The notes beneath the pieces are model-generated. The model did no database searches, was not told where the DNA came from, and was given only the letters and a program-made list of their open reading frames with translations. The position numbers and the translations under genes were made by a program. Below, piece by piece: positions 1 through 64,000 of a DNA stretch of 64,000 nt. Position 1 is the first letter of the stretch; every line of letters starts with the position of its first letter. Source of the DNA: an uncultured Dehalococcoidia bacterium. GTDB taxonomy: Bacteria; Chloroflexota; Dehalococcoidia; Dehalococcoidales; UBA1222. The stretch is from NCBI GenBank assembly GCA_903844845.1, contig CAIMVG010000021.1:6785-70784 (forward strand), in the 5' to 3' direction.

Positions 1-519
1 GCCGAAGTGCTCAGGCGGATGGGGCGACCGACGAATACCGACTGGGTTTACAAGACTCTTGCCAAAATGAGGAACACCATACCGGGGATTGCTCTCCGCA
101 GCACTTTCATCGTCGGTTATCCCGGCGAGACTGAAACCGAATTTAAAAACCTGCTGGATTTCATCGAAGATATCCGTTTCGACAAGCTGGGGGCGTTCAA
201 GTTTTCGAAGGAGGCAGGCACCGCCGCCGAAGCGCTGGGCGATACTGTTCCCGAAGAAGTGAAGCAGGAACGCCTCGACCGCCTGATGGAAAAACAGCAG
301 GCTATCTCCCTCGCGTGCAACGAGGCTTTCGTGGGGCGCGACCTGAAAGTATTGATAGAGGGCGCGGGCGAGGGAATATCCATCGGCCGCAGTTACCGCG
401 ACGCACCCCAGGTTGACGGGCTTGTTCTGGTAAAAGGTGAAATCGCCGCCGGCGAGATGATTGATGTCCGAATCACCGGGGCCACGATTTACGACCTCGA
501 GGGTAAAGTCCGGGAATAA
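1..519 (+). CDS. rimO: Ribosomal protein S12 methylthiotransferase RimO, C-terminal part (5' end outside window)
   Basis: Frame open from the window edge. Shows the radical-SAM methylthiotransferase C-terminal half (STFIVGYPGETETEF, FKFSKEAGTAA) and a TRAM-like C-terminal domain. Stop TAA at 517-519. Confidence 0.75.
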   Translation, partial: AEVLRRMGRPTNTDWVYKTLAKMRNTIPGIALRSTFIVGYPGETETEFKNLLDFIEDIRFDKLGAFKFSKEAGTAAEALGDTVPEEVKQERLDRLMEKQQAISLACNEAFVGRDLKVLIEGAGEGISIGRSYRDAPQVDGLVLVKGEIAAGEMIDVRITGATIYDLEGKVRE

Positions 520-528
520 GCCGGTGTC

Positions 529-550
529 ATCCCGGCGCGATAGCCGGGAT
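529..550 (+). terminator. Stem-loop just after the rimO stop (ATCCCGGC-gcgata-GCCGGGAT)
   Basis: Perfect 8-bp inverted repeat read directly from the sequence. No clear T-run follows, so terminator function is uncertain. Confidence 0.35.
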
Positions 551-677
551 CCAGAGCCGATTTTCATTCCTGGTCATCTGCCAGGACTGCTATTTTCGAC
601 CTCGAAGGTGAAGCCCTGATGTAGGGAAGTTTCGTTCGGACAACAGGACGTGGGGGATCGGGTCAATATTATGTGCG

Positions 678-1289
678 TTAATTCAACACTGTAAAAGTCT
701 GAAGCAGGTGGTCGTAGTCTCCCTGTGTAACTGCTTTTAGAGAAACATCAGAAGTCATGTCCAGTTCTATTATCAGGCTTTTATACATAAAGCAAGTGAT
801 GCGGTAGTAAGCCGGGCCCGTTGGGCTTCCTGAACCGGAACCTGAATCGATCGCTGTAAAAGAGGCACCTGCGGCGATTTGGCCGTCGACGGTGGTGGCC
901 GTTTTTTTATCGAGAGTGAAATCAGTGAGGACTCCCTGGGCATTGGTTAACAGGGTGTCAACAGTTGCTGTAGCAGTTAAAAGGTCAGCGCTCGCGGGCC
1001 AAACATATACATATATCTCGCTGATCGCATCTCCGATCCTGGCTCCGAGGCCGATTGTAGTATAGGCAGAATCAGAAGTATTGCTTAAATCTATGCGGAT
1101 TAAAGAATAGGACGAAGGGTATTCGAAACTGAACCCTTGAACGCCCTCTTTGATGCTGAATGTTTTAGTGCCACTCGAACCGCAGCCCGCCGCGAATACG
1201 AGCATCGTCAAAACGATGACTTTCCCGGCGAGTTTGAGGTATTCACTGGTTTTTTTCAAAGCATTATCCAATTGTCGAGCCGTAAACAT
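678..1289 (-). CDS. Putative lipoprotein, unknown function
   Basis: 203-aa ORF with an N-terminal hydrophobic segment ending in the lipobox-like LVFAAGCGSS. It is the last gene of the oxidase-strand cluster. A PsbP/DcrB-like fold is only a guess. Confidence 0.55.
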   Translation of the reverse strand: MFTARQLDNALKKTSEYLKLAGKVIVLTMLVFAAGCGSSGTKTFSIKEGVQGFSFEYPSSYSLIRIDLSNTSDSAYTTIGLGARIGDAISEIYVYVWPASADLLTATATVDTLLTNAQGVLTDFTLDKKTATTVDGQIAAGASFTAIDSGSGSGSPTGPAYYRITCFMYKSLIIELDMTSDVSLKAVTQGDYDHLLQTFTVLN

Positions 1290-1315
1290 GATAAGCCCGA
1301 GAGATTCACAAGATG

Positions 1316-1897
1316 CTATTTAGGCCAGATGCCCGTGTGAGCATAAGCTATGGCGATATGTGCGACGAATGAAAATATCCATGGCCACCACCAGAAGCTG
1401 TGATGAGAGTATACCCATTTTATCCACTTGTTTTCCAAAGGGCTTTTACCGGTGAAGAAATTCCAGAACGGGTTAAGCAGCCGGCATGAAAAGATTACCA
1501 GACTGAAGAAAATCAGCGAACTGAAAGCAAATCCGAGTATCCACCAGTGTACCGGTGCATCAGGGTCCCCGGATTTTGGAAACCCGGTATGAAAAAATGC
1601 CGTCATGATGTGGAGGATTGCGATGGTAATGAATGCCCACCACGTAAAGAAATGCCCGTCATAGAAGGCTTTGTAAACGCGTGATTTCAGAGGGTCCTTG
1701 TGCAGTCTGCGAAAGATAACAGGTATAACGCGGCAGGACGCGAATACTGCGAACGCGGATAGAAACGTCAGTATTCCCAGTATGATGGCCAGTCTCTGGT
1801 TATAGAGGCTGCCGGGCGAGGTTGAGCTGATGTCACTCAACCTCGCCTGACTCTTTGAAAATAGCGAGATTAGGCTATCTGAAGAATACGACTGCAA
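1316..1897 (-). CDS. His/Trp-rich ~4-TM membrane protein, unknown function (possibly heme-b binding, DUF4405-like)
   Basis: 193-aa ORF with four hydrophobic segments carrying conserved-looking His residues (HIMTAFFHTG, VHWWILG, AHIAIAYAHTG). It overlaps the upstream ORF by 23 nt in the oxidase operon. Confidence 0.5.
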   Translation of the reverse strand: MQSYSSDSLISLFSKSQARLSDISSTSPGSLYNQRLAIILGILTFLSAFAVFASCRVIPVIFRRLHKDPLKSRVYKAFYDGHFFTWWAFITIAILHIMTAFFHTGFPKSGDPDAPVHWWILGFAFSSLIFFSLVIFSCRLLNPFWNFFTGKSPLENKWIKWVYSHHSFWWWPWIFSFVAHIAIAYAHTGIWPK

Positions 1898-2138
1898 ATT
1901 GCCTCCAGTGCATTATCAGGTAGATGATTGCCCAGATTATTATTGTAGAGATGACGACCAGTGCGATCGCTGGGGTGCCTCCATGCCCTTCCTGCACGAC
2001 GCCCCCAAAAGTCTCTGCATGAGCCTGGGTGTCCTCCACAGAATAGCCTTGCCCCGCGCGGACTGCCAGGTAGGTTAATAGGCTCACGATCCCCATTATC
2101 AGAAGGACGAACCAGGCGAGGTGGACGTTGCTACTCAT
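1875..2138 (-). CDS. Small 2-TM membrane protein in the oxidase operon, unknown function
   Basis: 87-aa ORF with two hydrophobic helices. It shows a 4-nt ATGA-type overlap with the ccoS-like ORF. Confidence 0.5.
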   Translation of the reverse strand: MSSNVHLAWFVLLIMGIVSLLTYLAVRAGQGYSVEDTQAHAETFGGVVQEGHGGTPAIALVVISTIIIWAIIYLIMHWRQFAVVFFR

Positions 2139-2329
2139 TTCTTTTTATCACCCTCCTTCAACCTGTCAGTAGGGTTTTTCGTTTCGTTGGCGTCGTCAGG
2201 GAACATGCTGTATTTGGCCTCTTCTATATTTTTGAATTGCCCGCTGCGTATGCCCCAGATTAAAAATCCCAGGAAAATTGCGAAGATGAGCGCTGTCTCG
2301 ATTGTTTGGGCTATTGTCGCTTCATCCAT
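2135..2329 (-). CDS. ccoS: cbb3-type cytochrome oxidase maturation protein CcoS/FixS-like
   Basis: 64 aa with a single TM followed by WGIRSGQFKNIEE...FPDD. This matches the CcoS hallmark W..RSGQFDD...DD recalled from the family. It starts 4 nt after the oxidase stop. Confidence 0.65.
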   Translation of the reverse strand: MDEATIAQTIETALIFAIFLGFLIWGIRSGQFKNIEEAKYSMFPDDANETKNPTDRLKEGDKKK

Positions 2330-2333
2330 ATAT

Positions 2334-5135
2334 TTATCCTTTAAAGTTTTGTGCGAAAGAGTCTGTATATAACGGTGCCCACTTGGTATAGTCGGCTGGA
2401 GCCGCGAAGGTCTGCACGTAGAAAACCAGCTGCGCCATGTCGGTGGAGGTAAAAGCGTATTTCCACGGCGGCATGTTGGTCGTTTCCACGCCTTCGCTTA
2501 TCTTCCATAACCAGCGCCCATAGTTTTGGAAATCATGGTTGCTCTCTTCGAAGTTGGCCGGCTGCGGGTTGATGTAGCCGCCCGCGGCAGCGATTGAGGC
2601 CGGTCCGTCGCCGTGGCCCAGGTCCCCATGGCACTGGGCGCAATACAGGTTGAAGAAAGATTGGCCCTTCAGGTAATCGGCTTGCGTGCCGGCGATCTGA
2701 GGGGTTGGATGCTGGGTGGCGTCGAAGTTGTCGCCTTCAGCGTCCGACACGTCTCCGGATATTGTTCGGACGGCGCCGGCTTTGAAGCTTTCCTCGTAGC
2801 TGGAGATGAGCCATATGTCCGTGTCGCTTGTAGAGATTCCCCAGGCCGGCATGCCGGTTCCGGGCACCCCTTCATGGATGCGCCAGTAATGGAAAGCGTC
2901 CTGGTTTACAGGATAGTTGATAACCCGTTCGTGGATGTTTGCCGGGCGGGTGACCACCTGGCGTGCGTAGGCTCCCTGCCCGTTGCCTGAACAACCATGG
3001 CATGAAGAACATTTCTCAAGGAAGAGTTGTTTCCCCATATCGAATATATCGCCCCATGCCTTACCGGCCGCCGGATCGCCCGAATAGACCTGCTGGACCG
3101 GGTCGTAACCGGGTATGACCTCGGCCAGGACTGCAGTATTTGGATTTGCCTCGTCCGCGAATTGTGACGGTACCAATGGCTGGAAGGCCTGCGTATCCAG
3201 GTTTTCGGTGCCTAACCCCTGGATATATGATACAAGGTCCGAAAGCTGGTTTGCGGAAAGGAAATCGAATTCAGGCATTATTGAACTCGGGGAAACTGAT
3301 CGCGGGTTGGCGTCATGCTGGATATGCCATTCAGTGGGTCTCTTGCCCCCGATCTGCCCGAGTGATGGTCCGGTACGTTCGGTTCCCAGGAAGTTAGGGA
3401 CTGAATAGTAAAAGTCCCCGCTTTCCGATACCGTTCCCATCGCCCAGTCCTGGGTACGTATGAACTGGTTATGGCAGTACTCGCATCCGAGGGTCCTGTA
3501 CAGTGCTTCCCCGCGAGTTTGCTGGGCTGTGAGCGGTTGAGCCAGGGCGCTGGGGATATTGTCGGTGTACATATAAGGCATCGCCACCACCATGAAAGTC
3601 ATTATCAGGAAAAGCGAAAATCCGCCGGCGGAGACCGCAGGAAAACCCAGTGTTTGCTGGCTGCGGCGCTGAAATGCAGATTCGGCGAGCGAGGTTTTCG
3701 CCATTATCGGTTCTATGGCAGGTTCTGTTTCATCGTAAGGCTCGCGTGATTTCCATAGTGTCATGAAAAAGTTGTACGCAAGGACGAAAGCCGAGAGCAC
3801 TACAAGACCGCCGCCGATAGCGCGGATGACGAGCCAGACTTTGAGGGTGGGAAGTGTTTCCACCACATTGATATGTGCCCACCAGTTGGCGTTTTGTTGC
3901 AGTCCGGCTCCCGACATCCCGATGAAGAATATCGCGAAACCGATCATAGCCAGCCAGAAATTGAAGCTCATTATTCGCTTACTGTAGATTTTAAAGCCGG
4001 TTATCCGGGGGAGGACGTAATATATGGCAGCAACGCTCAAAAACCCGAATGCACCCAGTATCGTAAGATGCGAATGGCCTACCGGCCATTGGGAGAAATG
4101 GAGGAAAGCGTTGGTGGACGGCATGCCCTGTAAGGATCCCTGGAACGAGCCCAAGGTATATGCCAGTACTGCAAAAACCACGAAGGCCAGCGGCACGTTC
4201 TGGAAGACTTTGTTCCATGAACCACGGAGGGTCAGCAGGATGTTTGTTATGAAAGCGAACACGGGTACCACCATGAGGCCGGTCATTATGACTGCGCTGG
4301 TTTTCAGCCAGTCTGGTATGGGAGCCTGGAGAAGGTGATGCCCTCCTACGCCCGTGTACCAAAGGGCCAATGTGAAAAACGTTACCAGAGAGAGCAGGTG
4401 AGAATAGATCGGGCGTTTGAGGAGGCGTGCGATAAAAAAATACATTGAGCCGACACCCATTGTGGTGAACCAGAAAGCAAGAACATTGTGGCCGTAATAC
4501 CAGTTGAAGATTGAGTCGACGGTGCCGTTTAGTGCGCCCATCGGGGGGCGCCACATCACGTTTCCGATGAAATACACGACGGGGAAGGCCAGGAAAGTCA
4601 CTCCGTAGTACCAGAGGGAAGAGAACATCTTCTTCTCGGCGCGGTGGATGATATTATTGAAAACGATGTATGTTATGGTCAGCAAAGCGATCTCTACGAA
4701 GACATCGTTTATCCATGGGAGTTCGGCGTATTCCCTGCCCTGGCTGGAAAACCAAGGTCCAAAACCGAAAAGAATGCCGATGATGCCGATCAGCAGGTTA
4801 ACGTTCCAGAGCACAGCAGCCCATTTGGCCAGGTTCGCTTTGCGAAGAGGGGCCTTACAAAGCCGCGGGATCACATAAAACATAGCTCCTATTAGGCCGG
4901 AAGAAACGAACCCAAAGAGCACTCCGTTCACGTGGGCCGGACGTACCCGGCCGAACGAGTCCCAGGCGGCGTTGCCAAGAAAGCCCGGTTCGAAGAACTT
5001 TATTGCAAGTATCAATCCGAAAAGAGTCAAAAATGGGAACCATAAAGCTGCGGATATGAGCCACCATTTTACGGCCCGGTCTCCTTCTTTAAGGGTTTCT
5101 CTTTCTTTTTGGTATTCGCTCACGGTCTCAACCAT
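2334..5135 (-). CDS. ccoN: Fused cbb3-type cytochrome c oxidase: CcoN (catalytic) + CcoO (monoheme c) + CcoP-like (diheme c) in one 933-aa polypeptide
   Basis: The N-terminal ~470 aa carries CcoN motifs (FGRVRPAHVNG, NWYYGHNVLAFWFT, GGHHLLQAPIPDW, GHSHLTILGAFG). A TM anchor follows, then three CXXCH sites (CEYCH, CSSCH, CAQCH). SD GGAGG lies upstream. Confidence 0.85.
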   Translation of the reverse strand: MVETVSEYQKERETLKEGDRAVKWWLISAALWFPFLTLFGLILAIKFFEPGFLGNAAWDSFGRVRPAHVNGVLFGFVSSGLIGAMFYVIPRLCKAPLRKANLAKWAAVLWNVNLLIGIIGILFGFGPWFSSQGREYAELPWINDVFVEIALLTITYIVFNNIIHRAEKKMFSSLWYYGVTFLAFPVVYFIGNVMWRPPMGALNGTVDSIFNWYYGHNVLAFWFTTMGVGSMYFFIARLLKRPIYSHLLSLVTFFTLALWYTGVGGHHLLQAPIPDWLKTSAVIMTGLMVVPVFAFITNILLTLRGSWNKVFQNVPLAFVVFAVLAYTLGSFQGSLQGMPSTNAFLHFSQWPVGHSHLTILGAFGFLSVAAIYYVLPRITGFKIYSKRIMSFNFWLAMIGFAIFFIGMSGAGLQQNANWWAHINVVETLPTLKVWLVIRAIGGGLVVLSAFVLAYNFFMTLWKSREPYDETEPAIEPIMAKTSLAESAFQRRSQQTLGFPAVSAGGFSLFLIMTFMVVAMPYMYTDNIPSALAQPLTAQQTRGEALYRTLGCEYCHNQFIRTQDWAMGTVSESGDFYYSVPNFLGTERTGPSLGQIGGKRPTEWHIQHDANPRSVSPSSIMPEFDFLSANQLSDLVSYIQGLGTENLDTQAFQPLVPSQFADEANPNTAVLAEVIPGYDPVQQVYSGDPAAGKAWGDIFDMGKQLFLEKCSSCHGCSGNGQGAYARQVVTRPANIHERVINYPVNQDAFHYWRIHEGVPGTGMPAWGISTSDTDIWLISSYEESFKAGAVRTISGDVSDAEGDNFDATQHPTPQIAGTQADYLKGQSFFNLYCAQCHGDLGHGDGPASIAAAGGYINPQPANFEESNHDFQNYGRWLWKISEGVETTNMPPWKYAFTSTDMAQLVFYVQTFAAPADYTKWAPLYTDSFAQNFKG

Positions 5136-5177
5136 GTTTGCCTCCTGCCGTTCGCTTCAAATCTTCGGATATCCCTG

Positions 5178-5969
5178 TCACTTGATTGTAACGGTGATTT
5201 TTGAGACGACCCCGGGTGTCAAAGGGGTATCGTCGTCGTTGACAAGTTCGATACTGAAGGTATGGGTCCCTGTCGTCACGTTATGCCAGGTATAAGTTGT
5301 ATCCGATGTGCTGAAGGAGGTGTCTGTTATTGCAGGGTTTCCCGGGTCCGCAGAGGCTTCCTCATCCATGAAATATATGATGTGCCCCTCGCCCGGCGCA
5401 GGTGTTTGCCTGGTGGGTGCGACGAGTAATAAATTATTGGATTCTACCGATATGATGACGTCTCCGGGAGGTAACTGCCCGCCATCGCGTGGAAGGAGTA
5501 TAACGGCCCTGGGATTGCCCAGTTCAGGGACCACCAGGACTTGCTTCGTGGCTATTATTGGAGGGTTCAACGGCGTGTTGTCGTTATTCACCAGTTCAAC
5601 GGATATTGAGTGGGCACCGCTGCCGACGTTGGGGAATGTATAAGTCGTGGATGCTGTTGTAGTCCAGGTTCCCGGCGCGGCCCCTGCCGGAACTCCCTGG
5701 GTGGTTGAGGCATCTGCGTCGAGATAATAATGCAGGTGTCCTTCGCCCGGTACCGCAGCCTGGCCCTGCTTGTCGGCAATGGTAAAGTTTGTGATGGAAA
5801 CCGCGATAGCCAGGTCTCCTATCGAATATACATTGGTGGGAGGGGCCAGGAAAGTGATTTTAGGGGCGAGTTCCGCTGCTGTGGCACAGGATAAAAAGAA
5901 AGAAGCTTGTAGTAAAAATAACGTGAGCACCATAAACGACATCTGAGGGTTAATGCGTTTGTGTCTCAT
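5178..5969 (-). CDS. Secreted protein with two tandem ~110-aa domains, each with a PGEGH(L/I) motif (DUF4399-like), unknown function
   Basis: Signal peptide present (LTLFLLQASFFLSCATAA). Internal duplication is visible: PGEGHLHYYLDADAS ... SISVELVNNDNTPL versus PGEGHIIYFMDEEAS ... FSIELVNDDDTPL. It lies 42 nt upstream of the oxidase gene. Confidence 0.6.
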   Translation of the reverse strand: MRHKRINPQMSFMVLTLFLLQASFFLSCATAAELAPKITFLAPPTNVYSIGDLAIAVSITNFTIADKQGQAAVPGEGHLHYYLDADASTTQGVPAGAAPGTWTTTASTTYTFPNVGSGAHSISVELVNNDNTPLNPPIIATKQVLVVPELGNPRAVILLPRDGGQLPPGDVIISVESNNLLLVAPTRQTPAPGEGHIIYFMDEEASADPGNPAITDTSFSTSDTTYTWHNVTTGTHTFSIELVNDDDTPLTPGVVSKITVTIK

Positions 5970-6349
5970 CTTTCACCTCAAAGCCTATAACGTATATTCA
6001 GGATCGAAGCATTTTTTTAATTGCTATCTCATATATTAGACAGGATAATTGAAATAAACAATTGCTTGCTGCAGAATAATATTAAATATTTATTACAAAA
6101 ATCCCAGAGCTGGGCACGAATTGCAGTGATAGGTGGTATCTTTTAAGGTTGTCATCTGCGCAAAAAGTGATGGTCTTGAAAATATGAAATTTTTTTGAAA
6201 TTCTTTTAGTTGAACTCGACCATTTTCGATTTCGTTTTTGTTATACTTTTTTAACTTAAGAAATATGAATTTTATTTTTACGTAATGCTCTGGGTGATAA
6301 TATTCGGCAATTTCCCAAGGGTAGAGACACAGATAGAAAGGAGATAAAA

Positions 6350-6811
6350 ATGCAATACATCGTCGATTTTAATAATGTGTCTACGGTTGGTTTAGAGTCT
6401 TCGCCCGTAGCAAGCGCGCTTGCTGGTTTGCGTGCCAATGAAGCCCGCTACTTCATGAACAAATACCAGCATCCCTTTACTGTTGTGCCGGCTGGCGAAA
6501 GCCGGGAGGCCCTTAACTATGTGAATCGGGTCTTAAAAGAAGAACGCGGCATCGAGCTAACGGCTAAGCCTTTGGAAACGGCGCGTTTCCAGGTGGACAA
6601 CATCAGATTCGCCTACGTTATCTACCAGGACGGGCTTGTACTGAATGTTATGTATACGGTTGATGACCCGAAGAAACGGGCTGTCGGTTTCAAGCTTTCC
6701 GAGGGGATGGAGATACCGAAAGAGTTGGGGAAGTTTAAATTCGCCAGGCAGAAATCTAAACTGGCCGGAACTATCCGGGGGTCTTTTTTCGTGATCAAAA
6801 ACGTGTATTAA
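6350..6811 (+). CDS. Hypothetical protein (153 aa)
   Basis: Good SD (AAAGGAGATAAAAATG). No family recognised. It is preceded by a 380-bp AT-rich divergent promoter region. Confidence 0.6.
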   Translation: MQYIVDFNNVSTVGLESSPVASALAGLRANEARYFMNKYQHPFTVVPAGESREALNYVNRVLKEERGIELTAKPLETARFQVDNIRFAYVIYQDGLVLNVMYTVDDPKKRAVGFKLSEGMEIPKELGKFKFARQKSKLAGTIRGSFFVIKNVY

Positions 6812-6887
6812 GCCAAAGATCTCCCGGTATCATTAGCCAGCTTCGGTTATTGCCGGGAACGGATTGCCGTTAAATCAGAGATTTATT

Positions 6888-8873
6888 TTATTGTGTTTGT
6901 TCTGCCATACGCCGCTTTGACCGTTTTAGAACATTTAAAAATGCCAGGACGATGACCACGGCAATCAGCACCGCAAAACCTGTCCCGATAATGACCCAGT
7001 TATATGAAAAATTGGCTGTCAGGGTTACTGGTGAATCCAAAACGATGGATGTAGTTTTATCGTTACTTGAACCTGCCCCGGTCCATCCGGTAAACGAGTA
7101 TATGAAAGATTTAGGTTTGGCCGCGAGTTCAACGGTTGTTCCTTGCGGTGCGAAAATAGTTTTGGATGGCGCGTCCCCTGTCTCACCGTTTGTGGCTCCT
7201 GCCGAATAAGAAACGGACCCCTTGCCCGAAGTCGTGATCGTAAGCCCTGGATAGAAAGTTGCGGTTTCCATTAACGGGGCATTCACGATCACGGAAGCGC
7301 TGCTGTCAGTGCCTGAATAGCCACCCTGCCCTGAACCGGTCCATCCCTCGAACTTCCATCCCTGGTCGGCTGCCGCAGCAGACTCGAAGGCCGTGCCGGA
7401 ATTGAACCACCCGCTTCCAATCGATATCGAGCCTCCCGAAGCGGGACTGAGCGCAGTCGTGACATAAAACTGATGGCTATAGGCAGCAACGACACTGCCG
7501 GTCGCCGAAACCGTACCCGTCGCCGGGTCTGCGGTCCATCTCTCGGAAGAAGACGATCCGGTCAAAGGGTTGGAAAAGCTGTACGGGGCCGCGTCTGCCC
7601 AGGTTTGTGAACCCATCGCCGGAGTGATCTGGCTTCCGAATTGCTGGCAGGTCAAAGCCGGGGGAGAATAGCCCGTTCCACCTCCGATGACACTGAAATC
7701 AAATGTCACCTGGTACTGGTGATAAAACACTATATTTATCGTCAAAGGCGAGATGGCCGTGCCCGCGGTAGCCTGCAAGGCCTGCCATCTTTCTGCTGCG
7801 GACGAGGACACGGGGTTGGTGATGCTCCAGGTCGAACCCGAGTCGATCGTGAATGTCTGGTTGGATGTGCTTAAAGTCGCGGTTTTCTGGGTTCCTCCGG
7901 AGATGTAGGTCAGCACCGGAGCAGAAACAGCGCCGGTTCCCCCTGAGATGGAATAGGCGAACGTCAGCGCGGCAGTCGATGCCGCGGACGGGATTCCTGA
8001 CAGGCCGCCGGTGACGAACTGGGTGGCGTTGATGGACTCGGTCGCCCCGTTGGAAGTCAGAGTTTGGAACTTTGTGGGATTTGTAAAAGTGAGCGGAGAA
8101 GGTGTGGAGGCGGAAAACACCTGTCTCACGCTGCCATTTTGGGAGATACCGATTTCATCGATCCACAACCAGGCCGAAGGAATCGCGGGCCCGTTGTCGT
8201 AATAGGTTACATTTTGCTCATCCCCGTAATAAGGTGCGGTATGGTACCATTCCGTCATCAACCCGGTCCAGAACCCTGCTTTGCTTGCCACTGAAGACGG
8301 GTTCCCGAGAAACGTTGTTGCCCCGGCCGCGGTGTAGGTTTGCTGGGCATGGGCCCCGGTGTTCTGGTCGCTGCCGTTCATGATTACATTGCCGTTGGAG
8401 AAACTCAGGCTCAGAGTGATCAAGTCGCCATTATTCACGGGTGAAAACGGTGCAATCCCCCCGCCGCCGTCAGTCGGGAAAATTGAATTACCCGAGGGGT
8501 TGAAGACTTCGTAACTTAACTGAAATCCCGACCCCTGGCTCCAATTGTATGACAGCCCGACCTGGTACCAGTAACCTGTGTTCCCCAGACCATTTACCAG
8601 GTAAGCCGGGCCATAGCCGTCTGTGCCAGATTGTGCGACAGCTGTGATGTTATAAGATAGCGAGGGCATGTCCTGTGTAAAGGTACAGGCTATTTGCTCG
8701 TCGTAGATATAAGAAGCCTGCGGCCTCGTGAGGTTATAGCCGGCGAGCCTGGGCAGGATTGAAAGTGAGGCGGGTTGGCTTGCTTGTAACGGGATAGTCA
8801 GGCCGATACTGGCCGCTAAAAGAACTACCGCTGTGAGCGATATACATGCACGGAATATCCTGTTATTTCTCAC
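6888..8873 (-). CDS. Large secreted surface protein with a C-terminal TM anchor and InlB-B-repeat-like domains
   Basis: 661 aa with an N-terminal signal peptide. The N-terminal domain is Y/W/G-rich (GYWYQVGLSYNW, MTEWYH). Two C-terminal F-x-GWTG repeats are present (KFEGWTGSG..., FTGWTGAGS...). A terminal hydrophobic helix is followed by KRSKRR. Confidence 0.65.
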   Translation of the reverse strand: MRNNRIFRACISLTAVVLLAASIGLTIPLQASQPASLSILPRLAGYNLTRPQASYIYDEQIACTFTQDMPSLSYNITAVAQSGTDGYGPAYLVNGLGNTGYWYQVGLSYNWSQGSGFQLSYEVFNPSGNSIFPTDGGGGIAPFSPVNNGDLITLSLSFSNGNVIMNGSDQNTGAHAQQTYTAAGATTFLGNPSSVASKAGFWTGLMTEWYHTAPYYGDEQNVTYYDNGPAIPSAWLWIDEIGISQNGSVRQVFSASTPSPLTFTNPTKFQTLTSNGATESINATQFVTGGLSGIPSAASTAALTFAYSISGGTGAVSAPVLTYISGGTQKTATLSTSNQTFTIDSGSTWSITNPVSSSAAERWQALQATAGTAISPLTINIVFYHQYQVTFDFSVIGGGTGYSPPALTCQQFGSQITPAMGSQTWADAAPYSFSNPLTGSSSSERWTADPATGTVSATGSVVAAYSHQFYVTTALSPASGGSISIGSGWFNSGTAFESAAAADQGWKFEGWTGSGQGGYSGTDSSASVIVNAPLMETATFYPGLTITTSGKGSVSYSAGATNGETGDAPSKTIFAPQGTTVELAAKPKSFIYSFTGWTGAGSSNDKTTSIVLDSPVTLTANFSYNWVIIGTGFAVLIAVVIVLAFLNVLKRSKRRMAEQTQ

Positions 8874-8991
8874 ATCCGGCCTCGGCAGCTTGTTTTGGTT
8901 CTTTTCATGCCCTATCCGTTCCTGTACCGCCTTGATGATGATATTAAACCCGGGTTTGGGGAGATCGAGGGGGTCCCTCTTTTCCTTAATT

Positions 8992-9714
8992 TTAATGGAC
9001 TTTCCCTGCGGCCCTGCCGACTTCCTCTGTCTCGCTTTTCGAAAGGCCTGATTCCTTGACCTTGCCCGCCCATTCCGCCGCTTCGCGGAGCACCCTCGAG
9101 ACCTCGTCGGGGAAAAGCACGATTTCCTGTGTAGGCGAGTCTACCAGCCCTTTCTTGAAAGCCTCCGCCCATTCTTCTTTGGATTCGGCGGCGTAAGTCT
9201 CCTCCCAGCATTTCCGGAAGGTGCCGGGATGGCGGAACCCCACCGCAGCCCCCTGCCTCAAAGCCAGGTAGGCATTCTTGTCGAGAGTTTCCATGTCGTA
9301 CTGTTTTTCAGCCGCCCAGCTCGATTTGTCGCCGTCGATAAAGTCTTTATCGTGGAAATCGATGCCCACGCTTGCCAGCAGGGGCACCAGGTAAAGCTCG
9401 AGCAGGCTGGAGGGCGGGGCTTTGGGCTTGGCAAGCAGCCCGGCGCTTTCTTCGCCCAGGTATCGTTCGACTTCGGCGGGGTCTGCGCCCGTTTCGAATA
9501 ACAGCTTTGTGAGCAGTCCGATTTTCTTCTGAAGGCCGTAGCCCAGCAGTCCCCCGGTCTGAAAAAGCCAGTAGCTGAAGATGAAAAACATCGGACCGGC
9601 GAGCATATAAGGCCTCTGCCGTATGTCGCGTTTTATCAGGTCATGCCCGGCCTCCTGGGCGAGATGTTCGGCCAGAGGCGGGATGATTCTTTTGTGGGGC
9701 GTTTTGTCAGTCAT
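8992..9714 (-). CDS. Hypothetical protein (240 aa, one predicted TM)
   Basis: Long ORF with no family recognised. Confidence 0.5.
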   Translation of the reverse strand: MTDKTPHKRIIPPLAEHLAQEAGHDLIKRDIRQRPYMLAGPMFFIFSYWLFQTGGLLGYGLQKKIGLLTKLLFETGADPAEVERYLGEESAGLLAKPKAPPSSLLELYLVPLLASVGIDFHDKDFIDGDKSSWAAEKQYDMETLDKNAYLALRQGAAVGFRHPGTFRKCWEETYAAESKEEWAEAFKKGLVDSPTQEIVLFPDEVSRVLREAAEWAGKVKESGLSKSETEEVGRAAGKVH

Positions 9715-9761
9715 GGTTTACTCCGCAGGATGTTCATTGATTTTATTATACACGACCGGGG

Positions 9762-9965
9762 TTATCTGACTACTTTACATAAATCTTTAACAGCAAACTT
9801 TTTTCGGGGAAACAAATCGATTTGCTGTGCCTGAATTTTTAGCTCCCGGGCATCGATTCGTTTCTTCGTTTTGCCAAAACGGATGCGATAATCTGCGTTT
9901 ATCCGATATATCCGAGCCGTATCCTTGATCGGGCCCGGAAGATGCGGGGGTGGAGGTGATTTCAT
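9762..9965 (-). pseudogene. Possible truncated RelE/ParE-fold toxin remnant
   Basis: The 67-aa ORF contains ARIYRINADYRIRFGK, resembling the G-x-YRIRVGDYRIIY core strand of RelE/ParE toxins. The N-terminal helices are absent and no antitoxin ORF is adjacent. Confidence 0.2.
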
Positions 9966-10284
9966 ATTAGCACGTATGTTCTGATATATCCACCTGCCCC
10001 CGCATTTACGCGTGGATTGCGGGGAAATTAATGGCCTTTAAAGAAGGATACCCACTTTGCCCGGCCAGACGCGAAATAAGTTTTCCTTTTGCCCTCGGAG
10101 AAATAGGTGCGTCGCTTACAAGCGTATTTCCTTACACTTCATGACCAAACCCCACCAAGAAACAAGGGGTAATTGAGTTAGCAAACTAGCATGAGAGTAT
10201 TAAATGTTTGTAAACCCAATTGACCCCTCAAAGACCAGGAGGTCGATCAGCCTCCCCCTGAAAATTTGAGGAGCTCGGCGGTTG

Positions 10285-10446
10285 CTAAAATATGTGTAAT
10301 GCTGCGCTCAACAGCCAGATGATTATAAGGATTAGAGCGATTACCAGTAATACATGGACTCCTCCGCCCAATGTGCGGCCCGAAATCAGGCCAAGCAGCC
10401 ATAAGACTAACAGAACAATACCGATAATCAACAGCAGTGAAATCAT
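10285..10446 (-). CDS. lmo0937-family small membrane protein (53 aa), not in the supplied ORF track
   Basis: My own translation gives MISLLLIIGIVLLVLWLLGLISGRTLGGGVHVLLVIALILIIIWLLSAALHIF. Strong SD (AGGAGGGAAT ATG). The pattern LLVLWLLGL-x-SG-x-TLGG-x-IH-x-LLVIA matches my recollection of the lmo0937 family. Confidence 0.6.
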   Translation of the reverse strand: MISLLLIIGIVLLVLWLLGLISGRTLGGGVHVLLVIALILIIIWLLSAALHIF

Positions 10447-10479
10447 ATTCCCTCCTATTTGCTAAGATTACTTATCCTT

Positions 10480-10896
10480 TTAGAACCAACCGAAGTAATG
10501 GCCGAGGGCGATGATTCCGGCAACAATCAGATAAAGCCCGAAGATGTAGTTGAGAATTGCAGGAACGAACATCACGACAATGCCGATGGCGAGCGTGATG
10601 ATCCCGGCTATCATGGCCGAAGCGCCGAACCAGAGCCATAAGCCAAGCAGTATTAGGTAGAACCCCACAAGGTAATTGAGCACATTCGGGAAGAATATGA
10701 TGATAATCCCGAAGAGAATCGATACCATGCCTGGAAGAAGGCTACCTCCGGCAATCCACCCCACACCGGTAATTATCATTACGATTGCGATGATGTAGTT
10801 CAAGATGCGGGGAAAAGCCATGACTATTACACCAAAGAATACCGCCGCTATTCCTGCCACCAGCCCGTTAATGGCTGGGAATCCCAAAGCTTCCAT
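10480..10896 (-). CDS. Membrane protein built from three tandem ~45-aa repeats (F/V-P-x2-LNY motif; DUF3096-like)
   Basis: The three repeats read AFPRILNYIIAIVMIITGVGW, FFPNVLNYLVGFYLILLGLW and FVPAILNYIFGLYLIVAGII. SD AGGAGGTG lies upstream. Confidence 0.65.
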   Translation of the reverse strand: MEALGFPAINGLVAGIAAVFFGVIVMAFPRILNYIIAIVMIITGVGWIAGGSLLPGMVSILFGIIIIFFPNVLNYLVGFYLILLGLWLWFGASAMIAGIITLAIGIVVMFVPAILNYIFGLYLIVAGIIALGHYFGWF

Positions 10897-11475
10897 TATT
10901 CACCTCCTGTTTCCTTTGGATAAAACAACGCCAAGGTTAACGAACTATCGTCGATATCTCCTAAATCAATCCTATCAGCGCCAAAACAACGCCACCAATT
11001 TCGGTGGGGATATTGTGAAAACTTAGCCAACTCACCATGGCTGCCACTCCACGAATGAGGGATAGACCATCATGTTTACCTGTCCTGATAGGGGAGTCAT
11101 ACGCCCATCGGCAGAAGGCCTAAAAATTTTTCCCGCCAGATCAGATCTTTCCTGAGTATATTGATAAATCATTACAAAATCACAAAATAGGTAGTTGAAT
11201 AATTAAATAGTTGATACATTTGGGAGGAGTGAAAGTCGTCTCCACTACGGATTATTCGGAGAGTTATCAATAAGCACCCAACTTTGCGCAAATAGGAATA
11301 TGGTTTCTTTCTCCCCGGCCTTAACCGCTGTTGGAGATCGGCTCATGTATCGGGATGCCCCATACCCCTCCCGGTCATGGTCGGACTTGCTTGTAGCCGG
11401 GTGTGAGCAGAGTGATCCGACAATCCAGGTTTCGGGGGATCAGTCGGGCCGCTTCGGGATGGAATGTGGTTTTTC

Positions 11476-11513
11476 CTTTTTTATAGTGTCGGAATGATAT
11501 GGGCAGATGTCGC
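11476..11513 (+). repeat. Copy A of a conserved upstream element (CTTTTTTATAGTGTCGGAATGATAT + GGGCAGATGTCGC)
   Basis: The 25-nt block is identical to the reverse complement of 58246-58270. The following 13 nt match at 10 of 13 positions. It is centred ~73 nt upstream of the predicted hisA TSS. Confidence 0.7.
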
Positions 11514-11528
11514 TTTGGCTTGTCTTCA

Positions 11529-11557
11529 ATGACACCCCGCCCTCCTGATGTTATAAT
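11529..11557 (+). promoter_or_regulatory. Sigma70-like promoter of hisA (ATGACA-N17-TGtTATAAT, extended -10)
   Basis: Hexamers read directly: -35 at 11529-11534 and -10 at 11552-11557, with TG at 11549-11550. Confidence 0.55.
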
Positions 11558-11587
11558 ATTTCCGTATTCTGCTTTGAGGAGATTCCC

Positions 11588-12304
11588 ATAGAAGTCATTC
11601 CGGCCATCGATATCCGCGGCGGCAAATGCGTCCGCCTTTACCAGGGCGATTTCAATCTTGAAACGGTGTTTTCGAACGATCCCCTCGAGATGGCACTCCA
11701 GTGGCAGTCGCTGGGAGCCACAAGGCTTCACATCGTCGACCTGGATGGGGCCGCTACCGGTGAACCGGGGAATCTCGACATAATATCCGCCATCGCCTCG
11801 ACGATTTTCATCCCCATCGAAGTCGGCGGGGGCATCCGCAGTGTCGCCACCATGGAAAAACTGCTCAAACTGGGCGCTGACCGCGTTGTGCTTGGAACTT
11901 CTGCTGTAAATAATCCGGAAATGATAACCGAAGCCTGCCGCAAATTTTGCCAGGCCATAGTCGTCTCCATCGATGCGAGGGGCGGTTTTGTAGCCACTCA
12001 CGGCTGGAAGAAAGCCACCGAAATATCGGTGGTGAACTTCGCCCGGTCGCTCGTGGACCTGGGCGTCCGTCGCTTCGTTTACACCGATATCAGCCGCGAC
12101 GGCACCCTTACCGAGCCGAATTACACCGGGCTCTTCGAACTGATGGATACCACCAAGTTCCCCATTGTCGCTTCAGGCGGCATCTCATCGGTCATGCATC
12201 TCAAAGTACTGAAGAAACTGGGCGCCGAAGGCGCGATCATCGGCCGGGCGCTCTATACGGGGGCCATAAACCTCGCCCAGGCCCTGGCTGCTGTCGAAAG
12301 TTAG
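11588..12304 (+). CDS. hisA: HisA, 1-(5-phosphoribosyl)-5-[(5-phosphoribosylamino)methylideneamino]imidazole-4-carboxamide isomerase
   Basis: Motifs LHIVDLDGA, GGGIRS and ASGGISS are present. The conserved N-terminus (E)VIPAIDIRGGKCVRLYQGDF lies upstream of the track's GTG (11666). No ATG/GTG/TTG is in frame back to the stop at 11546-11548. I therefore propose ATA at 11588, 6 nt after GAGGAG. Confidence 0.85.
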   Translation: MEVIPAIDIRGGKCVRLYQGDFNLETVFSNDPLEMALQWQSLGATRLHIVDLDGAATGEPGNLDIISAIASTIFIPIEVGGGIRSVATMEKLLKLGADRVVLGTSAVNNPEMITEACRKFCQAIVVSIDARGGFVATHGWKKATEISVVNFARSLVDLGVRRFVYTDISRDGTLTEPNYTGLFELMDTTKFPIVASGGISSVMHLKVLKKLGAEGAIIGRALYTGAINLAQALAAVES

Positions 12305-12324
12305 TTTTATCCTGGAGGGGTTAA

Positions 12325-12654
12325 ATGCTGAATATCAAATATGACGACAAGGGGCTTGTGCCCGCCATCATCCAGGATGCTGAATTCAACGATGTCCTGA
12401 TGCTGGGTTACATGAACGCCGAAGCCCTGAAATTGACCATGGAAAGCGGCCATGCCTGGTTCTGGAGCCGCAGCCGCCAGGAATTGTGGCACAAAGGCGC
12501 CACGTCAGGGAATTATCTTAAAGTCGTCGAAGTGCGGTACGACTGCGATATCGACGCGATCTTGGTGAAAGCCAATCCGATGGGCCCCACCTGCCACACC
12601 GGCGAGCGTAGCTGTTTTTTCAGAAAGCTTATTGCCGAGGACCTGCAGGATTAA
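12325..12654 (+). CDS. hisI: Phosphoribosyl-AMP cyclohydrolase HisI
   Basis: [23 protein letters not shown] and DCDIDAILV...[12 protein letters not shown] are typical HisI motifs. Confidence 0.9.
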
Positions 12655-13573
12655 TTGCTGGCTCCGGCTCAATAACGCCGTCCGCTAATAAAACTTCCTT
12701 CAGGGCGGCGATGGCCACTTCCAGCATCTTATCGTCCGGCTGACGCGTGGTCAGGCTTTGCAGCCACAGGCCGGGCGCCACCAGCCATTGGATAAGCCTG
12801 TTTTCCATGTGCCTCGCCCCGTATTGAGTCACTTCGTAGGCTATGGCCGCGATGACCGGCAGCAGCAGGATGCGCGACACTATCAGGAGCCACAGGGACT
12901 GTTTTCCGACAAGGCTGAACACGAAGATAGCTATTATCAGCACTGCCAGCAGGAAAGCCGTTCCGCAGCGCGCATGGGCGGTAGAATATTCCTGTACCGC
13001 AGCCGGAGTCAGTTCCACACCGGCCTCGTAAGCATGGATAGTTTTGTGCTCCGCTCCGTGATAAGAGAAAACGCGCCGGATGTCCGGCATGAAGCCCACG
13101 CCGACGAGGTAGAGTAGAAAAATACACAGGCGAAGAACCCCTTCGACTATATTGAACGGCAGGCTGCCTTGCATCCCGGGCATTATCCATTTCGTCAGGA
13201 ACAGCGGCAGTAAAGAAAACAGCCCGACCGCAAATGCAAGGGAAACCATCAGGACGAGAAAAAGAGTTGCCCCGCCCAGGGTTGTGTTTTCTTTCCTTGT
13301 ATCCCCGGCTTTGGGTTTCTCGATATCTTCAAGCGCGACATTTGTGGAGAAGATAAGTGATTCCGTCCCGAGCACCATGGCTTCTATCATGGCGATAACG
13401 CCCCGGGAGAATGGCAGTTTGCGCCAGCGCCCGGTGTAGATGGGGTGCAATGGATGGACGTCCTTCGCAAGTGTCCCATCCGGTTTGCGCACGACGGTGG
13501 CTATGGTTTTCGCCCCCCGCATCATGACCCCTTCCATCACCGCCTGGCCGCCGTATCTGAATTTGTCTGCCAT
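12629..13573 (-). CDS. DUF1385-family membrane protein (YqhQ-like)
   Basis: [16 protein letters not shown] and YHGAEHK motifs are present. I prefer the ATG at 13573, preceded by AGGAG, over the track start at 13591. Confidence 0.8.
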
Positions 13574-13581
13574 GACCACTC

Positions 13582-13620
13582 CTAAAAACAAAAAGGAGCG
13601 GACAAACGCCCGCTCCTTTT
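13582..13620 (-). terminator. Rho-independent terminator after rpmE
   Basis: AAAAGGAGCGG (13591-13601) pairs with CCGCTCCTTTT (13610-13620). A T-run follows on the minus strand. Confidence 0.7.
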
Positions 13621-13641
13621 GAGTTTACTGCAAGACCCGAC

Positions 13642-13878
13642 CTATTTAGCTTCCTTGGTTTCCGCAGTTGCTTTGGCTTCTTTGCCGTAGCGCTGTTTGA
13701 ACCTTTCAACCCGGCCGGCGGTGTCTATCATGCGCTTGCTTCCGGTGTAAAAAGGATGGCAGGCGCTGCAAAGCTCGACTTTCAGTGTCTTGCGGGTCGA
13801 ACCGGTAGTGAACACGTTACCGCAAGAGCAGGTAACCTGAGCGTCTTCGTAAAATTTGGGGTGAATTTTTTCTTTCAT
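13642..13878 (-). CDS. rpmE: 50S ribosomal protein L31 (Zn-ribbon type)
   Basis: [10 protein letters not shown]...CSCG...[10 protein letters not shown]. Confidence 0.95.
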
Positions 13879-13881
13879 ATA

Positions 13882-14139
13882 CTAGCCTTCAGCGTAAACG
13901 CTGACCTTTCTGCGATTCTTGCCGGCGGGTTCGAATTTTACCACGCCGTCTACCGTGGCGTAGAGCGTGTGATCACGCCCGATACCTACGCTGTTGCCTG
14001 CTTTGACATGGGTGCCCATCTGGCGAACCAGGATGGTGCCGGAGGTGACAGTTTCGCCCCCGAAACGCTTGATTCCAAGCATCTTGGGCTTACTGTCGCG
14101 GCCGTTGCGGGATGAGCCCGCACCTTTTTTGTGAGCCAT
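13882..14139 (-). CDS. rpmA: 50S ribosomal protein L27
   Basis: [16 protein letters not shown]...LGIKRFGG. Confidence 0.95.
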
Positions 14140-14140
14140 T

Positions 14141-14530
14141 TTACGTTACCTCTTTCTTGGTGGTGCGGCGGGTCTTGGCGGCGGGCTTTTCAGCCGCGGG
14201 CGCCTCAGAAGCGATGCCGGGGCCGGTGATGCTGTTTATCGTCAGTTCGGTGAAGGATTGGCGATGCCCGATCCTGCGGCTGTAGCGCACCTTGGCTTTA
14301 TACTTCATACCGAAGACTTTTTTGTCGAGGCCGTCGCCCTTGCTGGTGCAAGAGACCTTGGCGCCTTCGATGACGGGCTTGCCCAGGATGAGGTTTTCCC
14401 CATCGTGGATGGCAAGAACACGGTCGATGTCGATAGTGCCGCCCTCGGCAACTTCGAGAGACTCAACCTTCAGGCTTTCGCCTGGGCTGACCTTATATTG
14501 TTTACCACCGGTTTCGATTATCGCGTAAAT
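14141..14530 (-). CDS. rplU: 50S ribosomal protein L21 with a Lys/Ala-rich C-terminal tail
   Basis: [13 protein letters not shown] is the canonical L21 N-terminus. The start is ambiguous. ATT at 14530 lies 7 nt after GGAGGTG and would give [12 protein letters not shown] at 14551 is the track start and sits at the predicted TSS. Confidence 0.9.
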
Positions 14531-14557
14531 AGTAACACCTCCGCTTGACAAAAGTTA

Positions 14558-14586
14558 ATTATAGCAAAGGAGGGTATCAGGGTCAA
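14558..14586 (-). promoter_or_regulatory. Consensus sigma70 promoter of rplU-rpmA-rpmE (TTGACC-N17-TATAAT)
   Basis: -35 is the reverse complement of 14581-14586 and -10 is the reverse complement of 14558-14563, with a 17-nt spacer. Confidence 0.7.
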
Positions 14587-14647
14587 ATATGTTGGTTTAT
14601 TAAAAAAGAGGCCTGTAAACCCTCAAAAACTGTGATTCGGGCTCAAG

Positions 14648-14974
14648 CTAGCGGGAAATCTCGTTCACGCTGAAATCAACGTCCGCCATATTGAGTTCAT
14701 ACGGATGGAAGACCCAGACAGGCCCTCCCAAGACATAGCTGCTGTGTTCGAACGTCCAGTAAGACGCAAGCTGGAAAGTCCTGTCGCCGACGGTAGGATA
14801 ATCGAACGAATAGAACCGGTCGGGCCAGATATTTTTGGTCGTTTTTATCTCGTATCTGATATCGGCGGGCATGTCAGATATCTTGGCGCCGCTGTTGTAA
14901 AAAACGCCGAAAGCCGCAAACCCCAAAATAAACACTAAAATTAAAGCAGTTGTGATCGATATCAATTTATTCAT
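14648..14974 (-). CDS. Small exported/anchored protein, unknown family (paralog 2 of tandem pair)
   Basis: 108 aa with an N-terminal hydrophobic segment. Shares NIWPD(R/Q)FYS, YWTFEH, GP(V/L)W and DVD(F/Y) with the neighbouring ORF. Confidence 0.6.
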   Translation of the reverse strand: MNKLISITTALILVFILGFAAFGVFYNSGAKISDMPADIRYEIKTTKNIWPDRFYSFDYPTVGDRTFQLASYWTFEHSSYVLGGPVWVFHPYELNMADVDFSVNEISR

Positions 14975-14999
14975 CTTGATTTAAACCGTACCCCCGATA

Positions 15000-15326
15000 T
15001 CAGGTGTTGATCCGGTAGACCGTGTAATCTACATCCTCCAACTTGAGTTCGCCGGAGTGATAGGTCCACAACGGACCGGCGAACAGGTGTTTGCCATGCT
15101 CGAACGTCCAGTAACCATTAAAGTATAGACTACGCGGCTCCGGCATGTCATATGAATCTGAATAAAATTGGTCCGGCCAGATGTTGGCGTTTACCGTAAC
15201 GTGGTACATAAGCCCTTTCGGCATGCCGGCCGATTTAAAATGATTGCTATTGGGTATACCGACGGCTGCAGACAGCGGAAATGTGACCATGGCGAGCATC
15301 AGTAATCCCATACCGAATCTTTGCAC
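15000..15326 (-). CDS. Small exported/anchored protein, unknown family (paralog 1 of tandem pair)
   Basis: 108 aa with a signal-like N-terminus. By eye it is roughly 35-40% identical to 14648-14974 across the mature region. Confidence 0.6.
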   Translation of the reverse strand: MQRFGMGLLMLAMVTFPLSAAVGIPNSNHFKSAGMPKGLMYHVTVNANIWPDQFYSDSYDMPEPRSLYFNGYWTFEHGKHLFAGPLWTYHSGELKLEDVDYTVYRINT

Positions 15327-15352
15327 GTTTCTTTCGTCCTATGCCACCATCA

Positions 15353-15763
15353 TCAGGCAGAAATGCCGGGTTCTCCATGAACGGTGTGTAACAAACGCAT
15401 TGACGGCCTGTATTCTGCGGAGGCATCGGGCGATTCCCAGACCTCTATCGAATAGAGTTCGAAACCGGGCAGTTTTTTCTGCAGTTCATTGTATATCGTG
15501 GATGCGAGGTTCTCTGAAGATGGATTGATGCCAGTGAACGGCGAAACTTCGTTCAGGTTAGTGTGGTCCAGGCGCTCCAGGACTTCGGCGAGCTTCGACT
15601 TCAATTCTCGAAAATCCAGTGCCAACCCAATGTCATTTAGCTGAGAAGCGCGAACCCTTGCAATCACCCTGAACCGGTGGCCGTGAAGGTTCTCGCATTT
15701 TCCCTGGTATCCCCTCAGGGCATGTGCGGCGTCGAAGTGCCCCTCTACCGTTATCTGGTACAT
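15353..15763 (-). CDS. 6-pyruvoyl-tetrahydropterin synthase / QueD family protein (context suggests a folate-pathway PTPS)
   Basis: HFDAAHALRGYQGKCENLHGHRF carries the CxxxHGH motif. It starts 2 nt after the folK stop. Confidence 0.8.
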   Translation of the reverse strand: MYQITVEGHFDAAHALRGYQGKCENLHGHRFRVIARVRASQLNDIGLALDFRELKSKLAEVLERLDHTNLNEVSPFTGINPSSENLASTIYNELQKKLPGFELYSIEVWESPDASAEYRPSMRLLHTVHGEPGISA

Positions 15764-15765
15764 CG

Positions 15766-16305
15766 TTACTTCTCCTCACCGGCTGTTTTTTCGGGCACAG
15801 TCTCAGGTGGCGGGAGGAATTTGAATACTCCCTGCACCCCCGATTTCAGGTCCGAGAGCATCTGTTTTACTGTTTTTCCGTTTACCGGATGCTTCAGGCC
15901 CGGTGCGATCTCTTCAAGGGGAACCAGGACGAAAGCCCGTTCCTGGATGTGGGGATGGGGGATGGTCAGGGACGGAGTGTCGATGATTTCCTTACCGTAA
16001 AACAGGATATCTATGTCCATTGGACGTGGGCTGTAAGGCGTTGAAGGCACGCGCCCGAGTTTGGACTCGATGCCTTTCAGCAGCGATAAAAGAACTTGCG
16101 GATCCAGTGTGGTGCGGGCAAGGGCCACCATATTCAGAAAACGCGGTTGATCCGGGTTTATTTCCGGAGCGGTGTCGTACACCGAGGATACTTTTTCAAC
16201 ATTCAGTCTTTCGGATAGAAAACCGATGGCTCTGTCGAGGTTCTGTTTGCGGTCACCGACATTTGAACCCAGGCCAAGATAAACACAAATTTGTTCCGTA
16301 TTCAT
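15766..16305 (-). CDS. folK: 2-amino-4-hydroxy-6-hydroxymethyldihydropteridine diphosphokinase FolK
   Basis: VYLGLGSNVGDR...VSSVYDTAP...RPMDIDILFY is the HPPK pattern. It overlaps folP by 4 nt. Confidence 0.85.
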   Translation of the reverse strand: MNTEQICVYLGLGSNVGDRKQNLDRAIGFLSERLNVEKVSSVYDTAPEINPDQPRFLNMVALARTTLDPQVLLSLLKGIESKLGRVPSTPYSPRPMDIDILFYGKEIIDTPSLTIPHPHIQERAFVLVPLEEIAPGLKHPVNGKTVKQMLSDLKSGVQGVFKFLPPPETVPEKTAGEEK

Positions 16306-25817: not shown

Positions 25818-26702
25818 TCAAGATTTATAGAAACGCGGAAGGAGCCCCGGTAATTTTCGAGCCTGTATCCTGTAACCCGGCCGCCTTTCGAAGTTGTGGC
25901 GGTCCATCATCGGGACACTGATGAAGATAAAAAGGGCGGTAACCGTCAACGGGCCGGCGACCATCCACCAGTGCCCTGTTCCTGAGACAGCTCCGAACAT
26001 GAATAGGCCCCACCAGAACATTATCTCACCGAGATAATTCGGGTGCCGGATGTAAGCCCACAGGCCGCCGGACATAACATCCCCGTCGGCGTGAGGTGTT
26101 TTGATAAACTTTCCGAGTTGCGCATCGGCCGCCGATTCTATGAAGACAGCGGCGGATGTGAACAGTACGGCCAGGATATCCGTCAATCCTAAATCCCGGC
26201 GGGAAGTCAGCCCGGGGTAAACCGAAAGTAGCCCCAGGAACACCACGAGAGTCGGCATCAGGTCAATCCCGGCAAGCTCCACGAGCCAGAACCACTTCTT
26301 CGATTTTTCCCTTAATTCCGTGTAGCGCCAGTCTTCATGGCCCAGCCCGCCCCAGTTCCTGGCCCAGTGCCATGTGAGGCGCAGTCCCCAGAATGCAATC
26401 ACAGCAAGCATGGCAAGTTGTCCAATCCCAGGTTTTTCCAGGCCGGTAGCAGCCCAGTATCCCGTTATGGCTATCGGGGCCAGGCTCCAGTATGGGTCAT
26501 AAAAGCTGGAATTGCGGAATATCCTGCCGAAAATATAGATAACCATTGTGGCGGCCAGGTCGGCTATCAACACGGTGAATATGCGGGACTTGCCCGGATA
26601 AAGACCGGCCGCAGCAACAGCCGCTCCTAGCGCTAGAGCATACGCAAGAATCACCCACATCCGGGCTGAAACGATCTTGCCTTGAGTTTTTCCCGTATCC
26701 AT
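25818..26702 (-). CDS. DUF1295 / steroid-5-alpha-reductase-like membrane protein
   Basis: Multi-TM protein with GLWAYIRHPNYLGEIMFWWG. Confidence 0.7.
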   Translation of the reverse strand: MDTGKTQGKIVSARMWVILAYALALGAAVAAAGLYPGKSRIFTVLIADLAATMVIYIFGRIFRNSSFYDPYWSLAPIAITGYWAATGLEKPGIGQLAMLAVIAFWGLRLTWHWARNWGGLGHEDWRYTELREKSKKWFWLVELAGIDLMPTLVVFLGLLSVYPGLTSRRDLGLTDILAVLFTSAAVFIESAADAQLGKFIKTPHADGDVMSGGLWAYIRHPNYLGEIMFWWGLFMFGAVSGTGHWWMVAGPLTVTALFIFISVPMMDRHNFERRPGYRIQARKLPGLLPRFYKS

Positions 26703-26746
26703 CCGGCTATCTTACCCTCGAAACAGAAACCAGTCAAACGCCGTGT

Positions 26747-26785
26747 AAAAAAATGGCCCCTTCCTCTTTCGAGCGAAGGGGCCAT
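26747..26785 (-). terminator. Rho-independent terminator after the synthase gene (hairpin ATGGCCCCTTC/GAAGGGGCCAT flanked by A/T runs; could act on both strands)
   Basis: Stem at 26753-26763 and 26775-26785. A7 precedes it and T5 follows on the plus strand. Confidence 0.75.
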
Positions 26786-26804
26786 TTTTAACTGTCTGAA
26801 TTGC

Positions 26805-28064
26805 CTATTCGAGGGGGGTCATGGTCAGTAATTGCCTCGAAATCTCCGGGAACCTGCAGATGAATTTCAGTTCGTCTTCCACCAGAGGTTTATGGGCCTC
26901 CACGTTCGCGTACCTGACGAGTTCGAGTATCTCATTAGCTTTCTCTTTGCTTTCGGGCAACGAAATGGTCTCAGGCGTATTTTTCGACATCTTGTCAACC
27001 ATATAGCGGAAACCCGAGATGCCGCTGTATTGGCCGGCACAAATTTCACGCCCTGTGTCGACGATCAGCGGTTCGCCGCGGCCAAGTTCTTCGAAACCGT
27101 AAAGTTCATAATTCTGCGGGTCCTTGAGCACACCGTCGGCATGGATGCCGGAGGCGTGGGCGAAGCAATTTTTGCCAACCCCGGGCTGGTTTAGCGGAAT
27201 GTCGACGCCAAAAGCGTAGGCCGCATATTGTGCCAGGCGCCATGCCTGGCTGAGCTTGATGTCACCTGCGAGTTGGTATTTTTCGTTGAAATCTTTGGAT
27301 TTGGTGACGGCCAGTATCACGGAAACGAGGTCGGCATTGCCCGCCCGTTCGCCGATCCCGTTCAGGGTCGTATTGATATACGCGTCTTGCCCGCCGTCGA
27401 TAGCGCCTTTCGCCCCTGCGATGGAGTTCCCCACGGCCATGCCCAGGTCTCCGTGGCAGTGAAGTTCGATCGGCAGTTCGACTTTTTGAGCCAGCGTTCT
27501 GGCTGTCTCGTAAATGGAGAAAGGGTTGTCATAACCAAGAGTGTCGCAATAACGCAGGCGTGCCGCACCGTGAGCTTTGGCTGCCCGACCATATTTGACA
27601 AGATAATCCAGGTCCGTTCGAGAGGCATCTTCGGCATTGATGCCCACGCTTTCGGCGCCGTGGGCCAGAGCCGCATCGAGTGCTTCGGTCATTTCGGAAA
27701 TGACGTCTTCTTTGGTCTTGCGGCCCTTAAACTTTCCGTCGATCATCTGGCTTGAAGTGGAAATCGAGAGGTTGAGGTGTTTGATGGCTGGCACCTGTTT
27801 AAACGCCAGTTCAACGTCTTCGACTATCGCGCGGATCCATCCGCCCAGAACGATGTGTTTCAGGATACCCAGACGCGCCAGTTCGAGGTTGGCTTGCAGA
27901 TAATACTGCTCGTGGCGGGTAGTGGGGAAACCGAATTCGCTTTGGAAGATGCCCATCTCGTCCAGGTAAAGGTTGATCATGGTTTTTTCGAGTTTTGACA
28001 GGCCCAGGCGGGCGGTCTGAACGCCGTCGCGGTTGGTTACATCGATCAGATAAATCTTAGGCAA
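26805..28064 (-). CDS. Homocitrate/isopropylmalate/citramalate synthase family enzyme (HMGL-like); possible Re-citrate synthase
   Basis: DVTNRDGVQT and ELHCHGDLGMAVGNSIAG. I prefer TTG at 28064, 7 nt after GAGAGGGGG. The track ATG at 28139 lies upstream of the predicted promoter. Confidence 0.8.
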   Translation of the reverse strand: MPKIYLIDVTNRDGVQTARLGLSKLEKTMINLYLDEMGIFQSEFGFPTTRHEQYYLQANLELARLGILKHIVLGGWIRAIVEDVELAFKQVPAIKHLNLSISTSSQMIDGKFKGRKTKEDVISEMTEALDAALAHGAESVGINAEDASRTDLDYLVKYGRAAKAHGAARLRYCDTLGYDNPFSIYETARTLAQKVELPIELHCHGDLGMAVGNSIAGAKGAIDGGQDAYINTTLNGIGERAGNADLVSVILAVTKSKDFNEKYQLAGDIKLSQAWRLAQYAAYAFGVDIPLNQPGVGKNCFAHASGIHADGVLKDPQNYELYGFEELGRGEPLIVDTGREICAGQYSGISGFRYMVDKMSKNTPETISLPESKEKANEILELVRYANVEAHKPLVEDELKFICRFPEISRQLLTMTPLE

Positions 28065-28104
28065 AATAGAAACCCCCTCTCGTACGCGCGGGGAATAATC
28101 ACAA

Positions 28105-28133
28105 ATATTAACATAAAAACGGGTTTGTGGCAA
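28105..28133 (-). promoter_or_regulatory. Promoter of the synthase gene (TTGCCA-N17-TAATAT)
   Basis: -35 is the reverse complement of 28128-28133 and -10 is the reverse complement of 28105-28110. Confidence 0.5.
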
Positions 28134-28302
28134 TGGCATTCCGTTAGATTAAACGAATTGATAGCTGAAACCCATGGGAAAGAGTTACCTGGTTTGCCGT
28201 ATATTCAAATTTAGATACTCCGTTATACTTGAATCCAAACGCGCGAACCCCCCGGCATGCCCTGTAAATTGAGCCAGCAAAAATTTAATACGCCGTGCAT
28301 GG

Positions 28303-28331
28303 TTGACCATGCCCAATATTGTTGTTAAACT
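28303..28331 (+). promoter_or_regulatory. Promoter of nnr (TTGACC-N17-TAAACT), 8 nt upstream of the ATG at 28340; (near-)leaderless
   Basis: Hexamers read directly, with no SD between the -10 and the ATG. Confidence 0.5.
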
Positions 28332-28339
28332 CGATTGCA

Positions 28340-29896
28340 ATGAAAATCGTCACGGCAGCCGAAATGAAGGAAGTCGAGTCCGAAGCCGAAAAGAACGGAA
28401 TTCCTATTTCTCAACTGATGGAATACGCGGGCCGGTCTGTGGCTGAAACTGTCAGGCGTATCAATGGGATTCCAGATAAACAAGTACTGGTCCTGGTCGG
28501 CCCGGGCAACAACGGCGGAGACGGCCTGGCGGCGGTACGGTACCTCTCCGTGTGGGGTGCCGACGTCACAGCCTATCTCTGTTCTCCGAGGGATGAAGCC
28601 GAAATTTCCGGGATAAAATCGGTCGATGGAATATCGGACAGCAACCAGGAGCAGCTGGTTTCCCTGTTGGCCGATGCTGATATGGTTGTGGACGCCATTT
28701 TCGGAACCGGAAAGAACCGTTCCATAGAAGGCATTTTTCAAAAAGTGCTGTCGCGCCTGGGCGAGGCAAAAAATACCGGGCGCCGGCTTAAAATATTAGC
28801 CGTGGATCTTCCGTCAGGCATGGACGCCGATACCGGAACGACCGACCCCGTCACCCCATTTGCCGATGTCACCGTTTCCCTCGGAATCGCTAAACGCGGG
28901 TTGTATTCTCCAGCCGGGGCTGAAAGAGCGGGAGAGATTATCGTGGCAGACATCGGGATCCCCTCCGACCTGACGAGAGGGCTGCGTTCAGGATCACTTG
29001 ACCAGGAATGGGCCAGGTCCGTTCTCCCCGAACGCTCTCCTTACAGCCATAAAGGCAGTTTCGGTAAAGTGCTCGTATTAGCCGGATCGGCCAATTACAT
29101 CGGGGCGGCCTACCTCGCCTGCGCCTCCGCCATGCGGGTCGGGGCCGGGTTAACGAGCCTGGCTATCCCGCGAAGCCTTCAGATCGCGGTGGCTTCACGA
29201 CTTCCCGAAATTACCTTTTTCCCTCTCGCGGAATCTTCCCCCGGCATGGTGCATCCCGACGCTTTCAAAATCGTCCTGGCTGCGTCGAGAGATTACGATG
29301 CCGTCCTGTCCGGGTGCGGGTTGGGAAATAAGCCGCAAACGAGAGAATTTTCACTAAAAATAGCTTTCCAGCTGAGACCTGAGAAAAAAATCGTAATCGA
29401 CGCAGATTCCCTGAATCACCTTTCAAGTTACAGGGAATGGTGGAAACGCATCCCCTTCGACGCTGTGATCACTCCCCATCCAGGCGAGATGGCCCGTCTT
29501 TGCGGGATAGAAGCCGGAGAAGTACAGGCCAACCGCTTTGAAATCGCTTTAAAAAAGGCCGCCGAATGGAACAAGACCGTCGTTCTCAAAGGGGCTAACA
29601 CTGTCATCGCGGCACCCGACGGAAGGCTCAGGATCAATGCTTTTGCGAATGCAGGGATGTCCACCGCCGGCACCGGGGATGTCCTGGCAGGCGCGATCAG
29701 CGGGCTGCTCGCTCAGGGGATGAACCTCTTCGACGCCGCTTGCCTCGGAACCTACCTGCATTCAAAAGCCGGCGAGATGACAACCCTGAGACTGGGGGAC
29801 GCAGGGATGATGGCGTCCGATCTGCTGGGAGAGCTGCCATTAGCCATCAGGAGCCTGAAAGAAACTTGGAACGGTACAGGGATAAAGAAATGTTGA
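28340..29896 (+). CDS. nnr: Bifunctional NAD(P)H-hydrate repair enzyme Nnr (epimerase + ADP-dependent dehydratase)
   Basis: YjeF-N is indicated by LVGPGNNGGDG. The C-terminal carbohydrate-kinase domain is indicated by HKGSFGKVLVLAGS and GTGDVLAG. Confidence 0.88.
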   Translation: MKIVTAAEMKEVESEAEKNGIPISQLMEYAGRSVAETVRRINGIPDKQVLVLVGPGNNGGDGLAAVRYLSVWGADVTAYLCSPRDEAEISGIKSVDGISDSNQEQLVSLLADADMVVDAIFGTGKNRSIEGIFQKVLSRLGEAKNTGRRLKILAVDLPSGMDADTGTTDPVTPFADVTVSLGIAKRGLYSPAGAERAGEIIVADIGIPSDLTRGLRSGSLDQEWARSVLPERSPYSHKGSFGKVLVLAGSANYIGAAYLACASAMRVGAGLTSLAIPRSLQIAVASRLPEITFFPLAESSPGMVHPDAFKIVLAASRDYDAVLSGCGLGNKPQTREFSLKIAFQLRPEKKIVIDADSLNHLSSYREWWKRIPFDAVITPHPGEMARLCGIEAGEVQANRFEIALKKAAEWNKTVVLKGANTVIAAPDGRLRINAFANAGMSTAGTGDVLAGAISGLLAQGMNLFDAACLGTYLHSKAGEMTTLRLGDAGMMASDLLGELPLAIRSLKETWNGTGIKKC

Positions 29897-30657
29897 TAGC
29901 GATCGGTATAGGCAACACCTCTATCAAGATAGGAATTTATGGCGGTGAAAAACTGGAGGCATCCTGGCACATCGCGACAGACCTGCGGCGGATGCCGGAC
30001 GAATACTCAATCACGCTTCTCAGCCTTATACAGGCGGCAGGGATCGCCAAATCGGACATAAAAGAAGCGGCCATGTGGTGCACGGTCCCGCCCTTGATAT
30101 CGACGTTCGAAGAGGTGCTCAAAAAGAATTTCGGGATTTCCCCGCTGGTTGTCGGCGCGGGTATCAAGACAGGAATACGCATCAGGATGGATAGCCCGAA
30201 AGAGGTTGGAGCCGACCGTATCGTCAATGCCACTGCTGCCCATTCGCTGTGGAACGGGCCGTGCATCATCCTTGACATGGGTACAGCCACCACCTTCGAT
30301 ATCGTTTCCGGAGAGGGCGACTACCTCGGCGGGGCCATTGCGCCGGGCATTATGATGGCTGCAGAGGCTCTTTTCACGCGCCCCGCTCAGTTGTACCGGG
30401 TCCAGCTTGCGGCGCCTAAAAAAGCCATCGGCACAAACACCGTCAGTGCCATGCAGTCCGGCATCATATTCGGCTACACTTCCCTCGTGGAAGGTATGGT
30501 GAGGCGTTTGCAGTCAGAAATACCGGAGAAGGCCACAGTTGTGGCAACCGGAGGTTATGCCTCCCTGATATTAAAAGAGACCAATGTCATAGATGCGTTC
30601 AACCCGGACTTATCGCTGACCGGGCTACGGATCCTTAACGAATTAAACAGGAAATAA
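29890..30657 (+). CDS. coaX: Type III pantothenate kinase CoaX
   Basis: MLIAIGIGNTSIKIG, GADRIVNA, LDMGTATTFD and ATGGYA. The ATG at 29890 overlaps the nnr end by 7 nt. Confidence 0.88.
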   Translation: MLIAIGIGNTSIKIGIYGGEKLEASWHIATDLRRMPDEYSITLLSLIQAAGIAKSDIKEAAMWCTVPPLISTFEEVLKKNFGISPLVVGAGIKTGIRIRMDSPKEVGADRIVNATAAHSLWNGPCIILDMGTATTFDIVSGEGDYLGGAIAPGIMMAAEALFTRPAQLYRVQLAAPKKAIGTNTVSAMQSGIIFGYTSLVEGMVRRLQSEIPEKATVVATGGYASLILKETNVIDAFNPDLSLTGLRILNELNRK

Positions 30658-30669
30658 CGGAGGCGCGCC

Positions 30670-31848
30670 ATGTTGACAGACAAGATCGTCGTTCTCGGAA
30701 TCACCGGAAGCATCGCGGCCTATAAGGCAGCTGAGTTAGCCAGCCGTCTGACACAGGCGGGCGTGAGAGTGGACGTTGTCATGACGGAAGCTGCCCAGAA
30801 ATTCATATCCCCCCTTACTCTGCGGTCCCTCACTCACCGTCTGGTGGCTTCAGATATGTGGGAGCCTCTCGAGGAACACCGCATCAGTCATGTTTCGATG
30901 GCACAGGCGGCAGACGTGGTAGTGATTGCCCCCGCAACCGCCAATATCATCGCCAAAATCGCCTGCGGGATGGCAGACGACCTGCTCTCCTCTATGGTGC
31001 TTGCTACTAAAGCTCCTGTGATCATAGCTCCCGCGATGAATGTAAATATGTATGAAAATCCCGTGACCCATGCGAATATTGAGAAGTTGCGCGAGCGCGG
31101 TTTCTACATCGTCGAACCATGCACAGGCCGCCTTGCGTGCGATACGGTTGGCAGAGGACGCCTCGCCGAAACAGCGCAGATAATGGGCGCCATCAAAATA
31201 GTGCTTGGCAAAAACGGGGATATGGCAGGGAAAAAAGTGGTAGTAACCGCCGGCGGCACCAGGGAACCTATAGACCCGGTCAGATTTATCGGCAACCGTT
31301 CCTCGGGCAAAATGGGTTATGCGCTGGCTGAATCCGCACGGGACCGCGGGGCTCGCGTAACCCTGGTCACCGCCGCAGGTTTGCCTGAACCCACAGGGAT
31401 AGAAACGCTTGCGGTAGAAAGTGCTGCCGAGATGCTTGCAGCGGTACAAAAAGCCGTTAAGGGCGCAGATGCACTGGTGATGGCTGCTGCTGTCGCGGAT
31501 TTCCGTCCAAAAGTGATGGCCAAGTCCAAGATAAAGAAGGCGACATTGTCACTCAACATGGAGCTTGAACGCACCCCTGACATACTTGCGGATGCGGAAG
31601 GCAATTTTATCCGGGTAGGTTTTGCCGCCGAAAGCGAAAACCTCCTGGCGAACGCCAAGAAAAAGCTCGCTGACAAGGTACTTGACCTTATAGTAGCTAA
31701 CGATGTGACCGCCGCCGGCAGCGGGTTCGGAACAGACACCAATAAAGTCACACTCATAAGCCGCGACGGAAGCGAAACTGACCTCCCCCTCATGACCAAA
31801 CGCGAGGTTGCGGACAAAGTTTGGGACTGGGTCGTTACGAACGAATAG
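30670..31848 (+). CDS. coaBC: Bifunctional phosphopantothenoylcysteine decarboxylase / synthetase CoaBC
   Basis: GITGSIAAYKA, APAMNVNMY, TAGGTREPIDPVRFIGNRSSGKMG and AAAVADFRP. Confidence 0.92.
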   Translation: MLTDKIVVLGITGSIAAYKAAELASRLTQAGVRVDVVMTEAAQKFISPLTLRSLTHRLVASDMWEPLEEHRISHVSMAQAADVVVIAPATANIIAKIACGMADDLLSSMVLATKAPVIIAPAMNVNMYENPVTHANIEKLRERGFYIVEPCTGRLACDTVGRGRLAETAQIMGAIKIVLGKNGDMAGKKVVVTAGGTREPIDPVRFIGNRSSGKMGYALAESARDRGARVTLVTAAGLPEPTGIETLAVESAAEMLAAVQKAVKGADALVMAAAVADFRPKVMAKSKIKKATLSLNMELERTPDILADAEGNFIRVGFAAESENLLANAKKKLADKVLDLIVANDVTAAGSGFGTDTNKVTLISRDGSETDLPLMTKREVADKVWDWVVTNE

Positions 31849-31967
31849 CCGCAGGCCAGCCTTCTCTCGCCAGGCCACACATCAGATACTCATGATGTTT
31901 CAGGCAGACGGGTCACGGCCATAAATGCTAAAATAGGCCACTATTTTTGTAAAAAAGGACACGTGCT

Positions 31968-34616
31968 ATGACCGACCAACCCATCTCCGAGCTTCCCAAA
32001 GCCTATGAACCTGCACAGGTTGAAAAGAAATGGTACACGTACTGGATGGATAAAGGATATTTCACTCCAGAAATCGATCCGTCAAAGAAACCGTTTGTTA
32101 TCATCCAGCCGCCTCCCAATATTACAGGTGATCTCCATTTGGGGCACGCGCTTACGGCCACACTTGAAGATATTATGGCCCGATGGCACAGGATGATGGG
32201 GGAACCTACCCTCTGGCTTCCGGGCGAAGACCATGCAGGGATCGCAGCCCAGGTAGTAGTGGAGCGTGCGCTGGCGAAAGAAGGGCTGACCAGGCAACAG
32301 ATCGGCCGCGAGAAATTCAACGAACGCATGTGGGAATGGGTAAACGGTTGCCGGGCCAACATCTCTAACCAGCACAAGAGGCTGGGAGTTTCGTGCGACT
32401 GGTCCCGCGAGTGTTTCACTCTCGATCCCGGTCCCAGCCTCGCAGTGCGTACCTTCTTCGTCAATCTATATGCTAAAGGGCTTATATACCGAGGCGAGCG
32501 CATAATCAACTGGTGTTCACGGTGTGCAACTGCCCTGTCGGACCTCGAAGTGGAACACGAAGATATCCCCTCAAACCTGTGGTATATCAAATACCCGCTT
32601 GAAGACGGGAACAGATTCATAACAGTTGCGACTACTCGTCCCGAGACTCTTCTGGGAGATACAGCGGTAGCGGTCAACCCCTCAGATGAACGCTACGCCA
32701 CGCTCGTCGGTAAGCAGGTCCGGCTTCCACTCACCGGGAGGATCATCCCCGTTATTTCCGATGAATCGATCTCGATGGAGTTCGGCACAGGTGCCGTGAA
32801 AGTGACTCCAGCCCATGACCCCAACGACTTCGAACTCGGTTTGCGCCACAAGCTGCCTGTCATAAACATACTTGCGGCAGATATGACTATCAACGAGCAC
32901 GGCGGAAAATTTGCCGGTATGGACCGTTTCGCAGCCCGTAAAGCCGTGGTCTCGGAACTCGAGGCGGAGGGCTTGCTCGTTAAAATCGAGCCGCACTCTC
33001 ATGCCGTGGGGCATTGCCAGCGATGCCGGACCATCATCGAACCAATCGCCAGCCGCCAGTGGTTCGTCAAGATCGCCCCGCTGGCTGCGCCCGCTATCGA
33101 GGCTGTCAAGGACGGCAGCATCAACATCGTGCCAGAACGTTTCACCAAGGTTTATCTTAATTGGATGGAGAACATCCGAGACTGGTGTATTTCCCGCCAG
33201 TTGTGGTGGGGGCACCGCATACCGGTCTGGTATTGCTCTTGCGGCGAAACGATAGTGGCTGTCGAAGAACCTAAGAAATGCTTGAAATGCGGTTCCGAAG
33301 CCCTCAAGCAGGACCCTGACGTGCTGGACACATGGTTCTCTTCCGGCCTGTGGACCCATTCGACGCTTGGTTGGCCCGAAAAAACCCCCGACCTGGAATA
33401 TTTTTACCCGACCACCGTCATGGAAACCGCGTATGACATCCTTTTCTTCTGGGTCGCCCGCATGATCATGATGGGTATCGAGAACACCGGAAAACCTCCG
33501 TTCCAACATGTTTACCTGCACGGGCTTATTCGCGATGAAAAAGGCGAAAAGATGAGCAAGACCAAAGGGAATGTGATTGACCCGCTCGAAGTGATGGATA
33601 AATACGGCACCGATGCCTTGCGTTTTGCCGTAATCACTGGAACGACCCCCGGCAATGACAGTAAACTCTCCCCCACTAAATTGGAAGCAGGCCGGAATTT
33701 CGCCAACAAACTTTGGAACGCCTCACGTTTCGTGCTGCGGTATGCCGGAGACGCCAGGGACGTGACCATCAATGCCTCGACACTTACGCTGGAAGACCGC
33801 TGGATAATATCCCGGCTTAACAGCACCGTCGGCGAAGCTTCCGAACTCATGGAAGAGTTTGAATTCGGCGAGGCATTACGCAAGATACACGATTTTCTGT
33901 GGGGCGAGTATTGCGATTGGTACATCGAACTGGCAAAGGCGAGGCTTGGCAGCGCAACATCATCTCCTTTGCCCGTGCTGGTGCATGTTCTGGAAGTATC
34001 TCTGCGTATGCTGCATCCCTACATGCCGTTTGTGACCGAGGAACTCTGGCAGAACCTGAATGTTGCTTTTAACCTCGACTGCGGAGAATCCATAATGATT
34101 TCAGCATACCCTGAAGCCGTCGAAACCGGAGCCGACGCAGGGGCCGAGATGGTGATAGATTCTCTCATTGAAATAGTTCGAACTATTCGAAACACGCGGG
34201 CCGAATTCCAGGTGGAGCCCAACCGGCTCGTCGAGGCCGGTATTTATGCCGGTGAACTGGCTGCCCTGCTCAAACCGTACAAAGGGGCCATAGAAACCCT
34301 TTCCAAGGCGGCCGTTACTATAGAATCAGAACGACAGGGAGAAGTGCCCCCCAAGGCGCTGGCGCTGGTGCTGGAGTTCTCTGAAGTGATTATCCCGATG
34401 GCCAGCATGTTCGACCTCCGGACCGAGATGGAACGCGTCAGCAACGAGGCGATGGAAGCCGTCCTCGAAATAGGGCGACTTGAGGCCCTCTTGGGAGACA
34501 AAGCCTTCTGCGATAAGGCCCCGGCGGCCGTTGTTCAAAAGCAGCAGGAGAAACTATCCGTCGCCCGTGAAAAACTGGTGAGGCTCAAAGAGCATAAGGG
34601 GCGCCTTGAAGGATAG
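31968..34616 (+). CDS. valS: Valine--tRNA ligase
   Basis: PPNITGDLHLGHAL, KMSKTKGN and a C-terminal coiled coil. Confidence 0.97.
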   Translation: MTDQPISELPKAYEPAQVEKKWYTYWMDKGYFTPEIDPSKKPFVIIQPPPNITGDLHLGHALTATLEDIMARWHRMMGEPTLWLPGEDHAGIAAQVVVERALAKEGLTRQQIGREKFNERMWEWVNGCRANISNQHKRLGVSCDWSRECFTLDPGPSLAVRTFFVNLYAKGLIYRGERIINWCSRCATALSDLEVEHEDIPSNLWYIKYPLEDGNRFITVATTRPETLLGDTAVAVNPSDERYATLVGKQVRLPLTGRIIPVISDESISMEFGTGAVKVTPAHDPNDFELGLRHKLPVINILAADMTINEHGGKFAGMDRFAARKAVVSELEAEGLLVKIEPHSHAVGHCQRCRTIIEPIASRQWFVKIAPLAAPAIEAVKDGSINIVPERFTKVYLNWMENIRDWCISRQLWWGHRIPVWYCSCGETIVAVEEPKKCLKCGSEALKQDPDVLDTWFSSGLWTHSTLGWPEKTPDLEYFYPTTVMETAYDILFFWVARMIMMGIENTGKPPFQHVYLHGLIRDEKGEKMSKTKGNVIDPLEVMDKYGTDALRFAVITGTTPGNDSKLSPTKLEAGRNFANKLWNASRFVLRYAGDARDVTINASTLTLEDRWIISRLNSTVGEASELMEEFEFGEALRKIHDFLWGEYCDWYIELAKARLGSATSSPLPVLVHVLEVSLRMLHPYMPFVTEELWQNLNVAFNLDCGESIMISAYPEAVETGADAGAEMVIDSLIEIVRTIRNTRAEFQVEPNRLVEAGIYAGELAALLKPYKGAIETLSKAAVTIESERQGEVPPKALALVLEFSEVIIPMASMFDLRTEMERVSNEAMEAVLEIGRLEALLGDKAFCDKAPAAVVQKQQEKLSVAREKLVRLKEHKGRLEG

Positions 34617-34639
34617 TTATTCGGTCCACTAATGCCAAC

Positions 34640-34666
34640 AAAGCCCGTTCAAAACGAACGGGCTTT
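34640..34666. terminator. Bidirectional terminator hairpin between valS and the convergent membrane-protein gene
   Basis: AAAGCCCGTTC-aaaac-GAACGGGCTTT, an 11-bp perfect stem flanked by A/T. Confidence 0.8.
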
Positions 34667-34692
34667 GTATTATGCTGTTAAACGCGTGATTT

Positions 34693-35109
34693 CTACCTGT
34701 AACTCTCGCGTCTCCATGGCCATGGGAAAAAGATGAGGAAAGCCAAAAGAAAGATCGCCGTTATCACAAAGTTTGACCAGATCGAGCCGAAGGTGACATA
34801 ACCTTTTACAATAGAGTATATCTCTCCTGCCAAAGTCAAGGCACTCCATAAAATGGCGAACCGCACCACGTTCACATTTTTCTTGGGGTTTACACTCCCC
34901 ACGATGAATACAAAACCACCGGCAATCAAGGCAGCGCCCATCAAGGAGAAAATGTAAGAAACAAAGTTGGTGGCATCGAGTCCGGCCATGGAATCAAAAA
35001 TGTTGAATCCGAGCAATTTGGCGACCCCGGCTGGGTCCAGCCACATAACTATACCCTCGGCCATCAATATGGCCGCGTAGAGAATCATCGAAATCCTAAG
35101 GTTCCACAT
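34693..35109 (-). CDS. 4-TM membrane protein, unknown function
   Basis: 138-aa hydrophobic ORF with no family recognised. Confidence 0.5.
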   Translation of the reverse strand: MWNLRISMILYAAILMAEGIVMWLDPAGVAKLLGFNIFDSMAGLDATNFVSYIFSLMGAALIAGGFVFIVGSVNPKKNVNVVRFAILWSALTLAGEIYSIVKGYVTFGSIWSNFVITAIFLLAFLIFFPWPWRRESYR

Positions 35110-35138
35110 TAAATCTCTCCTCGTACCTGGCCAGATGT

Positions 35139-35816
35139 TTAGCGAACCGAATTACGCCGCATCCAGTCGAGTGCTTTTTTGGTATCCGATGCGATCCGAG
35201 CTTTGTCGCAATGTTTTAACCTGTACTTGAAGCGCCAGTAGCTGAATTCTTTCATCTGCTCCAGTGAAACGGCACCGCCGGAAGGGTATCCTGATTCCTT
35301 ACGGAATTGACGCAAAAGGACCCGTTGGGTGGAATCGTAGACCCTGCGGTAAGTTTCATCTACAATTTGTGTTTCAGTGTGGACATGCAGTCCCTGTTCT
35401 TCTTTGCGGACTTCATCCTCTACAGCCTGGAGGAGGGCTTCTTCGGCGGTTATTCCGTAAAAAAAATTCAGGTATTGAGCAAACCGCACATCCCCCATCG
35501 CCATCCGTGTTTCTTCCTGGGTAAGGCTAACCGGAGTCTTGTTGCGGAACAAAAAATCAACCAGTTCGACTTCGGGAATCAGCCCGCCAACAGCCTTCGC
35601 CAGCCGTTCGGCAATCTGGAGGACGTCCAGCGCTTCCCCTGATAAGAGGTACCGGTATTTCTGGTCGCCTACCGTCTCTTCGCTGACGGGCCAATCCTTA
35701 ACGGCTCCAAGAAGCGCCACGTACCAGTTTTTACCCAAGGTTATATCGGAATGGAAACGTTTGACCGCCTCATCTACAGCAAGAACCGGCCTCGAATTCT
35801 GCTCTCTCTGGGACAT
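35139..35816 (-). CDS. Hypothetical protein downstream of secA
   Basis: The ATG at 35816 (MSQREQ...) lies 7 nt after the secA stop. The track start at 35879 would overlap secA. No family recognised. Confidence 0.55.
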   Translation of the reverse strand: MSQREQNSRPVLAVDEAVKRFHSDITLGKNWYVALLGAVKDWPVSEETVGDQKYRYLLSGEALDVLQIAERLAKAVGGLIPEVELVDFLFRNKTPVSLTQEETRMAMGDVRFAQYLNFFYGITAEEALLQAVEDEVRKEEQGLHVHTETQIVDETYRRVYDSTQRVLLRQFRKESGYPSGGAVSLEQMKEFSYWRFKYRLKHCDKARIASDTKKALDWMRRNSVR

Positions 35817-35823
35817 CGTTAAC

Positions 35824-38649
35824 TCATTTTCCGCAGCAATGCTTGTATTTCTTCCCGCTGCCGCAGGAGCAAGGTTCATTGCGCCCGGGTTTGCCAGGAA
35901 GCGAGTTTTTATTCTCTCCGGGTTTGCCCATGATTTTGGTCATGGGGGAAGAAGGTGCAGGGGCCGTCTGGCCGGGAGCGCCCGGTTTGACTACGGACAC
36001 ATGGAAAATAAGATGTGCGACGTCGTTACGAATGCCTTCCAGCAATTCGTCGAACATGATGCTGGACTGACGTTTATATGCCACCAGCGGATCCTGTTGC
36101 GCCATCGCTTGAAGGCCGATGCCCTGGCGCATATTGTCGATGGCCGTAAGGTGATCTACCCACAGAGTATCTATTACGCGGAGCATGACCAGCCTCTCGA
36201 GAGTGCGCATAACGGGAGGAGAGACTTCATCCTCCTTCTTGGAGTAGAGATCCTCGGCCAATTGAACGAATGATTCCGGCACCCCGTCAACCGGCATTTG
36301 CGCCAGGGTTTCTGGAGTCATATCTGTAGGCAAGGGGAAGATATTTTTAAGGGCTCCCATCAAACCGGCGAAATCCGGTTCTTCTCCACCGGAAACTTTA
36401 AGGAACCTGTCTGCCTGGGCCTCAAGCACTGACTTGACCATGTCCAGGATGTTGGAACGAAGGTCAGCCCCCGTCAATATCTTATGGCGTTCCCCGTAGA
36501 TGACTTCTCTTTGTTTATTGATGACGTCATCATAATCCACGAGGTGTTTGCGGATGTCGAAGTTATAGCCTTCAACCTTGGTCTGGGCATTTTCGATACT
36601 GCGCGAGATGAGCTTGTTCTCGATGGGGGTGTTCTCGTCCATCCCGGCCCAGTTCATGATACTCTGAATACGTTCGCCGCCGAACCTGCGCATCAACTCG
36701 TCGTCCAGTCCCACATAGAAGCGAGAGGAACCAGGATCGCCCTGGCGCCCTGCTCTTCCCCTGAGCTGGTTATCGATGCGGCGCGCTTCATGGCGTTCGC
36801 TGCCAAGTACATGCAGGCCTCCCAGTTCGACGACCTTGTCGTGCCGGGCTTTCCATTCGGCCATGGCTTTTTCATCGCCGTCCTCAGGCGGCTTGCCGCC
36901 AAGGATGATGTCTACGCCGCGGCCGGCCATGTTTGTCGCAACCGTAACCGCACCGGGTTTCCCGGCGTCCGACACAATCTGCGCTTCCTGCTCGTGTTTC
37001 TTGGCATTGAGCACATTATGTTTCACACCGCGCCGGTTGAGCATTTCATCAAGGATCTCGGAGTTTTCGATAGCGACCGTGCCGATGAGCACTGGGCGCC
37101 CTCCTTTACTGACTTCCTCGACTTCTTTAACGAGGGCCTTGAACTTGGATTCTTCATTTTTGAATATAAGGTCTCCCTGGTCGTCGCGCTGAGCCGGCTT
37201 GTTAGTAGGAATTACAACGACTTCCAATTTGTAAATCTTGGAAAATTCTTCAGCTTCGGTGACGGCGGTGCCTGTCATTCCAGCCAGTTTGGCGTACATG
37301 CGGAAGTAGTTCTGGATGGTGATGGTAGCGTAGGTCTTGGTTTCCTGCTGGACTTTGACGTGCTCTTTAGCTTCGATGGCCTGGTGCAGTCCCTCGGAAT
37401 ACCGCCGCCCGACCAGCACACGCCCTGTGAATTCGTCAACGATGAGGACTTCACCATCCTTGACCATATATTGATGGTCGCGCTTGTAGAATTCTTTGGC
37501 CGTGATGGCATTGCGCAGATGGCGCATGAGGTCGGCGTTCTGGGGGTCGTATAGACTTTCGGTTTTGAGCAATCCCTGACGTTTCAGTAGCCCTTCTATG
37601 TGAGCGAACCCTTCATCCGTGGGTTCGGCGCTGCGTTCTTTTATTTTGACCTCGTAATCTTCTCCAGGCTTGAGCTGAAGGACCAGTTGGGCAAATACCT
37701 GGTATTTCTGGCTGGACTCGACGTCGGGTGCACTAATGATAAGAGGCGTGCGCGCTTCATCTATCAGGAGGTTGTCAACCTCATCCACGACCGCGAAATT
37801 TTGCTCTCGCTGCACGGTTTGGTTAAGGTCGACGGCCATGTTGTCTCTCAGATAATCGAAACCAAACTCCGCTGAAGTCCCGTAAGTAATGTCTGCCGCG
37901 TAGGCTTCTTTTCGCTGGACGGGCTTGAAATGGCGCCAGGGATCCTTCTCTTTACCGCTGTCATAATCGGGGTCGTAGAGTCTTGAAGGCAGGCGTTCAG
38001 CCTCCGATTGCATAGGGTAGATGCTGGACACACTCACGCCAAGGGAATGAAACACAGGGCCCATCCAGTATGGGTCGCGCCGAGCCAGATAATCGTTTAC
38101 GGTGACCAGGTGCACTCCACGCCCGGTGAGGGAATTCAGAAAAAGCGGAAGGGTGGCCACGAGGGTTTTACCTTCACCTGTGCGCATCTCGGCGATGCGC
38201 CCGTGGTGCAGGACGATGCCACCCATGAGCTGGACATCGAAATGCCGTTGGTGTATGGTTCGCCGTGCGGCTTCGCGCACGGCTGCGAAAGCTTCGGGCA
38301 AGATATCGTCCAGAAATTCGTTCTCCTGCTTCCGCAGTTCTTTATCCAGTTCGAGCAAATTGTCCTGCAATCGTTTGCATTGAACGGATATCTCGGTTTT
38401 CTGGTCAAAGTCCTCAACAGTGGTTAGGCAGTCCTGGGCTTCAGAAAGTTCTTTTTTGGTGTTATCTATTTCCGCTTTTTTGTTTGCAACTGATTCAACC
38501 AACCTCTGCCGGAACTCGGATGTTTTGCCTTTGAGCTCTTCGTCTTTCAGTTGTTGAAACCCGGGTTCCAGGTCATTGATGCGTTTTACTAACGGGGCGA
38601 GCTTTTTGAGCTCGCGTTCATTGGAATCGCCAGCGAACCAGTTAAACAT
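35824..38649 (-). CDS. secA: Preprotein translocase ATPase SecA
   Basis: MRTGEGKTLVATLP, a DEAD-like VDEVDNLLIDEARTPLIIS, and the C-terminal Zn finger CSCGSGKKYKHCCG. Confidence 0.97.
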   Translation of the reverse strand: MFNWFAGDSNERELKKLAPLVKRINDLEPGFQQLKDEELKGKTSEFRQRLVESVANKKAEIDNTKKELSEAQDCLTTVEDFDQKTEISVQCKRLQDNLLELDKELRKQENEFLDDILPEAFAAVREAARRTIHQRHFDVQLMGGIVLHHGRIAEMRTGEGKTLVATLPLFLNSLTGRGVHLVTVNDYLARRDPYWMGPVFHSLGVSVSSIYPMQSEAERLPSRLYDPDYDSGKEKDPWRHFKPVQRKEAYAADITYGTSAEFGFDYLRDNMAVDLNQTVQREQNFAVVDEVDNLLIDEARTPLIISAPDVESSQKYQVFAQLVLQLKPGEDYEVKIKERSAEPTDEGFAHIEGLLKRQGLLKTESLYDPQNADLMRHLRNAITAKEFYKRDHQYMVKDGEVLIVDEFTGRVLVGRRYSEGLHQAIEAKEHVKVQQETKTYATITIQNYFRMYAKLAGMTGTAVTEAEEFSKIYKLEVVVIPTNKPAQRDDQGDLIFKNEESKFKALVKEVEEVSKGGRPVLIGTVAIENSEILDEMLNRRGVKHNVLNAKKHEQEAQIVSDAGKPGAVTVATNMAGRGVDIILGGKPPEDGDEKAMAEWKARHDKVVELGGLHVLGSERHEARRIDNQLRGRAGRQGDPGSSRFYVGLDDELMRRFGGERIQSIMNWAGMDENTPIENKLISRSIENAQTKVEGYNFDIRKHLVDYDDVINKQREVIYGERHKILTGADLRSNILDMVKSVLEAQADRFLKVSGGEEPDFAGLMGALKNIFPLPTDMTPETLAQMPVDGVPESFVQLAEDLYSKKEDEVSPPVMRTLERLVMLRVIDTLWVDHLTAIDNMRQGIGLQAMAQQDPLVAYKRQSSIMFDELLEGIRNDVAHLIFHVSVVKPGAPGQTAPAPSSPMTKIMGKPGENKNSLPGKPGRNEPCSCGSGKKYKHCCGK

Positions 38650-38875
38650 CTGCGTTTGCCTCTATTATCTTCCTGGCCTCGTCGGCCTGCGCTTCGGTAA
38701 CCATTATTTTTATCTCTCCCATGCCATCCATCACGAATGGCTGCATTGATAAAGCCGCATTACCCTGCATAAGCGAACGGATCCCGCAGCTTTCCAGAAG
38801 GCCGCGTATGACCTGTGCTTCCATCTCACCATGGGCTGTATAGACCTTAATAAAATTCTCGGGTTCTTTTTTCAA
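38642..38875 (-). CDS. DUF2007-like small protein (putative signal-transducing domain)
   Basis: 77 aa. YTAHGEMEAQVIRGLLESCGI...EAQADEARKII resembles DUF2007. It overlaps the secA start by 8 nt. Confidence 0.55.
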   Translation of the reverse strand: MKKEPENFIKVYTAHGEMEAQVIRGLLESCGIRSLMQGNAALSMQPFVMDGMGEIKIMVTEAQADEARKIIEANADV

Positions 38876-39031
38876 TGTTAAACCTGCTTCCTCATCCCGT
38901 GAATACCTGTAATGTTTGAGGCGATAGACGCAAAGAAATAGTCCCGCAAGTAAACGACAAGTCCAAGACTCCGGACGCCTGGGAAAACGGCGTCTTCGGC
39001 GAGGAGAACCCTCAACAAAACCATTTTAGGT

Positions 39032-39979
39032 TTATTTGTTGTCTTCGTACATGGCTCCTACCGACAGGCCGGTATGGATGCGATGTATCGCCTCTCCGAG
39101 CAAAGGGGCGATGGGCAATACGGTAATCTTGTCCAGTCGCTTGGCGACCGACAGGGGGATAGTATCAGTGACGATAATCTCTTTGACCGGCGATGCGGCG
39201 ATACGTTCGATTGCCGGTCCGGACAGAACGGGGTGGGATGCGCAGGCATAAACTTCCCTCGCACCTTCCCTGAGGAGTGCGTCTACAGCATGAACGAGTG
39301 AACCAGCGGTGTCGATTTCATCGTCGAAAGTAATAGCAACCTTTCCCGACACCTCCCCAATAATGTTCAGCGTCTCGGTCTGGTCGTTGTTGCCTGTCCT
39401 GCGTTTCTCTATGATGGCCAGCGGCGCCTTCAGCCGGGCTGCCATGTCACGCGATTTTTTGGAGATACCGATATCTGTTGCGACGACGACGATGTTTTCA
39501 AGCTGTTTTTTCTTGATGTAATTGGCAATAAGCGTCTGTGCGCTGAGTTCATCGACAGGGATGCTGAAAAATCCCTGAATCTGGCCAGCGTGCAGGTCTA
39601 CCAGCAAAGCACGCGACGCCCCGGCGGTAGTGATGAGGTCAGCAACCAGTCGCGCAGTTATGGGGACGCGAGGCTGGTCTTTTTTATCGGTTCGCCCGTA
39701 GCCGTAATACGGTATAACGGCAGTGATGCGGTCAGCGGATGCACGCCAGAAAGCGTCCAGCATAATCAGCAATTCGACCAGGTTATTGTTTACCGGAGAA
39801 CAAATCGGCTGGATGAGAAAGACGTCACGCGAGCGGACATTCTCCAGAATACGAACGAAGATATTCTCATTGGAGAATTGCGTTACTTCGCATTTCCCCA
39901 GGGGCATACCCAGATAGTCGCATACCGACTGCGCCAGAGCGGGGTGAGCCCGGCCTGCGAATACCTTGAGTTCTTCCAT
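39032..39979 (-). CDS. prs: Ribose-phosphate pyrophosphokinase
   Basis: LKVFAGRAHPALA, VIPYYGYGRTDKK, DLHAGQIQGFF and DDEIDTAGS. Confidence 0.95.
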   Translation of the reverse strand: MEELKVFAGRAHPALAQSVCDYLGMPLGKCEVTQFSNENIFVRILENVRSRDVFLIQPICSPVNNNLVELLIMLDAFWRASADRITAVIPYYGYGRTDKKDQPRVPITARLVADLITTAGASRALLVDLHAGQIQGFFSIPVDELSAQTLIANYIKKKQLENIVVVATDIGISKKSRDMAARLKAPLAIIEKRRTGNNDQTETLNIIGEVSGKVAITFDDEIDTAGSLVHAVDALLREGAREVYACASHPVLSGPAIERIAASPVKEIIVTDTIPLSVAKRLDKITVLPIAPLLGEAIHRIHTGLSVGAMYEDNK

Positions 39980-40009
39980 TGCGCTTCTCCTTAAACCTTT
40001 TGAATCCTG

Positions 40010-41257
40010 CTAGTCGTCCACACCCGGAACGACGAAACGTGCGCAAATGCTCAGTACTTCATCGTGGACCTCTTTTTCTACCAGAGGGTTGTCTATGTGA
40101 TTGATTATTTTAATTATCAGACGGGAAACAGCTTTCATTTCCTCCAGTCCGAAGCCGCGAGATGTTACCGCTGGTGTACCCAGTCTTATGCCTCCGGTGA
40201 CCCTGGCGGAAATCCCGCTGGTGAATGGCACGGTATTGCGGTTGACCACGATGCCGGCGCGGCCAAGCGATTCTTCAGCTTGTTTTCCGTTGACGCCAGT
40301 GCCTGCCAGGTCAACCAGGACAAGGTGATTGTCTGTGCCGCCGCTGACGAGCCTGAAGCCTGCTTTTTTCAATTCTGCTGCGAGTGTAGAAGCATTCTCG
40401 AGAACTAGTCGTTGATAATCCACGAACTCCGGTTTCATGGCCTCGAGGAAGGCTACGGCTTTTGCCGCGATCACTTGCATGAGAGGCCCGCCCTGCATGC
40501 GCGGAAAAACCGCTGAATCAAGGGCATGCCCCAGGTCTTTGCGGCATAACACAAAGCCGCCTCGAGGGCCCCTCAATGTCTTGTGGGTGGTGGAGGTTAC
40601 CATATCACAGTAGGGGACAGGAGACGGGTGAAGGCCTGCCGCGACCAGTCCTGCGATGTGCGCCATGTCCACCATCATTTTGGCGCCCACCAGGTCGGCG
40701 ATGCGCCGCAGGCGTTCGAAATCGATGATGCGGGGATAGGCAGAAGCACCGGCGACGATCAGTTTGGGTCGGTTTTCGACGGCTATTTTTTCAAGTTCGG
40801 CATAGTCTATGCGTTCGGTTTCCCGGTTCAACCCATAACTGATGAACTTGTATGCCTTACCCGAGAAATTGACGGGAGAACCATGCGTAAGGTGCCCTCC
40901 GTGCGACAGTTCCATGCCAAGAACGGTATCGCCGTACTCTATCATTGTGAAATATGCTGCCATGTTGGCCTGCGCCCCGGCATGCGGTTGCACATTTGCA
41001 TATTCCGCACCGAATAGTTTCTGGGCACGATCGATCGCGATAGACTCGATGGTGTCCATATTGGCGCAGCCCCCGTAGTAGCGTTTGCCAGGGTAGCCTT
41101 CGGCGTACTTGTTGGTTAAAAATGAACCCTGGGCTTCTAAAACGGCGCGGCTGGCGTAATTTTCCGAGGCGATAAGGTTGATGGTTTCTTTCTGCCGTTT
41201 TCCTTCCAGGGCGATGGCACAATTAATTTCCGGATCGGCCTTTTCGAGTGAACTCAT
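40010..41257 (-). CDS. glyA: Serine hydroxymethyltransferase
   Basis: [26 protein letters not shown] and [14 protein letters not shown]. Confidence 0.97.
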
Positions 41258-41445
41258 TGGACTCCTTCCTAGGGGACAAACAGAATATCGAGTGCAAATC
41301 TCGCAGCCTATATTTTAACTCTTGAAGCTCATTTTTAGCAACCGGATAAAATGGCAACAAGCATAGATTCGGGTAAGCGACAACCGGGCATGTTTCAAGC
41401 ATCCCGTAGAGGGCCATTGAAAAGCCTGCAAACGGGGAAGAATGG

Positions 41446-43275
41446 TCAAACCGCTGGGATTTCGTTCTGTGGCAGGTGGGCAAGCGATTCAGGGGGGAGC
41501 GCATTGTCTCTAATTACCCGATTCACGAAAGAGTGAATGATAGCAAAAAGTATCCAGGTAATTAAAAAACCGGTCAATGAGCCGACCACCCATAACATCG
41601 AAACTTCCGGGAGGCCCCAGGGGGCGTTGCCGGTAACCAACCAGCCACGAAGCAGCCAGTAGAGAGCGAATCGGATGATGATGGCTGCAATGCCGGCAGA
41701 GATATAAAATTCGATATCGAAGCGCCAGCCGAATCCCAGGTAATCGAGCGCGAAAAAGAGAAACATCGTGCAAACCGGGATGGAAATCCAAAGATGGAGA
41801 GGGGAGAGCACACAAAAAGACAGCAGGTGGAACAAGAGGAATGTTGCAACACCAAGCTGCATGAAACGCTTCCAAAACCCGCTCAGGCGTTTCTCAATCC
41901 GCTTAAGGAACCCGGTGATTATCAGGGCTGTTCCCAGGGCTATCGCTCCGATCGTCGGCAGATAGTAGAAGATGTATGTAATGCGGTCCGACGCCAGGAA
42001 AAGCGGTATCCAGACCATCCACGTGCCTATTATCCAGCAGCCGATAAAAATCGCGGCGTTCTTCTGCGGATTGTGCTGGCGGATGAAGGATTTAACTGCT
42101 ACATAGGGGATCACAAACAAGCCAGCAAGCCAGAGCGACGGGCTGATTATCCCTGTATAGCTGGGGGTATACCAGTATGGAAGCAGGATGTTCGTGTAAT
42201 TTTCCGGATGGACCAGCCATCCGTAGAAATAAAAAGAACCCGTGGGGGAAAGCACCCATTCCCATGGCTTTGCCGGGAATGCACCCGAGTAACTGAATTT
42301 AATACTATCAGTCAGCGTGAGAGCGTTTTTGATTTCTCCAACGACGCCCTGGTCCCAGTGACCCCAGACCACGAAGGGGATGTACTTGGTCCAGATTATC
42401 ATTTCGAAAACGCCGTAAAGCAGGAAAAAAGCGATGGGAGCAAGAAGCATCGAGGCGATAAAAGCTATGGGTCTCGAATACATCTGCCAAGATGTCTTCT
42501 TTATTTCGGTATTGATCTCACTTACCTGAAGGGGCGGTTCAGCCGGTAGCGGGGTCGCCTCCTGGGCAATTGTTTCACCGGCCGATTCTATTGGAGATAC
42601 TTCTATTGCGACCTGGAGTTGCGCCTGCTCCGTAACCGCAGGTACAGGTTCCACGGGCTCAACTTCGACGTGCATCCCCATGTTTGGTTTATACCCGACA
42701 AAAAACCAGTGCAGGCCAATCGGGATTACCGCCAGCACCCCGCCGAATTTTGAAAGTCCAGCCAGGGCAATGCAGATCGCCGAGGCCCACCACCACCGGG
42801 TGCCCTTTAAGTAAAACCAGAAAGCGAAGATGGTGAAAACCACCACATAAATGTCCAACATGGCCATTCCGCTGTGGAGGAACATAAGATTTTCCAGCCC
42901 GAGGAACATTGTGGCAAGGAAAGCCGTTTTATGCGAGCCCCCAAGTTTACGGCAGATATCGTAGAAGGCTATTAGCGCGATCGTGCTAAGTATCACGGCC
43001 GGCATACGCCAGCCCCAAGGGTTATCGCCAAAAACCTCTATCCCGCCCGCGATTATGAGCTTGGCGAAGGGCGGGTGTTCCATGCGCTGGGTGCCTTCCC
43101 CATTGATGATGCGCCGGGCATCAGGGACATAATGCTGTTCGTCGAAGAGAGGCTCGTTGGGATGCGTTATAGTAGCCAGGTGCAGCCCTAAAATTACGAC
43201 CAGCAGCACCAGCAGGGGGAAATACTGCCAGTGGATCAGCCTGTTGATACCGCGGCTTACTTTTTCCATGTCCAC
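41446..43275 (-). CDS. GT39/PMT-family membrane glycosyltransferase (protein O-mannosyltransferase-like)
   Basis: First-loop FDEQHYV motif (the PMT DE motif) and more than 10 TM segments. A low-complexity Pro/Glu/Val-rich insert sits mid-protein. Confidence 0.78.
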   Translation of the reverse strand: MDMEKVSRGINRLIHWQYFPLLVLLVVILGLHLATITHPNEPLFDEQHYVPDARRIINGEGTQRMEHPPFAKLIIAGGIEVFGDNPWGWRMPAVILSTIALIAFYDICRKLGGSHKTAFLATMFLGLENLMFLHSGMAMLDIYVVVFTIFAFWFYLKGTRWWWASAICIALAGLSKFGGVLAVIPIGLHWFFVGYKPNMGMHVEVEPVEPVPAVTEQAQLQVAIEVSPIESAGETIAQEATPLPAEPPLQVSEINTEIKKTSWQMYSRPIAFIASMLLAPIAFFLLYGVFEMIIWTKYIPFVVWGHWDQGVVGEIKNALTLTDSIKFSYSGAFPAKPWEWVLSPTGSFYFYGWLVHPENYTNILLPYWYTPSYTGIISPSLWLAGLFVIPYVAVKSFIRQHNPQKNAAIFIGCWIIGTWMVWIPLFLASDRITYIFYYLPTIGAIALGTALIITGFLKRIEKRLSGFWKRFMQLGVATFLLFHLLSFCVLSPLHLWISIPVCTMFLFFALDYLGFGWRFDIEFYISAGIAAIIIRFALYWLLRGWLVTGNAPWGLPEVSMLWVVGSLTGFLITWILFAIIHSFVNRVIRDNALPPESLAHLPQNEIPAV

Positions 43276-44336
43276 CAGTTGTTTGCGAAGTAGTTCCAGA
43301 GCATCGAAACCGCTATCCCTATCAGGTTAGCGATTAAATAATAGACTCCAAATTTCGTCTTGAACAGCCACAACAATCCGAGATTGATTGCAACGGCCCC
43401 GAGGCTGACCAGATTGAATTGCCCAAGATGCGTAAAGTAGGATTTTACACCCTTTCCTCTGCGGTCGGCAAAGGTGAACCGGTTATTCAGCACAAAATTC
43501 GTGATTATTGACGCTTCGATGGCAATCACCGAAGAAAGCAACAACGAAATCTCAGCGTTCCCGTGTAACAGCCAGAGTAAGCCTTCATTAACGATGACCC
43601 CGCTGGCTCCCACGAGTAAGAACTTACTGAAACGCAGCAATTCGCCGCTGCGGCGCATCAGGCTTAACAGGTGTCTCAGGTATTCTACTTCAAGTTTGGC
43701 ACTAAGCTTGCTCTCGCCCTTTTGGCGCGTTTGGAACATGAATGGTACTTCAGAGACTTTTTCTGAGTTGCCCACAACCAACATCTCGAGCAGTATCTTA
43801 TAACCGATGGGTTGAAGGGTTACCCCCGAAATCACACTTTTCTTAAAGGCGAAAAACCCGGACATGGGGTCTTTGACCCCCCGGCTGTGCGGCAAAAGAA
43901 GATGGGCCAGGGCGATGGCTCCGCTTGATATAACCTTGCGCGTCGTGCTCCATCCCTCTGTCCCGCCTCCGGGCACGTACCTGCTGCCGACGGCAATGTC
44001 CGCTCCATCGCGCATAGATTTTATCAGCCCGGGGATAACTTCAGGGGGATGCTGCAGGTCGGCGTCCATAACAACGACTGTATCGGCGGAAGCAAAACCG
44101 AAACCGTCCACAACTGCGGAGGCCAGTCCCTTTTTATCTTTGCGGACGACCACGCGGACCGGGTATTTCGGGGAAAGGCTATTTATAAGTTCAGACGTTC
44201 CGTCACGACTGTCGTCGTCAACGAAAACGACTTCGTAATCGTTCCCGGGTATAGCAGCAGCGATTCGCTCCACAAGGGGCGTGATATTATCGTGTTCGTT
44301 ATATGTGGGTATAAGAATCGAAAATGATTTTGTCAT
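43257..44336 (-). CDS. Polyprenol-phosphate mannose synthase-like GT2 fused to a GtrA-like membrane domain
   Basis: ILIPTYNE, VDDDSRDGT and MDADLQHPP mark the GT2 domain. The C-terminal 4-TM GtrA pattern reads FLLVGASGVIVN...NNRFTF. It overlaps the GT39 gene by 19 nt. Confidence 0.85.
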   Translation of the reverse strand: MTKSFSILIPTYNEHDNITPLVERIAAAIPGNDYEVVFVDDDSRDGTSELINSLSPKYPVRVVVRKDKKGLASAVVDGFGFASADTVVVMDADLQHPPEVIPGLIKSMRDGADIAVGSRYVPGGGTEGWSTTRKVISSGAIALAHLLLPHSRGVKDPMSGFFAFKKSVISGVTLQPIGYKILLEMLVVGNSEKVSEVPFMFQTRQKGESKLSAKLEVEYLRHLLSLMRRSGELLRFSKFLLVGASGVIVNEGLLWLLHGNAEISLLLSSVIAIEASIITNFVLNNRFTFADRRGKGVKSYFTHLGQFNLVSLGAVAINLGLLWLFKTKFGVYYLIANLIGIAVSMLWNYFANNWWTWKK

Positions 44337-44434
44337 TTAAAAGCGTTTCGAAATACGTCATTCCCGTAAACATTCCGACTATTCTACCATAACCCGGTTA
44401 AGTTGGAGTAAAGCAATGTTCCTCTTGTCTGCGG

Positions 44435-45166
44435 TCAGACCACTTCGATATCGTTGATACACTTCAGCCAGAAAACACCCATCTGCCCCGGCCGGATAAG
44501 TCTGATAGGATAACCATGCTCACGCGGCAAGATTTGCCCGTCCACCTCCAGGGCGAGCATCACATCCTCACCAATCGCGTCGCCGATGGCAAGATTTTGC
44601 TGAAGATTGTCCAATGAACGGAAAATAAGCTGGGTCGCTCCCGGTTTCACCCCTGCTGCATTCATCAGAGACGACAGTTTGAACCCTCGAAGCGTTTCGT
44701 TGTCAGCGAATACCGTGGGACAGACAAGGAGGGATGTTTGTTCGGTTATGGGGAATTGTTGAAGGTCCGAGTATGCCAAGCTGAGAGTGCCGGAGGTTTG
44801 GCCGTGAACGTTCAACCGGTAGCCTGCAATGTCTACCTGAGGGCTTGGATTGAGGGTATGGAGCAGTTCAAGCGGAGTTACGGGCAACCGGCTGTTGTCC
44901 ACCTTCGAGGGGTCCGAGTTGACCAGATATTCTAGCCCGTTGACAGGCGGCAGGCGCACTGTAGCGGGAGGTGCGGTCGAAGATACTGTCCGGGTTTCAC
45001 TTACTGAAGAAGTGATTGTTATCGTATTTTTACACGATGAAGCGAGAAGCAGGGCGCCAGCCACGGCCCCGCCCAATATACCGGCATCCCTGATAAACTG
45101 CCGCCTGGAAATCAGCATCCGTTGCACAGTGTCAGGCTGGTTTTCGAGTTTCGACTTGTCCATCAC
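44435..45166 (-). CDS. Tat-exported molybdopterin-binding oxidoreductase domain protein (sulfite-oxidase/MsrP-like)
   Basis: Twin-arginine signal SRRQFIRDAG. LLVCPTVFADN and GYPIRLIRPGQMGVFWLKCI resemble the YedY/SO family. Confidence 0.65.
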   Translation of the reverse strand: MMDKSKLENQPDTVQRMLISRRQFIRDAGILGGAVAGALLLASSCKNTITITSSVSETRTVSSTAPPATVRLPPVNGLEYLVNSDPSKVDNSRLPVTPLELLHTLNPSPQVDIAGYRLNVHGQTSGTLSLAYSDLQQFPITEQTSLLVCPTVFADNETLRGFKLSSLMNAAGVKPGATQLIFRSLDNLQQNLAIGDAIGEDVMLALEVDGQILPREHGYPIRLIRPGQMGVFWLKCINDIEVV

Positions 45167-45337
45167 ATATGACTCTAGTGCAGACGTTCCGGGGTGTCAA
45201 GAAACCGAATCCGAGTGGTTCGATTTATTACCGGAACGTCGCTTGATTTATGGCTAACTCGGATTGACTTGACATATAGCCCATGTTATCATTATTCGAG
45301 AGGTATACACATCGATTCCAGCCTTGCCAACGACAAT

Positions 45338-45955
45338 ATGCCGGCTCTGAACGAGCTTTATCAATCCATCCGCTCTTGCCGTAAGTGCGAAATATCCAAG
45401 GCGAGAACTAACGCGGTACCGGGCGAAGGCCCGGGGAATGCCGAAATCATGTTCATCGGGGAAGCCCCTGGATTTCATGAAGACCAAAAGGGCCGTCCCT
45501 TCGTAGGTTCCGCCGGGCAGTTTCTCGGTCAGCTTTTAAAATCCATAGACCTGTCACGCGAACAGGTGTATATCACAAACGTAATAAAGACGCGTCCCCC
45601 TGGGAACCGCGACCCTCTGCCAGAGGAAATAGTCAATTGCCGCCCGTGGCTCAACCATCAGCTCGCAATCATTAAACCAAAAATGATAGTCACACTGGGG
45701 CGATTTTCGATGGGGTTGTTCATGCCCGGCAAAACCATCGGGCAGGTCCATGGGACTGCCGTGAAAAAAGACGGTGTTCTTTATTTTGCGATGTACCATC
45801 CGGCGGCCGCCCTTCATCAGGGGAACCTGCGCGGCGTGATAGAATCCGATATGCTGAAAATACCCGGCCTGCTGGCCGGTTTAAAAAAAGAAAATGCACT
45901 AATCGAGGCCCAGAAGGGCCGCGAGGAAGAAGCGCAGCAACTCAAGCTGTTATAA
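45338..45955 (+). CDS. udg: Family 4 uracil-DNA glycosylase
   Basis: CRKCEISKARTNAVPGEGPGNAEIMFIGEAPGFHEDQKGRPFVGSAG and HPAAAL. I prefer the ATG at 45338 over the track start at 45194. Confidence 0.88.
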   Translation: MPALNELYQSIRSCRKCEISKARTNAVPGEGPGNAEIMFIGEAPGFHEDQKGRPFVGSAGQFLGQLLKSIDLSREQVYITNVIKTRPPGNRDPLPEEIVNCRPWLNHQLAIIKPKMIVTLGRFSMGLFMPGKTIGQVHGTAVKKDGVLYFAMYHPAAALHQGNLRGVIESDMLKIPGLLAGLKKENALIEAQKGREEEAQQLKLL

Positions 45956-45966
45956 GGAAAAATTTC

Positions 45967-47628
45967 ATGCCAAAAGAAAAACTAAAGATCATTCCCCTGG
46001 GGGGCCTGGGGGAAATTGGGAAGAACATGATGGCCGTTGAATACGGCGAAGACATCATGGTCATCGACGCAGGGCTGATGTTCCCTGACGAAGAAATGCT
46101 GGGTATCGACCTGGTCATACCTGATATCAGCTATCTGGTGGAGCACCAAGCCAAGGTCCGGGGCATCGTGATAACCCATGCACACGAAGACCACATTGGG
46201 GCTCTGCCCTATGTGCTCCCCCAACTCAATGTCCCAATCTATTGCACAAAGCTGGCTAAGGGACTCATATCGGTGAAACTCAAAGAACGGAGAGTTCTGG
46301 CACAAACGAAAATAAATGTAATCATGCCAGGCGGGCATTTCAACCTCGGTACTCATTTCGCAGTGGAATTTTTCCCGGTGTGCCATAGCATCCCGGACGC
46401 GGTCGGGGTCATCGTCCGCACTCCCGCAGGCACAATAGTACATACAGGCGACTTTAAACTGGATTACACTCCCGTCACAGGCCCGCCCACTGATCTTTCC
46501 CGGCTGGCACAGGTTGGTTCACAGGGCGTTCTGCTTCTGATGTCTGACTCCACATATTCCGAGCTGCCCGGCTATACCCCTTCGGAAAAGGTTGTGGGCG
46601 AAGCATTGGATAATATCATCGGCAATGCAACAGGCAGGGTGCTTGTGACAACTTTTGCTTCGCTTATCTCTCGAATGCAGCAGATTATCGATGCCGCCAC
46701 TAAACACGGGCGGCGTGTGTTTGTGGTGGGACGCAGTATGACGGACAACGTGCGCATAGCGTCGGAACTCGGATATCTTAAACTCCCGGCTGGAACCATG
46801 AGCCATATCGACGAACTGGCTCGGACGCCCCGGGAAAAAGTTGTGATTCTTACAACCGGCAGCCAGGGCGAACCCACATCCGGGCTGGTGCGCATTGCGA
46901 GCCGTGCCAACCAGCATATCAGCATCATCCCCGGGGACACAGTCATCATTTCTGCGTCTCCAATCCCGGGCAACGAATCTCTGGTTAACCGCACGGTGGA
47001 CACACTTTTTAAACAAGGCGCCCAGGTGTTCTATGGCAGCCGTCACCAGGCGCACGTCCACGGCCACGCAAGCCAGGAAGAATTGAAACTTGTCATGAGC
47101 CTCACAAAACCGAAATATTTTGTCCCGGTACACGGGGAATACAGGCATCTGAGCCTGCACGCCAAACTTGCACAATCCATCGGGATCCCTTCTGACCATA
47201 TCTTTGTACTTGAAGATGGGGATGTCCTGGAACTGGATGCCGCGGGTGGCAGAACGACTACCAAAGTGAGTTCCGGAAACGTCTACGTCGATGGGCTTTC
47301 TGTCGGGGATGTGGATGGCGTCATCCTTCGAAACCGCAAGTTACTGTCACGCGATGGTATCGTCGTTGTTATCATTGCTATCAACAAGCAGACAGGAAAG
47401 CTGGTGACCCGGCCCGATATAGTTTCCCGCGGGTTCGTTGACGTTATCGAATCTAAGGATATGCTTGAAGGTGGACGCGACCTTGTCGCGGATGTGCTGA
47501 ACCACGGGAGGGCGCATACATCGGACCGCGGGTTTATCGACAATGAAGTCAAGGATGCTCTCGACAAATACTTCTACGATAAAACCAAGCGCCGCCCCAT
47601 GATTTTACCTGTACAGGTCCAGGTATAG
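45967..47628 (+). CDS. rnj: Ribonuclease J
   Basis: Metallo-beta-lactamase motif HAHEDHIGALP with beta-CASP and C-terminal domains. Typical N-terminus LKIIPLGGLGEIGKN. Confidence 0.93.
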   Translation: MPKEKLKIIPLGGLGEIGKNMMAVEYGEDIMVIDAGLMFPDEEMLGIDLVIPDISYLVEHQAKVRGIVITHAHEDHIGALPYVLPQLNVPIYCTKLAKGLISVKLKERRVLAQTKINVIMPGGHFNLGTHFAVEFFPVCHSIPDAVGVIVRTPAGTIVHTGDFKLDYTPVTGPPTDLSRLAQVGSQGVLLLMSDSTYSELPGYTPSEKVVGEALDNIIGNATGRVLVTTFASLISRMQQIIDAATKHGRRVFVVGRSMTDNVRIASELGYLKLPAGTMSHIDELARTPREKVVILTTGSQGEPTSGLVRIASRANQHISIIPGDTVIISASPIPGNESLVNRTVDTLFKQGAQVFYGSRHQAHVHGHASQEELKLVMSLTKPKYFVPVHGEYRHLSLHAKLAQSIGIPSDHIFVLEDGDVLELDAAGGRTTTKVSSGNVYVDGLSVGDVDGVILRNRKLLSRDGIVVVIIAINKQTGKLVTRPDIVSRGFVDVIESKDMLEGGRDLVADVLNHGRAHTSDRGFIDNEVKDALDKYFYDKTKRRPMILPVQVQV

Positions 47629-47636
47629 AGGTAACT

Positions 47637-49997
47637 ATGGCAAACAAACCGGCACCGAAAAAAGAGGGAAAACGGCCTTCGAAAGCTAAACCCCGTCCTG
47701 AGGCCAAAAATGCTAAAACTGTCAGGGTCAGGAAGGGCGATGGAGGACCGGGTCTTCTGCGGAGGGTTTTCGGCTCTGTCTGGACATGGCGCATCATCAT
47801 GCTGTCATTATTCGTTGCTTTGTTCACCTGGCAGTGGGACAACATCTATCATTTTATCGACAGCCTGATACGGGGGACATACGGCGCCATGGGGTGGGGT
47901 TTCATCCTGATCATCGTGGCCTTGATAGTTGCCGTCAGCGTGCTGTTTCGCGAACAACTCGCACCCTTCGCCAAACGCTGGACGTTGAACTACTGGTACC
48001 GATGGGCAGGCGCCTTAGCGCTTGTTTACGTGACATGGGGCGTTTTCGGACTTTTCGAACTCGGCGGCAGCCTTGGTAAAAGCATCGTGGGTGATGATGT
48101 TGTACTCGGAGTTTTAAAAATATTCGGATTTGCCGTGATTGCGTTTATCCTTCTCCTTCCGGCCGTCAGTTGGCGTATAGCTAAAAAAGTTACCGGGGGG
48201 CTGTTCGGATTGTTCCGCAAAGCTTCAAGTGGTTCATTGCCGGAAAAAACGGTTGTTGCCAGTCATGGTGTTGCGGCAGACCTGGTTTCGGACGCTTTCG
48301 ACGAAGAAGGATCAGCGGCTGACGTAGCTCTGAAAAAATCCAACGCACATGGGCGGAAGCTCGGATTGCCCTCTCTGGGGATTTCTTCGGCAAAAAATAC
48401 GAAACAACCTGCAAAGCAACCGGATCTTGCAGCCACGATGTCATCAGGAAGGGAGCCATCCACTCAAGTAGCGAAAGACGTTTGGCACAAATTCGGCGAG
48501 TCCTCCAAGGTGGTAGTCGTTGACGGCTGGAAATTGCCGCCGATCGATATCCTGGACAAGGCCCAGGAAGTTGAATTCAGTGAAGCCGACAACCGCCTGC
48601 GCGCCAAGGTCATCGAAGACGCTCTCGCAAGCTACGGCGTAAACGGTAAGGTGACTGAGATAAACGTAGGCCCCACCGTCACTCAGTTCGGTATCGAGCC
48701 GGGTTGGGACGTCAAGACCCGGCGTGTCCAGGTAAAAGGTAAGGACGGCGATATCACCGTTCGTGAAGAGGAAGTTTCACGTACCCGAGTCAAGGTGGAG
48801 CGCATCAAGGCACTCTCCGACAACTTGTCGCTGGCCCTCTCCGCTCCCACTATCCGTATCGAGGCCCCCGTACCAGGTAAGCCGATAGTGGGCGTCGAGG
48901 TTCCAAACAAGATATACAGTACCGTCAGCCTGCGTGGCATCATCGAAACCAGCAACTTCCAAAAGTTGCTGGGTAAAACCAAACTGGCCATGGCGCTGGG
49001 GAAGGGTGCGGGTGGCGAAGCAGTGGCCGACGACTTAGCCAAGATGCCCCACATCTTGATAGCCGGCGCGACCGGCTCGGGCAAAACGGTGTGCCTTAAC
49101 GCCATCATCTGCTGTATCCTCATGGGCAATACACCCTATGACACCAAACTTATCATGATAGATCCCAAGCGAGTGGAGTTAACGCAGTTCAATTCGCTGC
49201 CGCACCTGGCGGCTCCGGTGATTGTGGATACCGACAAGGCCCTTTCAACCATGCGCTGGCTCAACATGGAGATGGACAACCGCTACAAGAAACTGGCCGC
49301 TGTCGGGGCACGTAATATTGACGGCTACAACAAGGGCAAAACCGGAGCTGACAAGATGTACTACCTGGTGCTGGTCATCGACGAACTGGCTGATCTCATG
49401 ATGGCCGGTTTCGACGAGGTGGAGCACATACTATGTCGGCTAGCCCAGTTAGCCCGCGCCGTCGGCATCCACTTGGTGGTGGCAACCCAACGCCCCTCCG
49501 TGGATGTTATCACCGGTCTTATCAAGGCTAATTTCCCTACCCGTATCAGCTTCGCGGTAACTTCGCAGGTGGACTCTCGCACAATTCTCGATATGGTGGG
49601 CGCTGAAAAGCTGCTGGGGCGCGGCGACATGCTCTACGCCCCTACCGACGCTGCCAAACCCAAGCGGTTGCAGGGTTGCTATGTCTCCGACCCCGAGGTG
49701 GAGCGCCTTGTGTACTTCTGGAACAGCCAGAAAAAACAGGACGCGGCCCCCCTCAACGTTTCTGAAATCGATTCAGCCCCGCCTTTGATGAAGAAAGAAA
49801 GTATACCTGTAGACCCATTGATGGACACGGTGCGGCAGCTTTCAGGCGAACATGACCAGATCTCGGCATCTTTTCTACAGCGAAAACTGGGGATAGGGTA
49901 TCCGCGGGCCGCCAAGTTGTACGACAAACTTAAAGAAGAGTTGGAAACAGGGTTGGACGGAGGGGCCGAAGTTCCCAAAGACGAGCCGGAAATTTAA
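47637..49997 (+). CDS. ftsK: DNA translocase FtsK/SpoIIIE
   Basis: N-terminal TM helices, Walker A GATGSGKTV, VIDELADLMM, and a C-terminal winged-helix gamma domain (LQRKLGIGYPRAAKL). Confidence 0.93.
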   Translation: MANKPAPKKEGKRPSKAKPRPEAKNAKTVRVRKGDGGPGLLRRVFGSVWTWRIIMLSLFVALFTWQWDNIYHFIDSLIRGTYGAMGWGFILIIVALIVAVSVLFREQLAPFAKRWTLNYWYRWAGALALVYVTWGVFGLFELGGSLGKSIVGDDVVLGVLKIFGFAVIAFILLLPAVSWRIAKKVTGGLFGLFRKASSGSLPEKTVVASHGVAADLVSDAFDEEGSAADVALKKSNAHGRKLGLPSLGISSAKNTKQPAKQPDLAATMSSGREPSTQVAKDVWHKFGESSKVVVVDGWKLPPIDILDKAQEVEFSEADNRLRAKVIEDALASYGVNGKVTEINVGPTVTQFGIEPGWDVKTRRVQVKGKDGDITVREEEVSRTRVKVERIKALSDNLSLALSAPTIRIEAPVPGKPIVGVEVPNKIYSTVSLRGIIETSNFQKLLGKTKLAMALGKGAGGEAVADDLAKMPHILIAGATGSGKTVCLNAIICCILMGNTPYDTKLIMIDPKRVELTQFNSLPHLAAPVIVDTDKALSTMRWLNMEMDNRYKKLAAVGARNIDGYNKGKTGADKMYYLVLVIDELADLMMAGFDEVEHILCRLAQLARAVGIHLVVATQRPSVDVITGLIKANFPTRISFAVTSQVDSRTILDMVGAEKLLGRGDMLYAPTDAAKPKRLQGCYVSDPEVERLVYFWNSQKKQDAAPLNVSEIDSAPPLMKKESIPVDPLMDTVRQLSGEHDQISASFLQRKLGIGYPRAAKLYDKLKEELETGLDGGAEVPKDEPEI

Positions 49998-50014
49998 TAA
50001 CCAGCGATCAATAA

Positions 50015-50050
50015 AATTAGTGGGCCTTGAGAAATCAAGGCCCACTAATT
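50015..50050. terminator. Bidirectional terminator between ftsK and degV
   Basis: 16-bp perfect stem AATTAGTGGGCCTTGA / TCAAGGCCCACTAATT with a GAAA loop, followed by TTGTTT. Confidence 0.85.
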
Positions 50051-50074
50051 TTGTTTCAAGGAACGGTTGAGTTT

Positions 50075-50914
50075 TTAGTGTTTAGTCCTGATACCGATTC
50101 CCAATACTCCCGGCCCGGTATGAGTGGCCAATACGGGACCAATCTGGACGACATAGATCTTTTCACGCGGGAAATCCGCGATGTCGTCAGCCATTTTATT
50201 CGCTTCGTCTGGTGTCGTGCTGTATATGATTGCAATGTCCTCGATGTCTTTTATATCCTCGATCATGTCAAGGAGCTTCTCTTTTCCTTTGGAACGGCTG
50301 CGAACCTGACCCATCGGTAAAAGTTCGCCATCTTTAACGATTACCATCGGTTTGACGTTCAGTATCGAACCGACAAGCGATTTCACCTTGCCGATCCTTC
50401 CACCCTTGGCGAGGAATTCCAGGGTGTCGAACAGGACGAGCAGTTTGGTGTTGGGGATCATTTTCTTGACGGCGTCCGTGATTTCGTTTTCACTCTTTCC
50501 GGCTTTAGCCATTTTCGCGGCGGCGATGACGATCATCCCGAGGCCCATGGCCACCATTTTCGAGTCGATGATATGGATGGGGCAATCACTTTTAACGATT
50601 TTTTTAGCTTGCTGGGCTGAGTTGACGGTTCCGGAGAGTTTTGTAGAGAGGAGAATTGCTACAATGCCATCCGGTTTTTCTTTACATAAGCCGTTAAAAA
50701 CATCAACAAAGTCCTGCGGCGTAGGTTGGGAAGTGTGGGGATAGGTCGATTCGTGGAGCAATTTCTGGTAGAAGTCATCTATCGTGAGGTCGATGCGGTC
50801 GCGGTATGTTTTGTCGCCGAATACTATGACTTGGGGCACTACTTGAATGTCGAGTTCCTTTACCAGGGAAGAGGGGATGTCAGCGGTGCTGTCGGTTACG
50901 ATTTTGACCGTCAT
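50075..50914 (-). CDS. DegV-family fatty-acid-binding protein
   Basis: VKIVTDSTADIP, TSQPTPQDF, LSTKLSGT and GPVLATHTGPG. Confidence 0.88.
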   Translation of the reverse strand: MTVKIVTDSTADIPSSLVKELDIQVVPQVIVFGDKTYRDRIDLTIDDFYQKLLHESTYPHTSQPTPQDFVDVFNGLCKEKPDGIVAILLSTKLSGTVNSAQQAKKIVKSDCPIHIIDSKMVAMGLGMIVIAAAKMAKAGKSENEITDAVKKMIPNTKLLVLFDTLEFLAKGGRIGKVKSLVGSILNVKPMVIVKDGELLPMGQVRSRSKGKEKLLDMIEDIKDIEDIAIIYSTTPDEANKMADDIADFPREKIYVVQIGPVLATHTGPGVLGIGIRTKH

Positions 50915-51169
50915 TACTATCTCCTTTGGTATTGAGGGATCCTACCAGGCAACCACTCAGGCAGTATACAGACTGGCCCTCCGTTTTGGCAAATAGCAGA
51001 GGGGCTGGGAGAAATTGAGATTATTTGCCATGTTTTATCGAGTTGAGCCGTTTTAATACAGCATCAAGGTAAACGACTGCCACAGATTTCCCGTGTTTGG
51101 CCATCTTGGCTTCTTTGGAAATCTGCCGTTTTCCCCGACGTTGCTGTTCGGATGCGGATAATTCGTCGA

Positions 51170-51679
51170 TTATTTGGGGGCTTTCTTTGCAGTAAGGTTT
51201 TTTGCGACTTTCTTGGGTGTGCCCGACGCATGCAAGTCTTCTATCGTTAAAAGTTCGAACCCGGTTTTTTTATCATGGAGCCGTGAACCAGAAGTGCCCA
51301 CGATTTCAGAGATGACGGCTTCGCCGATTGTCCATGTTTCCACACCGGGACGCAGGCATCCAGTTTTCGCCTGACCGGAGCGACCGAGAGAGGCATGCAT
51401 ATGCAGGCTGGGCTGCCCGTTTTCATCCGGGGCTATCAACCCCACACCAACGATTTCATGTGCCCCGTCAAGTGGGACGAGCATGGGTTTTGGGGGAAAG
51501 GTATCGGAATCCCGCGGGCCCGCCACGATTTGGCCTTTGCCGATGCCGCCGATGAGGGTGACCGAAGCCATGAGAATCTTTTTGTCAGTGGCGAAGGTTT
51601 CGATGCAATCCGGGATGCGGTCACCATCTTCCAGCCTGAGGACGAATATCCTGCCGAGTTTACCTTCTGACGATTGCAT
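51170..51679 (-). CDS. PPC (DUF296) domain protein with a Lys-rich tail
   Basis: GRIFVLRLEDGDRIPDCIETF...LIGGIG...HMHASLG resembles PPC/DUF296. Confidence 0.65.
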   Translation of the reverse strand: MQSSEGKLGRIFVLRLEDGDRIPDCIETFATDKKILMASVTLIGGIGKGQIVAGPRDSDTFPPKPMLVPLDGAHEIVGVGLIAPDENGQPSLHMHASLGRSGQAKTGCLRPGVETWTIGEAVISEIVGTSGSRLHDKKTGFELLTIEDLHASGTPKKVAKNLTAKKAPK

Positions 51680-51688
51680 TTTTACTCC

Positions 51689-53686
51689 TTAAGCCGGTGG
51701 CAGGCCATCGGTTATCATCTCGCGGCGCAGTTCGATGATGCGGTCGCGCAGAAGGACAGCCCTCTCGAAGTCGAGGTTTTTAGCAGCTTTTTTCATCTGC
51801 TTTTCAAGGTCGTCCACCAGGTTGGCTTTATCCTGCTTCGAAAGGTTTGCGAGCGCATATTCGATGGGCTGCTCTGCGACCCCGGCTGCCGATTTCACAC
51901 GCTCGGTAATATCTTTGATAGCCTTCTTAATACCCTGCGGGGTGATCCCGTGTTCGCGGTTATAATCTTCCTGAATGGAGCGGCGGCGCTTGATTTCGTC
52001 CATGGCTCGCTGCATACTCCCGGTTATCACGTCGGCGTACATAATCACATGGCCGTCGATGTGGCGAGCGGCCCGGCCCATGGTTTGGATCAGGGCTTGA
52101 ACGGACCGAAGATAGCCTTCTTTGTCGGCGTCAAGGATAGCAACAAGGCTTACCTCGGGAAGGTCTAGCCCTTCACGAAGTAGGTTGATGCCGACTATAA
52201 CGTCGTAGACACCCAGCCGCAAATCGCGCAATACCTCAACCCGCTCGAAAGTGTCCATCTCAGAGTGAATATAATGTGCTTTGACCCCCATCTCGATGAG
52301 GTACTCCGACAGTTTTTCGGCAAGTTTCTTTGTGAGCGTGGTCACCAGGCAGCGCTGCCCAGCGCCAGTGCGTTTTTTGACCTCGTCAAGCAGGTCGTCT
52401 ATCTGTCCCCTGGTGGGTTTGACTTCCATTGTGGGTTCAAGTAACCCTGTCGGCCTGACCAACTGTTCTACGACCTGGCGGCTTACTTGAAGTTCGTAGT
52501 CCGCAGGGGTGGCCGAAATATAAACAATCTGGTTCATACGTGCGTTGAATTCCTCAAAATTGAGAGGGCGGTTGTCCAGTGCTGACGGCAGGCGAAATCC
52601 GAAGTCGACGAGAGTCTGTTTGCGTGCGAAGTCGCCGTGGAACATGCCTCGTATCTGGGGAAGGCTCATGTGCGACTCATCGATGATGGTGATGAAATCC
52701 TTGGGGAAATAATCGAGGAGCGTCCATGGGGCGCTTCCTGGAGCACGCCCCGCGAGATGTCTCGAGTAATTTTCCACACCCGAGCAGAACCCGGTTTCCT
52801 GAAGCATCTCAAGGTCGTAATTGGTCCGGGCTTCCAATCGCGCTGCCTCAAGCAATTTTCCCTGCTGCTTTAAGTCTGCCAATCGTTCGACCAGTTCGTC
52901 TTTGATACCCTGGATGGCCTTTTGAAGCTTGTCATGAGAGGTAACGAAATGTTTCGCCGGGAAGATATCGACGTACTCCATCTCCGAGAGTATTTCTCCT
53001 GTGAGCGGGTCAAGGCTCGAGATCCGTTCAATGGTGTCGCCGAAAAACTCGAACCTGAGGCCAAGTTCCTCGTAGGCAGGCTGTATCTCCAGAGTGTCGC
53101 CCCGCACTCGGAATTTGCCTCGGCTGAAGTCCATATCGTTGCGCTCATACTGCATGTCCACGAGCCGCTTGAGCACGTCACGCCTCAGATAGTCCTTCCC
53201 GCGTTCAAGGCTTAACACGAAGCTGCGGTATTCTTCGGGCTCGCCAAGGCCGTAGATGCATGATACGGATGCCACGATTATCACATCGCGCCTTTCGAGA
53301 AGGGCTTTGGTAGCCGCATGGCGCAGTTTATCGATTTCCTCGTTGATATCGGCGTCCTTCTCGATATACATGTCTTTTGAGGGAACGTAGGCTTCCGGTT
53401 GGTAGTAATCGTAGTAGCTCACGAAGTATTCGACGGCATTGGCGGGGAAGAATTCCTTGAATTCAGCATAAAGCTGAGCAGCCAGCGTTTTGTTGTGACT
53501 CATCACCAGCGCGGGGCGGCCGAGACGGGCTATGACGTTGGCCATGGTGAAAGTTTTGCCGCTGCCTGTGACGCCAAGCAGTGTTTGATGCGGTAAACCA
53601 TCGCACAAGCCCTCTACAAGTTTGTCCACTGCCTGCGGCTGGTCGCCAGTGAGTTCGAAATCAGACGTTATTTTAAAATCGGGCAC
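51689..53686 (-). CDS. uvrB: Excinuclease ABC subunit B
   Basis: GVTGSGKT, helicase motifs, and the C-terminal UVR domain ([11 protein letters not shown]). I prefer GTG at 53686, which gives [17 protein letters not shown]. The track start at 53881 overlaps the upstream gene. Confidence 0.95.
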
Positions 53687-53724
53687 TTTGAAAGTATATG
53701 GGAAGGCACGGAAGTGGTCAATAT

Positions 53725-54294
53725 TCAGGAAGGTTCGGCGACAAGCATGTAGTGGAACGGACCGACGAGTTCGCTGGCGAACACTCTGAATCCTGCCTCT
53801 TTTAGCAACGTGGTGGCTCTCTCCTGATCGAATCGGATGGTAAAAGGAGGCCCGAAAGGCTGGTCCTGCTCCTTTCTCCAATCGAGGTCGATCAGCCTGC
53901 CTCCCGGTTTAAGTGCCAGGCGCGCATTTTTCAGGGCGGCGACAGGGTCGTTGAAATCATGCAGAACGTTCGCCATTAGTACTATGTCGGCGCAGTTGCT
54001 GCAGATGAGCGAGGTTTCAGCCTCGCCGACAATGGTTTTGATATTCTTCAGGCCTGTTGCCAAAGCAGCGGCGTTAAGGTCCGAGATCGCTTCGGGGTAA
54101 GCATCAAGGGCCAGGATAACACCGGAATCACCCACTATCTTTGCGGCAGGGATTGAGAAGTATCCGTCTCCGGCCCCGATGTCCGCAAGCGTGTCGCCGG
54201 GCTTGAGGCCTATCACGGCCAGTATTGCGGGTGCGTCCTGCCATTGGCTTCGGCCATCGTGATTGTAGTGCTTCATCGAATGGTGAGCGGTCAT
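53725..54294 (-). CDS. Class I SAM-dependent methyltransferase
   Basis: Motif [13 protein letters not shown], with post-I and motif II patterns. Confidence 0.8.
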
Positions 54295-54304
54295 TCTCGT
54301 ATTC

Positions 54305-55234
54305 CTACAGAACGATAGATTCTATCTGTTTTTTAACTGCGTCGGCGGACGCGGCGAGCGCTTTGAGCTCGTCATGTGTCAGTTTAAGGTCGACGATCTC
54401 TTTAATGCCGCCCTTTCCCAGTTTAACAGGCACCCCGACCACCACATTTTTCAACCCATATTCGCCGTCGAGACAAGCGGCGCATGGCATGATCTCTTTT
54501 TTGTCCCCGATGATGGAGGCTACCATGCGGGCCACAGCTGCAGAGGGCGCATAAAAAGCGCTGGCCGTCTTCAGGAGGCCGACTATCTCCGCGCCTCCAT
54601 TTACAGCTCGCTGAACCAGGCGGTTGACGGTTTCTTCGGGCATCAAACCGGTGATGGGTTTGCCCTTGACCATGGCCAGGCGGGGGAAAACGACCATGCT
54701 CGTGCCGTGTTCGCCGAGTACATAACATGACACGTCTGTGACAGGAACGCTCATCTCTAGCGCGATGAAAGTGGCCAGGCGGGCCCCATCCAGAACGCCC
54801 GAAAGACCCAATACCCTGCTTCGCGGGAAACCGCTGGCCTTCCACGCGACCCAGGTCATGGCATCGACTGGGTTGGCTACGACGATGATGGTGCAGTCGG
54901 GAGAGTGTTTGACCACTTCTTTGACTACTCCCGAAACGATACCTGTATTTATCTTCAGCAGGTCTTCGCGCGTCATTCCGGGTTTGCGCGTCGCGCCCGA
55001 GGTGATGACCACAACATCGGAGCCGGCCGTATCAGCGTAGTCGTTGCTCCCCGTTATACGATGGGTGAAACCGACCACCGGGCTGGATTCCAGTATATCG
55101 AGCGCTTTGCCCTGCGGCAGCCCTTCGATGATGTCGAGGAGTACGATGTCTGCAAAGTCCTTCTCGACCAGCCTCTGTCCAAGGCTTGCGCCGACATTTC
55201 CTGCTCCGATGACAGTGATTTTAGCTGGTTTCAT
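54305..55234 (-). CDS. mdh: Malate dehydrogenase (LDH-like, NAD-dependent)
   Basis: KITVIGAGNVGAS, ITSGATRKPGMTREDL and LGEHG. Confidence 0.9.
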   Translation of the reverse strand: MKPAKITVIGAGNVGASLGQRLVEKDFADIVLLDIIEGLPQGKALDILESSPVVGFTHRITGSNDYADTAGSDVVVITSGATRKPGMTREDLLKINTGIVSGVVKEVVKHSPDCTIIVVANPVDAMTWVAWKASGFPRSRVLGLSGVLDGARLATFIALEMSVPVTDVSCYVLGEHGTSMVVFPRLAMVKGKPITGLMPEETVNRLVQRAVNGGAEIVGLLKTASAFYAPSAAVARMVASIIGDKKEIMPCAACLDGEYGLKNVVVGVPVKLGKGGIKEIVDLKLTHDELKALAASADAVKKQIESIVL

Positions 55235-55276
55235 TTCTTCTTGCTCCTGAAACGGGATTTGTTTTAATATTGAGCC

Positions 55277-56362
55277 TTACAAACGGTTCATTTTGTCGAT
55301 GATAGCATCGGCGACTTGAGATGTGCCAACGGCCCGGTCCTGTTGGCCTTCAGGTTTCAGATCGTAAGTGACATTCTTTCCCTCTGCGATGACGGCGGCG
55401 ACGGCATTCTCGACACTCTCTGCGGCGGCTGTTTCGCCTATCCATTTCAGCATCAGGACTCCCGAAAGCATCATGGCCATCGGGTTTGCCTTGTTCATGC
55501 CTTTGTACTTGGGGGCGCTTCCGTGCGTCGGTTCGAACAGTGCCAGCGTGTCTCCGAGGTTCGCGCCCGGGGCCACCCCCAGACCCCCCACAAGGCCGGC
55601 GCAGAGGTCGGAGATGATGTCCCCGTAAAGGTTGGGACACACAAGAACGTCGAAAAATTGTGGTTTTTTCACCAGCTGCATGGTCATGTTGTCCACAATG
55701 CGGTCTTCGAATTCAATCTCCGGATATTCGCGCGCCACGTCCCTGGCCACTGCCAGAAAAAGGCCGTCCGAGAACTTCATAATATTGGCTTTGTGGACAG
55801 CCGTCACCCGTTTGCGTTTATGATTCCGTGCGTATTCGAACGCGAAACGCACAATACGACGGCTCCCGGATTCAGAGATGGGCTTGATGCTGATGCCTGA
55901 ATCGGGCTTGATCTTAGCCCCCATCTCTCCGAGGAAAGATATCAGCCTGGCATTGTTTGGCGTGCCCTTTTCGAACTCGATGCCGGCATACAGGTCTTCC
56001 ATGTTTTCACGAACGATAACGATGTCGATGTTGTTATAGAGGGTCGGGGTTCCGACATAGCTCTTGCAAGGGCGCAGGCAGCAGTAAAGCTCCAATTCCT
56101 TGCGCAGGGCGACGTTGACGCTGCGGAAACCCGAACCGATCGGCGTGGTGATAGGGCCTTTGAGTGCGACCTTGTTCCTGCGGATCGATTCAACCACGTG
56201 GGGCGGGAGGGGGGTGCCGTATTCGGCCATTACATCGGTGCCGGCATGCACTATATCCCAGTTTAATTTGACTCCTGTGGCTTCCAGTACCCGCCTGGTG
56301 GCGGTCGTGAGCTCCGGCCCGATGCCGTCGCCGGGAATGAGAGTGATATTATAGCTTTTCAA
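55277..56362 (-). CDS. icd: Isocitrate dehydrogenase (NAD-type, beta-decarboxylating dehydrogenase family; homoisocitrate/isopropylmalate specificity not excluded)
   Basis: IPGDGIGPE, LKGPITTPIGSGFRSVNVALRKEL, VTAVHKANIMK and NLYGDIISD. Confidence 0.8.
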   Translation of the reverse strand: MKSYNITLIPGDGIGPELTTATRRVLEATGVKLNWDIVHAGTDVMAEYGTPLPPHVVESIRRNKVALKGPITTPIGSGFRSVNVALRKELELYCCLRPCKSYVGTPTLYNNIDIVIVRENMEDLYAGIEFEKGTPNNARLISFLGEMGAKIKPDSGISIKPISESGSRRIVRFAFEYARNHKRKRVTAVHKANIMKFSDGLFLAVARDVAREYPEIEFEDRIVDNMTMQLVKKPQFFDVLVCPNLYGDIISDLCAGLVGGLGVAPGANLGDTLALFEPTHGSAPKYKGMNKANPMAMMLSGVLMLKWIGETAAAESVENAVAAVIAEGKNVTYDLKPEGQQDRAVGTSQVADAIIDKMNRL

Positions 56363-56414
56363 TTCGTATTCCCTTTCCTTGCCGATTAAAAGTGACTGTT
56401 GATATGGATGAAGG

Positions 56415-56912
56415 TTATTCTATTTTGAAGTCCCCGTATTTCTGTATATAAGGTATAAGGCCGCCTTCGTCGAGTATGGCCAGCATAGCTTTCGGGATGG
56501 GTTTGAAAGTGAGGTTCACATCATTTGTGACATCATGAACTATCCCAGCTTCCATATCTACCTCAAGCTCGTCGCCTTCTTTGATCTGGTCGGTGTCGCA
56601 AATGAGGACGGGCAAACCGCGGTTGATTGCGTTCCTGAAAAAGATGCGTGCGAAACTCTTGGCCAGCACCGCGCTTACCCCAGCCATCTTGATAACGATG
56701 GGCGCGTGTTCGCGGGAAGAACCCAATCCAAAATTGTTACCTCCGACCACGAAATCTCCGGGTTTGACCCTCGCGGCGAAAGTGGGGTCTGCATCTTCGA
56801 GTACGTGTTTGGCCAGTTCGGGAAGATTGGACCGCAGGTGCACCAGGCGGCCCGGCACTATCAGGTCGGTGGATATGTCGTCGCCGAATTTAAAAGCTTT
56901 CCCCTTGAGCAT
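56415..56912 (-). CDS. leuD: 3-isopropylmalate dehydratase / (homo)aconitase small subunit
   Basis: 165 aa with GDDISTDLIVPG and GGNNFGLGSSREHA. It directly abuts the large subunit. Confidence 0.85.
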   Translation of the reverse strand: MLKGKAFKFGDDISTDLIVPGRLVHLRSNLPELAKHVLEDADPTFAARVKPGDFVVGGNNFGLGSSREHAPIVIKMAGVSAVLAKSFARIFFRNAINRGLPVLICDTDQIKEGDELEVDMEAGIVHDVTNDVNLTFKPIPKAMLAILDEGGLIPYIQKYGDFKIE

Positions 56913-58166
56913 TTACAGAACCTCCCTTGGGTCGGTGACCATGCCGGTCAGTGCGGTGGCCGCTGCAGTGGCGGGGCTCCCCAGGTAGACGAATGAATTG
57001 GGGTTGCCCATACGGCCTTTGAAATTACGGTTGGCTGTTGACAGGCAGGCCTCGCCGTCCCCGAGCACACCCTGGTGCACTCCGAGGCAGGCGCCGCATC
57101 CCGGCGGGAGGATCATGCCGCCGGCTTCGATGAAGATGCGCATGTAGCCTGCGTCCATGGCCTGCAGGAGTACCCGTTTCGAGGCTGGCGCAACAACGAG
57201 CCTGGTATCAGGGCTGATTTTCTTGTTGCGGAGTATGCTTGCGGCCAGGGCGAAGTCTTCAAGCCTGCCGTTGGTGCAGGTACCCAGGAAGACCTGATGT
57301 ATGCGTACGCCTTTAAGGTCTTTCGCGAGGACGGTGTTATCTACGGTGTGAGGGCGGGAAACCGTAGGTTCCAGTTCCGAGGCGTCTATCTCGATGACCC
57401 GTTCGTAGACCGCGTCCTTGTCTGGTGAAATCGAGCGGTACTGCTCGGCCCTGCCCATCTCGCGGAGCATCTTTTCGGTAGTCTGGTCGGATGGGAAAAC
57501 GCCGATTTTGGCGCCGGCTTCGACTGCCATGTTGGCGATGGTAAGGCGGCCCGACATCGACATGCTTTCGACGGTCTTGCCCCCGAATTCGAGAGCTTTA
57601 TAGGTGGCCCCGTCGGCCCCTATCATTCCGATGACGTGGAGGATCAGGTCCTTGGCGGTCACGAATTGCTGGAACTTGTTTTTAACCTCTATCTTGATGG
57701 TTTCGGGGACCCGGAACCATGTTTTTCCGAGGGCGAAAGCGACGGCGACGTCGGACGAGCCCATCCCGGTCGCGAAAGCGCCCATGGCGCCGGCGGTAAC
57801 TGTATGCGAGTCGGCGCCGACTACTATATCTCCGGGGCGGGCCATGGATTCCGCCACTATCTGGTGGCAGACGCCGGCGCCCACGTCGGAGATGACGCAT
57901 CCCGTGTCCCTCGCGAAACTGCGGAGCAAGAGGTGGTCGGTCGAAAGCTGCGCGTTCGGTGACGGCGCGGCGTGGTCGAGGAAGAGTACAGAGCGCCGCT
58001 TGTCGGCGATTGCGCCGAACCCGCTCGCCTGGTATTCTCTCACGGTCAGCGGACCGGTCGTGTCCTGCACGAAGGCCAGGTCAACCGGGCTGACCACTAT
58101 CTCGCCCGCGCTGACATCGCGGCCGAGCTTCTGGCTCAATATTTTTTCAGCTAATGTTTTGCCCAT
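56913..58166 (-). CDS. leuC: 3-isopropylmalate dehydratase / (homo)aconitase large subunit
   Basis: MGKTLAEKIL, GADSHT, GTCTNGRLED and the Fe-S ligand region PGCGACLG. Confidence 0.88.
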   Translation of the reverse strand: MGKTLAEKILSQKLGRDVSAGEIVVSPVDLAFVQDTTGPLTVREYQASGFGAIADKRRSVLFLDHAAPSPNAQLSTDHLLLRSFARDTGCVISDVGAGVCHQIVAESMARPGDIVVGADSHTVTAGAMGAFATGMGSSDVAVAFALGKTWFRVPETIKIEVKNKFQQFVTAKDLILHVIGMIGADGATYKALEFGGKTVESMSMSGRLTIANMAVEAGAKIGVFPSDQTTEKMLREMGRAEQYRSISPDKDAVYERVIEIDASELEPTVSRPHTVDNTVLAKDLKGVRIHQVFLGTCTNGRLEDFALAASILRNKKISPDTRLVVAPASKRVLLQAMDAGYMRIFIEAGGMILPPGCGACLGVHQGVLGDGEACLSTANRNFKGRMGNPNSFVYLGSPATAAATALTGMVTDPREVL

Positions 58167-58199
58167 AGCGTCCTTTCATAGGCACAATTGATGTTCAAT

Positions 58200-58208
58200 A
58201 TAATATCA
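58200..58208 (-). promoter_or_regulatory. Extended -10 promoter element of leuC (TGaTATTAT)
   Basis: Reverse complement of ATAATATCA at 58200-58208. It lies ~34 nt upstream of the ATG at 58166, with SD AAAGGA in between. Confidence 0.45.
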
Positions 58209-58232
58209 TAAAAGCGATTTTTTATACTCCGG

Positions 58233-58270
58233 GCGACATCGGGCAATATCATTCCGACACTATAAAAAAG
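58233..58270 (-). repeat. Copy B of the conserved upstream element (same orientation relative to leuC as copy A is to hisA)
   Basis: The reverse complement of 58246-58270 equals 11476-11500 (25/25). The adjacent 13 nt match at 10 of 13. It is centred ~62 nt upstream of the predicted leuC TSS. Confidence 0.7.
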
Positions 58271-58362
58271 AGGAGGGACTAAAATTTTACACAGAAGCCG
58301 GCACCTTGCTAAGCGAAAGGCGCCGGGCTTCAATAAATAACATTACATAACGCAATTGAGGT

Positions 58363-59904
58363 TTACAGCGGGATGTTTCCGTGTTTCTTCTGCGGCAATT
58401 TCTGCACCTTGTCGCGCAGCATCTCCAGCGCCTGGATAAGCATCAGCCGGGTCTTGCGGGGGTCGATGATGTCGTCGATATACCCCAGTCCGGCCGCCTG
58501 GAGCGGGTTGTCGAAACGCGCGCGGTATTCCTCAATCAACTTTTTGCGTGTATCTTCCTTGTTGGCAGCCTCAGCTATGACCTTGCGGAAGATGATATTT
58601 ACGGCCGCATCCGCGCCCATTACAGCGATCTCGGCTCCCGGCCAGGCGTAGTTGATGTCGCCCTTAAGATGATGGGAACTCATCGTTATGTATGCGCCGC
58701 CGTAGGCCTTGCGCGTGATAACGGTCAACTTGGGAACGGTTGCTTCAGCATAGGCATAGATAAGCTTGGCACCGTGCCTGATGATGCCGCCGTGCTCCTG
58801 CTCGGTGCCTGGCATGAAGCCGGGAACATCGACGAGGCTGACCAGCGGGATATTGAACGCATCGCAGAACCTGACGAAGCGAGCGGCCTTGACCGACGCG
58901 TTGATGTTGATAGTGCCCGCCAGCACCGAAGGCTGCTGGGCGACGATGCCGACGGAGTTGCCTGCCAGCCGCGCCATGCCGCATACGATGTTGGGGGCGA
59001 AACGTTCCTGGACCTCCATGAAGTCCCCGTTGTCCACGATGGTGTGGATGACCTTTTTCATGTCATACGGCATGCGGGGGTCATCCGGCACGAGGGTGAA
59101 AAGCGATTCCTCGGTGCGGTCGGACGGGTCGTCCGTTTTCACGACCGCCGGTTTGGCGTTGCAGTTCTGGGGGATGAAGCCGAACAGACGCCTTACCTGC
59201 TTGAAGCAGTCGATCTCGCAGTCGCTGAGGAAGTGTGCTACGCCGCTTTTCTGGTTGTGCACCTCGGCGCCGCCGAGTTCCTGATGGCTGACTATCTCGT
59301 TGGTCACCGACTTCACGACATCCGGGCCTGTGATATACATCTGGGTGATGCCTTTGACCGTGAAGATGAAATCGCAAAGCGCGGGCGAGTAAACGGCACC
59401 ACCGGCGCACGGCCCCACAACCACTGCTATCTGGGGAATCGCCCCCGAACAGCGCGCGTTGCGGACCAGCATCTCACCCACGCCTGCCAGGCTGGCAACA
59501 CCTTCCTGGATGCGGGCGCCACCCGAATCGTAGATGCCGATGATGGGCATGCCGCGTTCAAGCGCCCGGTCCATCACTTGCCCGACTTTTTGCCCGACCA
59601 CTTCTGAAATGGTGCCCCCGATGAAAGTGAAGTCCTGGGAGAACACGAACACTGGGCGGCCGTCTATCTCGCCGCTCCCCGTTACCACCGCATCGGAGAA
59701 TTCTTTCTGCTCAGACATGCCGAAATCCGTGGCGCGGTGGGTTATAAACCCGCCTATCTCATGAAAAGTGCCGGGGTCGAGCAGGAGGTCTATCCTCTCG
59801 CGGGCGGTCAGTTTACCCCTGGCATGCTGGGCGGCGTTGCGCCCGTCGGGGCTGGTGCCCTTACGCAGCGCTTCCATGCGGTTGAGTTTATCGTCGATGG
59901 TCAT
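58363..59904 (-). CDS. Acyl-CoA carboxylase carboxyltransferase (propionyl-CoA carboxylase beta / methylmalonyl-CoA carboxyltransferase family)
   Basis: GKLTARERIDLLLD, GGARIQEG and GPCAGGAVYSPA with two crotonase-like halves. Confidence 0.88.
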   Translation of the reverse strand: MTIDDKLNRMEALRKGTSPDGRNAAQHARGKLTARERIDLLLDPGTFHEIGGFITHRATDFGMSEQKEFSDAVVTGSGEIDGRPVFVFSQDFTFIGGTISEVVGQKVGQVMDRALERGMPIIGIYDSGGARIQEGVASLAGVGEMLVRNARCSGAIPQIAVVVGPCAGGAVYSPALCDFIFTVKGITQMYITGPDVVKSVTNEIVSHQELGGAEVHNQKSGVAHFLSDCEIDCFKQVRRLFGFIPQNCNAKPAVVKTDDPSDRTEESLFTLVPDDPRMPYDMKKVIHTIVDNGDFMEVQERFAPNIVCGMARLAGNSVGIVAQQPSVLAGTININASVKAARFVRFCDAFNIPLVSLVDVPGFMPGTEQEHGGIIRHGAKLIYAYAEATVPKLTVITRKAYGGAYITMSSHHLKGDINYAWPGAEIAVMGADAAVNIIFRKVIAEAANKEDTRKKLIEEYRARFDNPLQAAGLGYIDDIIDPRKTRLMLIQALEMLRDKVQKLPQKKHGNIPL

Positions 59905-60009
59905 ATTCGACTGCTCCTTAACAAAGAATATATACTAGCACAGGCCAATTCGTGCAGGCAACCGCCTCTCGTCGAGCACGGGCGGCCTCGCGTCCCGCGC
60001 TTGAGGCGG

Positions 60010-60039
60010 TTGACCCGCCCGAGCGCTTTTAGGTATAAT
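60010..60039 (+). promoter_or_regulatory. Promoter of the nuoE-nuoF-fdhA operon (TTGACC-N18-TATAAT)
   Basis: Hexamers at 60010-60015 and 60034-60039. The -35 is overlapped by the right arm of a 10-bp inverted repeat. Confidence 0.55.
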
Positions 60040-60084
60040 CTAATTTTACCACCCCCCCGGGAATTTCGTTCGGGATTTTCATTG

Positions 60085-60531
60085 ATGCAGCAAATATCAG
60101 ACATCCTGTCCTTCCACCGCGCAGACCGAAGCGATCTTATCCCCATCCTCCACGAGGTGCAATCCAGACTGGGATACATCCCCCCGGAAGCCATGCAGGC
60201 GGCTGCCGACCATGTAGGGATGAGCGCCAGCGAGGTGTACGGGGTGGCCACTTTCTACTCTGCTTTCAAGTTTAAACCCGTAGGGCGCCACTGCGTCAAA
60301 GCATGCCGCGGGACCGCTTGCCATGTCAAAGGTTCCGAAAAGATCCTAGCAGAGATCGAGAAGGCGCTTGGCATCAAAGACGGGGATACGTCTGCGGACG
60401 GGGAATACAGCCTCGAAACAGTCGCCTGCCTCGGTTCATGCGCCCTGGCCCCTGTGCTCGTCGTCGACGAAAGGGTTTACGGCCGGGTCACCCCCGCCAG
60501 GGTAAAAAGCATTTTGCGGGGGGAAAGATGA
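60085..60531 (+). CDS. nuoE: NuoE/HydC-like [2Fe-2S] thioredoxin-fold subunit
   Basis: LIPILHEVQSRLGYIP, CRGTACHVKG and CLGSCALAPV. I prefer the ATG at 60085 over the track start at 59737. Confidence 0.85.
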   Translation: MQQISDILSFHRADRSDLIPILHEVQSRLGYIPPEAMQAAADHVGMSASEVYGVATFYSAFKFKPVGRHCVKACRGTACHVKGSEKILAEIEKALGIKDGDTSADGEYSLETVACLGSCALAPVLVVDERVYGRVTPARVKSILRGER

Positions 60532-62420
60532 ACCTTTCCGGATTGCGCGAGCAGGCGAATAACGCCTGGAAGGCCGTCAACGAACCATCACGCCCACAGG
60601 TGCTGGTCGGGCAGGCCACGTGCGGCGAGGCGTCGGGGGCCGGCGAAGTCAACCATTCTATCCTCGAGACCCTCAAGCGCCTCGGCATCGAGGCCGACGT
60701 TCACAGCGTCGGCTGCATAGGCGCCTGCTACTGCGAACCGCTCGTGGATATCGTCAAGCCCGGCGCTCCCCGCATCTGCTATCACAGCATGACGCCGGCA
60801 CTGGTGTCAGAACTTCTCGAAGATTACCTTGTAAAAGACAACCCCCGCCCCGATCTTGCATTGGGCGTCTGGGGTGAAAGCCGGTTCGGCATCCCCGCTC
60901 TATTCGAACTGCCCATGTTCAAGCCCCAGATGCGCATAGCGCTCCGTAACGCGGGCGTCATCGACCCGGAAAACATGATGCATTACATAGCCCGCGGCGG
61001 CTATACAGGCCTTGAGCGGGCTCTCAAGATGGCGCCCGAAGCAGTTATTGCCGAGATTGAGAAATCGGGCCTGCGCGGCCGCGGCGGCGCAGGTTTCTCC
61101 ACCGGCCTCAAGTGGAAGCTTTGCCGCCAGGCGAAGGGGAGCCCCAAGTACATCATATGCAACGCCGACGAAGGAGACCCCGGCGCGTTCATGGACCGCG
61201 ACCTACTCGAAAGCGACCCGCATGCGGTTTTGGAGGGCATCCTTACCGGGGCGCATGCCATGGGTGCGGCCGAAGGCATCATATATATACGGGCGGAATA
61301 TCCGCTTGCCATCAAACGCCTCGTGAAGGCCATCTCCCAGATGCGCGACATCGGCCTGCTGGGCAAGAACATCCTCGGCTCGGGTTTCGATTTCGATCTC
61401 AGGATAGTCATGGGAGCAGGCGCTTTCGTCTGCGGCGAAGAAACCGCGATGATGAACTCCATCATGGGACGCCGCGGCACCCCCCGCCCCCGCCCCCCCT
61501 TCCCCGCCGAGAGCGGCCTGTGGGGCAAACCGACCAGCATCAACAACGTCGAGACATGGGCCTGCGTTTCGGCCATCATGGAAAAAGGCGCGGACTGGTT
61601 CTCCTCTTTCGGCACCGAAAAGAGCAAGGGCACCAAGACTTTTTCACTGGCGGGGAAGATCAACCGCACCGGCCTCATCGAAGTGCCGATGGGCATCACC
61701 CTCCAGGAGATAATATTCGGTATCGGCGGAGGCATCCCGGGCGGCAAGTCCCTCAAGGCCGTTCAGACCGGCGGACCTTCGGGAGGCTGCATCCCGGCTA
61801 GCATGCTTTCTCTGCCGGTGGATTACGAAGCGCTTACCAAAGCCGGTTCCTACATCGGCTCCGGCGGTATGATAGTCCTCGATGAGGACAATTGCATGGT
61901 GGAGACGGCTCGTTATTTCCTGTCCTTCACCACCAGCGAGTCCTGCGGCAAGTGCGTTCCCTGCAGGCTGGGCACGCGACAGCTGCTCACGATCCTGACC
62001 GACATTACACAAGGCAAGGGCAAGCCGCAAGACATACCCGCCATTTTGGGGCTGGGCAAATCCATGCGCCAGGGTTCGCTCTGCGGCCTGGGGCAGGGGG
62101 CCCCCAACCCCGCCATGACCACTATCGCCTACTTCCGAGAGGAATACGACGAGCATATCAATTCACATGTGTGCCGTGCAGGCGAGTGCCGCGCCCTCAT
62201 CTCTTACACCATAATTGCGGAACGCTGCAAGGGCTGCGCCATCTGCCTGCGAGCCTGCCCCTCTGCCGCTATCACGGGAGAAAAAGGCAAGCCGCATGTC
62301 ATCGACATCTCCAAATGCTCGCAATGCGGCAACTGCCTGGATGTCTGTCCGAAGAAATTCAACGCCGTGGTCAAGGTCCCGGCGGCCGGGCCGGCGGCAG
62401 TGCCCGCCGCGAAAGGGTGA
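60528..62420 (+). CDS. nuoF: NuoF/HydB-like NAD(P)H-binding FMN/Fe-S subunit with a C-terminal 2x[4Fe-4S] ferredoxin domain
   Basis: GRGGAGFSTGLKW, SESCGKCVPCR and CKGCAICLRACP...CSQCGNCLDVCP. The ATG at 60528 overlaps the nuoE stop (ATGA). Confidence 0.88.
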   Translation: MNLSGLREQANNAWKAVNEPSRPQVLVGQATCGEASGAGEVNHSILETLKRLGIEADVHSVGCIGACYCEPLVDIVKPGAPRICYHSMTPALVSELLEDYLVKDNPRPDLALGVWGESRFGIPALFELPMFKPQMRIALRNAGVIDPENMMHYIARGGYTGLERALKMAPEAVIAEIEKSGLRGRGGAGFSTGLKWKLCRQAKGSPKYIICNADEGDPGAFMDRDLLESDPHAVLEGILTGAHAMGAAEGIIYIRAEYPLAIKRLVKAISQMRDIGLLGKNILGSGFDFDLRIVMGAGAFVCGEETAMMNSIMGRRGTPRPRPPFPAESGLWGKPTSINNVETWACVSAIMEKGADWFSSFGTEKSKGTKTFSLAGKINRTGLIEVPMGITLQEIIFGIGGGIPGGKSLKAVQTGGPSGGCIPASMLSLPVDYEALTKAGSYIGSGGMIVLDEDNCMVETARYFLSFTTSESCGKCVPCRLGTRQLLTILTDITQGKGKPQDIPAILGLGKSMRQGSLCGLGQGAPNPAMTTIAYFREEYDEHINSHVCRAGECRALISYTIIAERCKGCAICLRACPSAAITGEKGKPHVIDISKCSQCGNCLDVCPKKFNAVVKVPAAGPAAVPAAKG

Positions 62421-62423
62421 AAC

Positions 62424-64000
62424 ATGGCGCAAACCGTTAAGTTCACTATCGACGGCAAACAGGTGACCTCAACCGAAGGCACGACTGTGCTGGAAGCGGC
62501 CCTGTCGGCCGGCATCTTCATACCGAACCTGTGCTTCCACCCGGACCTCGAGCCCTACGGCGGATGCCGTATGTGCATCGTAGAAATCCAGGGGATGCGC
62601 GGCATGCCGACATCCTGCACCATAAAAGTGGCGGAAGGCATGATCGTAAAGACCTTCGGCCCCGAGATCGACAAGACGCGCCGCGACGCCCTCCAGCTTC
62701 TGCTCGCCAATCATCCCACCGACTGCCTCGCCTGCGTCAAGAACCAGCGCTGCGAACTCCAAAAAGTGGCCGCCTACATGGGGGTCACGGAGCGGACCAT
62801 GCAGCGCACCGCCCGCCCGCAGGCAGTCGACGAATCTAACCCGTTCTTCAAGCTCGACCGCAACTACTGCATCCTGTGCGCACGGTGCACCAGGACGTGC
62901 AACGAGATAACCTGCGTGAACGCCATCGACCTGGTAAGCCGCGGCGACGAAACCCGCGTCAGTCTTTTTCAGGACCAGCAGTTCATGGAATCCATTTGCC
63001 GTTCCTGCGGCGAGTGCGTGGCGCGCTGTCCCGTGGGCGCACTCGTGTCCAAGAATACGGTCATCCCCTCTTCCGAAGTACTCACGACCTGCTGTTATTG
63101 CGCTGTCGGCTGTTCAATGTACCTTGGGGTGCGCGACGGCAAGATTGTTTCCGTCAGGGGCAACAGCGAGGGAAAATCCAATAAAGGGAAGCTCTGCGTT
63201 AAGGGGCGTTTCGGCATCGCCGAATTTGTCACCCACCCCGACCGCCTCACATCTCCCCTGGTTAAAGGAGAGAACGGCCAGGTACAGGCGTCCTGGGACG
63301 ACGCTCTCCAAATCGTCGCCGACAGGTTTAAAACCTACTCTCCCGATGAGATAGCCGTTGTCGCCTCCGCCCGTACCACCAACGAGGACGTTTACGCCGT
63401 GCAGAAGCTGGCAAGGGCGGTGCTGGGCACGAACAACGTGGACAATTGTGCCCGCCTCTGACATGCTCCAACGGTGGCCGGTCTGGCCACCCAGTTCGGT
63501 TCAGGTGCCATGACTAACTCCATCGGGGATTTCAAGGACTCCGCCTGCCTGCTTTCCATCGGCGCCAATACCACGGAAGCCCATCCCGTAATCGGGTTCG
63601 AGATGAAACAGGCAGTCAAACGCGGGGCCAAGCTGATAGTCATCAACCCCCGTAAGGTGGGTCTTGTACGGCATGCCGACCTGTGGCTCAGGCCGAAGAG
63701 CGGCACCAACGTGCCGCTCATCATGGCGATGTGCCGCGTCATCCTCGAAAACGGCTGGCACGACGAAGCGTTCATGGCCGCACGGTGCGAGAACCTAGAG
63801 GCGTTCAAGGAGTCACTGGAGCAATACGACCTCGAAAGCGTAAGCCGCATCACCGGTGTGCCGGCCGAAGACATCAAAGCCGCTGCCTGCATGTACGCGA
63901 AGAACACCCCCGCCGCCATCAGCTACGCCATGGGAATCTGCGAATTCAGCCACGGCACCGACGGCGTCATGGCCGTCGGCAACCTGGCCATGCTTACAGG
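62424..64000 (+). CDS. fdhA: Selenocysteine-containing formate dehydrogenase alpha subunit (NuoG-like N-terminal Fe-S domains + Mo/W-bisPGD domain); 3' end outside window
   Basis: 2Fe-2S and 4Fe-4S motifs are present (CRMC, CILCARCTRTC, CRSCGECVARCP, CCYCAVGC). TGA at 63459-63461 sits in [28 protein letters not shown], where FDH has the Sec/Cys Mo ligand. The frame stays open to the window end. Confidence 0.9.
63473..63491 (+). promoter_or_regulatory. SECIS-like hairpin (GGTGGCC-GGTCT-GGCCACC), 11 nt downstream of the in-frame TGA
   Basis: Perfect 7-bp stem with a GGUCU loop. The spacing and G/U-containing apical loop resemble the bacterial fdhF-type SECIS. Confidence 0.75.

Follow-up and report, generated by a model that had tools for sequence, protein, structure and literature searches.

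A four-domain oxidase gene and its surroundings

We consider here a 64-kb stretch of DNA (the window, in what follows) from a chromosomal fragment on which hgcA, with its NVWCAAGK motif, and hgcB lie amid housekeeping genes. The reverse strand carries a gene that encodes a CcoN module, a CcoO domain, and two additional cytochrome c domains in one chain, followed by genes for two small membrane proteins, with further genes at either end of the group (Table 1). The preliminary description of this DNA had reported one uninterrupted 933-aa frame with three modules, on the same fragment as hgcAB. The open reading frame listing (exactly one frame over this interval, without interruption), the Pfam assignments, and the re-translated coordinates agree with it, both hgc genes were found in the window, and the motifs that it quoted are all in place: YYGHN (containing H216), GGHHLL (H266/H267), and GHSH (H354/H356), and further along the chain CEYCH (551–555), GPSLGQIGGKR, CSSCH (709–713), and CAQCH (832–836).

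Table 1. Features of the oxidase locus, in window coordinates.
Feature	Coordinates	Strand	Description
Lipoprotein, 263 aa	5178..5969	(-)	Two DUF4399 domains; directly upstream of the fusion, 42-nt gap; tentative accessory
Shine–Dalgarno AGGAGG	5141..5146	(-)	5 nt 5' of the ATG at 5135; read from the sequence
Whole fusion ORF	2334..5135	(-)	CcoN–CcoO–cytochrome c–cytochrome c; 933 aa; ATG start, stop included
CcoN catalytic module	3726..5135	(-)	Residues 1–470; 12 TM helices (AF2 secondary structure)
N–O linker and TM helix 13	3561..3725	(-)	Cytoplasmic linker (...F(Q)RRSQ... conserved) plus CcoO membrane anchor; AF2 helix 498–523
CcoO monoheme c domain	3171..3560	(-)	C551-x-x-C554-H555 (nt 3471–3485); axial M620 (nt 3276–3278)
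Cytochrome c domain A	2778..3047	(-)	C709-x-x-C712-H713 (nt 2997–3011); axial M762; invariant
Cytochrome c domain B	2334..2690	(-)	C-terminal, presumed electron entry; C832-x-x-C835-H836 (nt 2628–2642); axial M888; invariant
CcoS/FixS-like protein, 64 aa	2135..2329	(-)	Single TM; presumed cofactor-insertion factor; 4 nt 3' of the fusion gene
Two-TM hairpin protein, 87 aa	1875..2138	(-)	FixP_N-like; candidate for the CcoP N-terminal anchor as a detached protein; 4-nt overlap between its start and the ccoS-like stop
4-TM protein, 193 aa	1316..1897	(-)	Internal repeat, 7 invariant His; tentative part, same operon; probably cytochrome b561-type diheme b

The chain contains four Pfam domains (COX1, FixO, Cytochrome_CBB3, and Cytochrom_C), whose E-values are so strong that a chance origin of the 933-codon frame is excluded. 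A separate worry, which the preliminary description had raised for frameshifts and assembly, was that the long frame hides separate ccoN, ccoO, and ccoP-like genes, run together through a frameshift, a missing stop codon, or chimeric assembly. Partly unfused forms do occur: in a Bathyarchaeia locus (L024), genes for a 466-aa CcoN and a 464-aa O-c-c protein overlap through ATGA, with the split falling at the N–O linker/TM helix 13; a stand-alone O-c-c protein of 469 aa (P0126) exists; and one long-read MAG (L026) shows interruptions. Against these stand the same 933-aa product, letter for letter, on 9 contigs from at least three independent assemblies (an ENA assembly of a metagenome plus two independent run assemblies from Logan), full-length, collinear, uninterrupted orthologs of 913–1011 aa in the genomes of 23 further species, some represented by isolates and complete chromosomes, and the more than 120 protein clusters that share the same length. 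The inter-domain linkers are conserved as well: in alignments of 35 and 45 sequences, the N–O linker has F509 without exception and S492, Q493, and P499 almost without exception, and P656, Y677, and G686 of the O–c linker are invariant. Repeat assemblies, collinear orthologs, and conserved linkers thus effectively refute an artefact, whose residual probability we consider negligible, and settle the matter without recourse to raw reads. The 933-aa gene is a genuine single polypeptide made up of CcoN, CcoO, and two extra c-heme domains.

The catalytic module and the cytochrome c domains

The N-terminal module (Pfam COX1 at residues 20–442, E = 9e-79) resembles the CcoN subunit of the canonical CcoNOQP enzymes (P. 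stutzeri, 3MK7/5DJQ; P. aeruginosa, 8SMR; Rhodobacter capsulatus, 6XKW). In phmmer searches against PDB chains, 3mk7_A and 9g6b_A are matched at E of about 1e-62 with the ligands aligned and roughly 28% identity to solved CcoN. An AF2 model of the fusion (mean pLDDT 76) likewise gives 3mk7_A as its best PDB fold match in Foldseek, with a TM-score of 0.89 on the target. The six His ligands align with those of P. stutzeri: H68 and H356 for heme b (H60 and H347), H354 for heme b3 (H345), and H216, H266, and H267 for CuB (H207, H257, and H258). Six residues ahead of the HH pair, Y260 occupies the position of the helix VII cross-link Tyr (Y251 in P. stutzeri). A proper alignment, the kind of check that the preliminary description had proposed, shows every CuB and heme ligand retained; in alignments of 35 and 45 homologs (52%–79% identity), all heme and CuB ligands and the cross-link Tyr are invariant.

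Most of the proton channel is kept too. Of the residues that we take to line the K(C) channel in P. stutzeri (T215, Y223, S240, H243, N289, and Y317), five of six are conserved as T224, Y232, S249, N298, and Y326, all invariant except for S249, which is nearly so; the canonical His243 is replaced by Thr (Thr252). A second difference from the canonical enzymes lies at Glu323, presumably the hydrogen-bond partner of the proximal His of heme b3 in P. stutzeri, in place of which the fusion family has an invariant Gln (Q332), a substitution also found in several other non-proteobacterial CcoN representatives. Because the change lies next to heme b3 on its proximal side, the enzyme may depart from characterized ones in its redox tuning and O2 affinity. 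The module falls short of the TIGR00780 ccoN equivalog cut-off (267.7 bits versus 583).

The same alignments bear on the possibility that the enzyme is primarily a nitric oxide reductase or NO/O2 detoxifier, with the C-family scaffold used in the manner of cNOR by anaerobes that encounter NO rather than O2. C-family oxidases and cNOR (NorBC; 3O0R, 4XYD) are the closest relatives among heme–copper oxidases, sharing a related 12-TM fold (TM-score about 0.8) and a membrane-anchored monoheme c partner that in cNOR is analogous to CcoO, and cbb3 enzymes have low NO reductase activity. NorB is detectable from the module (4xyd_A, E = 7e-8; TM-score 0.82), the hosts are anaerobes, Gln in place of Glu323 changes the surroundings of heme b3 on the proximal side, and the upstream DNA in Methanolobus vulcani carries, in divergent orientation, genes for a NorQ/CbbQ-type AAA+ protein and a VWA protein of 1140 aa. 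The active site speaks otherwise. In the P. aeruginosa structure, the FeB of cNOR is ligated by a Glu that follows the first metal His by four residues, and a cross-link Tyr is lacking. The fusion has Ala at H216+4 (Gly in the consensus) instead of Glu, and its Tyr at the C-family cross-link position is invariant. Similarity to CcoN is also some 55 orders of magnitude stronger than the marginal similarity to NorB (E = 1e-62 versus 7e-8, with all NOR and A-family chains at 7e-8 or worse), a CcoS-like assembly gene is always present, and the NorQ/VWA pair is not conserved elsewhere, appearing in no cluster of at least four loci. We therefore regard a primary NO reductase as improbable.

C-terminal to TM helix 13, which is the CcoO anchor, the monoheme domain is recognized by Pfam FixO (residues 512–631; E = 3e-25, 89.5 bits versus a cut-off of 29.6) and, at E = 1e-19, by the CcoO chains of R. 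capsulatus (6xkw_o) and P. stutzeri (3mk7_B), in an alignment that takes in the CxxCH, GxxRTGPxL, and the Met of (S/V)MP and runs on through the C-terminal helix. C551, C554, H555, and M620 are invariant in the homolog alignments, and the curated CcoO model TIGR00781 is not reached (80 versus 201). A TM anchor with a monoheme CxxCH/Met domain, and three c hemes ahead of heme b, are thus shared with canonical CcoNOQP, in which, however, N, O, and the diheme module are not united in one polypeptide.

The diheme module departs further from its canonical counterpart. Both of its domains, matched by Pfam Cytochrome_CBB3 (residues 700–780) and Cytochrom_C (residues 823–909), are class-I cytochromes c with a CxxCH and an axial Met, as in CcoP. 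The closest solved relative of the module profile is the Kuenenia diheme protein 6h5l_B (E = 5e-20, full length), whereas CcoP is matched at E = 8e-9 across only about 45 residues, and TIGR00782 (ccoP) is not reached (35 bits versus 180, one domain only). Pfam finds no FixP_N anchor in the fusion chain, and the AF2 model places no TM segment in residues 524–933. The earlier designation "diheme CcoP-like" therefore holds only in the generic sense of two class-I cytochrome c domains: by sequence the module is nearer to 6h5l_B than to CcoP, and it lacks the anchor that the canonical subunit carries and for which a separate 87-aa gene is the candidate here.

Partners of the fusion

The order fusion, 64-aa CcoS-like gene, 87-aa two-TM gene recurs in every one of the 25 loci whose sequence reaches far enough. 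The 64-aa protein matches Pfam FixS (E = 1e-6; 28.8 bits versus a cut-off of 23.1) and more weakly FixQ (E = 0.002), and does not reach TIGR00847 (16.9 versus 28.35); an associated CcoS-type assembly gene is a further point in common with canonical CcoNOQP, from which the locus differs in having no CcoQ and no ccoGHI genes nearby. These conserved partners, the CcoS-like protein and the 87-aa candidate CcoP anchor, together with the DUF4399 and cytochrome b561-like neighbors, had gone unmentioned in the preliminary description.

The 87-aa family comprises 59 clusters, every one annotated "hypothetical," and several comparisons point to the CcoP membrane anchor. In a HMMER search of 177,635 PDB sequences, the top three matches of the 87-aa protein are CcoP chains, with residues 6–75 aligned without gaps so that the hairpin is covered end to end, but at E = 0.6–1.2. 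In hhalign, the family aligns with the CcoP anchor at a probability of 81%–86% and a score of 31–32.5 (16% identity), about 6 SD above topology-preserving shuffles, which score 13 ± 3 (maximum 24.6), and also above an unrelated TM family. Position 50, which aligns with CcoP Glu49, is E or D in 58 of 58 sequences, and this invariant acidic residue and the motif that follows it match the IEE-YDNPLP loop of CcoP. Among non-significant Foldseek matches (E of about 5), CcoP chain 3mk7_C has the best query TM-score. We take this as moderate support for the 87-aa protein being probably a detached CcoP membrane anchor. The 87-aa protein could instead be some unrelated small subunit peculiar to this family, or else an assembly factor, functionally like CcoQ, CcoM, or CcoH, in which case the enzyme would have no equivalent of the CcoP anchor. 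That reading would fit the non-significant HMMER and Foldseek matches, the low hhalign identity, the matching of Pfam FixP_N by just 4 of 22 members (E at least 0.015; 15.4 bits versus a cut-off of 24.9), and a database profile search with the family that reached only 71–99-aa "hypothetical proteins," with no bridge to CcoP. Weighed against the gapless CcoP matches, the hhalign margin, and the shared loop, this alternative is the less probable of the two, albeit one that we take seriously.

Two further neighbors are more restricted. The 263-aa lipoprotein (Pfam DUF4399, E = 4.5e-7; lipobox Cys invariant), for which no solved relative was found, neighbors the cassette at 13 of 26 loci, in Chloroflexota and Bacillota. 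The 193-aa gene shares 23 nt with the 87-aa gene, in the same orientation, and its orthologs adjoin the cassette in 7 loci, exclusively in Dehalococcoidia. Its family has invariant His (seven) and Cys-Arg residues, and 7 of 8 orthologs match the prokaryotic cytochrome b561 model Pfam Ni_hydr_CYTB (best E = 7e-7). These features, along with the lack of any other cytochrome c gene within the 64 kb, would suit a quinol oxidase supercomplex in Dehalococcoidia, in which the b561-like protein would take electrons from a membrane quinol and pass them straight to the fused c hemes, without a bc1 complex or soluble cytochrome c. The 193-aa gene is missing from the cassette in all other phyla, however, it lies upstream on the opposite strand in three loci, and the window's own copy has no match to the Pfam model at E ≤ 1; we accordingly hold such a supercomplex to be rather unlikely. 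System II cytochrome c maturation genes (ResB and CcsA) adjoin the cassette in 6–7 loci, in Clostridia. Neither a further c-type cytochrome nor Ccm or ResBC genes nor a Cu-ATPase turned up in the window.

Distribution, relatives, and proposed function

The preliminary description had judged an N-O-P triple fusion unusual and proposed a survey of related genomes. Unusual it is when set against the textbook ccoNOQP operon, but not against the databases: the family comprises more than 120 protein clusters at 90% identity, 903–970 aa long and with the same four domains (the usual annotation being merely "subunit I/II"), which reduce to one representative at 50% clustering, and independent N-O-c-c fusions make up at least three further clusters at 50% identity. 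Three of these, P0128 (971 aa), P0158 (897 aa), and P0171 (999 aa), have the same module order and three CxxCH motifs at similar positions but are only 27%–32% identical to the window fusion; P0128 and P0158 are sister to the fusion family in a neighbor-joining tree. Across several bacterial phyla and archaea, the fusion is present at 50%–75% identity in Dehalococcoidia, Syntrophales, Clostridia, Desulfosporosinus, Actinomycetota, and archaea, the archaeal carriers being Methanosarcinales/ANME, including the cultured Methanolobus vulcani. The chromosomal context in Methanolobus is anchored through synteny with the complete genome of M. mangrovi. In the tree, clades follow phylum boundaries, and the archaea fall within the bacteria.

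Models for both partial fusions already exist in NCBIfam. The CcoN–CcoO fusions (PRK14485, I/II; JGI "cytochrome c oxidase cbb3-type subunit I/II") share the joining of N to O via an extra TM helix but lack the roughly 290 additional residues with two more c hemes found here, and their partner genes differ. PRK14485 aligns to residues 11–631 (E = 1e-119) with 401 bits versus a cut-off of 1080, which places the fusion outside that curated subfamily. The CcoO–cytochrome c fusions (PRK14486, "bifunctional subunit II/cytochrome c") have class-I cytochrome c domain(s) directly after CcoO, whereas here the O-c-c unit is also joined to CcoN; PRK14486 aligns to residues 510–785 (135 bits versus 447). 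P0126 (58% identity) and the 464-aa gene of L024 are the fusion family's own unfused O-c-c form, and the next relatives are distant N-O fusions (P0131 and P0134; 635–658 aa, one CxxCH, 34%–35% identity). Judged by its sequence, the fusion is thus a divergent subfamily relative to the curated NCBIfam models. By analogy only, subunit merging is also seen in the A-family caa3 oxidase of Thermus thermophilus (2YEV), with its polypeptide I+III (2yev_A, among the PDB matches of the CcoN module) and a donor cytochrome c joined to subunit II; there, however, the enzyme belongs to another heme–copper oxidase family, other subunits are fused, and CuA is present.

Taken together, we think it likely that the cassette encodes a C-family (cbb3-type) heme–copper oxygen reductase whose subunits have been repartitioned and which a CcoS-like factor and a probable 87-aa anchor would complete. 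One chain would supply the 12-TM CcoN module with heme b, heme b3–CuB, and the His–Tyr cross-link; TM helix 13 would carry it to the outer membrane face, where the CcoO domain would provide a monoheme c and the diheme module would stand in for the soluble part of CcoP. Electrons would pass from an external donor to the distal c heme (C832), the middle c heme (C709), and the CcoO heme (C551), and then via heme b to heme b3/CuB, where O2 would be reduced to water. Substrate protons, and probably pumped protons, would enter from the cytoplasm via the conserved K(C)-type channel. The CcoS-like factor would insert cofactors, and the 87-aa hairpin would probably serve as the detached CcoP anchor.

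We note that the hosts are regarded as strict anaerobes, which counts against reading the enzyme as an O2 reductase, and that the scores far under the NCBIfam cut-offs (TIGR00780, 268 versus 583; PRK14485, 401 versus 1080) count against the explanation as a whole, as do the Gln and Thr at the Glu323 and His243 positions and the absence from the window of another c-type cytochrome and of Ccm, ResBC, or Cu-ATPase genes. Family membership is the basis on which we infer the O2 substrate, high affinity, and proton pumping; the best inference is an O2 reductase of high affinity that would serve microaerobic respiration or detoxification, as the preliminary description had suggested, and most likely an O2-reducing, proton-translocating cbb3 variant suited to nanomolar-O2 respiration or scavenging. 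The association with anaerobes seen at this locus extends to the whole family. The fusion family is large and uncharacterized, and its three-gene cassette appears to have been exchanged among obligate anaerobes, methanogens included, in which its likely role would be the consumption of trace O2 for protection, energy conservation, or both.

Architecture of the fused oxidase

The preliminary description held that a single uninterrupted ORF of 933 aa carries CcoN, CcoO, and dihaem motifs, and re-translation confirms this, with every quoted motif found at its reported place. The ATG lies 5 nt downstream of an AGGAGG read from the sequence, and four Pfam domains follow one another along the chain (see the table). 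The best NCBIfam models are PRK14485 ("bifunctional cbb3 subunit I/II", residues 11-631), ccoN, and PRK14486 ("bifunctional subunit II/cytochrome c", residues 510-785), although all three scores fall far under the curated cut-offs.

Features of the oxidase gene, its product, and other genes in the window (gene positions in nucleotides of the window, domain and ligand positions in residues of the fusion; P. stutzeri, Pseudomonas stutzeri)
Feature	Position	Strand	Remarks
Fusion ORF, 933 aa	2334..5135	minus	ATG start; sole ORF listed there
COX1 domain	residues 20-442		Pfam, E 9e-79
FixO domain	residues 512-631		Pfam, E 3e-25
Cytochrome_CBB3 domain	residues 700-780		Pfam
Cytochrom_C domain	residues 823-909		Pfam
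Haem b ligands	H68, H356		P. stutzeri H60, H347
Haem b3 ligand	H354		P. stutzeri H345
CuB ligands	H216, H266, H267		P. stutzeri H207, H257, H258
Cross-link Tyr	Y260		P. stutzeri Y251
CcoS-like gene, 64 aa	2135..2329	minus	
Two-TM gene, 87 aa	1875..2138	minus	
DUF4399 lipoprotein	5178-5969	minus	Two domains; beside the cassette in 13/26 loci, Chloroflexota and Bacillota, one- and two-domain forms
Four-TM protein, 193 aa	1316-1897	minus	Internal two-fold repeat; beside the cassette in Dehalococcoidia only
Predicted lipoprotein, 203 aa	678-1289	minus	End of co-oriented string; conserved only in L004 and L006 (Dehalococcoidia)
hgcA, 330 aa	17491-18483	minus	NVWCAAGK cap-helix motif at residue 89; C-terminal TM domain
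hgcB, 92 aa	17212-17490	minus	Two CxxCxxCxxxC motifs; C-terminal ECC
Pterin-binding (MeTr-like) gene	16302-17186	minus	Just downstream of hgcA-hgcB

We reject the reading that so long an ORF is a spurious product of assembly, and regard its probability as negligible, on four grounds: 9 contigs carry the identical product, with an ENA metagenome assembly among their sources as well as two independent Logan assemblies made from different runs; collinear orthologues exist in other genomes; protein clusters are of similar length; and the N-O and O-c linkers are both conserved in homologue alignments. The survey of related genomes proposed in the preliminary description, carried out on one genome per GTDB species, yielded 28 loci, 23 of which contain an uninterrupted collinear orthologue of the same fusion (913-1011 aa), among them a complete Dehalogenimonas chromosome and isolate genomes. 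The best 120 protein clusters listed are all 886-970 aa long, with the same four Pfam domains. A natural unfused form occurs in a Bathyarchaeia metagenome-assembled genome (MAG; locus L024, 7983-10774), where the gene is divided exactly at the N-O linker; the resulting ccoN (466 aa) and O-c-c gene (464 aa) share an ATGA overlap, and the 64-aa and 87-aa genes come next there too. A stand-alone O-c-c protein of 469 aa is also the second-best representative in the protein library clustered at 50% identity. In the long-read Chloroflexota MAG of locus L026 (7947-10747), the orthologue is interrupted, with a first ORF of 162 aa and tblastn coverage of the whole protein; assembly frameshift errors are probably responsible, rather than decay to a pseudogene.

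The N-terminal module aligns with the solved CcoN chains 3mk7_A and 9g6b_A at E about 1e-62. The haem and CuB ligands, whose roles we take to be those in the P. stutzeri structure and some of whose motifs had been noted in the preliminary description, are all retained in a proper alignment against characterised CcoN, and neither they nor Y260 vary in two homologue alignments of 35 and 45 sequences (52-79% identity). The K(C)-channel residues T224, Y232, S249, N298, and Y326 are conserved in the family, and the position of P. stutzeri H243 is a Thr in the fusion. P. stutzeri Glu323 hydrogen-bonds the proximal His of haem b3; its position is taken by an invariant Gln332 throughout the fusion family, and by Gln in other non-proteobacterial CcoN representatives as well. 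An AF2 model (pLDDT 76) has 12 helices followed by a thirteenth at residues 498-523, and its closest PDB match is 3mk7_A (TM-score 0.89).

The alignment of the CcoO domain with CcoO chains (E 1e-19) takes in the CxxCH and RTGPxL motifs, the axial M620, and the C-terminal helix. Both domains that follow have an invariant CxxCH and Met (C709/H713/M762 in the middle domain, C832/H836/M888 in the distal one). The CcoN end is cytoplasmic, helix 13 spans the membrane, and the three c-haem domains lie outside. This parts list of the enzyme, and its conservation, are established. The C-terminal part had been described as CcoP-like, which holds in the generic sense of a dihaem cytochrome c but not for CcoP specifically: the TIGR00782 ccoP model covers one domain only, with 35 bits where the cut-off is 180, and no FixP_N membrane anchor was found in the fusion chain. 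A profile of the dihaem region matches CcoP around one haem motif only (E 8e-9) and matches the dihaem chain of 6H5L over its full length (E 5e-20), a PDB entry that a preprint cites as a structure of Kuenenia stuttgartiensis HAO.

Taken together as a family assignment, these features make a cbb3-type O2 reductase the best-supported reading, one in which we have considerable confidence. The preliminary description had suggested a high-affinity O2 reductase; family membership argues for O2 as the substrate, and the high affinity, proton pumping, and electron donor are likewise attributed on that basis. Electrons would reach haem b3-CuB by way of the distal c haem, the middle c haem, the CcoO haem, and haem b, in that order, with protons entering through the K(C) channel. 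A NO reductase, the other activity considered for such a catalytic subunit, appears very improbable. In cNOR, an FeB-ligating Glu stands four residues after the first metal His. The residue four after H216 is Ala or Gly in the fusion family; this missing FeB Glu, the presence of the cross-link Tyr, and the scores for CcoN versus those for NorB led us to reject the NO reductase reading.

The cassette and a candidate CcoP anchor

Comparison of gene neighbourhoods by tblastn of the window's neighbour genes against the 28 loci reveals a compact unit: the fusion, the 64-aa gene, and the 87-aa gene abut on the same strand in all 25 loci that reach far enough, in bacteria and archaea alike. The 64-aa protein scores above the Pfam FixS (CcoS) threshold. 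The 87-aa protein is a two-TM hairpin from a family of 59 clusters, all labelled "hypothetical", and is probably the N-terminal anchor of CcoP in detached form, as several independent, individually weak sequence signals suggest. Pfam FixP_N matches it in the correct place (E 0.015), and in a search of 177,635 PDB sequences with its profile CcoP chains took the first three ranks, aligned without gaps over residues 6-75 (E 0.6-1.2). In hhalign, the family matches the CcoP anchor with a probability of 81-86% (scores 30.9 and 32.5), compared with 13 +/- 3 for 100 shuffles that keep the TM-loop-TM layout (maxima 22.8 and 24.6) and 20.2 for the unrelated CcoS-like family. CcoP Glu49 has been proposed as the point where the K(C) channel begins, and the loop residue aligned with it is Glu or Asp in 58/58 sequences. 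That the 87-aa protein is instead unrelated to CcoP seems to us the less likely reading. Foldseek with its AF2 model (pLDDT 86) gave no significant match, the best query TM-score being to 3mk7_C, and a profile search of a large database returned family members only, with no bridge to CcoP. A Methanohalophilus match (P0333) was set aside as unrelated in context. If the protein is indeed the CcoP anchor, then the set of cbb3 oxidase parts is complete and differs only in how it is divided.

Around this core the gene content varies. In the window, the DUF4399 lipoprotein gene, the cassette, and the 193-aa and 203-aa genes are co-oriented and tightly spaced, and the string from 5969 down to about 678 looks like one operon, preceded by an AT-rich region of 380 bp; a scan for promoters and terminators gave matches not above shuffled expectation. 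The DUF4399 lipoprotein has the conserved motifs G-x-G-H-x-x-Y-Y-x-D and N-x-D-x-T-P-L, and neither a solved relative nor an NCBIfam family was found for it. Because its His residues vary, a role as copper chaperone is reduced to speculation. The 203-aa lipoprotein has no family match. In the 193-aa protein, C55-R56, C138, and seven His are invariant, and 7/8 orthologues have a match to prokaryotic cytochrome b561 (E 7e-7 at best), the window copy having none. The protein could be a quinol-side point of electron entry; a quinol-oxidase mode operating through it in Dehalococcoidia is unlikely in our estimation.

Elsewhere, ResB and CcsA (System II cytochrome c maturation) are encoded in 6-7 loci, mostly Clostridia, directly beside the cassette in L009 (12058-14263) and also in L007, L010, L012, L013, and L019; in four loci, a conserved membrane protein of 150 aa comes after them. 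A non-copper P-type ATPase neighbours the cassette in Methanolobus and in one Dehalococcoidales locus. The 661-aa protein encoded upstream of the putative operon (6888-8873, minus) is secreted and membrane-anchored, contains divergent InlB B-repeat (Flg_new_2) domains, and is conserved in none of the related loci. Divergent from the Methanolobus vulcani oxidase gene (L025, 1835-6172, minus) are a NorQ/CbbQ-type AAA+ ATPase (276 aa) and a 1140-aa VWA-domain protein, a pair not conserved in the loci of other phyla. Conserved antisense "ORF families" obtained by clustering the loci were discarded as shadows of the conserved coding strand.

Hosts and spread of the family

The nearest named relative of the window protein is from a Dehalogenimonas MAG (75% identity). 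The window holds housekeeping genes including recA, RNase Y, valS, secA, glyA, ftsK, and uvrB, and hgcA and hgcB are on the same fragment as the oxidase, as the preliminary description had claimed. These genes place the oxidase on the chromosome of a mercury-methylating Dehalococcoidia host. No other c-type cytochrome, ResB/CcsA or Ccm gene, or Cu-ATPase was found in the 64-kb window.

Loci of the family come from Dehalococcoidales/Dehalogenimonas, Syntrophales, Clostridia, Saccharofermentanales, the isolate Desulfosporosinus sp. BG, Thermoleophilia, Coriobacteriia, and other Actinomycetota, and among archaea from the isolate Methanolobus vulcani PL 12/M, MAGs of Methanolobus, ANME-2, and Bathyarchaeia, and Ca. 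Methanoperedens. All fusion orthologues are 50-75% identical to the window protein, and the whole family collapses to one representative in the 50%-identity library. The clades of a neighbour-joining tree are coherent by phylum, and all archaeal sequences fall into a single clade nested among bacteria; the tree, by its method only indicative, fits a small number of transfers between phyla and between domains, with vertical descent thereafter. The oxidase of L014, a 4.4-kb contig binned as Gudongella (Bacillota), groups tightly with Methanolobus, and this contig is probably mis-binned archaeal DNA.

A binning artefact as the source of the archaeal cassette is ruled out by the complete chromosome of Methanolobus mangrovi (CP133594.1; L032, 7001-9689). 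There, the same P-type ATPase (83% identical to that of M. vulcani) comes after what is left of the 87-aa gene, truncated to 71 aa, and neither the fusion nor the ccoS-like gene is present. The site is a deletion scar, at which the cassette was once present, and the M. vulcani cassette thus occupies a genuine Methanolobus chromosomal site.

We tentatively propose, as a possibility short of an even chance, that the family is a horizontally mobile, minimal cbb3 oxidase cassette with which strict anaerobes reduce nanomolar O2 by a proton-translocating haem-copper enzyme. The unit would combine a single chain for catalysis and electron transfer with CcoS and a detached CcoP anchor, and in some cases ResBC would travel with it. 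It would have spread among obligate anaerobes of four bacterial phyla (Chloroflexota, Desulfobacterota, Bacillota, and Actinomycetota) and crossed to archaea, both methanogenic and methanotrophic (Methanolobus, ANME-2, Methanoperedens), so that the "strict anaerobes" reducing O2 would include cultured methanogens.

Novelty and implications

An N-O-P fusion had seemed unusual in the preliminary description. The chain belongs to a populous, database-annotated, and apparently uncharacterised subfamily; partial N-O and O-c fusions already have NCBIfam models, and other N-O-c-c fusions exist at 27-32% identity. No description of the triple fusion, of its cassette, or of a cbb3 oxidase in methanogens, Dehalogenimonas, or Desulfosporosinus was found in open-access papers and preprints. 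New here are the full repartition of subunits, including a candidate for the detached CcoP anchor, the active-site variant with Gln332, and the spread of the cassette across obligate anaerobes, reaching Bacillota and methanogenic archaea.

A natural single-chain cbb3 oxidase is convenient for expression and structural work, and the family provides an enzyme that naturally has Gln in place of Glu323 on the proximal side of haem b3, as well as a test case for the role of the CcoP membrane anchor once uncoupled from its haem domains. Since cultured hosts are available (Dehalogenimonas formicexedens, Desulfosporosinus sp. BG, and Methanolobus vulcani), such questions are directly testable. If the enzyme is active, several groups regarded as obligate anaerobes, namely organohalide-respiring and mercury-methylating Dehalococcoidia, syntrophs, sulfate-reducing Desulfosporosinus, and methylotrophic methanogens, would carry a high-affinity and potentially energy-conserving O2 reductase. 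This would bear on the interpretation of "ccoN" and "ccoNO" marker counts in metagenomes from anoxic habitats, and on the survival of anaerobes at oxic-anoxic interfaces.
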